From the IMG/VR virus record IMGVR_UViG_3300020043_004150, positions 1 through 32,356 of that record: a stretch of 32,356 nt of DNA. The stretch is one strand, 5' to 3'. The notes under the pieces are model-generated. The model was not told the origin of the DNA. It was given only the letters and a program-made list of their open reading frames with translations, and made no database searches. Positions 1 through 32,356 of the stretch are shown here, one piece after another; the first letter of the stretch is position 1, and every line of letters starts with the position of its first letter. Origin of the DNA: a virus (Duplodnaviria; Caudoviricetes). The position numbers and the translations under genes were made by a program.

Positions 1-2
1 TT

Positions 3-793
3 GTTGAATGTATAGCAGCAGGCGGTGGTGGTGGAGGTGGAGCAAGACAAACAGGAACTACTGCTTGCACAGGCGGTGGAGGCGGAGGTGGTGGTCCTTG
101 GTCACGCAGAATTATTACAGCAGCTGAAATTGGTACTCACCCCATTGCTATTACAGTAACAATTGGTGCAGGTGGTGCAGGTGGTGCAGGTCGTAGCGGT
201 TCTACTGGTAGTGGATCAAACGGTTCAGTAGGAGCTGTGTCTCAATTTGCTACAATGTATTTTCCTGGAGGTAGAGGTGGTGTAGGTGGTGATTCTGGTG
301 GTAGTTCTGCTGTAGGTGGTACTGGATATGTAGATATTTCTGCAATTGGATTTCCAGTAGCTGGTCGTGAAATTCAAGGTCAAGGTGGTGATTCTACTAG
401 CGGTGCAGGTACAGCAGGTGCTAAATCAAGACTTGGTGGAGCAGGTGGAGGTTCTGGGCGTAGTGTTGCAGCTACTGCAAATGCAGGTCAAGCCGGTGGA
501 GATGCTTTAGATGAAAGTCTAAACTACGCTGATGGTCCAGCAAATCATTGGGATATGACCACTGGTGGTGGTGGTACAGCTGGTGCTACTAATGGTGGTG
601 CTGGTGGTGCTGGCACTGGTTCAGATGGTGGCGGTGGTGGTGGTTCAAACAGAACAGGCACTGGCGGAGCAGGCGGTGCAGGTGGTTCTGTTGGTGGTGG
701 CGGAGGAGGCGGTGGTGCTGCTAATGATGATAATAATGGTGGTACAGGTGGTACAGGTGGAAATGCACAAGTTAAAATATGGGTGTTTGGATA

Positions 794-794
<1 letters not shown>
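3..794 (+). CDS. Glycine-rich tail fibre / virion protein, 5'-partial
   Basis: The frame of ORF 237..794 is open back to base 3 (VECIAAGGGGGGG...ITVTIGAGGAGG...GGNAQVKIWVFG). This is a typical phage glycine-rich fibre domain. Confidence 0.75.
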
Positions 795-3320
<2,526 letters not shown>

Positions 3321-3321
<1 letters not shown>

Positions 3322-4361
3322 TGAGAGTCCTTGGTACAGTAGCTTCTAGAAGAACACGCAAAGCAATTGCAATAACTCATGGAACAAGTCCATACATAAG
3401 TATTTATCCATGGGCTGCTGGTTTTGGAACTAAATATGCAAACCCTGCATCCGCTCCTGCTGGAGAAGGTAGAGATGTTGCTTTTGACAAAGCAGGTAGA
3501 TCAGTAGTTATTGCAAACATTACAAGTCCAAGAGTTGCTGCTTATCAATTTTTTGAAGGCTTTAGCACAAAATATGCAGACCCTGCAACATTACCTACCG
3601 GAAATGGGTTTGGTGTTGATTTCAACCATCTTGATTCAGAGGTTGCAGTAGCACATTCAGCAGACCCAACTGTTTCAGTATATGCATGGACTTATGCTTC
3701 TGGTTTTGGTACAAAGTATGCTAACCCGGCAACAAAACCAACTAATAATGGAAATGATGCTGAGTTTAATCATAACAGTACATATATTGCTGTTGGTCAT
3801 GATCAAAGCCCATATATATCTGCGTATCCTTGGACAGTTGGAACTGGATTTGGAACTAAACTAGCTAATCCAGCTACTTTACCTACGGGAGAAGTCAAAA
3901 GAATTGATTTTATGCCATCTACATCAACAACTGATATTGGTATGGCATTGGGATCTGGAGTTCCAGCAAATGATGGTGTTGCTTATCCCTTTTCAACAGG
4001 TTTTGGCACAAGATATGCATTAGCAGTTGGTTTGCAATTTACCGGTCAAGGTTTTCGTTTTACAAAATCTGGTACTCAATGTGGTTTTAGTACAAATAAT
4101 AGCCCATATCAATATGGTTATCCGTTTACCACTGGCACAGGTTTTGGAACAAAGTATGCAAACCCAGCTTCTCTTCCATCTGGATTAGGTATTGGTATTG
4201 ATTTTGATGATACAACAGCGTTTGTTGCTGGCGGTGGTAGAGGTTCACCATATCTTGAAGTTTGGGATTGGTCAGGAACTGGTTGGGGAAGTAAGTATGC
4301 TAACCCTGCAACATTGCCTGCTGGTGGAGCAAATAATCCTAAATGGTTTCCATCATATTAA
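3321..4361 (+). CDS. Seven-repeat beta-propeller protein, putative receptor-binding tip
   Basis: TAATG coupling gives a start at 3321 (MRVLGTVASR). Seven ~45-50 aa repeats centre on G(F/W)G(T/S)KYANPA(T/S)LP. Confidence 0.75.
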
Positions 4362-4370
4362 CGAGGGAAT

Positions 4371-5963
4371 ATGGAATTAAATGAATTAGTAAATGAATAT
4401 AATTATCGTAAATGCAGAGGGCCTGAAAATGCTTCTACAGAAGAACTTGCTGAAGCATTTCAATTCTTTTGTGCTAACTATGTTTATATTAAACACCCAA
4501 ATAAAGGGCGTATTCAATTTGAGTTAAGAGAAGCACAAATAGAAACTGTTAAAGCATGGCTTGATAATAGAAATACAATAGTTCTTAAAGCTCGTCAGAT
4601 TGGATTTTCTACTTTAGCTGCAGCATATGCATTTTGGCTAGCATTTTTTTGGTCAGATAGATTTATTGTAATGCTTTCTAAAACAGAAAGAGAAGCCGCT
4701 AAACTTTTATCTAAAGCTAAGTATATTTATAAGTTTTTACCCAACTGGTTAAGATTGTCGGGTCCAGAAATGTTGCAAAATAATGTCCTTAAAATGTCAT
4801 TTGGTAATGATTCTGTAATAGAATCTTTGCCATCAGCAAACGAACCAGCCCGTGGTGAGTCTGTATACTTGGCAATCATTGACGAAATGGCTTTCTTGCC
4901 AAATCCAGAAGAAGCATGGGCTTCTATTGAGCCAATTGCAGATGTCGGCGGTAGAGTAATCTGTCTTTCTACTGCTAAAGGTGAAGATAATATCTTCTTT
5001 AATTTGTGGATGGGTTCACAAAACAACACTAATCGTTTTAAAGGCATCTTTTTTCCTTGGTCAGCTAATAAAGACCGTGATCAAGCATGGTATGACGCTC
5101 AAGCAGCAGAATTACCTATCTGGCAGTTGCATCAAGAGTACCCTTCTAACCCAGAAGAAGCATTTATTCGTTCTGGTAGACCAATTTTTGATATTGATAT
5201 ATTAAAAACTTTTATAACAGAAGCCCCAAAGAAGGGTTATAACAAAAAATTATCTGATCAGCGCAATTCTTTTATGTTTGAATCAAGTGGTGGACCTCTT
5301 TCTATTTGGCAATTGCCTCAATTTGGTACTGTTTACACAATCGGGGCTGACGTTGCAGAAGGTTTGGCTAGAGGAGACTACTCATCTGCCCATGTTATTG
5401 ATGCCAAATCAGGTGTAGTTGTTGCTCATTGGCACGGACATGTTGACCCAGATAAGTTTGGTGAAGAAGTTCTGTATGCTCTAGGCTTTTTTTATAATGA
5501 AGCATTGATAGGCGTGGAATCCAACAACCATGGTTTAACAACGCTTACATCGCTTCACAAAGCGGGATATAGCAATCTATACCGACAGCGTAAACTTAAC
5601 CAGCGCAATCCTCAACAGACAGAAACGCTGGGTTGGAAAACAACAGCCTTAACAAAACCATTGGCTATAGATGAACTTAATGCCAATATTAGAGATGGGG
5701 TTTTGGATATTAGATGTGAATATACTATTCAAGAACTTAAAACCTATGTAAGAGATGATAATGGCTCAATGCACGGCTCACCTCATGATGACAGGGTTAT
5801 TAGTTTGGCTATTGCTAACCAAATGCTCAAGTATGCTTGGCTTCCAGAGTACCGACCAAAATCAGATGCGCCTTTTGGAACTCTCAATTATTTTGCCAAA
5901 AGTGTCGTTAAAGCTAAAAAAGAACCCAATCGCTATTTGATTGGTGAATTTAATAGCTACTAA
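4371..5963 (+). CDS. terL: Terminase large subunit
   Basis: 530 aa. LKARQIGFST Walker A variant, IIDEMAF Walker B, LST motif III, and RNase H-like nuclease motifs GADVAEG, ESN and HDDRV. Confidence 0.95.
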   Translation: MELNELVNEYNYRKCRGPENASTEELAEAFQFFCANYVYIKHPNKGRIQFELREAQIETVKAWLDNRNTIVLKARQIGFSTLAAAYAFWLAFFWSDRFIVMLSKTEREAAKLLSKAKYIYKFLPNWLRLSGPEMLQNNVLKMSFGNDSVIESLPSANEPARGESVYLAIIDEMAFLPNPEEAWASIEPIADVGGRVICLSTAKGEDNIFFNLWMGSQNNTNRFKGIFFPWSANKDRDQAWYDAQAAELPIWQLHQEYPSNPEEAFIRSGRPIFDIDILKTFITEAPKKGYNKKLSDQRNSFMFESSGGPLSIWQLPQFGTVYTIGADVAEGLARGDYSSAHVIDAKSGVVVAHWHGHVDPDKFGEEVLYALGFFYNEALIGVESNNHGLTTLTSLHKAGYSNLYRQRKLNQRNPQQTETLGWKTTALTKPLAIDELNANIRDGVLDIRCEYTIQELKTYVRDDNGSMHGSPHDDRVISLAIANQMLKYAWLPEYRPKSDAPFGTLNYFAKSVVKAKKEPNRYLIGEFNSY

Positions 5964-5988
5964 TGTAATGAATTGTTGTATTATTAGG
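5964..5988 (+). promoter_or_regulatory. Putative phage late promoter, GTAA-N16-TAG copy 1
   Basis: TGTAA-tgaattgttg-TATTAT-TAGG, intergenic after terL. Confidence 0.65.
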
Positions 5989-5996
5989 AGATTCCC

Positions 5997-6212
5997 ATGA
6001 GTTGTATCAATTGTTCTGCCGAATTGGCTACCGAAAACGATAAACGCAGGGGGCTTTGTTTTAAATGCCATGTTAAAGGCATTAGATTCGGGTTTACAAG
6101 TGTTGGCTACGGTAGAAAATCTTGGAATGATTCAACAATTAGAGAAACACAAAGGATGTACGAAAGTATGCCCAATGTAGAAAAGATTCCTGCCAGAAAA
6201 GAGTTAATCTAA
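5997..6212 (+). CDS. Small zinc-ribbon-like protein
   Basis: CINC...CFKC; AGGAG RBS upstream. Confidence 0.6.
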   Translation: MSCINCSAELATENDKRRGLCFKCHVKGIRFGFTSVGYGRKSWNDSTIRETQRMYESMPNVEKIPARKELI

Positions 6213-6213
6213 T

Positions 6214-6420
6214 ATGGAATGGGCTGTTCCTATAATAGTTGCTATTATTGGCGGTCCTTTAGTGGTCGTTCTACAGAGGTTAAGGAAAGAAAATACAGAG
6301 CAACATGCAGAGTCAAGAACTTTGCTAAATGTAGTTGCTGGAAAAGTAGATAAGATAGATAATAAATTAGACAATCATATTGATTGGCACTTAAACAAGG
6401 AGACAAATAATGTACGGTAA
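6214..6420 (+). CDS. Small membrane protein (DUF2746-like), possibly lysis-related
   Basis: N-terminal hydrophobic helix, coiled coil, ends KLDNHIDWH. Confidence 0.55.
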   Translation: MEWAVPIIVAIIGGPLVVVLQRLRKENTEQHAESRTLLNVVAGKVDKIDNKLDNHIDWHLNKETNNVR

Positions 6421-6526
6421 ATTAGGTAAGAAGATGGATGTAAAAAAGACAGCCATGGGTAAGGCATATATGGCAGCTAGTAAGCCAAAAGCTAAGAAAG
6501 TTATGAAGAAGAAGGATAAAAAATAA
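6410..6526 (+). CDS. 38-aa Lys/Met-rich peptide (not in the ORF track)
   Basis: AAGGAG RBS then MYGKLGKKMDVKKTAMGKAYMAASKPKAKKVMKKKDKK*. Confidence 0.65.
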   Translation: MYGKLGKKMDVKKTAMGKAYMAASKPKAKKVMKKKDKK

Positions 6527-6562
6527 AAAGTGACATTTACCAATGTCAAGGAGAAAAAAGAT

Positions 6563-6763
6563 ATGAAATTAAGTCAAAAAAATAAGTCAATGTTAATGTC
6601 ATATGTGCGATCATGCGTTGCTGCAGGGTTGGCTGTATACATGACAGGCAATACAGACCCTGGTGATATTGGTAAAGCTGCACTTGCTGCACTTCTTCCA
6701 GTTCTTATGCGTTGGGCAAACCCCAACGATCCAGCATTTGGTCGTAGCAAGGAAGGTAAATAA
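6563..6763 (+). CDS. Holin-like membrane protein
   Basis: ATG at 6563 follows AAGGAG. Two hydrophobic segments SYVRSCVAAGLAVYM and AALAALLPVLMRWANPNDPAFG resemble actinophage holin-like proteins. Confidence 0.6.
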   Translation: MKLSQKNKSMLMSYVRSCVAAGLAVYMTGNTDPGDIGKAALAALLPVLMRWANPNDPAFGRSKEGK

Positions 6764-7098
6764 TGTCGTATGTTCCATCAACAGAAAGCGCAACGCTTGG
6801 TATTGCAGATGCAGCGCTAACTTTAGGCACTGCAGATGCAGATTCAGTTGCATTGCAAGTTACAGGCACATTTACAGGCACAATTACGTTTGAAGCATCA
6901 GTAGATGGCACAAACTGGGCTGCACTTGCAGTTAAAGCCTCATCTCAAACTGCTGCTGCAACTTTAGTTACAACAACTACAGCCGTTGGTGTCTTTACGG
7001 TTAATACTCAAGGATTGCCAAATATTAGAGCAAGAATGAGCGCTTATACGAGTGGTGATGCTGTTGTTACTGCTAAACTTGTAAGAGTCGCTAAATAA
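6763..7098 (+). CDS. Small beta-sandwich virion protein
   Basis: Thr/Ala-rich, with LQVTGTFTGTITFEASVDGTNW; TAATG-coupled. Confidence 0.55.
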   Translation: MSYVPSTESATLGIADAALTLGTADADSVALQVTGTFTGTITFEASVDGTNWAALAVKASSQTAAATLVTTTTAVGVFTVNTQGLPNIRARMSAYTSGDAVVTAKLVRVAK

Positions 7099-7208
7099 TG
7101 CCGGCTAATTCAAGTTATAATTCAATAAAAAGTACAACAAAGAAAAACTATGTTGTAAAGAAAAAGAAGGAGAAAAAGAATGCCAAAGCATACAAAAGCA
7201 AAAAGTAG
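7098..7208 (+). CDS. 36-aa Lys-rich peptide (not in the ORF track)
   Basis: TAATG start; MPANSSYNSIKSTTKKNYVVKKKKEKKNAKAYKSKK*. Confidence 0.55.
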   Translation: MPANSSYNSIKSTTKKNYVVKKKKEKKNAKAYKSKK

Positions 7209-7362
7209 TAAAAAGGTTTGGGAAAAACCTAGACCAAAGGGTTTGGGTAAGTCTAAGAAGCTTACTCCTGCTCAAAAAGCATCGGCTAAAGCAGCAGCAA
7301 AGAAAGCCGGAAGACCATACCCTAATTTGGTTGACAACATGAGAGCTGCAAGGAGCAAATAA
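7180..7362 (+). CDS. 60-aa basic protein
   Basis: AAGGAG RBS; KKLTPAQKASAKAAAKKAGRPYPNLVDNM. Confidence 0.7.
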   Translation: MPKHTKAKSSKKVWEKPRPKGLGKSKKLTPAQKASAKAAAKKAGRPYPNLVDNMRAARSK

Positions 7363-7493
7363 TGCCATATTCAAAATATTCACCAAAACAAAAAAGACTG
7401 GCAGCAGTTGCTGAGCCTCGTGACAAGATTACAGCTGCTGATCTTAAAGCACTTCGTGGTACAAAGTTTAAAGGTAAAAAAGGTAAGAAATAA
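7362..7493 (+). CDS. 43-aa basic peptide (not in the ORF track)
   Basis: AGGAG RBS with TAATG coupling at both ends; MPYSKYSPKQKRLAAVAEPRDKITAADLKALRGTKFKGKKGKK*. Confidence 0.75.
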   Translation: MPYSKYSPKQKRLAAVAEPRDKITAADLKALRGTKFKGKKGKK

Positions 7494-7819
7494 TGTCTGA
7501 TATTCAACCAAATAACCTTAATCAATATACTCCAGTACAGCTTAGAGAGATGGAAGTTGCGGATTATCAAAAAAATATTGATGCTTACACAGCGATTTTA
7601 ACAACTCTTCCAACAGATATTCCTGCTCACCTAGAACCGTATCGTAATCGTACAGATAAGCATGAAGCAATTAAAGAAATTGAAGATTTTGATGATGTTA
7701 CACTTTTGTCGGATTACTGGTATGGACAAGAAATTAAAGGATTGATTCGTACAGAAATGCTTGAGCAAAGAAAGGCTAAGGCAATTCTTGCGTATCTAAA
7801 GGAACAAGAGAATGCCTAA
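7493..7819 (+). CDS. Hypothetical helical protein
   Basis: 108 aa ORF, translationally coupled to its neighbours. Confidence 0.65.
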   Translation: MSDIQPNNLNQYTPVQLREMEVADYQKNIDAYTAILTTLPTDIPAHLEPYRNRTDKHEAIKEIEDFDDVTLLSDYWYGQEIKGLIRTEMLEQRKAKAILAYLKEQENA

Positions 7820-8075
7820 GACTGCAGCATGGCAACGCAAAGAGGGGAAAAATCCTGAAGGCGGGCTAAATGCTAAAGGTCGTGCATCTTACAAAGCACA
7901 AACAGGTGGAACACTTAAACCGCCTGTATCTGCTAAGCAAGCAAAGAAGTCACCAAAAGCTGCTGCAAGAAGAAAATCTTTTTGTGCAAGAATGGGCGGT
8001 ATGCCGGGTCCTATGAAGGATTCTAAAGGCAGACCAACAAGAAAGGCTTTAGCCTTAAGGAAATGGGATTGTTAA
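7812..8075 (+). CDS. Basic protein, DUF6321-like
   Basis: KEGKNPEGGLNAKGRASY...ARRKSFCARM...ALRKWDC. Confidence 0.7.
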   Translation: MPKTAAWQRKEGKNPEGGLNAKGRASYKAQTGGTLKPPVSAKQAKKSPKAAARRKSFCARMGGMPGPMKDSKGRPTRKALALRKWDC

Positions 8076-8497
8076 TGAGATATCAAGATACACCAATGGG
8101 TAAGGCTATGGAAATAGCTATCAGAATAGGCCTTCCAGACTCTAAAGAAGATATGCGTGAAGATATGCATGAAGAAGCTGAAGAATCAGATGAGATGTAT
8201 GAGCACAACACTAATAATGTAAAACTTGCTCCTGCGGAAGCTATGTATGTTGAGTCAATGTACGAAATTGTATCAGAATATGGCAAACTTGCTGATAACG
8301 ATGACAATGGAATCTGGGTTGGATACATGTCTCCCTCAGAAAATGAAAATAAAAGTATTGGTGTTAAGTGTTCAAACTGTGCATTTTGGTGTCCTGAAAT
8401 GATGGGTTGCCATATTATTGCTGAACAAGCTGAACCAGAAGGTTTGTGTAGATTGGCAGCAATTGGCGATGGTTTGGTTAAGGGAGATAGAAAATAA
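8075..8497 (+). CDS. Acidic protein with HiPIP-like Cys motif
   Basis: TAATG start at 8075; C-terminal CSNCAFW...CHII...EGLCRL. Confidence 0.55.
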   Translation: MRYQDTPMGKAMEIAIRIGLPDSKEDMREDMHEEAEESDEMYEHNTNNVKLAPAEAMYVESMYEIVSEYGKLADNDDNGIWVGYMSPSENENKSIGVKCSNCAFWCPEMMGCHIIAEQAEPEGLCRLAAIGDGLVKGDRK

Positions 8498-10354
8498 ATG
8501 GCACGACAAAGCAATTATGACAAACTAAAAAACTATAGACAAAGATTGGATGCTTCTAGTTTATGGCGTAAAAATGATGGCTATGACGATCTATGGCAAC
8601 GTATGATTAATCTTTATCGTGGTAGACAGTATCGTGGTGTAGCAACTGGTGACAGATTGCTTGTTAATATTTGTTTTTCAACAATCAATACTCTTGCACC
8701 ATCTGTTGCTATTGGTCGCCCAAAGATTCTTGTAAATGCTCGTAGACCGCAAGACGGGGATAAAGCTATTGTTACAGAATCAATTATTAACTATTGGTGG
8801 CAGCATTACGAATGCCAACCAGAGTTCCAAAGAGCAGTTAAAGATTATCTTATTTTAGGACATGGCTGGGTTAAAACAGGTTATCGTTTTGTAGAAGAAG
8901 AAAAACTTGATGATATTGATTACACCGCAGATGAAGCAGCAGAAGGCGATGAAGTAGCTGATGATGTTGAAAGTGATTTGATAATTAGAGAAGATCGCCC
9001 ATATCTTGAGCGTGTTGACCCATTTGATATGTTTGTTGACCCAGATGCAAGCGATATGTCAGAGGTTCGTTGGATTGCCCAACGAGTTCGTAGACCACTT
9101 AAGGCAGCCCGTGAAGATAAGCGTTATAACGCGGCTGTTCGTAAAGAATTAAGTGCAACTTCTTATAGAAAGTACAATACAAACACTGCTACATACAGTT
9201 ATGAGCCAAACAGCACAGACGAGCAATATGTAGACATCTTTGAATTTTACGATATTGAAACAGGAACATTGTCGGTATTTTCTCAATCTGGTGATGGCTT
9301 TTTGATTAAACCAACCAAGATGCCTTATGCCTTTGGTCATCCGTATTACATGTTGCGTAATTATGATATTCCAAACTTCTTTTACCCAATGGGTGAACTT
9401 GAAGCAATTGAGCCATTACAGTACGAACTCAACGAAACCCGTACACAGATGATGAATCACCGTAAGCGTTACAGTCGTAAATGGCTGGCTTTGGAATCGG
9501 CTTTTGATGACTTTGGTAGACAAATGTTGTCTTCAGATGATGATAATGTTATCGTACCAGTTAAAGGCTCAGAGAATCTAAATAATGTGGTTGTTCCAAT
9601 GCCCGCATTGATTAACCCGCCAGAGTTTTATAATCAGTCAGCTCTTATTCAAAATGATATTGACCGTGTATCTGGTGTATCTGAATACCAGCGTGGTGCA
9701 ATTCCAGAGACTACCCGTACTGCCCGTGAAGCATCAATTATTGCTGAAGCCGGTAATGCAAGAGTTGCTGAAAAACTTGTAAACATTGAAAACTCTATTG
9801 CTAGATGCGCAAACAATCTTATTATGCTGGCTCAACAATTTATGACCGGAGAGCAGGTTGTAAGAATTGTTGGAACAGAGAATAAACCAGTTTGGCTTAA
9901 GTTTGATCGTGATTATATTGCGGGAGAATTTGATTATATGGTAGAAGCAGGGTCTACTGCTCCAAGAAATGAAGCCTTCCGTAGAGATATGGCACTTCAA
10001 ATGGTTTCTGCCGTTGCTCCGTTTGCTCAAGCCGGCATTGTTAACCTTCCAAAACTTGCGGAATATGTATTGTCTGTTGGCTTTGGTGTCAAGAACCCTG
10101 GTGATTTTATACAACAAGCACCTCCTGCTCCAATGACTCCAGATCAACAAGCATTGGAAGGACAAGGTATGCCGCCAGGTATGAGTCCAGATCAAATGGC
10201 TGGTATACCACCTGAGTTGCTTGGTGGAATGATTCCAAATGCCCCAATTCAAGGTCCAGGACCACAGGTTCCTCAAGTTGATGCGGGTATTTTACAAAGT
10301 TTACCGCCTGAGATATTGCAAGCATTGCTATCTCAAGCACAACAAGCCCAATAA
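8498..10354 (+). CDS. Portal protein
   Basis: 618 aa, located between terL and scaffold/capsid. Contains RVDPFDMFVDP, SGVSEYQRG...TAREA and a Pro/Gln-rich tail. Confidence 0.9.
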   Translation: MARQSNYDKLKNYRQRLDASSLWRKNDGYDDLWQRMINLYRGRQYRGVATGDRLLVNICFSTINTLAPSVAIGRPKILVNARRPQDGDKAIVTESIINYWWQHYECQPEFQRAVKDYLILGHGWVKTGYRFVEEEKLDDIDYTADEAAEGDEVADDVESDLIIREDRPYLERVDPFDMFVDPDASDMSEVRWIAQRVRRPLKAAREDKRYNAAVRKELSATSYRKYNTNTATYSYEPNSTDEQYVDIFEFYDIETGTLSVFSQSGDGFLIKPTKMPYAFGHPYYMLRNYDIPNFFYPMGELEAIEPLQYELNETRTQMMNHRKRYSRKWLALESAFDDFGRQMLSSDDDNVIVPVKGSENLNNVVVPMPALINPPEFYNQSALIQNDIDRVSGVSEYQRGAIPETTRTAREASIIAEAGNARVAEKLVNIENSIARCANNLIMLAQQFMTGEQVVRIVGTENKPVWLKFDRDYIAGEFDYMVEAGSTAPRNEAFRRDMALQMVSAVAPFAQAGIVNLPKLAEYVLSVGFGVKNPGDFIQQAPPAPMTPDQQALEGQGMPPGMSPDQMAGIPPELLGGMIPNAPIQGPGPQVPQVDAGILQSLPPEILQALLSQAQQAQ

Positions 10355-10355
10355 A

Positions 10356-10380
10356 TGTAATGAAATATATTACTAATAGG
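10356..10380 (+). promoter_or_regulatory. Putative late promoter, GTAA-N16-TAG copy 2
   Basis: TGTAA-tgaaatatat-TACTAA-TAGG, upstream of scaffold and capsid. Confidence 0.7.
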
Positions 10381-10417
10381 GAGTAATCCCCGTAGAACAA
10401 TCAAGAAGGAGAACTCT

Positions 10418-11188
10418 ATGACACAAACAGATACTGCTAGTACTATTGAAGACCAAAACATCCCCGTAGATGGACAAGATGCTCCGGTTGAAGGTACAGC
10501 TGAAACTCAAGAGGTAGAACCAGAACTCTTTGACTATACAGAGATTGCCGATAAGGTAGTTAAACTCCAAGTCAATGGCGAAGAGATCGCAGTTCCACTA
10601 AAGGAGGCTCTGGCTGGGTATCAGCGTCAAGCGGATTATACCAAAAAGACGCAGGAACTTAGCGAGCAGAAGAAAAGATTAACCTACGCAGAAGCCCTTA
10701 CGGAAGCACTCCAAAAGGACCCTGCAGGCACATTACAACTTTTAGGACAGCAATACGGTGTTCAACAAACCAAGGTTGAAGAAACTGAATGGCTTGACCC
10801 GGCTGATCAAAAAGTTAGTGAACTTGAAAAACGACTTATTGCCTTTGAACAAAAACAGGCGATGGAGGAGTTGTCAAGGACAATTGATTCTTTGCAGAGC
10901 AAGTATGGTGAAGACTTTAATGCAGACGAAGTTGTTGCAAAGGCTTTAGCTACAGGACAAACAGATTTGGAAGCAATCTTTAAACAGATTACTTTTGATA
11001 AAGTTTATTCTAAAGCATCTGAGGCTACAAAAAAGCTAACAGACGAACAAGCCAGACTAGACGCTAAGCGTAAAGCCAGCGTGGTGTCAAGCACATCATC
11101 TTCTAAAGCAACTGTCCAACCGACTAAGGCTCAACCTAAAACCGTTTTTGAAGCATTTAAAGCGGCAGAGAAAGATTTAAACGCTTAA
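10418..11188 (+). CDS. Capsid scaffolding protein
   Basis: Acidic N-terminus, VNGEE...GYQRQADYTKKTQEL motif, coiled coil, directly upstream of the capsid gene. Confidence 0.85.
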   Translation: MTQTDTASTIEDQNIPVDGQDAPVEGTAETQEVEPELFDYTEIADKVVKLQVNGEEIAVPLKEALAGYQRQADYTKKTQELSEQKKRLTYAEALTEALQKDPAGTLQLLGQQYGVQQTKVEETEWLDPADQKVSELEKRLIAFEQKQAMEELSRTIDSLQSKYGEDFNADEVVAKALATGQTDLEAIFKQITFDKVYSKASEATKKLTDEQARLDAKRKASVVSSTSSSKATVQPTKAQPKTVFEAFKAAEKDLNA

Positions 11189-11237
11189 TTTACTGAAGAG
11201 GTAAATTCTAACTAACTACATCTAGGAGATGATTATT

Positions 11238-12179
11238 ATGGCAGGTAATGCTAATTTTGATGCAATACTCTCAACCACACTGCAGAACTATCAGCCGCAG
11301 TTGGTTGACAACATTTTTACGGCTCGTGTTCTTCTTGAACACTTGAACTCCCGTGGTCGTGTTGTCGTGGAACAAGGTGGTACTTCAATTGTTGAACCAC
11401 TCGTCTACGCACAGAACGACACCGTGGGTTCATACTCGGGCTATGACACGATTGACCTCACCCCACAGGAAGGCATTTCGGCTGCTGAGTACAACTGGAA
11501 GCAGATGGCTGCTTCTATTGCAATCAGCGGTATTGAAGAAGCAAAGAACCGTGGAACAGAGGCAATTATTAAATTGCTGAATGCAAAGATTATGCAAGCA
11601 GAGGAGTCCTTGAAGGAATCCTTGAATGACATGTTGTTTGCTTCGTCAGTCGGCAATAACGGCAAAGACTTCCAAGGTCTTGGTTTCCTCATTGACGCTA
11701 CCGGCACTGTCGGTGGTATTGATGCATCAACCAACTCATGGTGGGCTTCGTATGAAGACAACAATGCTACGGCATTGACACAAGCACAGATGACAACTGC
11801 TTACAACACAGCAGCTCGTGGCAATGATGTCCCTGACCTCATTGTTACAACGCTGACTTTGTTCGGCAAGTATGAAACATTGCTCACACCACAGGTTCGC
11901 TATCAGGATGTAACCAAGGCTAACCTTGGCTTCCAAAACCTGATGTTCAAGCAGACACCAGTTGTGTTTGACGTTTCGTGCCCATCGGGCAACATGTTCT
12001 TTGTGAACAGCAAGTACCTCAAGCTTGTTGGTATGGAAGGTCACTGGTTCAACACAACCGAATTCCAGAAGGGAACTGTAGCTGGCGTTGATGCCCGTTA
12101 CGCTCTCATTATGTCGTTTGGTGAACTCGTGTGCTCTAACCGTGCTCGTCAAGCCAAGCTGACTGCAAAGACAGCCTAA
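11238..12179 (+). CDS. Major capsid protein
   Basis: AGGAG RBS favours ATG 11238 (313 aa). Position and sequence (STTLQNY...LVDNIF, AEYNWKQMAASI, LVCSNRARQA) fit; codons are richer in third-position C. Confidence 0.9.
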   Translation: MAGNANFDAILSTTLQNYQPQLVDNIFTARVLLEHLNSRGRVVVEQGGTSIVEPLVYAQNDTVGSYSGYDTIDLTPQEGISAAEYNWKQMAASIAISGIEEAKNRGTEAIIKLLNAKIMQAEESLKESLNDMLFASSVGNNGKDFQGLGFLIDATGTVGGIDASTNSWWASYEDNNATALTQAQMTTAYNTAARGNDVPDLIVTTLTLFGKYETLLTPQVRYQDVTKANLGFQNLMFKQTPVVFDVSCPSGNMFFVNSKYLKLVGMEGHWFNTTEFQKGTVAGVDARYALIMSFGELVCSNRARQAKLTAKTA

Positions 12180-12185
12180 TAAGTT

Positions 12186-12227
12186 TGCGAAGGGTGGGGG
12201 TTTGAAGGTAAACCCCTACCATTTGCA
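12186..12227 (+). terminator. Long hairpin after the capsid gene (leaky terminator or processing site)
   Basis: tgcgaagggtgggggttt-gaaggt-aaacccctaccatttgca, with no strong U tract. Confidence 0.55.
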
Positions 12228-12304
12228 TTATAATAAATAAAAAATAAATTCTAACAAATAGTTAGGTTAATCTGCCTTAAAAGGCAAGGAGAAAAGAAAC
12301 AACT

Positions 12305-12772
12305 ATGGTTACAGATAATAAATTCATTGTAGAAAGAACAAATGTTTTGGCTGCCGATGTGGTAGTGGGTACATCCTACGCCGCTTTGGATGCCGGCAAC
12401 TTCGGTTGGTACGGCAAAGCAGGTCAGACCTATGCGTTCCGTGCAGAAGTGGTGTACGATGCAGACGGTGCAACAGAAGGCGCTGCCTTCAGCATCACCG
12501 CAGGCGCAGCGCCAACCGTGATTCAGGGCGTTTCAGTCTACCCATTGACTGCAACAACTGAAACTAAGACGCAAATTGCTGCGATTGATACGCCAGACCA
12601 TGGCACATCATCAATTGACGGATTGAACACAGCTGTTGTTTATGGTGTTGTTACACCATCAGCAGATGGCATGATTGAAGTCAGCGGTGTTGCAGAAAAC
12701 GCAAGCAAGATTACAGCAAAAGGCGGACTCTCCGTTTTGAGCTGGAAGCGTATTGATGGTGACTGGAGCTAA
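12305..12772 (+). CDS. Putative capsid decoration / minor head protein
   Basis: 155 aa beta-rich protein after the capsid gene, with capsid-like codon usage and AAGGAG RBS. Confidence 0.6.
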   Translation: MVTDNKFIVERTNVLAADVVVGTSYAALDAGNFGWYGKAGQTYAFRAEVVYDADGATEGAAFSITAGAAPTVIQGVSVYPLTATTETKTQIAAIDTPDHGTSSIDGLNTAVVYGVVTPSADGMIEVSGVAENASKITAKGGLSVLSWKRIDGDWS

Positions 12773-12796
12773 TTAGCTTCTATTGCTAAAAGATCG

Positions 12797-12857
12797 TTGG
12801 CGCAGGGAGTTTAAAGGCTATCATCCTTCGGGTAGCTCTCTCTGCGCCAATACTTTT
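12797..12857 (+). terminator. Hairpin terminator with cUUCGg tetraloop
   Basis: ttggcgcagggag...cc-ttcg-gg...ctctctgcgccaa followed by tactttt. Confidence 0.65.
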
Positions 12858-12861
12858 ATAA

Positions 12862-12886
12862 GGTAATAAAAACAGTAATATATAGA
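12862..12886 (+). promoter_or_regulatory. Putative late promoter, GTAA-N16-TAG copy 3
   Basis: GGTAA-taaaaacagt-AATATA-TAG, immediately after the terminator. Confidence 0.6.
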
Positions 12887-12907
12887 GAACAATACGGAGG
12901 ATTATTT

Positions 12908-13240
12908 ATGTCAAAACAAAATGTTTATATAGCCCAAATGTTACCGGGATGCGAACCTTATGGATCTAACCCGAGTATTGCTACCTCAAAAATTCAACCA
13001 TCTTATATGGGAATCCCAGGAACAGAATACTCGCCTCCTACAAATTATGGGGATTATGCAATTTGTGTAGCGACAAAAGTTAATGGAGATGCATGCCAAC
13101 AAGCTACTGTAATGCACACGAACCTTTGTATGGGGCATTTAAAATCATTGGCTAATAAAATGACACCTTTAAAAGAAGGTGAAGTGTACGATGCAGACAC
13201 GATTGTTAAAAGAGCATTTCCTGAATTAAACGGAGAATAA
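12908..13240 (+). CDS. Hypothetical protein with C-x9-C-x10-C-x2-H zinc-finger-like motif
   Basis: CVATKVNGDACQQATVMHTNLCMGH; GGAGG RBS. Confidence 0.6.
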   Translation: MSKQNVYIAQMLPGCEPYGSNPSIATSKIQPSYMGIPGTEYSPPTNYGDYAICVATKVNGDACQQATVMHTNLCMGHLKSLANKMTPLKEGEVYDADTIVKRAFPELNGE

Positions 13241-13243
13241 CAA

Positions 13244-14035
13244 ATGGCAATTCCTTTTTCTAATGAAAATCTTACCCTTGCGCAGATGCGCAGTTTTGTT
13301 TCTCAATTATCAGAGTTAAGTATTGGCATTGGTGCTAATGATGATATTACAACAGATTTGGTAAATGGTTTTATTAAAGAAGGATTTCAAAAGATTTATG
13401 TTTTAAGTAATCGTTACCCGTACTACCAAAGCACATTAAGTTTTACAACAGTCAATACCGTTCACGGTTATTCTACTTTTACACAAACTTTGCCATCGGT
13501 TGCAACAAAAACTTTAACAGATATGGCTCAAATAATTTCTGTTGTTAATACAACAAATACTGGTAATGCATTAATTTATCTTGATCAATTTAAAGCTGAA
13601 TCAATTTGGGTTGGGACTAATGATGTAACTGGCATTCCAGCTTACTTTACTATATGGGCTAATCAAATTAACTTATGGCCTGCACCAGATGACGCATATG
13701 TTATAAATATTAGAGGCTATCGCAGACCAAGCCTTACATGGTTGCAAGACGAAAATACAAACATTGATATATCCCCAGATTTTCAATTGCCTTTAATAAA
13801 CTATGTTATGTCTCGTATCTTTCAATATCAAGAAGATCCAGAAATGGCTAATGTTTATATGCGTAATTATGAGCAAGAAGTTGCTTTGGTCCAACAAAAT
13901 CTTACAGCGCCAAACAGTAACCAACCAATGATTATGAGTGGCGGGCTACAACTTGATCGTGGTTATTGGTGGAGTATGACACCTTACCTACAAGTGCTTC
14001 CTAATAGCCCATATCCATTGGGAGTTTTTTATTAA
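13244..14035 (+). CDS. Head-tail adaptor / tail tubular protein A-like
   Basis: 263 aa, first tail gene, GIPAYFTIW...LWPAPD motif. Confidence 0.7.
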   Translation: MAIPFSNENLTLAQMRSFVSQLSELSIGIGANDDITTDLVNGFIKEGFQKIYVLSNRYPYYQSTLSFTTVNTVHGYSTFTQTLPSVATKTLTDMAQIISVVNTTNTGNALIYLDQFKAESIWVGTNDVTGIPAYFTIWANQINLWPAPDDAYVINIRGYRRPSLTWLQDENTNIDISPDFQLPLINYVMSRIFQYQEDPEMANVYMRNYEQEVALVQQNLTAPNSNQPMIMSGGLQLDRGYWWSMTPYLQVLPNSPYPLGVFY

Positions 14036-15748
14036 ATGGCAGCTATTCTTTTTGACCAAGTTGTTGACTTTACAGGTGGTGTAAATTACAGAGCAGATCA
14101 ATTTCAATTAAAGAAAAATGAAACTCCTGATATTTTAAACCTTGAGATTGACCCAAGAGGCGGCTTGTTTAGTCGTGCCGGTTATAAAAAAAAGCATAGT
14201 ACTGCAGTAGTTACTCCTGGAACAACTTGGCTTCCTAAATCTCTTTTTAATTATAAAGCAGCAGGTGCTCCAACCATTATGCTTTCAACAGGGTTGTCCT
14301 CAGTGCCTTCAGATGGAAAAGTATATCAATCATCTGGAAGTAACTTTAGTGTTTTAAATAGAGCAGCTGCTACTCCAATGGAAGTTAAATCAGCCAATGG
14401 TTGTTCTTTTACGCAATGGCAAAACATTCTTTACATGGCTCGTGGTATTGATGGAGCTATCCCTTATAAATATGAAGAGGGAGATACATATGTAACTGCA
14501 CTAACTGCTTCTGGTCCTACTTGGCAGCCATATCAAGCGCCTACTGGCGGTTATATGCCAAGAGCAGAAATTAACATTACTCATGCTAATAAATTATTTG
14601 TTGCAAATACTTATGAAGATGGTGTTGCTTATCCCAATCGCTTGCGCTGGTCGCATGAGAATCGCCCTGAAGACTGGTATCAACAAGATTATATTGACAT
14701 TATGGCGGGTGGAGAAGGGATTAGAGGATTACAGGTAGTAGATGGTCAGTTACTTATTTTTAAATCTAAAGCGATATATTTGCTTATGGGTTATGATGCA
14801 GACTCGTTTCAATTAGTAGAATTATCAACTACAGTTGGTATTGACTATCCTCAACAAGCAGTTGCTGGGGCTGGCGGAGTATTCTTTTTTGATTATCCTC
14901 AAGGATTGTTTTTCTATAATAGAAATGGTATCCAAAGTCTATTTGACAGAATAAAGCCAATTATTGATACAGACAGAGTTAATCCATCGCTAACAGATTA
15001 TATTACTTGCTCTTATGTCAATGATAGATTATGGCTATCTATGCCATTTGATATTAATGATACTGGCTCTAACCCTAATTATGTAAATTGTAATTTTGTT
15101 TTTGATCCATCAATTGGTCAAAATGGCGCATATACTTTGTTTCAAAGTGCTACATTTAATAATAATACTGATGTTATTATTGACGGTTGGGGTTTAATTA
15201 ACGGTTGTGATTGGCGAGACTCAAATGATAATGCATGGCATTTGATGGTTAGTGCAGATGACGATTTTCCGTTTGTAATGTATGTTGATGATTTTGCTGA
15301 AGTTAATGATGATATTGCAGCCGGTGATGATTATGGTGATTTTTCAACTATGTATAAAACAAGCTGGTTTTATGATGATCGCTATGTACAAAATAAAACT
15401 TTTGTGCGAACATTATATGTTGTTAAAGAAGTAGAACAAAATACAGAAATTAGAATTAATGTTTATCATGACTTTAACTCAGAAGATCAAATTGCATCCG
15501 ATACATTAGTTTTAAATCCTATATCTACTGGTGGTTTATATGGAGTTGGTGTTTATGGAACTGCCGTATATGGAACTAATCAGTTAAGAGCTGGTGTTGC
15601 CGTTGGAGGCAGACTTAAAACAGCCAAAGCGGTACAACTTGAATTTGTTGGGCCTACAGCAGCGCTAACAGGTACGCCTGGGCGAGCTTGGGGTATCAAC
15701 TCTATTGCGTTTAAATATAAGCGCAGAAACATAAGGAGCAATAAATAA
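14036..15748 (+). CDS. Tail nozzle / stabilisation protein (tail tubular protein B-like)
   Basis: 570 aa, beta-rich; DFTGG start, NLEIDPRGGL, HANKLFVA, NRLRWS; follows the adaptor. Confidence 0.75.
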   Translation: MAAILFDQVVDFTGGVNYRADQFQLKKNETPDILNLEIDPRGGLFSRAGYKKKHSTAVVTPGTTWLPKSLFNYKAAGAPTIMLSTGLSSVPSDGKVYQSSGSNFSVLNRAAATPMEVKSANGCSFTQWQNILYMARGIDGAIPYKYEEGDTYVTALTASGPTWQPYQAPTGGYMPRAEINITHANKLFVANTYEDGVAYPNRLRWSHENRPEDWYQQDYIDIMAGGEGIRGLQVVDGQLLIFKSKAIYLLMGYDADSFQLVELSTTVGIDYPQQAVAGAGGVFFFDYPQGLFFYNRNGIQSLFDRIKPIIDTDRVNPSLTDYITCSYVNDRLWLSMPFDINDTGSNPNYVNCNFVFDPSIGQNGAYTLFQSATFNNNTDVIIDGWGLINGCDWRDSNDNAWHLMVSADDDFPFVMYVDDFAEVNDDIAAGDDYGDFSTMYKTSWFYDDRYVQNKTFVRTLYVVKEVEQNTEIRINVYHDFNSEDQIASDTLVLNPISTGGLYGVGVYGTAVYGTNQLRAGVAVGGRLKTAKAVQLEFVGPTAALTGTPGRAWGINSIAFKYKRRNIRSNK

Positions 15749-15749
15749 A

Positions 15750-16349
15750 ATGGCAACATTAACAATACCTAATACATTTGTCAACAATACAACTATTGTT
15801 GCTGCTGAACACAACGCCAACTTTACAGCGGTTAAAAACTTTGTAGATGGGCTGGCTCAAGGCACTAACTTTGATGCAGGTGCAATCGGCGCAGAGGATA
15901 TCGCATCTTCTGCCATAACAGAAGCTAAGATAGCATCATCTGCTGTAACAACTAGCAAGATTGCAGCGTCAGTAACATTAACTACACCAAATATTGGTGC
16001 AGCAAGTGCTACTTCAATTGCTGTAACAGATAATGTTGTTTATCACATTACAATCAACGCTACGACTGGCGCATATACGCTTGTGCTTACCGATGATAAT
16101 CGTATGGTTGAGATGAACAATGCATCAGGAACAACTTTAACTATTCCGCTTAACTCTTCGGTTGCATTTCCAATTGGCACAATGATTACAATTTTACAAA
16201 CTGGCGCTGGACAAACTACAGTTGCAGGCGCTGCGGGTGTTACTGTTAACGGTACTCCTGGTCTTAAATTAAGAGCACAGTATTCAGCTGCTACATGTAT
16301 TAAAAGAGCAACTAATACTTGGGTTCTAATTGGTGATTTGGCAGCATAA
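15750..16349 (+). CDS. Proximal tail fibre with C-terminal adaptor domain
   Basis: N-terminal IPNTFVNNTTIVAAEHNANF anchor, ITEAKIA/VTTSKIA repeats, C-terminal domain shared with 1021..3321. Confidence 0.75.
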   Translation: MATLTIPNTFVNNTTIVAAEHNANFTAVKNFVDGLAQGTNFDAGAIGAEDIASSAITEAKIASSAVTTSKIAASVTLTTPNIGAASATSIAVTDNVVYHITINATTGAYTLVLTDDNRMVEMNNASGTTLTIPLNSSVAFPIGTMITILQTGAGQTTVAGAAGVTVNGTPGLKLRAQYSAATCIKRATNTWVLIGDLAA

Positions 16350-16975
16350 TGCCTACAATCGGTGCTTTAGCAGCAGGCGGGTCAATCCCAGACGCTCCAA
16401 CCATTGGAACAGCAACAGCTGGCAATGGCAGTGCGTCTGTTGCGTTTACCGCTTCAGCCTATATTGGTAAAGACACCGTTACTTATACTGCAACTTCTAC
16501 TCCTGGTTCTATTACTGGCACAAGTGCTTCATCTCCGATTACAGTTTCGGGTTTAAGTAATGGAACTGCTTACACTTTTGTAGTTAAAGCAACAACTAAC
16601 TATGGTGTTGATTCTGTTGACTCGGCTGCATCTAATTCAGTTACCCCAGCAGTTCCGCCAGTTGTTCCACCTGTAGTTCCACCAGTAACACCGCCTGTTA
16701 CTCCTCCTGTTACTCCTCCTGTTACACCACCTGTTACACCACCGGTAGTTCCGCCAGTTGTACCACCAGTCGTACCGCCAGTTGTTCCTCCTGTTGTTCC
16801 TCCTGTTGTTCCTCCTGTTGTTCCTCCTGTAAATCCTTGCACTGGTTGTGGCAACTGTGGTTCAACTCTTGGTCCTTGCCCATATAGCGAAACAGCATTT
16901 GGTGTTTACAACACATGTTATGATAGTTGTGGTGCTGTTTGTAGCAGTTCGTTCAGTGGTCTATGCGTTGAATAA
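16349..16975 (+). CDS. FN3 domain + polyproline stalk + Cys-rich tip protein
   Basis: PDAPTIGTATAG...VSGLSNGTAYTFVVKA is a fibronectin type III pattern, followed by 15 PPV(V/T/N) units and an 8-Cys C-terminus. Confidence 0.8.
   Translation: MPTIGALAAGGSIPDAPTIGTATAGNGSASVAFTASAYIGKDTVTYTATSTPGSITGTSASSPITVSGLSNGTAYTFVVKATTNYGVDSVDSAASNSVTPAVPPVVPPVVPPVTPPVTPPVTPPVTPPVTPPVVPPVVPPVVPPVVPPVVPPVVPPVVPPVNPCTGCGNCGSTLGPCPYSETAFGVYNTCYDSCGAVCSSSFSGLCVE
16655..16834 (+). repeat. 12-bp coding tandem repeat x15 (9 PPVV, 5 PPVT, 1 PPVN)
   Basis: Counted directly from the sequence. Confidence 0.95.
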
Positions 16976-16999
16976 ATAAACATACACCGAAGGAGGTAT

Positions 17000-17239
17000 A
17001 TGAGTAATATAGAAAATAATGTTAGAAAGATGCCTCATACGCATCCAAATGATTTTACTTGTTTTGCTATTGTTGTAGATGGTGAAGTTGCATCTTATGT
17101 AACACACATTAATACTGATGAATTACATATAGCAATTCATAGATCAGCCCCAATATTTATTGAGGTTCCGTATCTTGAAAGACCACCACAAGGTTCTCTT
17201 TGGGATGGCACAAAGTTTATATTAGAAGGTCAGCAATGA
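17000..17239 (+). CDS. Small fibre-associated protein, putative chaperone
   Basis: FAIVVDGEVA...WDGTKF, a similar style to 794..1021; strong RBS. Confidence 0.6.
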   Translation: MSNIENNVRKMPHTHPNDFTCFAIVVDGEVASYVTHINTDELHIAIHRSAPIFIEVPYLERPPQGSLWDGTKFILEGQQ

Positions 17240-17463
17240 GCGCATGGAAAGATTATAAAGCTAAATTAGGAACAACACGACCATGGGATGTAATAAACCC
17301 AAATGTTCCAAAGGCTACAGATAGTACTGCAGAAAGTCGCATGAGTATTTGTAATTTGTGTCCAGAATTAATAAACGCAACTAAACAGTGCAAACAATGC
17401 GGTTGTTTTATGAAGATGAAAGTAAGACTAGAGGCAGCTACATGCCCAATCGGGAAGTGGTGA
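17236..17463 (+). CDS. Six-Cys small protein, DUF6171-like
   Basis: ATGA overlap start at 17236; RMSICNLC...CKQCGCFM...CPIGKW. Confidence 0.7.
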   Translation: MSAWKDYKAKLGTTRPWDVINPNVPKATDSTAESRMSICNLCPELINATKQCKQCGCFMKMKVRLEAATCPIGKW

Positions 17464-18788
17464 TGTTAACTAAAGAAATCTTATTTGAACTACCTGAAGT
17501 GCTAGCAGAGCCAATGGTTATCAAAGACTTCTTCCCGAGCAACATGCTTGAGCGTGTTAAGAAAATAGTTGCAAATACAGGTATGGGAACAGATAAAGTT
17601 GAATTTCATACCATGCTTGCTAGATGGGAAGCACCGGTACAATTTGATGCTGATATTGAAGAGTATTGTTTAAATAAAGCCAGAGAGATTTTTAAAGATA
17701 ACTCATTACAAAAAGCTTATTTCTTTGCTGTTAGATACCAGAGAAAAGACGGATGTGTTCCGCATCTTTGGGAACATACAGATCAAAACGGTACACAAAC
17801 AACAATAGATATAACAATAGAAAACACAGCAAATTGGGGATTGATAGTAGAAGGTCAACATTTTGAACAAAACCCAAATGATGCAATTATCTTTGCTGGT
17901 CAACAGCATATGCATGCAAGACCACCGTATCCAACAAAAGATGAAAATGCATATACAACTGTTTTGTTTTTGCACTTTACACAACCAGATCATTGGATTC
18001 AAAAGGATAAAGATGGGTTTCATAAGTATGGCTCAGATGGTGACGCAAGGTTCTTTAACCGCAATCGCTACTTTGCAATGCCTGATGCCCCGATAAATCA
18101 ACCAGTTTGCCGTTGCCATGACTATTCTGTGATATTAAGATTTTATGATGAGTTTTTTGGGCATCTGATTGAATCTCAACCAGAGACAGTGGATATGAGA
18201 ATTTTAAATAAAGTAGAACTAGCCCCAGGAATTATTAAATATAAAGTTTCTAAAGAGTCAGTTCGTATATTAAAAGGGCTAACCCAAAACTCTATGTTTA
18301 AACAATGGCAACCTGCAGAGGTTCTTGTTGAAGACAATAAGCCGGGTATAAACTACGCTGCTAGAAATTGTTATAATTATTTTATAACAGGCAAAGAGTC
18401 AAGTTGCCATCCTCAAGACCCTATTAGAAGGCTCTCAGAATCCCTCCAGACGGGCCTGGATGCGATTATAGAAGACTTTAGGGGTAAGTACAGTATTGTA
18501 GACCTAATTTCTCATCATACGGTTTTATTGCGCTATGAAGAAGGCAATAAGTTCCATTATCACATAGATGATCACCCCAAGTTTCCAAGGGTTGTATCGC
18601 TTTCTATGTTTTTAAATGATGATTATGAAGGCGGAGTGTTAGAATTTAACCATTTTGGATTAAGGATTACTCCAGAAGCAGGCGATATCATCGTGTTTTG
18701 TTCTGGGTTTCCTTATATGCATCAAGTAGAGCCGGTAACTAAGGGTATTCGCTATGCAGTCGTAAAATGGTATGAATACAAAATGTAA
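17463..18788 (+). CDS. Tandem two-domain 2OG-Fe(II) dioxygenase (prolyl 4-hydroxylase-like)
   Basis: TGATG-coupled start at 17463. Domain 1: HTD...HAR. Domain 2: HID...YEGGVLEF...MHQVEPVTKGIRY. Confidence 0.85.
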   Translation: MLTKEILFELPEVLAEPMVIKDFFPSNMLERVKKIVANTGMGTDKVEFHTMLARWEAPVQFDADIEEYCLNKAREIFKDNSLQKAYFFAVRYQRKDGCVPHLWEHTDQNGTQTTIDITIENTANWGLIVEGQHFEQNPNDAIIFAGQQHMHARPPYPTKDENAYTTVLFLHFTQPDHWIQKDKDGFHKYGSDGDARFFNRNRYFAMPDAPINQPVCRCHDYSVILRFYDEFFGHLIESQPETVDMRILNKVELAPGIIKYKVSKESVRILKGLTQNSMFKQWQPAEVLVEDNKPGINYAARNCYNYFITGKESSCHPQDPIRRLSESLQTGLDAIIEDFRGKYSIVDLISHHTVLLRYEEGNKFHYHIDDHPKFPRVVSLSMFLNDDYEGGVLEFNHFGLRITPEAGDIIVFCSGFPYMHQVEPVTKGIRYAVVKWYEYKM

Positions 18789-18808
18789 TGATAATTATTA
18801 ATTATAGG
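18784..18808 (+). promoter_or_regulatory. Putative late promoter, GTAA-N16-TAG copy 4
   Basis: TGTAA-tgataattat-TAATTA-TAGG, overlapping the oxygenase stop codon. Confidence 0.65.
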
Positions 18809-18824
18809 GAGTTTTCTCGTATCC

Positions 18825-19274
18825 ATGGCAACATTTGACCCAAGTTTGTTTGAAGCAGCAAGGCGCAACATCTTTCAAGACTATGCGCAGCAGGCTGCCC
18901 TAAATGCATATCAACGCTATTTGGCTGAAACTCGTGGTCAACGCCCTATTTTGCAACTTGAAGAAGCAGCTTTCCAAACAACGCCTACTGGCGGATTGGG
19001 AGAAGTTCCTAAGCTTACATCGTCTTATGGTCGTAGAGGATTGACGGGGCAAAATGTATCATCTGGTGTTTATAAACAGGCTTTGGAATCTTATGCAAGG
19101 AACAGAGCACGAAATCTTGGTTATGCAACACAAGACTTGGCTGAAACATTGAGAGGTTACGACCTAACAGGTACTCAGTCAAGACAAAGAATGGAATCTG
19201 GTTTAAGCGATCTAGAGTTGGCAAAGGCTCGTCAAATACAACAAGACGCTCAAGCACTATTAAATTTGAGGTAA
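18825..19274 (+). CDS. Putative internal virion (ejection) protein
   Basis: Helical, Ala/Gln-rich, first gene of the post-tail block. Confidence 0.5.
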   Translation: MATFDPSLFEAARRNIFQDYAQQAALNAYQRYLAETRGQRPILQLEEAAFQTTPTGGLGEVPKLTSSYGRRGLTGQNVSSGVYKQALESYARNRARNLGYATQDLAETLRGYDLTGTQSRQRMESGLSDLELAKARQIQQDAQALLNLR

Positions 19275-19277
19275 ATT

Positions 19278-20369
19278 ATGGCAATTTTTCAATATGGTCT
19301 CCCAATGACACAAGATGAGTTTGACCCAACAGAGGGGTTAGATGTTGATTTAGCATCAACTGGCAGTACAGGTTCAGCCAACTCGCAATCTGCAATTATG
19401 AATGCTATAACTAACCGTAGAGAATATCAATTGCAACTTGCAAAAGCACAAGCAGATGCTGCTGCTAAAGCTGCAGAAGCTGCACTAAAACAAGCAGGTG
19501 CTCAATCTCAGTATGATTTTATCAAATCTCAATTAGGTGCAGGTGTTCCTAAAGAAATTAGTGGAAGCATTGATGAACAAGAAGCTGCTCAAAGAGGTTT
19601 TATTAACACTCAAGCATCTAATTTGCTTGCTCAGTTGGCTGGAAGACGAGATACAGCACAAGGTATTCAAAGTCAAGGTTATTCCAATCTAGTTAATTAT
19701 CTTGCTAGAAATCAACCACGAGCTTTTCAAGAAGCTCAGGCTGCATCACCAGTAATTACACAGAACGCTTTGGCACAGTATATGCAAGCTCAAGGTGCAA
19801 GCCCTGCTGCTGTTAGCCCTGAATTAAATCGCATTAACGCTCTTGCTGTAGGCGGGGCTGAAAATTATAATCAACTTTTGAATGTGCTTCGTGGTGCTGA
19901 ACAAGCTGGTGCTGGTTCTAGGGCAACAGAAGCTGAAATGGCTAAAACACTTGCTGACGCTCAACTTCAAGCAATTTATGGTGCAGGCACGGCTAATGTT
20001 GAAAGAGAGCAACTTTCTGCCCTTAATCAATTAGCGCAAGTTGTTGCTAACGCTCGTCTTAAGGCACAACAGGAAGCTGTTGCAAGAGATCAAGCCTTGC
20101 AAGATGCTTTGGCTAAGATTCTTGGCACTGGATATATTAAACCTACTGGTACAACTACTAAAACAGAAACAGATACAACTGGTGGTGGGGCTGATGTAAG
20201 TGCTGCAGCAAATGCCGCACTTAATGCAATAGCTTCTGGCGCAGCTCCAAATCCAGGGGTAAATGCTTTAGTGGAATTGATTGCACAAGCACAGCAGTCA
20301 CCAACTTATAGCGGTGGTGGCGGTGGGGGTGGAGGACTACCAATAGGCAACGCAATGGTAGCATTCTAA
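19278..20369 (+). CDS. Putative internal virion (ejection) protein
   Basis: 363 aa Ala/Gln-rich coiled coil with no Cys, His or Trp. Confidence 0.55.
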   Translation: MAIFQYGLPMTQDEFDPTEGLDVDLASTGSTGSANSQSAIMNAITNRREYQLQLAKAQADAAAKAAEAALKQAGAQSQYDFIKSQLGAGVPKEISGSIDEQEAAQRGFINTQASNLLAQLAGRRDTAQGIQSQGYSNLVNYLARNQPRAFQEAQAASPVITQNALAQYMQAQGASPAAVSPELNRINALAVGGAENYNQLLNVLRGAEQAGAGSRATEAEMAKTLADAQLQAIYGAGTANVEREQLSALNQLAQVVANARLKAQQEAVARDQALQDALAKILGTGYIKPTGTTTKTETDTTGGGADVSAAANAALNAIASGAAPNPGVNALVELIAQAQQSPTYSGGGGGGGGLPIGNAMVAF

Positions 20370-21232
20370 TGGCTAACAAAATTGTACAACGACTAATTGC
20401 TGCAGGCGCTACACCTGCTCGTGCTCAGGCTTTTGCCAATCAGTTTATGGCTTCGCAACCAGCCGGGGCTAAACCACAAGATATTCAAGATGCATTTGAT
20501 CAACAACTATTTGATTTGTCATACTCTTTGTATCCAAGCACATTTAAAGTACCTCGTGCTGGAGACCCTTTGTTCCTAGATTATGCCAACCTTGTTCTTA
20601 CTCCTGCTAAAGTTGCACAAGTTGAACAAAAAGCAATTGCAACAAATGCCCCAAACTTTAATGCAGCATTAAAAGGCACGGGTTATGAAGCTATATTGGC
20701 TAGATTAGTTCAGTCAGGAGCATCTCCTACACAAATTAAAAATGTAATTGTAACAGACTTTAATAACAGCAACCCTGCATTACTTGCGTTTCCAGTAACA
20801 AGCGCAACTGGTGATGCTCTTACAGCAGCATCTTCGTTAGCAGATACTTTGTTTAAAGAATTTGCGGATTTAGATATTAAAAAAGTTGAAACATTGCAAA
20901 AAGAACTAGATAAGAATAAGAATTATAAGTTTGGATTGCCAGAGCCTACATTAAAGTATGGACCAAAAACAGATTTGAAATTGGGAATAATTGATTTTAA
21001 AACACATCCAAGTGTAACTAAATTACTACAAAAACAAACTGGTATGAAGAAAGAAGAACTTATGCAAACTTATGGAGAAGCTGGACCGCAAAGCTCTGCT
21101 GCTGCAGGTATTGCTGTTCCTACTCCACAAGAAGAACAAAATCTTCTTGACAGACTGGTTGGTTCTAAAGCAACTCCATTTGTTGATGAGATTAAACGCA
21201 GGGAGTTTCTTAAGAAGAAGCAGATTAAATAA
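20369..21232 (+). CDS. Putative internal virion protein
   Basis: 287 aa, TAATG-coupled on both sides. Confidence 0.5.
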   Translation: MANKIVQRLIAAGATPARAQAFANQFMASQPAGAKPQDIQDAFDQQLFDLSYSLYPSTFKVPRAGDPLFLDYANLVLTPAKVAQVEQKAIATNAPNFNAALKGTGYEAILARLVQSGASPTQIKNVIVTDFNNSNPALLAFPVTSATGDALTAASSLADTLFKEFADLDIKKVETLQKELDKNKNYKFGLPEPTLKYGPKTDLKLGIIDFKTHPSVTKLLQKQTGMKKEELMQTYGEAGPQSSAAAGIAVPTPQEEQNLLDRLVGSKATPFVDEIKRREFLKKKQIK

Positions 21233-24200
21233 TGGCAACCAAGGCTCCTAGAAAGCAACCGCCTCCTCCACCAAAGTCGGCAGCAGAAGAGTTGCTAGAT
21301 CAGCTTACTGGTGTTAAGCCAACCATTACTACTGCTCCTGTATCTGGTCAAAACTTTGTAGGACCAACTCTTGACCCATCTTTAATTGAAGCAAGACGAG
21401 CATTGACTTCTAAAGCAGCTCAAGCAACAAGAGCAGGTGTTAACCCTGCAATTGTAAGAGACATTGCTGCTGGTGGTGAAGACCCTAATCGTGGTTTTAT
21501 CGGACCGGCAAAAGCAGTTGGTGGATTTCTTAAAAGAGCTGGAGGTGCAATTGTTCCAGATGTTCTTGATGTTACTGACATCCCATTGCCGTTTACAGAC
21601 AGAAACCTTGGTCAAGCAGTAGCACCAGTTCTTAAGGGAGCTGGTAAAGAGCTATTAAAAACAGTTGAAGGACCATTAAAAATACTTGGTGTTGGTCGTG
21701 ACATAATCATTTCTACAGTAAAAGAATTAGGTGATGAAGGCGCTGCTCTTACAGGAACTAGACCTCGTGGACAAGCAGGACCTAGCGTAGGCAGAGTTTA
21801 TAATCTTGGTGCAGGTGGATTTAGTTGGAATGATTGGGTTAAACAATCTTTTGCCAACACCCCATTTGGTACAGCAGGTGATGAAGTTACCGGTGGTGAA
21901 ATATATGCTGGCATTGACAACCCTTATCTTAATCAAGCATTAGGTTTTGTTACAGATGTAGGTTTAGATCCAGTTACTTGGACTACAGGACCTGGTGGAC
22001 TTGCTAGAACTGGGGCTACAAGAGGTGTCTTTAAAGCATCTGCAGAAGCAACAGAAGCAGCACTAAAAGCAGAAGTTAAACGAGGTTTAGCAATTGCTGC
22101 AAAAGAATCAGCAGAAGCTACAGCTAAACAACTTGCTGCCGATGCAATTGTTTTAGGAACACCTTTGGCAAAAGAGGCAGCAGATAACGCTGCTAGATTG
22201 GCAGCAGATGCCGCTAAAGTTGCAGCAAAGGCTCAAGCACAAGCATCACGAACTGCAGCTCCAAGATTGTATGGAAGAACAGGCAAAGAAGCATTGGCTA
22301 ATTCTGTTCGTGAAATTCGCCAGAAGGCATTGGATGACATTGCAAATGGTGCAACAGGTGATGCTCTTGCATTTGCAGAGAAAACAGTTTCTGCCTTAAC
22401 AGATGATGTTATTGCTAAAGTTGCTAAAGATGGCTATGCCGGTCTTACCGGTTCATTGGTAGATATTTTTAAAGGTGTAAGAACTCCTGCTCAAGAAGTA
22501 CTTGGTGTTCAAGGTGGATTAAGAATAGGTGTTCCCGGTGCAAGAGTTACAATTCCAGGTACAAGAGTTCTTACTGATGTGTTGGGTAAAGGTGTTGCAG
22601 GTACAAAGGGTGTTCTTAAAGGCGGGCGTGTTGGCGGTTTGTTGGTAGAACAGATAACTCCAACTGGACAAGGCGGATTGTTTCGTGAACAAGACTTACT
22701 TGAACTACGCACAGGATTACAGACTGGTAAATTAAAAGGTACAAATGCTGCTCAAGCATCTGAGTTGCTTGCTTTGGATAAAGCCTTTCGTGGAAGAGTT
22801 GAACTTGTTAGAAAAGCAGTAGGCAATGTTGTAACTAGAACATTTGGTACTGGCAAAACAGCTAAATCTAATTATGCAAAGTTGCAAGAAATAGCCGATC
22901 ATGTTCGTACACCAGAATCTTTGTGGGCTGCAAGAGGATTACCTAAATTAACTCCAGCACAAAGAATTGCTTATGATGCATTCCGTAGATATTTAAGCCA
23001 ATTAGATGATATTACTCTTGAAGTTGCTGAAGGCACTGGTGGTTTTGTTCGTGCTCGTGAAGCGTTGCCAGCAGTGCAATCAACACAAGCAACAAGATGG
23101 TTGGCAAATAATCCAAAAGAAGCACAGAAACTTGCTGATGCATTAAATCTGACAGACATTATTACAGACCTTACTGCTCTTGATTTGAAGGTTGGGGATG
23201 TGTTTTTTGGTCGCACTTTAACTTCTGCCGATATTAAGGGTGGTATTGCAAGATTAAATCAAATAGCAAGAGAGTCCACACAAAAGCTCGGTAAAGGAAT
23301 TAACTTTGATTTCTTTGATAGCGATATCGCTAGATCAATTGCTCGTTACTCAGAGAACCAAGCAAGAAACTTTGCTAAGAATAAAGTCATTGGTGAATTA
23401 CCACCAACTGCAACTACGCTGTTCCCTGGTTCTCCTGTAGGTGTTGGTGTAACAGCTCCCGCAACTATCCCTGGTCTTGCTGCGCCTAGAACAAATGTTG
23501 TTGTTACTCCTGCTAATTTAACTAAGCTAGAAGGAAGAGTTGCAGCTGTAGGAGCAGACTTAACACAGTGGAATGCTGCAGATGTAAGTGCTTTGTATAA
23601 TAAATTAGAAAAAATTAGATCAACTGTTAAGACAACATTACGACCTGGATTTGATAGTGCAATAGATGATGCTCTTAAGTTTATTGATGACATTGAAGCC
23701 GGCATTGCTGCCGGTATTGTTGACCCAACTGTTGCAACATTAGCTGGAGATGAATTGGCATCGTATGCAGCATTACTCGCTCAAGGCACAGAGGATATTA
23801 CAAAGACACTTGCTGCTACTGCACCTGATCGTTGGAAAAAGGTTGCAGACATTGCTTATGATGGGTTTGTTAAGTTAGATCAAATTAATGCTCCAGGTGT
23901 TGAAGTACATCCTGCAATTGCTGAATTGTTTCAAAATATTAAGCGCCTTGATGACCCGCAATTTGCTGCACAAGCAGAAAAATTGTTGCGAGAATACAAT
24001 CAGTTCTTTAAAACATATGTAACAGCAACTCCTGGTTTCCATCTTCGCAACGCACTTGGCGGGACTATACAAATGATTTCTGGTGGTGTTAACCCAATTA
24101 ACGCAATACAGGGAATAAAGACATATGGCGCTTTGTACAAACTTCGTAAAGCTGGTGCAACAGTTCCTCAGATGATTGAAGAAGCAGTTAAGAAAGGAGC

Positions 24201-25332
24201 AATACCAAATACTCCTGCTGCCAAAAAGGCTCTTGAAGATGTTCTATTGTATTCACAAGCAACAGGCTTTGGACAAATTGGTGAAATAGCAGATTTAATT
24301 CCTGGCATAAGACCAGGTATCTTTGGTACAACTGCTACTGGAGATATACCTATTGCTGGTCGTTTTAGTCAACGCTTACCATCAAGTGAAGTAGGATCAA
24401 AAGTATCACAAACGCTTGCTTATCCTTTGTACGCCAGTCGTAAATTTGGTGCAGGTATTGAAAATACTATGCGTTTTGCAATGATGTTTGATGGTGTAGC
24501 ACGAGGGTTAGATGTTCAAGAAGCAGCGGCTCGTACAGCCAAGTTCTTGATTGACTATAGCGATGTATCTTCAGTTGATAGAATTGCAAGACAAGTGTTC
24601 CCATTCTGGATGTGGATGAGTCGCAACACTGCATTGCAAGCAGAATTGGTTTGGACAAACCCTAAAGTTTATAGAATTTATGATACCGCTCGCCGTGCAC
24701 TTGAAGATGAAGAAGGTACATCAGAGTTTGTACCTAATTACCTTAAAGATGTTGGTGCTTTCAAAGTTCCATTTGGTAAAGAGACATACATTAAACCTCC
24801 GTTTGGTTTGGTTGGTCGTGGTGAAGAAAGTGTACTTACAACTCTTATTGAAAACCCATTGAAAGTGTTGTCAAGAGCAACGCCGGCTTTGAAAGTTCCT
24901 GCTGAATTATTTAGAAATGAACAGTTCTTTACTGGTGCTCCAATTGTAAAAGATGGAGAAGGCAATGCATTACTTTATGCTTTCCAGCAATTAAATGCTC
25001 CCGGTCAGTTGATTGGCAGACTTGCATCTTTCACACCTGCTCGTAGAAATGAAATCTTCCAAAAGATTACAGGATCAAAGTCAGCACAGACAGACCCACG
25101 AGGTCAAGAAATTAACTCGCTGTGGAGTTTAATTGGTGCACCTATATTCCAACTTACTCCCGATCAAGAACGAAGTGAGATTTGGAGAAGATTCTTTGAA
25201 TTGTTGGAAGAAGAAACAGAAGCTAAGAATGTTAAAAAAGAAAACAGAGGGCAACCACAACCAAGTGTAACAACTCCTGGTTTGTCTGCTGCTGAAGAAT
25301 TACTTTTACAATTAGAGGGAAATAAACCATAA
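21232..25332 (+). CDS. Large internal virion / DNA ejection protein
   Basis: 1366 aa, Cys-free, Ala/Gly-rich; GLDPVTW, PGFHLRN and FPFWMWM motifs; last gene of the structural block as in podoviruses. Confidence 0.65.
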   Translation: MATKAPRKQPPPPPKSAAEELLDQLTGVKPTITTAPVSGQNFVGPTLDPSLIEARRALTSKAAQATRAGVNPAIVRDIAAGGEDPNRGFIGPAKAVGGFLKRAGGAIVPDVLDVTDIPLPFTDRNLGQAVAPVLKGAGKELLKTVEGPLKILGVGRDIIISTVKELGDEGAALTGTRPRGQAGPSVGRVYNLGAGGFSWNDWVKQSFANTPFGTAGDEVTGGEIYAGIDNPYLNQALGFVTDVGLDPVTWTTGPGGLARTGATRGVFKASAEATEAALKAEVKRGLAIAAKESAEATAKQLAADAIVLGTPLAKEAADNAARLAADAAKVAAKAQAQASRTAAPRLYGRTGKEALANSVREIRQKALDDIANGATGDALAFAEKTVSALTDDVIAKVAKDGYAGLTGSLVDIFKGVRTPAQEVLGVQGGLRIGVPGARVTIPGTRVLTDVLGKGVAGTKGVLKGGRVGGLLVEQITPTGQGGLFREQDLLELRTGLQTGKLKGTNAAQASELLALDKAFRGRVELVRKAVGNVVTRTFGTGKTAKSNYAKLQEIADHVRTPESLWAARGLPKLTPAQRIAYDAFRRYLSQLDDITLEVAEGTGGFVRAREALPAVQSTQATRWLANNPKEAQKLADALNLTDIITDLTALDLKVGDVFFGRTLTSADIKGGIARLNQIARESTQKLGKGINFDFFDSDIARSIARYSENQARNFAKNKVIGELPPTATTLFPGSPVGVGVTAPATIPGLAAPRTNVVVTPANLTKLEGRVAAVGADLTQWNAADVSALYNKLEKIRSTVKTTLRPGFDSAIDDALKFIDDIEAGIAAGIVDPTVATLAGDELASYAALLAQGTEDITKTLAATAPDRWKKVADIAYDGFVKLDQINAPGVEVHPAIAELFQNIKRLDDPQFAAQAEKLLREYNQFFKTYVTATPGFHLRNALGGTIQMISGGVNPINAIQGIKTYGALYKLRKAGATVPQMIEEAVKKGAIPNTPAAKKALEDVLLYSQATGFGQIGEIADLIPGIRPGIFGTTATGDIPIAGRFSQRLPSSEVGSKVSQTLAYPLYASRKFGAGIENTMRFAMMFDGVARGLDVQEAAARTAKFLIDYSDVSSVDRIARQVFPFWMWMSRNTALQAELVWTNPKVYRIYDTARRALEDEEGTSEFVPNYLKDVGAFKVPFGKETYIKPPFGLVGRGEESVLTTLIENPLKVLSRATPALKVPAELFRNEQFFTGAPIVKDGEGNALLYAFQQLNAPGQLIGRLASFTPARRNEIFQKITGSKSAQTDPRGQEINSLWSLIGAPIFQLTPDQERSEIWRRFFELLEEETEAKNVKKENRGQPQPSVTTPGLSAAEELLLQLEGNKP

Positions 25333-25335
25333 AAA

Positions 25336-25360
25336 TGTAACAAAACACCTTATAATAAGG
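25336..25360 (+). promoter_or_regulatory. Putative late promoter, copy 5 (GTAA-N16-AAG variant)
   Basis: TGTAA-caaaacacct-TATAAT-AAGG, upstream of the phosphoesterase-lysin pair. Confidence 0.55.
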
Positions 25361-25380
25361 AAAAATACCCTGGAGGTAAG

Positions 25381-26322
25381 GTGGAACGTAATAGAACATT
25401 AATAAATAACGCACCCGAATATAAAATACCAATATTAAAAACAAAAACTATTAAGAAAACTAATACAAATAAAGTGTGTGTAGTTGTACCCGATGCACAA
25501 ATTGGGTATTACAGAGATAAGAATAATAAATTGGTAGCAACTCATGATGAAAAAGCAATTGAGATCGCATTGGCTATTATAAAAGATTTGCAACCAAATC
25601 TTGTTGTATGTGTCGGAGATAACCTAGACTTTCCTGAGTTTGGTAAGTATCGCACTACGCCCGCATTTCAACAAACTACACAAGCTGCAATTGATAGAGC
25701 CGGCCTGTTTGCTGCGCAATTGCGTAAGTCTGCACCTAAAGCAAAGATTGTTTGGTTGGCGGGTAATCATGAAGAAAGATTGCCTAATTATATTCTAGAC
25801 AATGCTTTTGCTGCTTATGGATTACATCAGAGCAACGATATAAAGAAAGCACCCGTACTTACTGTACCTAACTTGTGTAACTTTGATAAGTACAAAATAG
25901 AATATCTTTATGGATACCCGGCTGGTGAGTTTTGGATTAACGACAACTTAAAAGTAATTCATGGCACAAAGGCAAAGACAAATGCCAATACAGCCCATGC
26001 TTATTTAAGAGATGAACAGGTGTCTGTTCTTTACGGACACATTCATAGAATAGAAACTGCATATAAAACACGCCGTACAGCTAAAGGTTCTACAACAACA
26101 ATGGCAGCGTCTGCAGGATGTCTTGCTCGTATAGATGGTGCTGTGCCAAGCACAAGAGGCAGTAAAGATGCTGATGGCAGACCAATATCAGTCGCAGAAG
26201 ATTGGCAACAAGGACTAGGTGTTGTCACTTATCAAACAACTGGTAGACATAAATTTTCGTATGAAGTAATCGCCATTTCTGATGGCTGGGCTATGTTTAG
26301 AGGGAAACAGTACAAGTCCTAA
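25381..26322 (+). CDS. Calcineurin-like metallophosphoesterase
   Basis: Motifs PDAQ (DxH variant), GDNLD, GNHE, HG and GHIH; GGAGG RBS with GTG start. Confidence 0.85.
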   Translation: MERNRTLINNAPEYKIPILKTKTIKKTNTNKVCVVVPDAQIGYYRDKNNKLVATHDEKAIEIALAIIKDLQPNLVVCVGDNLDFPEFGKYRTTPAFQQTTQAAIDRAGLFAAQLRKSAPKAKIVWLAGNHEERLPNYILDNAFAAYGLHQSNDIKKAPVLTVPNLCNFDKYKIEYLYGYPAGEFWINDNLKVIHGTKAKTNANTAHAYLRDEQVSVLYGHIHRIETAYKTRRTAKGSTTTMAASAGCLARIDGAVPSTRGSKDADGRPISVAEDWQQGLGVVTYQTTGRHKFSYEVIAISDGWAMFRGKQYKS

Positions 26323-26342
26323 TTAACTAAACAGGAGGTCCT

Positions 26343-26723
26343 GTGAATACATTATTATTTATCCTGGCGTTAGCTATGCCTACACACGACAATCGCCTTT
26401 GTCCTGAATACACAAAGGATATTCGTAAGGCTGGGTTGCCGGTTGCAGAGTTTGATTACATTGCCAAAAGAGAGTCTGGCTGTAATCCTAAAGCGATCAA
26501 TGCTCGCTTTGATAAGAAAGGTAAGGTTATCTGGACTTTAAATAAGAACGGGTCCATAGACAGAGGATTGTTTCAAATCAACTCTGTCCATGAACAAACC
26601 GTTCGTAAATTATGCAAGTCTGACCTTGATGCTTTGCTAACACTTGACTGCAATCTTAAGGTTGCTAAGTATCTGTATGACAGATATGGCTTAGTTCCTT
26701 GGAAAGCAGTAGTTAAGCCTTAA
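26343..26723 (+). CDS. Lytic transglycosylase (SLT / lysozyme-like) with signal peptide, putative endolysin
   Basis: IAKRESG catalytic Glu, DRGLFQIN, C-terminal PW, hydrophobic N-terminus. Confidence 0.85.
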   Translation: MNTLLFILALAMPTHDNRLCPEYTKDIRKAGLPVAEFDYIAKRESGCNPKAINARFDKKGKVIWTLNKNGSIDRGLFQINSVHEQTVRKLCKSDLDALLTLDCNLKVAKYLYDRYGLVPWKAVVKP

Positions 26724-26974
26724 TTTAAACCCTCTTGAAGAGTTTGAATAACTGCGGCTAAAAAAGCTTCTGTGTAAGCAATTGATAAAGGATGACCTGT
26801 TCTTCTTGATCGTAGATAATGATTAATAATTTCTTGTATTTGCAATTGTGAAAAGGTTAAAAGAACTGTAATTCCTTCGTTATCGTTTTCTATTAAATCT
26901 TGGCTGGCGTTAGACAAGTCTCTTAAATCTTCTTCATTAAAGATGTTAATTGCCCAATCCCAGCTTTCACTCAT
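26720..26974 (-). CDS. Hypothetical protein
   Basis: 84 aa, TAATG-coupled to the sigma-4 gene; its stop overlaps the lysin stop (TTAA). Confidence 0.65.
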   Translation of the reverse strand: MSESWDWAINIFNEEDLRDLSNASQDLIENDNEGITVLLTFSQLQIQEIINHYLRSRRTGHPLSIAYTEAFLAAVIQTLQEGLN

Positions 26975-27351
26975 TAGATCCCGACCTTTTCCCTTATTGC
27001 TTCATTTTCAAGCAATATTGTTTTTAATTTATTTTGAGCAGCTTTTGTAAGTCTCCATGCGTGAGCGTTAGACATTCCCAACCTTTCACCCAGTTCAACA
27101 TAAGTAAGCCTTTCGTAATTAACAGCGTTAATAATAAATCTATCTTGATCGGATAAACTATCAATAGCGTCTATAATAGCTTCTTTTATTACATCTACTT
27201 CATCCAATGACATAGCTGGCTCTTCGTGAAGCACTGCCTCCATCAAAGCCTGCATTTGGTTCATTGGTTTATGTGTTTTACGCTTATTAAGAACCTTTTC
27301 TAATTGATAATTCTCTACCGGTATTTCTTTACCGTAATAAACATCAGTCAT
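26974..27351 (-). CDS. Stand-alone sigma-70 region 4 HTH protein
   Basis: IIDAIDSLSDQDRFII...LTYVELGERLGMSNAHAWRLTKAAQNKLK; 125 aa, too short to include region 2. Confidence 0.8.
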   Translation of the reverse strand: MTDVYYGKEIPVENYQLEKVLNKRKTHKPMNQMQALMEAVLHEEPAMSLDEVDVIKEAIIDAIDSLSDQDRFIINAVNYERLTYVELGERLGMSNAHAWRLTKAAQNKLKTILLENEAIREKVGI

Positions 27352-27520
27352 TGGTTATCACCAACGCTATTGCGAGTACCGTATAACATAAAATTGCGAG
27401 CTGTAAAGCCCATGCGTGATATCTATTCATCTATCCTCCTATGCATTAGAACCCTCTGAGAAGCCTCTGTGAGCCTCTGTAAGCGTTTTATAATGCGGTT
27501 TGAGCTATCCGTTGATGCTC

Positions 27521-27859
27521 TTATCTTTTAAAAGCCTTGATATCCAAAACGCATTTATCATCTTCATAAGCCGCGCCGTTTAATCCATCCATAATAGATT
27601 TGATGTAATTATCCAAATCTCCTCGTAATGACGACTCTGCTTTGATTTCTTTTATAGTAACAACCATGTTGTCTTTATTAAAGATTATTGATAAACATAT
27701 TGGACCATCAAACTTTGGACCTTTAGCTAGAACATAAGCATCTTTAACTGCTTGCTCATATTCTCTTGTTGCTTTGTCCGTATACATTGAGTGCCTACCT
27801 GCCCTTGGTCGCCCCTTTGCTTTAGGTTTGAAGGGCAAGTTGAAGCTAAATGATCTCAT
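27521..27859 (-). CDS. rusA: RusA-like Holliday junction resolvase
   Basis: PKAKGRPR...GDLDNYIKSIMDGLNGAAYEDDKCV. Confidence 0.9.
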   Translation of the reverse strand: MRSFSFNLPFKPKAKGRPRAGRHSMYTDKATREYEQAVKDAYVLAKGPKFDGPICLSIIFNKDNMVVTIKEIKAESSLRGDLDNYIKSIMDGLNGAAYEDDKCVLDIKAFKR

Positions 27860-28242
27860 ACATCATTTCTAAACAAATTTGGTTTTAAGCTTGGCATCTT
27901 CATAGATATGTTGGCTTCAGCATTCTTTACAAATGGTCCTGATTCCATCATATTTACAGTAGGTTTACTTCCACTTTCTGGCGCTTTACTTTCTACTTTT
28001 AGAGAGTCAAGTTTAAGCATCATCTCATCTCGTGAAATGACTGGAACTCTTCTCCCGCCTCTTGATGGGGTTGACCTTGTTTCATACTTGCTATTAATCT
28101 TGTTATAAACATGATCAAAGGCAACATCAAAGTCTTCCAAAACTTCTTCTACTGTTTCTGGTCTGTACTCCAAACTAATAATAAGATCACTTGCGATCTT
28201 GGCACAAGTTTGGGCTACAATTGCATTATTTACTTCTGACAT
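27856..28242 (-). CDS. Hypothetical protein
   Basis: 128 aa with AAGGAGG RBS. Confidence 0.7.
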   Translation of the reverse strand: MSEVNNAIVAQTCAKIASDLIISLEYRPETVEEVLEDFDVAFDHVYNKINSKYETRSTPSRGGRRVPVISRDEMMLKLDSLKVESKAPESGSKPTVNMMESGPFVKNAEANISMKMPSLKPNLFRNDV

Positions 28243-28258
28243 AATTAACCTCCTTCGG

Positions 28259-28762
28259 TTATTTCTCTGCGTACCAACGCAAATCTGCGTTTTGTACTTC
28301 GGTAGATATAAAACTAAAACCAGCCTTTTCTAAAGTTTGATTCATGTTCCATTCTCCGACATTTTGATAATACTCATGACTTTTTATAGGTTTATCATCT
28401 ATTGCTGAATGAGGCTGTCTTCCTTCACCAGCGCAAGTTCCAACAAAGAATCCTCCATCCTTTAAGTTGTCATAACTATTATAAACTACTTCTTTCCATT
28501 GTTCCAAATGCTCAAACACTTCGCAGCACACAATGATGTCGTATGTGTTGAAAGCATCGTATTTTGTTGCATCTGCAACCAAATCAACTCCAGGTCCTTC
28601 TTGAATGTCTAAACCCAAATATGATTTACTGAATGGTAAAAATATACTTTTGATTGAACCATTAATATCTAGTGAGCCAATCTCAAGCACATCAAAATCT
28701 TTTCTATCGCCTCTCCATAAATGGAAAGTTTTAAATACATAGTTTTGAACATCAAGATGCAT
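28259..28762 (-). CDS. Class I SAM-dependent methyltransferase
   Basis: TAATG-coupled start at 28762; VLEIGS, GLD...GVDLVADA, YDIIVCCEVFEH, LKDGG. Confidence 0.9.
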   Translation of the reverse strand: MHLDVQNYVFKTFHLWRGDRKDFDVLEIGSLDINGSIKSIFLPFSKSYLGLDIQEGPGVDLVADATKYDAFNTYDIIVCCEVFEHLEQWKEVVYNSYDNLKDGGFFVGTCAGEGRQPHSAIDDKPIKSHEYYQNVGEWNMNQTLEKAGFSFISTEVQNADLRWYAEK

Positions 28763-29232
28763 TAGATATGTCTCCAAACTTTTCTTTTAATAATTCTAGA
28801 AATTGTTGGTTGGTTTGTATTAAACATCTTTGCAATTTGCATTTGATTCTTTTCATGGCTGTCGTATAACCTACGAATCTCAACAACTTGTTCTGGAGTC
28901 AGTTTGCTTTGCCAATGGAATTGTCCACGCCTTACTGAGTTTTTGGCTGGAACAAGCAAAGAATCTTCTTCTATGCGCAAATGATTTGGGTTACAGCACA
29001 ATCTATTACCGCAAATTTGCTCTACAATAGCGTGTTTAGGCAAGTTTTCATCAACCCATAGCCTATAAGCAAGGCGATGAACCCTGTGCATTTCTTTATC
29101 TATAGTCCAGATGCCAAATCCTTGTTTTGAACAAGCACCATTCCATGTCCAGCAATCAGACTCAACAGTAACTATTAACTTCTTTTGCATTCGCTTTTTA
29201 ATAAATTCATTTGTATATTTTGGTGTAATCAT
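28762..29232 (-). CDS. Degenerate HNH endonuclease with C-terminal HTH
   Basis: CWTWNG...VHRLAY...EQICGNRLCCNPNHL, then SKLTPEQVVEIR...TISRIIKRKVW. Confidence 0.8.
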   Translation of the reverse strand: MITPKYTNEFIKKRMQKKLIVTVESDCWTWNGACSKQGFGIWTIDKEMHRVHRLAYRLWVDENLPKHAIVEQICGNRLCCNPNHLRIEEDSLLVPAKNSVRRGQFHWQSKLTPEQVVEIRRLYDSHEKNQMQIAKMFNTNQPTISRIIKRKVWRHI

Positions 29233-31109
29233 TTTACTTTCTCCTTTTTGTTATAACTGTTTGCTTTATCAACTGCTTTGCGTTTCTTTTCATAAACAAG
29301 TTTGTCTCTGTGCATTTCATTTAACCAATCTGCTGGCGGATCTTCATTAAATGTTTTGGAATCTTCATGCTTACAACGAGTTTTGTGTGTGATAACTGCA
29401 CGGCGTTTAACAACCTGCGTTACCCAATCAACAACATCGTTATCACCGGCAAGCCAACGCAACGATTCATCAAATCTCCAATGAGGTACAAGGTCTTTGG
29501 CTAACATATAACAGAAACCTGCCATACCGCCCCAACCGTCATATCGTGAACCTGACACGCCGTAAACATCACGATCTCTGTCATCATTGACATTTGGTTC
29601 TGTTGAATAGTTAGGGCATATCAATCCAATTGATGGGTCTCGCAACATACAAGTCATAAGAGTTGTCATACAATCTGGGGCTAAAGATATGTCATCATTG
29701 ATAAATGCCATGTAGTTACCAGTGCCAAGAACTTTCATGGCTGTATTCCACATGCGATGAATACCAATACCTTCCGGGACCATTAATTTAATAATGTTGT
29801 CGGGTATAGCAGATAAGCTATTATAAGCTTTGTCTCCGTCAGCAATAACAACAATACGATCAACTTTGTAATCCCTCATAAGTTGTGCAATAAGCACTGT
29901 CAAACCATTGAGATTAGATTTGTAAGGGATAACAACATCAACTTTTGCTTCTTGGGCCTTATAAAAGAATAAATTGTTTTGCAATCTTATGTCATTTGGG
30001 GCTAATGATAAAGCAATAGTGCCGTGTTTAACAGCTACATCCATCATGCCAAGCTGTGCTGAAGCCAATGCAAGCAGATCGTGAGGCAACCAACCCCACA
30101 TAATTGCTTCGGTTAGATACAAATCACCACGATTGGTGATAGATAATGCTCTATTGGCAGCATCAAACATACCAGCCCAGTTCTTCACATCCTGATAATG
30201 CTGTGCTAATTCAACCCAGCATTCTCTGCCATGACTCCATTCAGCAACAGCACGAAGCAACCATTGTTCACGCTCGTGAGAGCCAACAGGTGATTGTTTA
30301 GCGATGTAACGCATTGAGAAGGCTCTTTCTGCATCCCAAGTAGCACTCTTGAGGGCTAAATGTCGTTTAAACATTGCAATAGATTCTTCTGTACGCCCGT
30401 AATACATTAATTCTCGGGCGGCATAATAAGTATTTCTATCGTTTTCTGGGTTTTCTTCTACATCTAACAATAACAAAGGTAGATAAGAACTACGAGGCTT
30501 GCTATTGTCAGCGAAGTGCTGGATACGCAGTCCAGTCCAGCCTTGACGCTCTTCTTCTAGTGCTACATTGACTTCATGTACTCTGTTAACCCATTTATGT
30601 GAGTGTCTGCGTACAATCTTGTCTCCACGATATGATAAACCAACTGATTTAGTTGCCCTTGTTGCTTCAATATCATATTCACCGTTTTCTTTAAATACCG
30701 GTTGAGTCCAATTCCAATCGTAATCATAACGAGGTCGGTTTACAATCAAAGGAACCGGGTCTAAATGTCTTCTCCAATCTGGTACAAAGACTTCATCAAG
30801 GTCAAGGTTAATCAACCAAGCATCATTGTCAGGCAACATCTCACGCAAATCATTGCGGGCAACCGCAAAAGACCAACTATCATATGTTTTATAAAATACT
30901 GTAATGCCTAATGACTCTGCTAGTTCTTTAGAACCATCAGTTGAGCCTGTATCAAGCAGATAAACACCATCACCTTCTCGTAGTTCTGGTTTAATGCTGT
31001 CATACCAGCGTTTTACATGCTTGGCTTCGTTTTTCATGATGCTGCAAACATAAACAGGTAAATTATTACCTTCTGTGACATGTGGTGTTTTTACAAGTGG
31101 TAACATCAT
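29229..31109 (-). CDS. Glycosyltransferase, GT2-TPR-GT2 fusion
   Basis: IMKNE, DTGSTDG, FAVARN, LDLDE and VHE; TPR-like helices; second GT-A domain VVIPY...WN...INDD...GDND. Confidence 0.9.
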   Translation of the reverse strand: MMLPLVKTPHVTEGNNLPVYVCSIMKNEAKHVKRWYDSIKPELREGDGVYLLDTGSTDGSKELAESLGITVFYKTYDSWSFAVARNDLREMLPDNDAWLINLDLDEVFVPDWRRHLDPVPLIVNRPRYDYDWNWTQPVFKENGEYDIEATRATKSVGLSYRGDKIVRRHSHKWVNRVHEVNVALEEERQGWTGLRIQHFADNSKPRSSYLPLLLLDVEENPENDRNTYYAARELMYYGRTEESIAMFKRHLALKSATWDAERAFSMRYIAKQSPVGSHEREQWLLRAVAEWSHGRECWVELAQHYQDVKNWAGMFDAANRALSITNRGDLYLTEAIMWGWLPHDLLALASAQLGMMDVAVKHGTIALSLAPNDIRLQNNLFFYKAQEAKVDVVIPYKSNLNGLTVLIAQLMRDYKVDRIVVIADGDKAYNSLSAIPDNIIKLMVPEGIGIHRMWNTAMKVLGTGNYMAFINDDISLAPDCMTTLMTCMLRDPSIGLICPNYSTEPNVNDDRDRDVYGVSGSRYDGWGGMAGFCYMLAKDLVPHWRFDESLRWLAGDNDVVDWVTQVVKRRAVITHKTRCKHEDSKTFNEDPPADWLNEMHRDKLVYEKKRKAVDKANSYNKKEKVK

Positions 31110-31474
31110 TATTTAGCCTCCTTCTGGCTTGGGTGTTGTTGTTTTGCTCTTGAATGCCTATCACGCTTCTCACGATGCATCTGTGCAATGTTTTCTTTCT
31201 GGGTGCATAGATACAAATGATCGGGGTTAACACATAATGGTGTATTACACTTATGTGCTACAACCATACCTTCTGGGATCTCATGTTGAGATAACAACCA
31301 GGAAACACGATGAGCTGCTACTCCTTTGCCATCAAAAGCAAATGAACCGTAACCGGCATTGTTCCTGCCAGCTTGCCAAATCCAACATTCTTTTGGACTT
31401 GTAATTTTAACTTTAGACCAGAATCTAACGAATGCTGGGTAGTGCTTAGCGCCTTTATAACTTCCTCTTGCCAT
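31109..31474 (-). CDS. HNH endonuclease
   Basis: RFWSKV...CWIWQ...GYG...AHRVSW...HKCNTPLCVNPDHL...TQKEN; AGGAGG RBS. Confidence 0.9.
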   Translation of the reverse strand: MARGSYKGAKHYPAFVRFWSKVKITSPKECWIWQAGRNNAGYGSFAFDGKGVAAHRVSWLLSQHEIPEGMVVAHKCNTPLCVNPDHLYLCTQKENIAQMHREKRDRHSRAKQQHPSQKEAK

Positions 31475-31519
31475 ATAATCCTCCTTATATGTAAATAAAC
31501 TCTTAAAAGAGTCTGATAC

Positions 31520-31528
31520 ATCATACCA
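31520..31528 (-). promoter_or_regulatory. Extended -10 housekeeping-type promoter for the minus-strand operon
   Basis: TGgTATGAT on the minus strand, ~45 bp upstream of the HNH start. Confidence 0.5.
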
Positions 31529-31730
31529 TAGTATTTATTCTAAAGCGGATAGTAATGAATAAATCTTTGAAACACACAAAAGCTGTAAAGAAAATATACG
31601 CTCACATATATTGGCGGGTTTAAATTAATAAAGATTATAAGTAATAATCTTAAAAAAAAATATAAAAGAATCTATATAAGATATAAAGAATCTCAACCAC
31701 TCTTGGTGAGCAACAACCACGCACAGTGAT

Positions 31731-31775
31731 CCCATACCAAACAAACTCTGTATCTGTCAATAAAATTAAAAAAAA
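31731..31775 (-). promoter_or_regulatory. Possible second leftward sigma-70-type promoter
   Basis: T-tract UP-like element, perfect TTGACA (31760-31755), 18 bp, then TATGGG with TG extension (imperfect -10). Confidence 0.35.
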
Positions 31776-31936
31776 GAGAGCTAATTACGACTAAATAAGT
31801 CAAGTATTACAAGGGTTTGCTACGCAGTCCTATACCTACTCTAGACTCTATACAACTTAGAATCTATATAACCCCGCAAACTTTATCTTTAAAATAGATT
31901 TATTAAATATTTCTTTATTTGGCGGGCAAGAGCATA

Positions 31937-31961
31937 TGTAATGTGCTATGCTATATATAGG
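31937..31961 (+). promoter_or_regulatory. Putative late promoter, GTAA-N16-TAG copy 6
   Basis: TGTAA-tgtgctatgc-TATATA-TAGG, with no substantial ORF downstream. Confidence 0.6.
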
Positions 31962-32083
31962 CAACTGATACCCACCAAGAGATCGGAAGCTTAGCAATGC
32001 GGTTCCTCCTGTTGAATCTATGAAGTTCCGCCCAATCGTGTTGCGAAGGAAGCCCCAGTAGAAATGCTGGGGTTTTTCTTTTT
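31961..32083 (+). ncRNA. Candidate ~120-nt structured small RNA
   Basis: Bounded by the promoter motif and an intrinsic terminator. GC-richer than its flanks. Nested stems GCAAC-UGAU/AUCG-U-GUUGC and CGGAAGCUU/AAGUUCCG, with apical UUCCUCCUGUU. Confidence 0.55.
32050..32083 (+). terminator. Rho-independent terminator
   Basis: aagccccagta-GAAA-tgctggggttt followed by ttcttttt. Confidence 0.85.
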
Positions 32084-32277
32084 GTACCCAATTGTTGACT
32101 AATTTAGTCGGGATTAATTGTTAACCTGTTTAGTCGAGATTAACCACGCAGAGTAGTCAAGTGTCAGTTTTGCTAGGGCAAAGTGTCAGGCTAACCTAAC
32201 ATTGCTGTGCCTATGGACACACCTGCTTACGGAGAGTGGTTAATTAACTACAATAAGTGATAATAAAGATATAAAAA

Positions 32278-32355
32278 GGCGGAGAAATATTTGTTAAAGT
32301 TCAAAACGGTTATGAAATAGACGAACTGCATAAGGTTTATGCAACTGGTCCAAAC
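32278..32355 (+). repeat. Exact 78-bp copy of 2494..2571 at the window end
   Basis: ggcggagaaatatttg...ctggtccaaac is identical in both places; the final base 32356 differs. Confidence 0.95.
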
Positions 32356-32356
32356 C

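Follow-up and report, generated by a model that had tools for sequence, protein, structure and literature searches.

A four-gene phage cassette linking a proline-stalked, probable tail appendage to a prolyl-hydroxylase-like oxygenase

The cassette and its proteins

The stretch of DNA analysed here (the window, 32,356 nucleotides) comes from an uncultured freshwater phage. Inspection of its open reading frames shows four plus-strand genes in a row at positions 16349-18788 (Table 1). The cassette described in an earlier note on this DNA is therefore real, namely an FN3-(PPVx)15-8Cys carrier, a 79-aa protein, a DUF6171 protein, and a tandem 2OG-Fe(II) oxygenase. At three of its junctions, start and stop codons overlap (TAATG at 16349, ATGA at 17236, and TGATG at 17463), and the remaining one, between the carrier and small-protein genes, is a 24-nt gap containing GGAGG. 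The ATG of the oxygenase gene overlaps the DUF6171 stop, and in the alignment relatives use the same start Met.

Table 1. Features of the cassette and of the genes discussed with it, in window positions
Feature	Positions	Strand	Length	Details
Upstream tail protein (context)	15750..16349	+		Stop overlaps carrier start; PHROG 8780, PHROG 18179
Carrier: FN3-like anchor, Pro stalk, Cys-rich tip	16349..16975	+	208 aa	PF00041 E 1e-3; PHROG 6977
Stalk	16655..16834	+	15 PPVx units	Residues 103-162; 9 PPVV, 5 PPVT, 1 PPVN
Cys-rich tip	16835..16975	+	46 aa	8 Cys in residues 164-206; hypervariable across the family
Small beta-beta-alpha protein	17000..17239	+	79 aa	No named family; position, fusions, predicted model
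DUF6171 protein	17236..17463	+	75 aa	CxxC...CxxCGC...CPxGKW; PF19668 E 2e-6
Tandem 2OG-Fe(II) oxygenase	17463..18788	+	441 aa	Two HxD...H triads; PF13640
GT2-TPR-GT2 glycosyltransferase	29229..31109	-		Unlinked to cassette; PF00535 E 4.5e-14

The product of the gene directly upstream matches PHROG 8780 (minor tail protein, E 2e-27) and PHROG 18179 (virion structural protein, E 1e-19). The cassette had been placed between tail and ejection genes; the tail side of that placement stands, but the genes downstream have no Pfam or PHROG match, and the ejection label reflects gene order only. Database searches found no cultured phage carrying the cassette. No host was identified from the nine genome matches, which are mostly short contigs in bins of unrelated taxa, and the capsid protein has matches of only 24-36%.

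Judging from its sequence, the carrier is probably a tail appendage. The FN3 profile PF00041 scores 19.7 bits on it (curated cut-off 25) and is present in many of its close homologues, and its match to PHROG 6977, a minor tail protein, is weak (E 4.5e-4). With virion placement drawn from gene position and this weak match, and with Hint-like C-terminal domains in some relatives that could self-cleave (weak, below cut-off), one might picture a released or host-surface protein that is modified by the cassette and is not a virion part. We find this highly unlikely, as the carrier gene lies within the tail block and overlaps the upstream gene, the same stalk-tip end is joined to long tail-like proteins elsewhere, and no signal peptide is apparent on inspection by eye.

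The stalk is a predicted polyproline-II rod and the candidate substrate of the oxygenase. Its repeat uses mixed synonymous codons, and an assembly artefact could be rejected since contigs from two other public runs span it with one unit fewer. The tip changes quickly: over 84 distinct loci, the last 45 aa have a median identity of 11%, versus 57% for DUF6171. In a 1.4-kb contig piece from a near-identical strain, 19 of the 33 differences listed fall at 16833-16961, in the tip region. Together with gene position, this variability is what speaks for the adhesin role suggested earlier, which is putative, as is a disulfide- or metal-stabilised tip.

The small protein may be a tip partner or an assembly helper. 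A member of its family lies directly 5' of DUF6171 in 72/84 loci, and it is fused to the tip in L157, L165, and P0097 and to DUF6171 in 8/120 proteins among those listed. Profile searches and a Foldseek search of its predicted model (pLDDT 85) found it no counterpart in Pfam, the named PHROGs, or the PDB, and the Foldseek matches in BFVD are uncharacterised phage proteins only; the earlier label "chaperone-like" is unconfirmed. One search for longer forms found none, a weak result since fusions do occur. A complex prediction for tip, small protein, and DUF6171 scored 0.00 and was counted neither for nor against their association.

The third gene was rightly called DUF6171-like: PF19668 scores 28.5 bits (cut-off 27; Atlas 0.97), and the six Cys are invariant in 77/77 aligned sequences. 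DUF6171 occurs in natural fusions with the small protein, with oxygenases (in both orders), with GT60, with GNAT, and with a carrier. The fusions to the small protein, oxygenases, GT60, and a carrier make it a likely adaptor between enzyme and substrate. Its profile found nothing below E 0.37 in the PDB. The DUF6171 motif is estimated to occur in some 1,500 stretches. More distant relatives occur in the cultured phages Syn9, Moby, X1, S-SCSM2R, Sf-FS3, and PSS2 in different contexts; the translated neighbours include no Cys-tipped carrier in five of these records, and the sixth has only short hypothetical genes.

The tandem oxygenase

The predicted model of the oxygenase has two beta-rich domains. 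Its two HxD...H triads, reported earlier as intact, are both invariant in 14/14 aligned sequences (H105-x-D107...H151 in domain 1 and H367-x-D369...H420 in domain 2). PF13640 matches domain 2 above cut-off (E 1e-14), and the usual R430 for 2OG binding is present there. The last strand of domain 1 has no basic residue and thus no canonical 2OG-binding Arg; instead, the domain has an invariant R153 (HxR), which is common to its stand-alone relatives. Domain 1 matches PHROG 2954 (E 5e-11) and, weakly, WelO5, and fold lists barely cover it.

In fold, the model of domain 2 comes closest to the PHD/prolyl 4-hydroxylases (P4H), at a Z of about 17. The best 50 rows of its fold search are all PHD/P4H (Z 17.5-15.6), including an algal P4H with (Ser-Pro)5, in a PDB list that is crowded by PHD2 entries. 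Profile comparison gives E 3e-6 for P3H1 and for a bacterial P4H and E 0.096 for TET-like proteins, and by sequence profiles the PKHD-type PiuC/Sbal_3634 ties with P3H/P4H. We know of no Pro-repeat substrate demonstrated for PiuC/Sbal_3634. Clustering with AlkB/TET had been named as an outcome that would speak against a prolyl hydroxylase. That assignment was rejected, as Tet_JBP scores 18.1 bits against a cut-off of 34.9 and both fold and profiles rank domain 2 with the PHD/P4H enzymes instead. The neighbours of the cassette are tail and protein-modifying genes, not a DNA-modification context.

Stalks and enzymes across loci

The fixed core of the cassette consists of the Cys-rich tip, the small protein, and DUF6171, whereas stalk and enzyme are exchangeable in matched pairs. 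Of the (PPVT)3PPV loci, 51 distinct ones have sufficient flanking sequence; 25 of these terminate in a Cys tip and 26 (some of which may be antisense or spurious frames) do not. DUF6171 lies downstream in 25/25 of the former versus 0/26 of the latter, and an oxygenase lies near the repeat in 23/25 versus 0/26, so the idea that the repeat alone predicts the oxygenase was rejected. Approached from the enzyme, 25/26 loci (18 distinct) encode a relative of nearly full length, and in every one of them a Pro repeat and a Cys-rich end lie upstream; the 26th, a distant partial match, has neither. The genomic linkage on which the earlier proposal depended is thus found in relatives too, and it spans very diverse N-terminal carriers (FN3 and tail-like proteins of 315-1116 aa).

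A strong linkage, specific for Pro stalks, appears from two further sets of loci, which are related and not phylogenetically independent. In 50 DUF6171-anchored loci, chosen regardless of stalk or enzyme and with the oxygenase scored in the first two downstream genes, an oxygenase accompanies 20/20 Pro stalks versus 2/30 Pro-poor carriers; the thresholds for "Pro-rich" were chosen post hoc, with the same trend in all three that were tried. A second set of 38 loci gives 20/24 versus 1/14, the lone non-Pro exception being a wrong-frame call whose true carrier has a Pro stalk. No oxygenase was called in the other 4/24 of these Pro stalks, nor in 2/25 PPVT-tip loci. Within the Pro stalks of the DUF6171-anchored set, the tandem form goes with PPVx repeats (8/8 versus 0/12 for other Pro stalks). 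GT60, on the other hand, goes with Thr-run stalks (5/7 versus 2/37 others, and 8/8 versus 10/30 in the second set). Two fusions fit the same prediction, as a DUF6171-GT60 fusion lies 3' of a (PT)n stalk and a DUF6171-oxygenase fusion 3' of a polyPro/(PT)n stalk. For six stalk-less tips (63-66 aa), the downstream genes match none of the enzyme profiles used. This pairing of a hydroxylase-like enzyme with Pro stalks and of a mucin-type sugar transferase with Thr stalks suggests that these phages likely modify their own stalks, in the fashion of algae and animals.

A different virion protein has also been considered as the substrate, e.g., the collagen-like G-x-T fibre encoded in the window at 1021-3321 (PF01391 E 1e-54), in line with the hydroxylation of co-encoded collagen-like/tail-collar proteins predicted in the covered text of Iyer et al. 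(PMC2938197). We judge this very improbable: the fibre is 13 kb distant and mostly GYT/GAT with few prolines, and the presence of the oxygenase tracks the adjacent stalk.

The enzyme slot downstream of DUF6171 is not reserved for oxygenases, as in 73 loci it hosts GT60 (8), GT61 (8), cupin (6), radical SAM-SPASM (5), and carbamoyltransferase (1) genes. The variety beyond GT60, the finding that DUF6171 follows the tip rather than the repeat, and a domain 1 that is unplaced among oxygenase classes would all suit an enzyme that modifies the Cys tip or non-Pro residues (Asp, Asn, Val, Thr) in the style of RiPP tailoring, with the stalk as a spacer. This is improbable in our opinion, as an oxygenase is rare for tips without a Pro stalk (2/30, and 0/6 for stalk-less tips) and a near-same tip is found in L152, which has a PPVT stalk and an oxygenase, and in L155, which has a PTTAA stalk and radical SAM/GT60 first genes.

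Co-selection of stalk and enzyme can furthermore be mimicked by block inheritance, and the cassette may be transferred as a unit. In the resolved nozzle-protein tree, stalk and oxygenase change three times each and agree in 26/26 rows. Formal tree tests are under-powered (p 0.5-1), with 1-2 supported independent pairs in the DUF6171 tree, whose 76 columns resolve too poorly for independent contrasts, and 2 in the nozzle tree. The oxygenase might thus be an auxiliary/moron gene that targets a host protein or a small molecule and is carried along with the tail cassette. In agreement with this, 282 phage records, most of them from cyanophages, contain related 2OG oxygenases, PHROG 61, which the enzyme matches, is classed as "auxiliary," and one close fold match is a Pseudomonas enzyme bound to EF-Tu. 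We nonetheless consider it unlikely given the double match of Pro with oxygenase and Thr with GT60 in two sets, the match of the tandem enzyme to the repeat type, the oxygenase-DUF6171 fusions in either order, and a stalk-oxygenase pairing that persists on unrelated carriers.

Proposed maturation of the appendage and known counterparts

Taken together, we read the four genes as a likely maturation cassette for what is probably a tail appendage: the predicted task of the oxygenase is to hydroxylate stalk prolines, and that of DUF6171 to bring the enzyme to the carrier (a probability of roughly 0.6). That the oxygenase acts on the Pro stalk had been proposed earlier; the linkage and the PHD/P4H-like domain 2 speak for it, but the role of tip, small protein, and DUF6171 as the fixed unit had escaped notice. 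The carrier would be made in the host cytoplasm and docked on the tail by its FN3-like domain, the extended polyproline-II stalk keeping the variable Cys-knotted tip distant from the virion. The small protein and DUF6171 would act on the tip, by binding or folding it, and would bring in the enzyme encoded in the downstream slot. Using O2, Fe(II), and 2-oxoglutarate, domain 2 would form 4-hydroxyproline, and domain 1 may modify a second position of the PPVx unit. Hydroxylation could stiffen, solubilise, or protect the stalk, which in relatives with GT60/GT61 would additionally be glycosylated, and the tip would finally bind a host or habitat surface.

Glycosylation of the stalk, raised as a possibility before, finds no glycosyltransferase in this cassette, and GT60 and GT61 appear in the loci of relatives. 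In this genome the only such gene is GT2-TPR-GT2, which lies away from the cassette and is no more than a possible source; its product weakly matches GmaR (E 1.3e-4) and SunS (E 7.7e-3). More tentatively, and with somewhat less than even confidence, we suggest that freshwater phages share a mobile "appendage tailoring" system, made up of a hypervariable Cys-knotted tip, an extensin- or mucin-like stalk, and DUF6171 as a universal adaptor plugging in enzymes that match the stalk type (prolyl hydroxylases, GT60/GT61, or radical SAM).

P4H genes are abundant among the "auxiliary" genes of aquatic viruses, and their viral use "remains cryptic" in the words of PMC9301287 (covered in part). The cassette offers a specific and cheap test case, as a short repeat peptide adjoins the enzyme and natural Pro, Thr, and stalk-less controls exist. 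If our reading holds, phages make eukaryote-like rods of the hydroxyproline or mucin type inside the bacterial cytoplasm, DUF6171 gains a function, and a substrate can be named for part of the many unexplained phage 2OG oxygenases that are now classed as auxiliary metabolic genes. The enzymes would also be usable for hydroxylating or glycosylating repeat proteins in bacteria. Literature searches at the level of listings and abstract starts, with subscription papers and supplements (e.g., the phage oxygenase neighbourhoods of PMC2938197) outside their scope, returned no description of the cassette, and at the same depth no paper on DUF6171 and none pairing phage with PF11397.

The nearest known viral system is the P4H of chlorovirus PBCV-1 (vCPH, PDB 5c5t/5c5u), which, like the algal P4H (PDB 3gze, 2jig), is a 2OG-Fe(II) enzyme acting on Pro-rich peptides. 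Domain 2 matches the PBCV-1 and algal enzymes at Foldseek E 2e-9 and 1e-8, with Z 17.1 to 3gze. Unlike them, the present enzyme belongs to a bacteriophage, is a tandem protein whose two sites are both intact, and is accompanied by an adjacent substrate candidate and two helper genes. In PBCV-1 the P4H is proven and its role obscure, purified virion proteins having no detectable hydroxyproline according to the covered part of PMC7019647. The structures closest to domain 2 are PHD/EGLN and the Pseudomonas putida P4H (Z 17.5, 17.3, and 17.0; identity about 20% or less). OGFOD1/Tpa1 head the whole-chain structural list, mainly because of two DSBH domains in tandem (TM about 0.3, rmsd about 20 A). 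In contrast to a repeat stalk, all of these enzymes target single sites on folded regulators or ribosomal proteins.

Closer in gene organisation are the bacterial and phage operons of Iyer et al. 2010, where a hydroxylase accompanies collagen-like/tail-collar genes and the co-encoded repeat protein is the predicted 2OG substrate on which transferases then act (PMC2938197, in part). Those operons involve Gly-rich/collagen substrates and the beta-hydroxylase, phytanoyl-CoA hydroxylase, and sulfotransferase families, and the text covered is silent on Pro stalks, Cys tips, and DUF6171. Phage-encoded glycosylation of virion proteins is established in F1 mycobacteriophages (PMC11256854, citing Freeman 2023; seen in part), where the glycans sit on the capsid, not on a stalk, and there is no hydroxylase step. 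Eukaryotic counterparts of the phage stalks are the mucins of protists, in which GT60 starts mucin-type glycans on Ser/Thr-rich domains (PMC8724618 and PMC3188802, both in part), and the Hyp-rich extensin rods of plants and algae (PMC8724618). Finally, the small protein recalls the Tfa/Caudo_TAP chaperones, which are likewise encoded by a small gene directly 3' of the fibre tip and are fused to the tip in some phages; the searches gave no sequence or fold match between them, only a weak feature lead to Caudo_TAP_N (Atlas score 0.81). DUF6171, in turn, presumably resembles the RiPP recognition elements in behaving as a targeting module that is joined to a range of enzymes.

The cassette and its fixed core

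All four genes that the earlier note had placed in the cassette were recovered. At its N-terminus, the carrier resembles FN3 (Pfam E 1e-3, below the cut-off); 15 PPVx units follow, and then a 46-aa tip containing eight Cys. The repeat is real at the protein level, since its synonymous codons are mixed and contigs from other runs span it with one unit fewer. In the tandem oxygenase, both triads are invariant (14/14 aligned sequences). Domain 2 is canonical, and domain 1 carries R153 at +2 from the last His and a last strand without a basic residue, as do stand-alone relatives. The oxygenase model (pLDDT 73.7) structurally matches OGFOD1/Tpa1, chlorovirus vCPH, algal P4H, PHD2, and lysyl hydroxylases. 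For domain 2, clustering with AlkB/TET, which would have spoken against a prolyl hydroxylase, is not what we see: the TET-like match reaches E 0.096, and the best 50 folds are all PHD/P4H (Z 17.5-15.6), in a list crowded with PHD2 entries. By sequence profile, P3H1 and a bacterial P4H are tied with PKHD-type PiuC/Sbal_3634 for this domain. The same comparisons gave no placement for domain 1.

The proposed co-occurrence of PPxx-repeat genes with 2OG oxygenases across phages was borne out for repeats that end in a Cys-rich tip. Among 26 viral loci collected from the enzyme side, 25 (18 distinct) hold a near-full-length oxygenase relative, and upstream of all 25 lies a Pro repeat with a Cys-rich end; the 26th, with a partial and distant match, has neither. 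The N-terminal carriers of these 25 are very diverse, so the stalk-tip and downstream genes appear to move as a module. From the repeat side, 122 stretches (80 with flanks) left 51 distinct loci with at least 1.4 kb downstream. Where the repeat runs into a short Cys-rich tip, DUF6171 is present in 25/25 cases and an oxygenase in 23/25 (six of the 25 being contigs shared with the enzyme-side set); the loci without the tip, some of which may be wrong-strand frames, show 0/26 for both. From the DUF6171 side (best 80 loci), a Cys-tipped carrier occurs in 48 of the 52 loci with enough upstream DNA, repeats of earlier loci removed. Over all sets, 72 of 84 loci have a member of the small protein family directly in front of DUF6171. 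Linkage from all three sides thus defines a fixed core of tip, small protein, and DUF6171, and the cassette is real and widespread. Median identity is 11% for tips and 57% for DUF6171, and 19 of the 33 listed differences between a near-identical strain and the window lie within the tip.

Matching of stalk and enzyme

That the oxygenase acts on this variable tip, or on residues other than Pro, is rather improbable; its presence varies with the stalk. Fifty distinct DUF6171 loci of the 80 were kept (carrier of at least 100 aa, at least four Cys at its end, 1.5 kb downstream). With stalk thresholds chosen after the data were viewed (at least 45% Pro within 24 aa), and among loci related to each other, an oxygenase lies in the first two downstream genes of 20/20 Pro stalks versus 2/30 other carriers. 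The tandem form accompanies PPVx repeats (8/8) and no other Pro stalk (0/12), and GT60 (PF11397) goes with runs of at least four Thr (5/7 versus 2/37 without).

Another scan started from DUF6171-GT60 fusions, which makes its loci GT60-rich; of its 80 loci, 38 were distinct and not seen before (excluded: one lacking the DUF, 14 that were too short, 12 in which no Cys carrier was called, and 15 duplicates). Here the oxygenase accompanies 20/24 Pro stalks versus 1/14 others, this lone Pro-poor exception being a wrong-frame call, and GT60 accompanies 8/8 Thr runs versus 10/30 others. The 12 loci without a called carrier comprise six stalk-less Cys tips (63-66 aa), four Hint-like ends, and two others; downstream of the six, no match to the enzyme profiles was found. 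Across 73 loci, the variable gene slot behind DUF6171 otherwise holds GT61 (8), cupin (6), radical SAM-SPASM (5), or carbamoyltransferase (1).

The oxygenase could also be an auxiliary gene hitch-hiking with the cassette, which we think unlikely. On a tree of the nozzle tail protein (26 rows), stalk and oxygenase each change three times and agree in 26/26 rows, with only two supported independent pairs (p 0.5); the DUF6171 tree gives one to two.

DUF6171 fusions and the proposed mechanism

The longer DUF6171 proteins number 221; in the 120 listed, 12 are fused to PF11397, five to an oxygenase domain (behind DUF6171 in three, in front in two), eight to the small protein (in front in seven, behind in one), and one to GNAT. 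Furthermore, protein P0154 joins a Cys-rich carrier to DUF6171, and the tip is fused to the small protein in L157, L165, and P0097. Mere stop-codon loss is an unlikely origin because fusions occur in both orders. As predicted, the GT60 fusion sits behind a (PT)n stalk and the oxygenase fusion behind a polyPro/(PT)n stalk (one locus type each). We predict an adaptor role for DUF6171.

In our main reading (probability roughly 60%), DUF6171 and the small protein would recruit the oxygenase, which would hydroxylate the stalk prolines in the cytoplasm, and the product would be a stiff or protected rod bearing the variable tip. The original oxygenase-on-stalk idea stands, with the cassette now part of a larger modular system. 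The cassette encodes no enzyme for the suggested glycosylation of the stalk. Tentatively, we envisage a mobile appendage tailoring system in freshwater phages, whose DUF6171 adaptor plugs in a stalk-matched hydroxylase, GT60/GT61, or radical SAM enzyme.

Genomic setting and known systems

The window, at 32,356 nt, covers the entire available genome of the phage. By family profiles, the phage is podovirus-like, with a terminase, a P22/SU10-type portal, an SU10 adaptor, and tail genes after these. A carrier that is not a virion protein seems very unlikely. The genes 3' of the cassette, labeled "ejection" in the earlier note, have no family match in Pfam or PHROG. Freshwater, estuary, and wetland runs contain near-identical DNA, and genome and capsid comparisons identified no host.

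Features of the window and of related phage loci (L, loci; P, proteins)
Location	Strand	Feature
Window 237-794	+	Gly-rich protein
Window 779-1021	+	80-aa protein, W-x-W-D-G-type motifs
Window 1021-3321	+	766-aa collagen-like protein of G-Y-T/G-A-T/G-P-T triplets (PF01391 E 1e-54); C-terminus tail-type; Tyr/Thr content very high
Window 3321-4361	+	346-aa protein, YANPATLP repeat units; propeller-like by eye
Window 28259-28777	-	Methyltransferase near the GT2-TPR-GT2 gene
Window 29229-31109	-	GT2-TPR-GT2 glycosyltransferase, opposite strand to cassette; GmaR/SunS matches weak
L244:5208-5996		HtrL/YibB-family gene (E 1e-46), immediately behind DUF6171-GT60 fusions
L248:807-3479, L304:293-2947, L250, L259, P0109		Pro/Thr-stalk carriers with Cys modules and Hint/intein-like ends (weak Pfam matches, terminal HNK)
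L290:910-1110, L292, L299, L305, L306, L309		Free-standing peptides (63-66 aa) made of a short, conserved leader and a 6-Cys tip; then 131-133-aa protein, then DUF6171; RiPP-precursor-like layout
L081:4929-5783, L204:1865-2914, L101:1722-2591		Radical SAM-SPASM in slot; GT60 or GT61 often adjoins
L229:3995-4156 (Syn9), L234:4025-4213 (PSS2), L231 near 4001 (X1)		DUF6171 genes unannotated in cultured-phage records
L189:5702-7587		Slot behind DUF6171: fatty-acid desaturase and glutathione peroxidase genes

Several tabulated features invite readings of their own. The GT2-TPR-GT2 and methyltransferase genes are possibly a protein-glycosylation pair, the collagen-like protein is a candidate glycosylation target, and the HtrL/YibB-family gene is possibly an elongating glycosyltransferase. 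The Hint/intein-like ends suggest appendage self-cleavage. By eye, the window genes at 237-794 and 779-1021 resemble a second tip-plus-small-gene pair, with no match to the profile of the cassette's small protein; the YANPATLP protein has no Pfam or NCBIfam match.

A search of the openly accessible literature, at the level of listings, found nothing on the cassette, on DUF6171, or on phages with PF11397. Glycosylation of phage capsids is reported (PMC11256854), and protist mucin glycans are initiated by GT60, a relative of the Skp1 Hyp transferase (PMC8724618, PMC3188802). Iyer et al. remarked on cyanophage oxygenase arrays and predicted co-encoded collagen-like and tail-collar proteins as hydroxylation targets (PMC2938197); for our oxygenase, the collagen-like fibre of the window as target seems scarcely probable. 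Viral P4H use has been termed cryptic (PMC9301287). In chlorovirus, P4H activity is proven, yet hydroxyproline was not found in virions (PMC7019647), a warning for any virion-hydroxyproline reading of the phage cassette.

Follow-up and report, generated by a model that had tools for sequence, protein, structure and literature searches.

A likely small RNA with a predicted open anti-Shine-Dalgarno seed at the genome end of a freshwater phage, and its candidate targets

We wanted to establish what is encoded by a promoter-to-terminator unit at positions 31937-32083 of a single virus record (IMG/VR IMGVR_UViG_3300020043_004150, 32,356 nucleotides; "the window" denotes this whole stretch of DNA) and, if the product is a small RNA, which translation start it might control. 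A first-pass annotation, made from the sequence alone, had proposed a trans-acting antisense RNA that times or dampens lysis by pairing with the ribosome-binding site (RBS) of the lysin gene or, failing that, a more general anti-Shine-Dalgarno (anti-SD) RNA. By PHROG and Pfam assignment of 38 proteins, the + strand carries the late arm, with tail fibre, large terminase, P22-like portal, scaffold, capsid, phosphoesterase, and SLT-domain gene, and the - strand carries the early arm, with sigma-70 region 4, RusA, methyltransferase, two HNH proteins, and glycosyltransferase; the unit lies in the non-coding end past 31474. Searches for tRNA and tmRNA found none, and scans of genome collections gave no match. 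Near-identical DNA was present in 19 DNA runs and one RNA run (small share) from nine studies, chiefly of fresh water, wetland, and estuary. Because the syntenic relative G006 encodes WhiB, which PMC10202952 suggests as an actinophage indicator, we infer that the host is an actinobacterium. The best explanation is a freshwater, podovirus-like phage in which the unit sits in the non-coding gap separating the early and late arms. The features of the unit and its immediate surroundings are as follows.

31937..31961, + strand: late-type phage promoter, TGTAATG-N10-TATATAGG (rank 1 with the relatives-only matrix)
31944-31952, + strand: host-type extended -10, TG-N-TATGCT, inside the late promoter (read from the sequence)
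31959..32083, + strand: predicted small RNA of ~125 nt (from promoter, terminator, and lack of a + strand ORF; ends inferred)
31960..31992, + strand: weak 5' hairpin, -5.5 kcal/mol (predicted fold)
31994..32044, + strand: 11-bp stem bearing the anti-SD loop, 31994-32004 with 32034-32044 (predicted fold)
32005..32015, + strand: anti-SD seed, CCUCCU at 32005-32010 (predicted open) plus a weakly paired 3' extension (fold and complementarity)
32048..32083, + strand: intrinsic terminator with GAAA loop (terminator scan and fold z)
32090..32141, + strand: pair of 26-bp direct repeats (core GAC..GTC), outside the RNA and shared with the terminal gap of relatives

To score promoters, we built a weight matrix from 28 distinct TGTAA-type sites located upstream of the small-terminase-like gene of relatives, with the window itself excluded. 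The site at 31937 had the top score of the window on both strands (19.9 bits), confirming the copy of the late-promoter motif that had been read at 31937-31961; the runners-up, at 18784, 10356, and 12862, each precede structural genes. Upstream of the phosphoesterase-lysin pair, the site at 25336 scored 12.7 bits, which bears out the view that the unit and the lysin operon share a promoter class. At the other end, the hairpin at 32048-32077, with its GAAA loop and U-rich tail, is the sole terminator-like site within 30800-32356 and has a fold z of -4.25 (0 of 200 shuffles folded as well), and the GAAA-capped terminator annotated there stands. The fold z of the whole unit was -1.99. On the + strand the unit is, as annotated, devoid of a substantial ORF, every frame having a stop or being without a ribosome site; the - strand carries a 46-codon TTG frame (31997-31857). 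The unit thus has its own promoter, an intrinsic terminator, and no ORF on its transcribed strand, as looked for in a trans-acting anti-SD small RNA.

The first-pass annotation had placed the anti-SD sequence in an apical loop. We correct this: in the predicted fold, CCUCCU occupies a 6x2 internal loop with an unpaired probability of 0.96-0.99, so that the seed is single-stranded there, and the GUU that follows it, which lengthens the match to the lysin, is weakly paired. Taken by itself, the middle hairpin has modest stability (z = -1.9). A natural variant, G32040A, converts a U.G pair of the 11-bp stem to U-A and strengthens the stem; it was present in all six runs compared. Because the element was found in these six runs with this one common difference, it is real DNA. 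The ten bases at 31982-31991, which we take to match exactly the first bases of a widely used sequencing adapter, are likewise real in the window because public runs carry them; trimming of adapters could hide reads of the predicted RNA. A metagenome search with a pattern that included these bases returned 24 matches, which were adapter tails or unrelated sequence and were rejected.

The RNA run, X20, was available as contigs only and contained scattered contigs of 126-312 bases along the genome. One of these, 151 bases long at a depth of 4, spans 31974-32122 and runs 39 bases beyond the terminator. Gaps in the X20 cover over parts of the genome are not evidence of absence, and its contigs neither show nor exclude a discrete RNA. 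From promoter and terminator, we infer that the unit is transcribed, and a small RNA of ~125 nt is the likely product.

We then compared the unit with related phages. Searches with the capsid, small-terminase, and glycosyltransferase genes gave 80, 75, and 4 relative loci, respectively; the phosphoesterase gave 80 loci, just one of them syntenic by the genes tested, and no locus came from the sigma-region gene. Among the capsid relatives, the nearest five are short fragments that lack the terminal region. A sequence homolog of the window RNA was not found in the relative loci or in scans of viral contigs, metagenomes, and genome collections; exact-pattern scans of viral contigs returned 29 matches to the promoter start and 52 to the loop, with no homolog among them, and a scan with the repeat motif returned just two contigs, both already in hand as relatives. 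Near the unit, only the repeats at 32090-32141 have sequence matches in relatives. Spaced GAC..GTC repeats are kept in the terminal gap (window 31782-31808 and 32090-32141; L353, L354, L362, L355, and L297) and are possible protein-binding, replication, or packaging sites.

In most syntenic relatives, nevertheless, a promoter-to-terminator unit lies on the early strand immediately inside a C-run motif, a position that we refer to as the slot; the C-run motif lies where the terminal repeat of G032 falls. The main slot family, of which we aligned 12 units, has compensatory changes at 16 of 34 pairs, and its last stem is followed by UUCUCCU in every unit, a seed kept while the stems vary. Units of this family (alignment A2; L392:3046-3172 (+), L303:4794-4924 (-), and 10 more) are ~130 nt long, with two hairpins and a G-rich first loop, and are uncatalogued, having no Rfam match in the loci scanned. 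The family model, R1, also matches L324, L334, L336, L351, L350, L348, and L345. It gave no match to the window at E<=10 (18 sources searched) and none in G006, L347, L299, L353, or L354. We conclude from these sequence comparisons that the slot holds real structured units and that the window RNA is a positional counterpart of the main family but not a member of it. The closest positional counterpart of the window unit, in L353, has a terminator followed by the same repeats, in the slot orientation on the early strand. Other conserved sequences occur around the slot. A second promoter-to-terminator unit of ~165 nt lies on the other side of the C-run (L303 ~5340, L312 ~3132, L350 ~9040, and L351 ~9170, all (-)), and a third of ~147 nt, on the late strand (L316 ~8202, L317 ~2237, and L351 ~7413, all (+)), ends in a hairpin whose loop reads UUCCUCC or UUCUCC. 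In the slot of another subclade there is a different conserved structured sequence (L354:2233-2376 (-), L257:16913-17046 (+), and L259:14799-14932 (-)), without an anti-SD or a clear terminator.

These comparisons bear on whether the CCUCCU matters at all. The unit could be an insulated promoter-terminator pair beside conserved repeats, with the RNA a by-product or acting otherwise and the CCUCCU incidental. Such an account would fit the finding that slot contents are not homologous between subclades, that the repeats alone are matched in relatives, that the middle hairpin is of modest stability, and that the units of L353, G029, and L348 have no CUCCU or CCUCC on the transcribed strand. CUCCU or CCUCC was present in 8 of 14 hand-delimited units versus 3.15 expected (P = 0.003); after merging related units and leaving the window out, it was present in 4 of 8 families versus 1.9 expected (P = 0.08), so that enrichment at the level of families is not significant. 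Against this account, the main family combines a covarying 5' hairpin with an invariant anti-SD tail, and its CUCC lies in the terminator U-tract. CUCC within a terminator U-tract would weaken termination, and a motif kept at this cost suggests selection. We regard an incidental CCUCCU as rather unlikely. As to conservation, then, the case for a trans-acting anti-SD RNA finds covariation and an invariant motif in the main slot family; for the window RNA itself, there is no homolog, and its nearest counterpart is without the motif.

The terminal region in which the relatives carry these units is disturbed in our contig, and the following segment is at issue.

31827..32282, strand not assigned: segment holding the unit, with flanks that differ from public runs (runs; motif order in L353 and L347)

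Four runs (X1, X2, X3, and X5) have other letters before 31827, extending up to 2.5 kb in X2 and 3.2 kb in X3, and their contigs end 7-23 letters past 32282. The last ~75 bases (32281-32356) hold a tail-fibre-like motif common to many other contigs and phages. There are probable mis-joins at 31827-31829 and 32282-32356, and the contig probably carries the segment between them wrongly joined and inverted. The inversion is suggested by one contig of X9 (depth 6.4), which links 31808 to 32282 on opposite strands, and by synteny with relatives, in which the slot unit is on the early strand, and with the order in L353. Because the small-terminase-like gene, the C-run motif, and an early gene that encodes a protein with a PATxKQ motif are all absent from the window, we take the terminal region to be missing from this contig.

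This early gene came to attention through the relative G006, whose unit (L255:14489-14657 (-)) is like the window unit in layout and terminator base. In G006, 12 bases of a hairpin loop are the exact complement of the leader of the phage's own early gene (L362:538-1071 (-)), a gene of 177 codons between the C-run and the small terminase. The match has P = 0.004 given the CUCC core, none of 60 shuffles was as good, and the gene ranks first of 44, at -20.9 kcal/mol versus -13.4 for the next. Judged by complementarity, this loop and leader are the cleanest candidate for an RNA-target pair that we saw. We tested 23 units, each against the genome or locus that carries it; only G006 beat 60 of 60 shuffles, with G005 (2) and G028 (3) close; corrected for the 23 units, P for G006 is ~0.1, and the PATxKQ target was chosen after the G006 match had been seen. 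A short fragment of the G006 unit folds differently, and its predicted open loop is thus context-dependent.

The 177-codon protein of G006 ends in the PATxKQ motif, which it shares with a 62-codon early gene product of relatives (e.g. L316:9334-9522 (-)), and the gene is found in 14 of 29 relative loci. The protein matched no PHROG, and Pfam gave nothing above cut-off; its Atlas matches are viral clusters of hypothetical proteins and, at low score, a DUF3072 lead. Bases 32006-32015 of the window loop form a 10-base complement of the ribosome site of the PATxKQ gene in 2 of 11 distinct contexts. Over 652 GGAG-led contexts, no real gene is matched at greater length, and the pairing shares the top place (P ~0.03); the one 11-base match in that set reads a tail-fibre gene out of frame. 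For all six PATxKQ sites tested, the window RNA is predicted to pair at -9.9 to -13.6 kcal/mol, versus -9.6 for its own lysin. In the 11 loci listed with the gene, the slot region (main-family units) pairs with it over just 0-8 bases, and slot RNAs pair with terminal early genes generally over 0-9 bases outside G006, save for one doubtful 36-codon frame.

The reading that we tentatively favor, while holding it to be short of probable, is that the unit makes a small antisense RNA whose open anti-SD seed prevents initiation, and that its likeliest main target is an early gene of the terminal region and not the lysin alone. The RNA would dock on a ribosome-binding site via the CCUCCU, which is predicted to be open, and pairing would spread into the 3' bases of the loop and block translation initiation. 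Its main target would be a small early gene that lies toward the genome end and that this contig lacks. The slot units of relatives have a host-type -10 only and do not exceed 9.8 bits with the late matrix; because the window copy has a late-type promoter on top of the host-type -10, we propose that a late-type promoter was gained and that the RNA accumulates late, where it could shut off an early gene still transcribed by the host polymerase. Other GGAG-led starts, the lysin included, would be weaker secondary targets. On the models used here, the fold and the open seed are predicted, whereas pairing in the cell, repression, and the identity of the target are further steps of the proposal. 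It is also conceivable, although unlikely, that the slot is swappable, with unrelated RNA scaffolds exchanged at the genome end and converging on the display of an anti-SD, and that, in some lineages, base-for-base tuning has fitted the loop to the leader of a first-entering early gene to give an RNA off switch for host takeover.

The RNA might instead be made but have no specific gene as its target, its open CCUCCU pairing weakly with many phage and host SDs or binding a protein, and the longer matches being due to chance. The best matches are typically of 8-10 bases and fall on different genes in different relatives, just one of the 23 units beats all 60 shuffles, and the UUCUCCU of the main family is invariant whatever its lysin or early genes carry, all of which would be expected of such an RNA. 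The 12-base, loop-long match of G006 would not be, and an RNA directed late and broadly against SDs would presumably also affect the phage's own structural genes. We consider a non-specific RNA unlikely.

The proposal of the first-pass annotation itself, a late antisense RNA acting on lysis, concerns the following site.

26330..26345, + strand: RBS and GTG start of the SLT-domain (lytic transglycosylase) gene 26343-26723, the target first proposed

Its central observation was confirmed: the 9-base complement of the seed occurs once on the + strand, at 26330, before the SLT-domain gene, and is exact. By length of perfect complement, the lysin ranks first of 41 called starts, six of which have AGGAGG, and by hybrid energy without accessibility it is again best, at -21.0 versus -20.9 for the next. 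With opening energies on both sides, it falls to fourth of 36, at -9.6 kcal/mol and with the 9-base helix only. A second helix, in which UGCGG (31998-32002) was to cover the GTG start, is occluded, as UGCGG lies inside the 11-bp stem; opening it would cost 8.3 kcal/mol, or 11.6 with G32040A. When the flanks of the core were shuffled, some gene was matched at 9 bases or more in 27% of cases and the lysin in 5.5% (P = 0.055 given the core), and 11 of 60 shuffled units matched the real one (9 bases or more), which puts the chance of a 9-base match to some gene at 18-27%. Of 10 relatives examined, nine have the lysin. It ranks first in G005 (11 bases with other letters; 2 of 60 shuffles as good), is tied first in G032, and is tied at 8 bases in G034; these three are one subclade, in which a U-rich terminator tail faces an A-rich SD. 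In the other six (G025, G029, G014, G027, G028, and G026), the lysin ranks 14th to 54th. Five of these six have no GGAG site at the lysin, which starts by our interpretation with CTG or TTG by the upstream stop, and the units of five of the six still carry CUCCU or CCUCC. Weak start codons are the rule for the SLT gene, apparently CTG overlapping the upstream stop in G014, G026, G028, and G029 and TTG or GTG in others.

Neither here nor in the relatives, then, does the lysin consistently outrank other SD-led starts, and it is near the top in three of nine relatives. The exact match, the shared promoter class, and the cis antisense RNA over the endolysin that has been proposed in phage PAK_P4 (PMC5563952) speak for a lysis timer. 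In view of the rank with accessibility, the occluded second helix, the readiness with which 9-base matches arise, and the confinement of the passing relatives to one subclade, a role in timing or dampening lysis is improbable. A trans-acting anti-SD RNA is plausible in that it has positional counterparts in relatives, and the broader fallback of the first-pass annotation survives; the lysis-timing role is not well supported. It is very improbable that CCTCCT is simply the SD (AGGAGG, 7 bases from the TTG at 31997) of an opposite-strand gene, for although the spacing is good and the 46-codon frame open, the frame crosses the promoter, has no homolog in 405 loci save a promoter-derived 15-residue match, and has no equivalent in the counterparts of L347 and G014.

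Overall, the unit is real, a small RNA is its likely product, a role at the lysin is weak, and the alternative target is testable. Few phage small RNAs have a known target. If our preferred reading is true, these freshwater phages, abundant and uncultured, offer a ready-made set of RNA-target pairs, in which the pairing of the G006 loop with its early-gene leader is a sharp prediction; if it fails, the locus is a caution that 9-base anti-SD matches commonly arise by chance. No small RNA of this phage group was found in the literature searched, mostly titles and abstracts. Short sequence words gave no match in the readable supplements of the viral structured-RNA catalogue of Fremin (PMC10690425), whose alignment archives may list the main slot family. 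Rfam 15, which includes cuckoo/ar14, 6C, and C4, gave three matches at E<=1 in the window, none of them at the unit, and a scan of eight relatives' loci gave none at the gathering score.

Among known systems, the cuckoo or alpha-r14 small RNAs resemble the window RNA in presenting a single-stranded anti-SD-like motif on variable stems with a terminator of their own (PMC4615179). Cuckoo RNAs are alphaproteobacterial and have 2-4 neighbouring hairpins, and the apical loop of each contains CCUCCUCCC (PMC4615179), whereas the window RNA is phage-encoded and has one CCUCCU, in an internal loop, which places it outside that family. The 6C RNA of Actinobacteria, likely the same phylum as the host, also has a C-rich single strand that would pair with mRNA without a chaperone (PMC6486639), but it is a host gene with C-run loops on conserved hairpins (PMC6486639), and the window RNA has no Rfam 6C match. 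PAK_P4as15, for which a delay of lysis via RNA against the endolysin has been proposed, is ~550 nt long, matches the endolysin gene in cis, and is itself hypothetical (PMC5563952); the window RNA has a 9-base match in trans. Highly transcribed non-coding regions at the genome ends of actinophages, in WC1 and the cluster A mycobacteriophages, are left unexplained as to function in PMC10986025; we liken them to the window RNA by position and host group only, the window phage belonging to another phage group and its RNA being predicted from DNA. Closest to the mechanism proposed here are c4 of P1/P7 and sar of P22, phage RNAs whose loops block the ribosome site of a phage gene (PMC12197685). They control an antirepressor in temperate phages (PMC12197685), while the window RNA has no Rfam C4 match, no immunity context that we could see, and a target that is a candidate only. 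By analogy, the window unit would work like the cuckoo, 6C, and c4 RNAs while standing outside each of these families.
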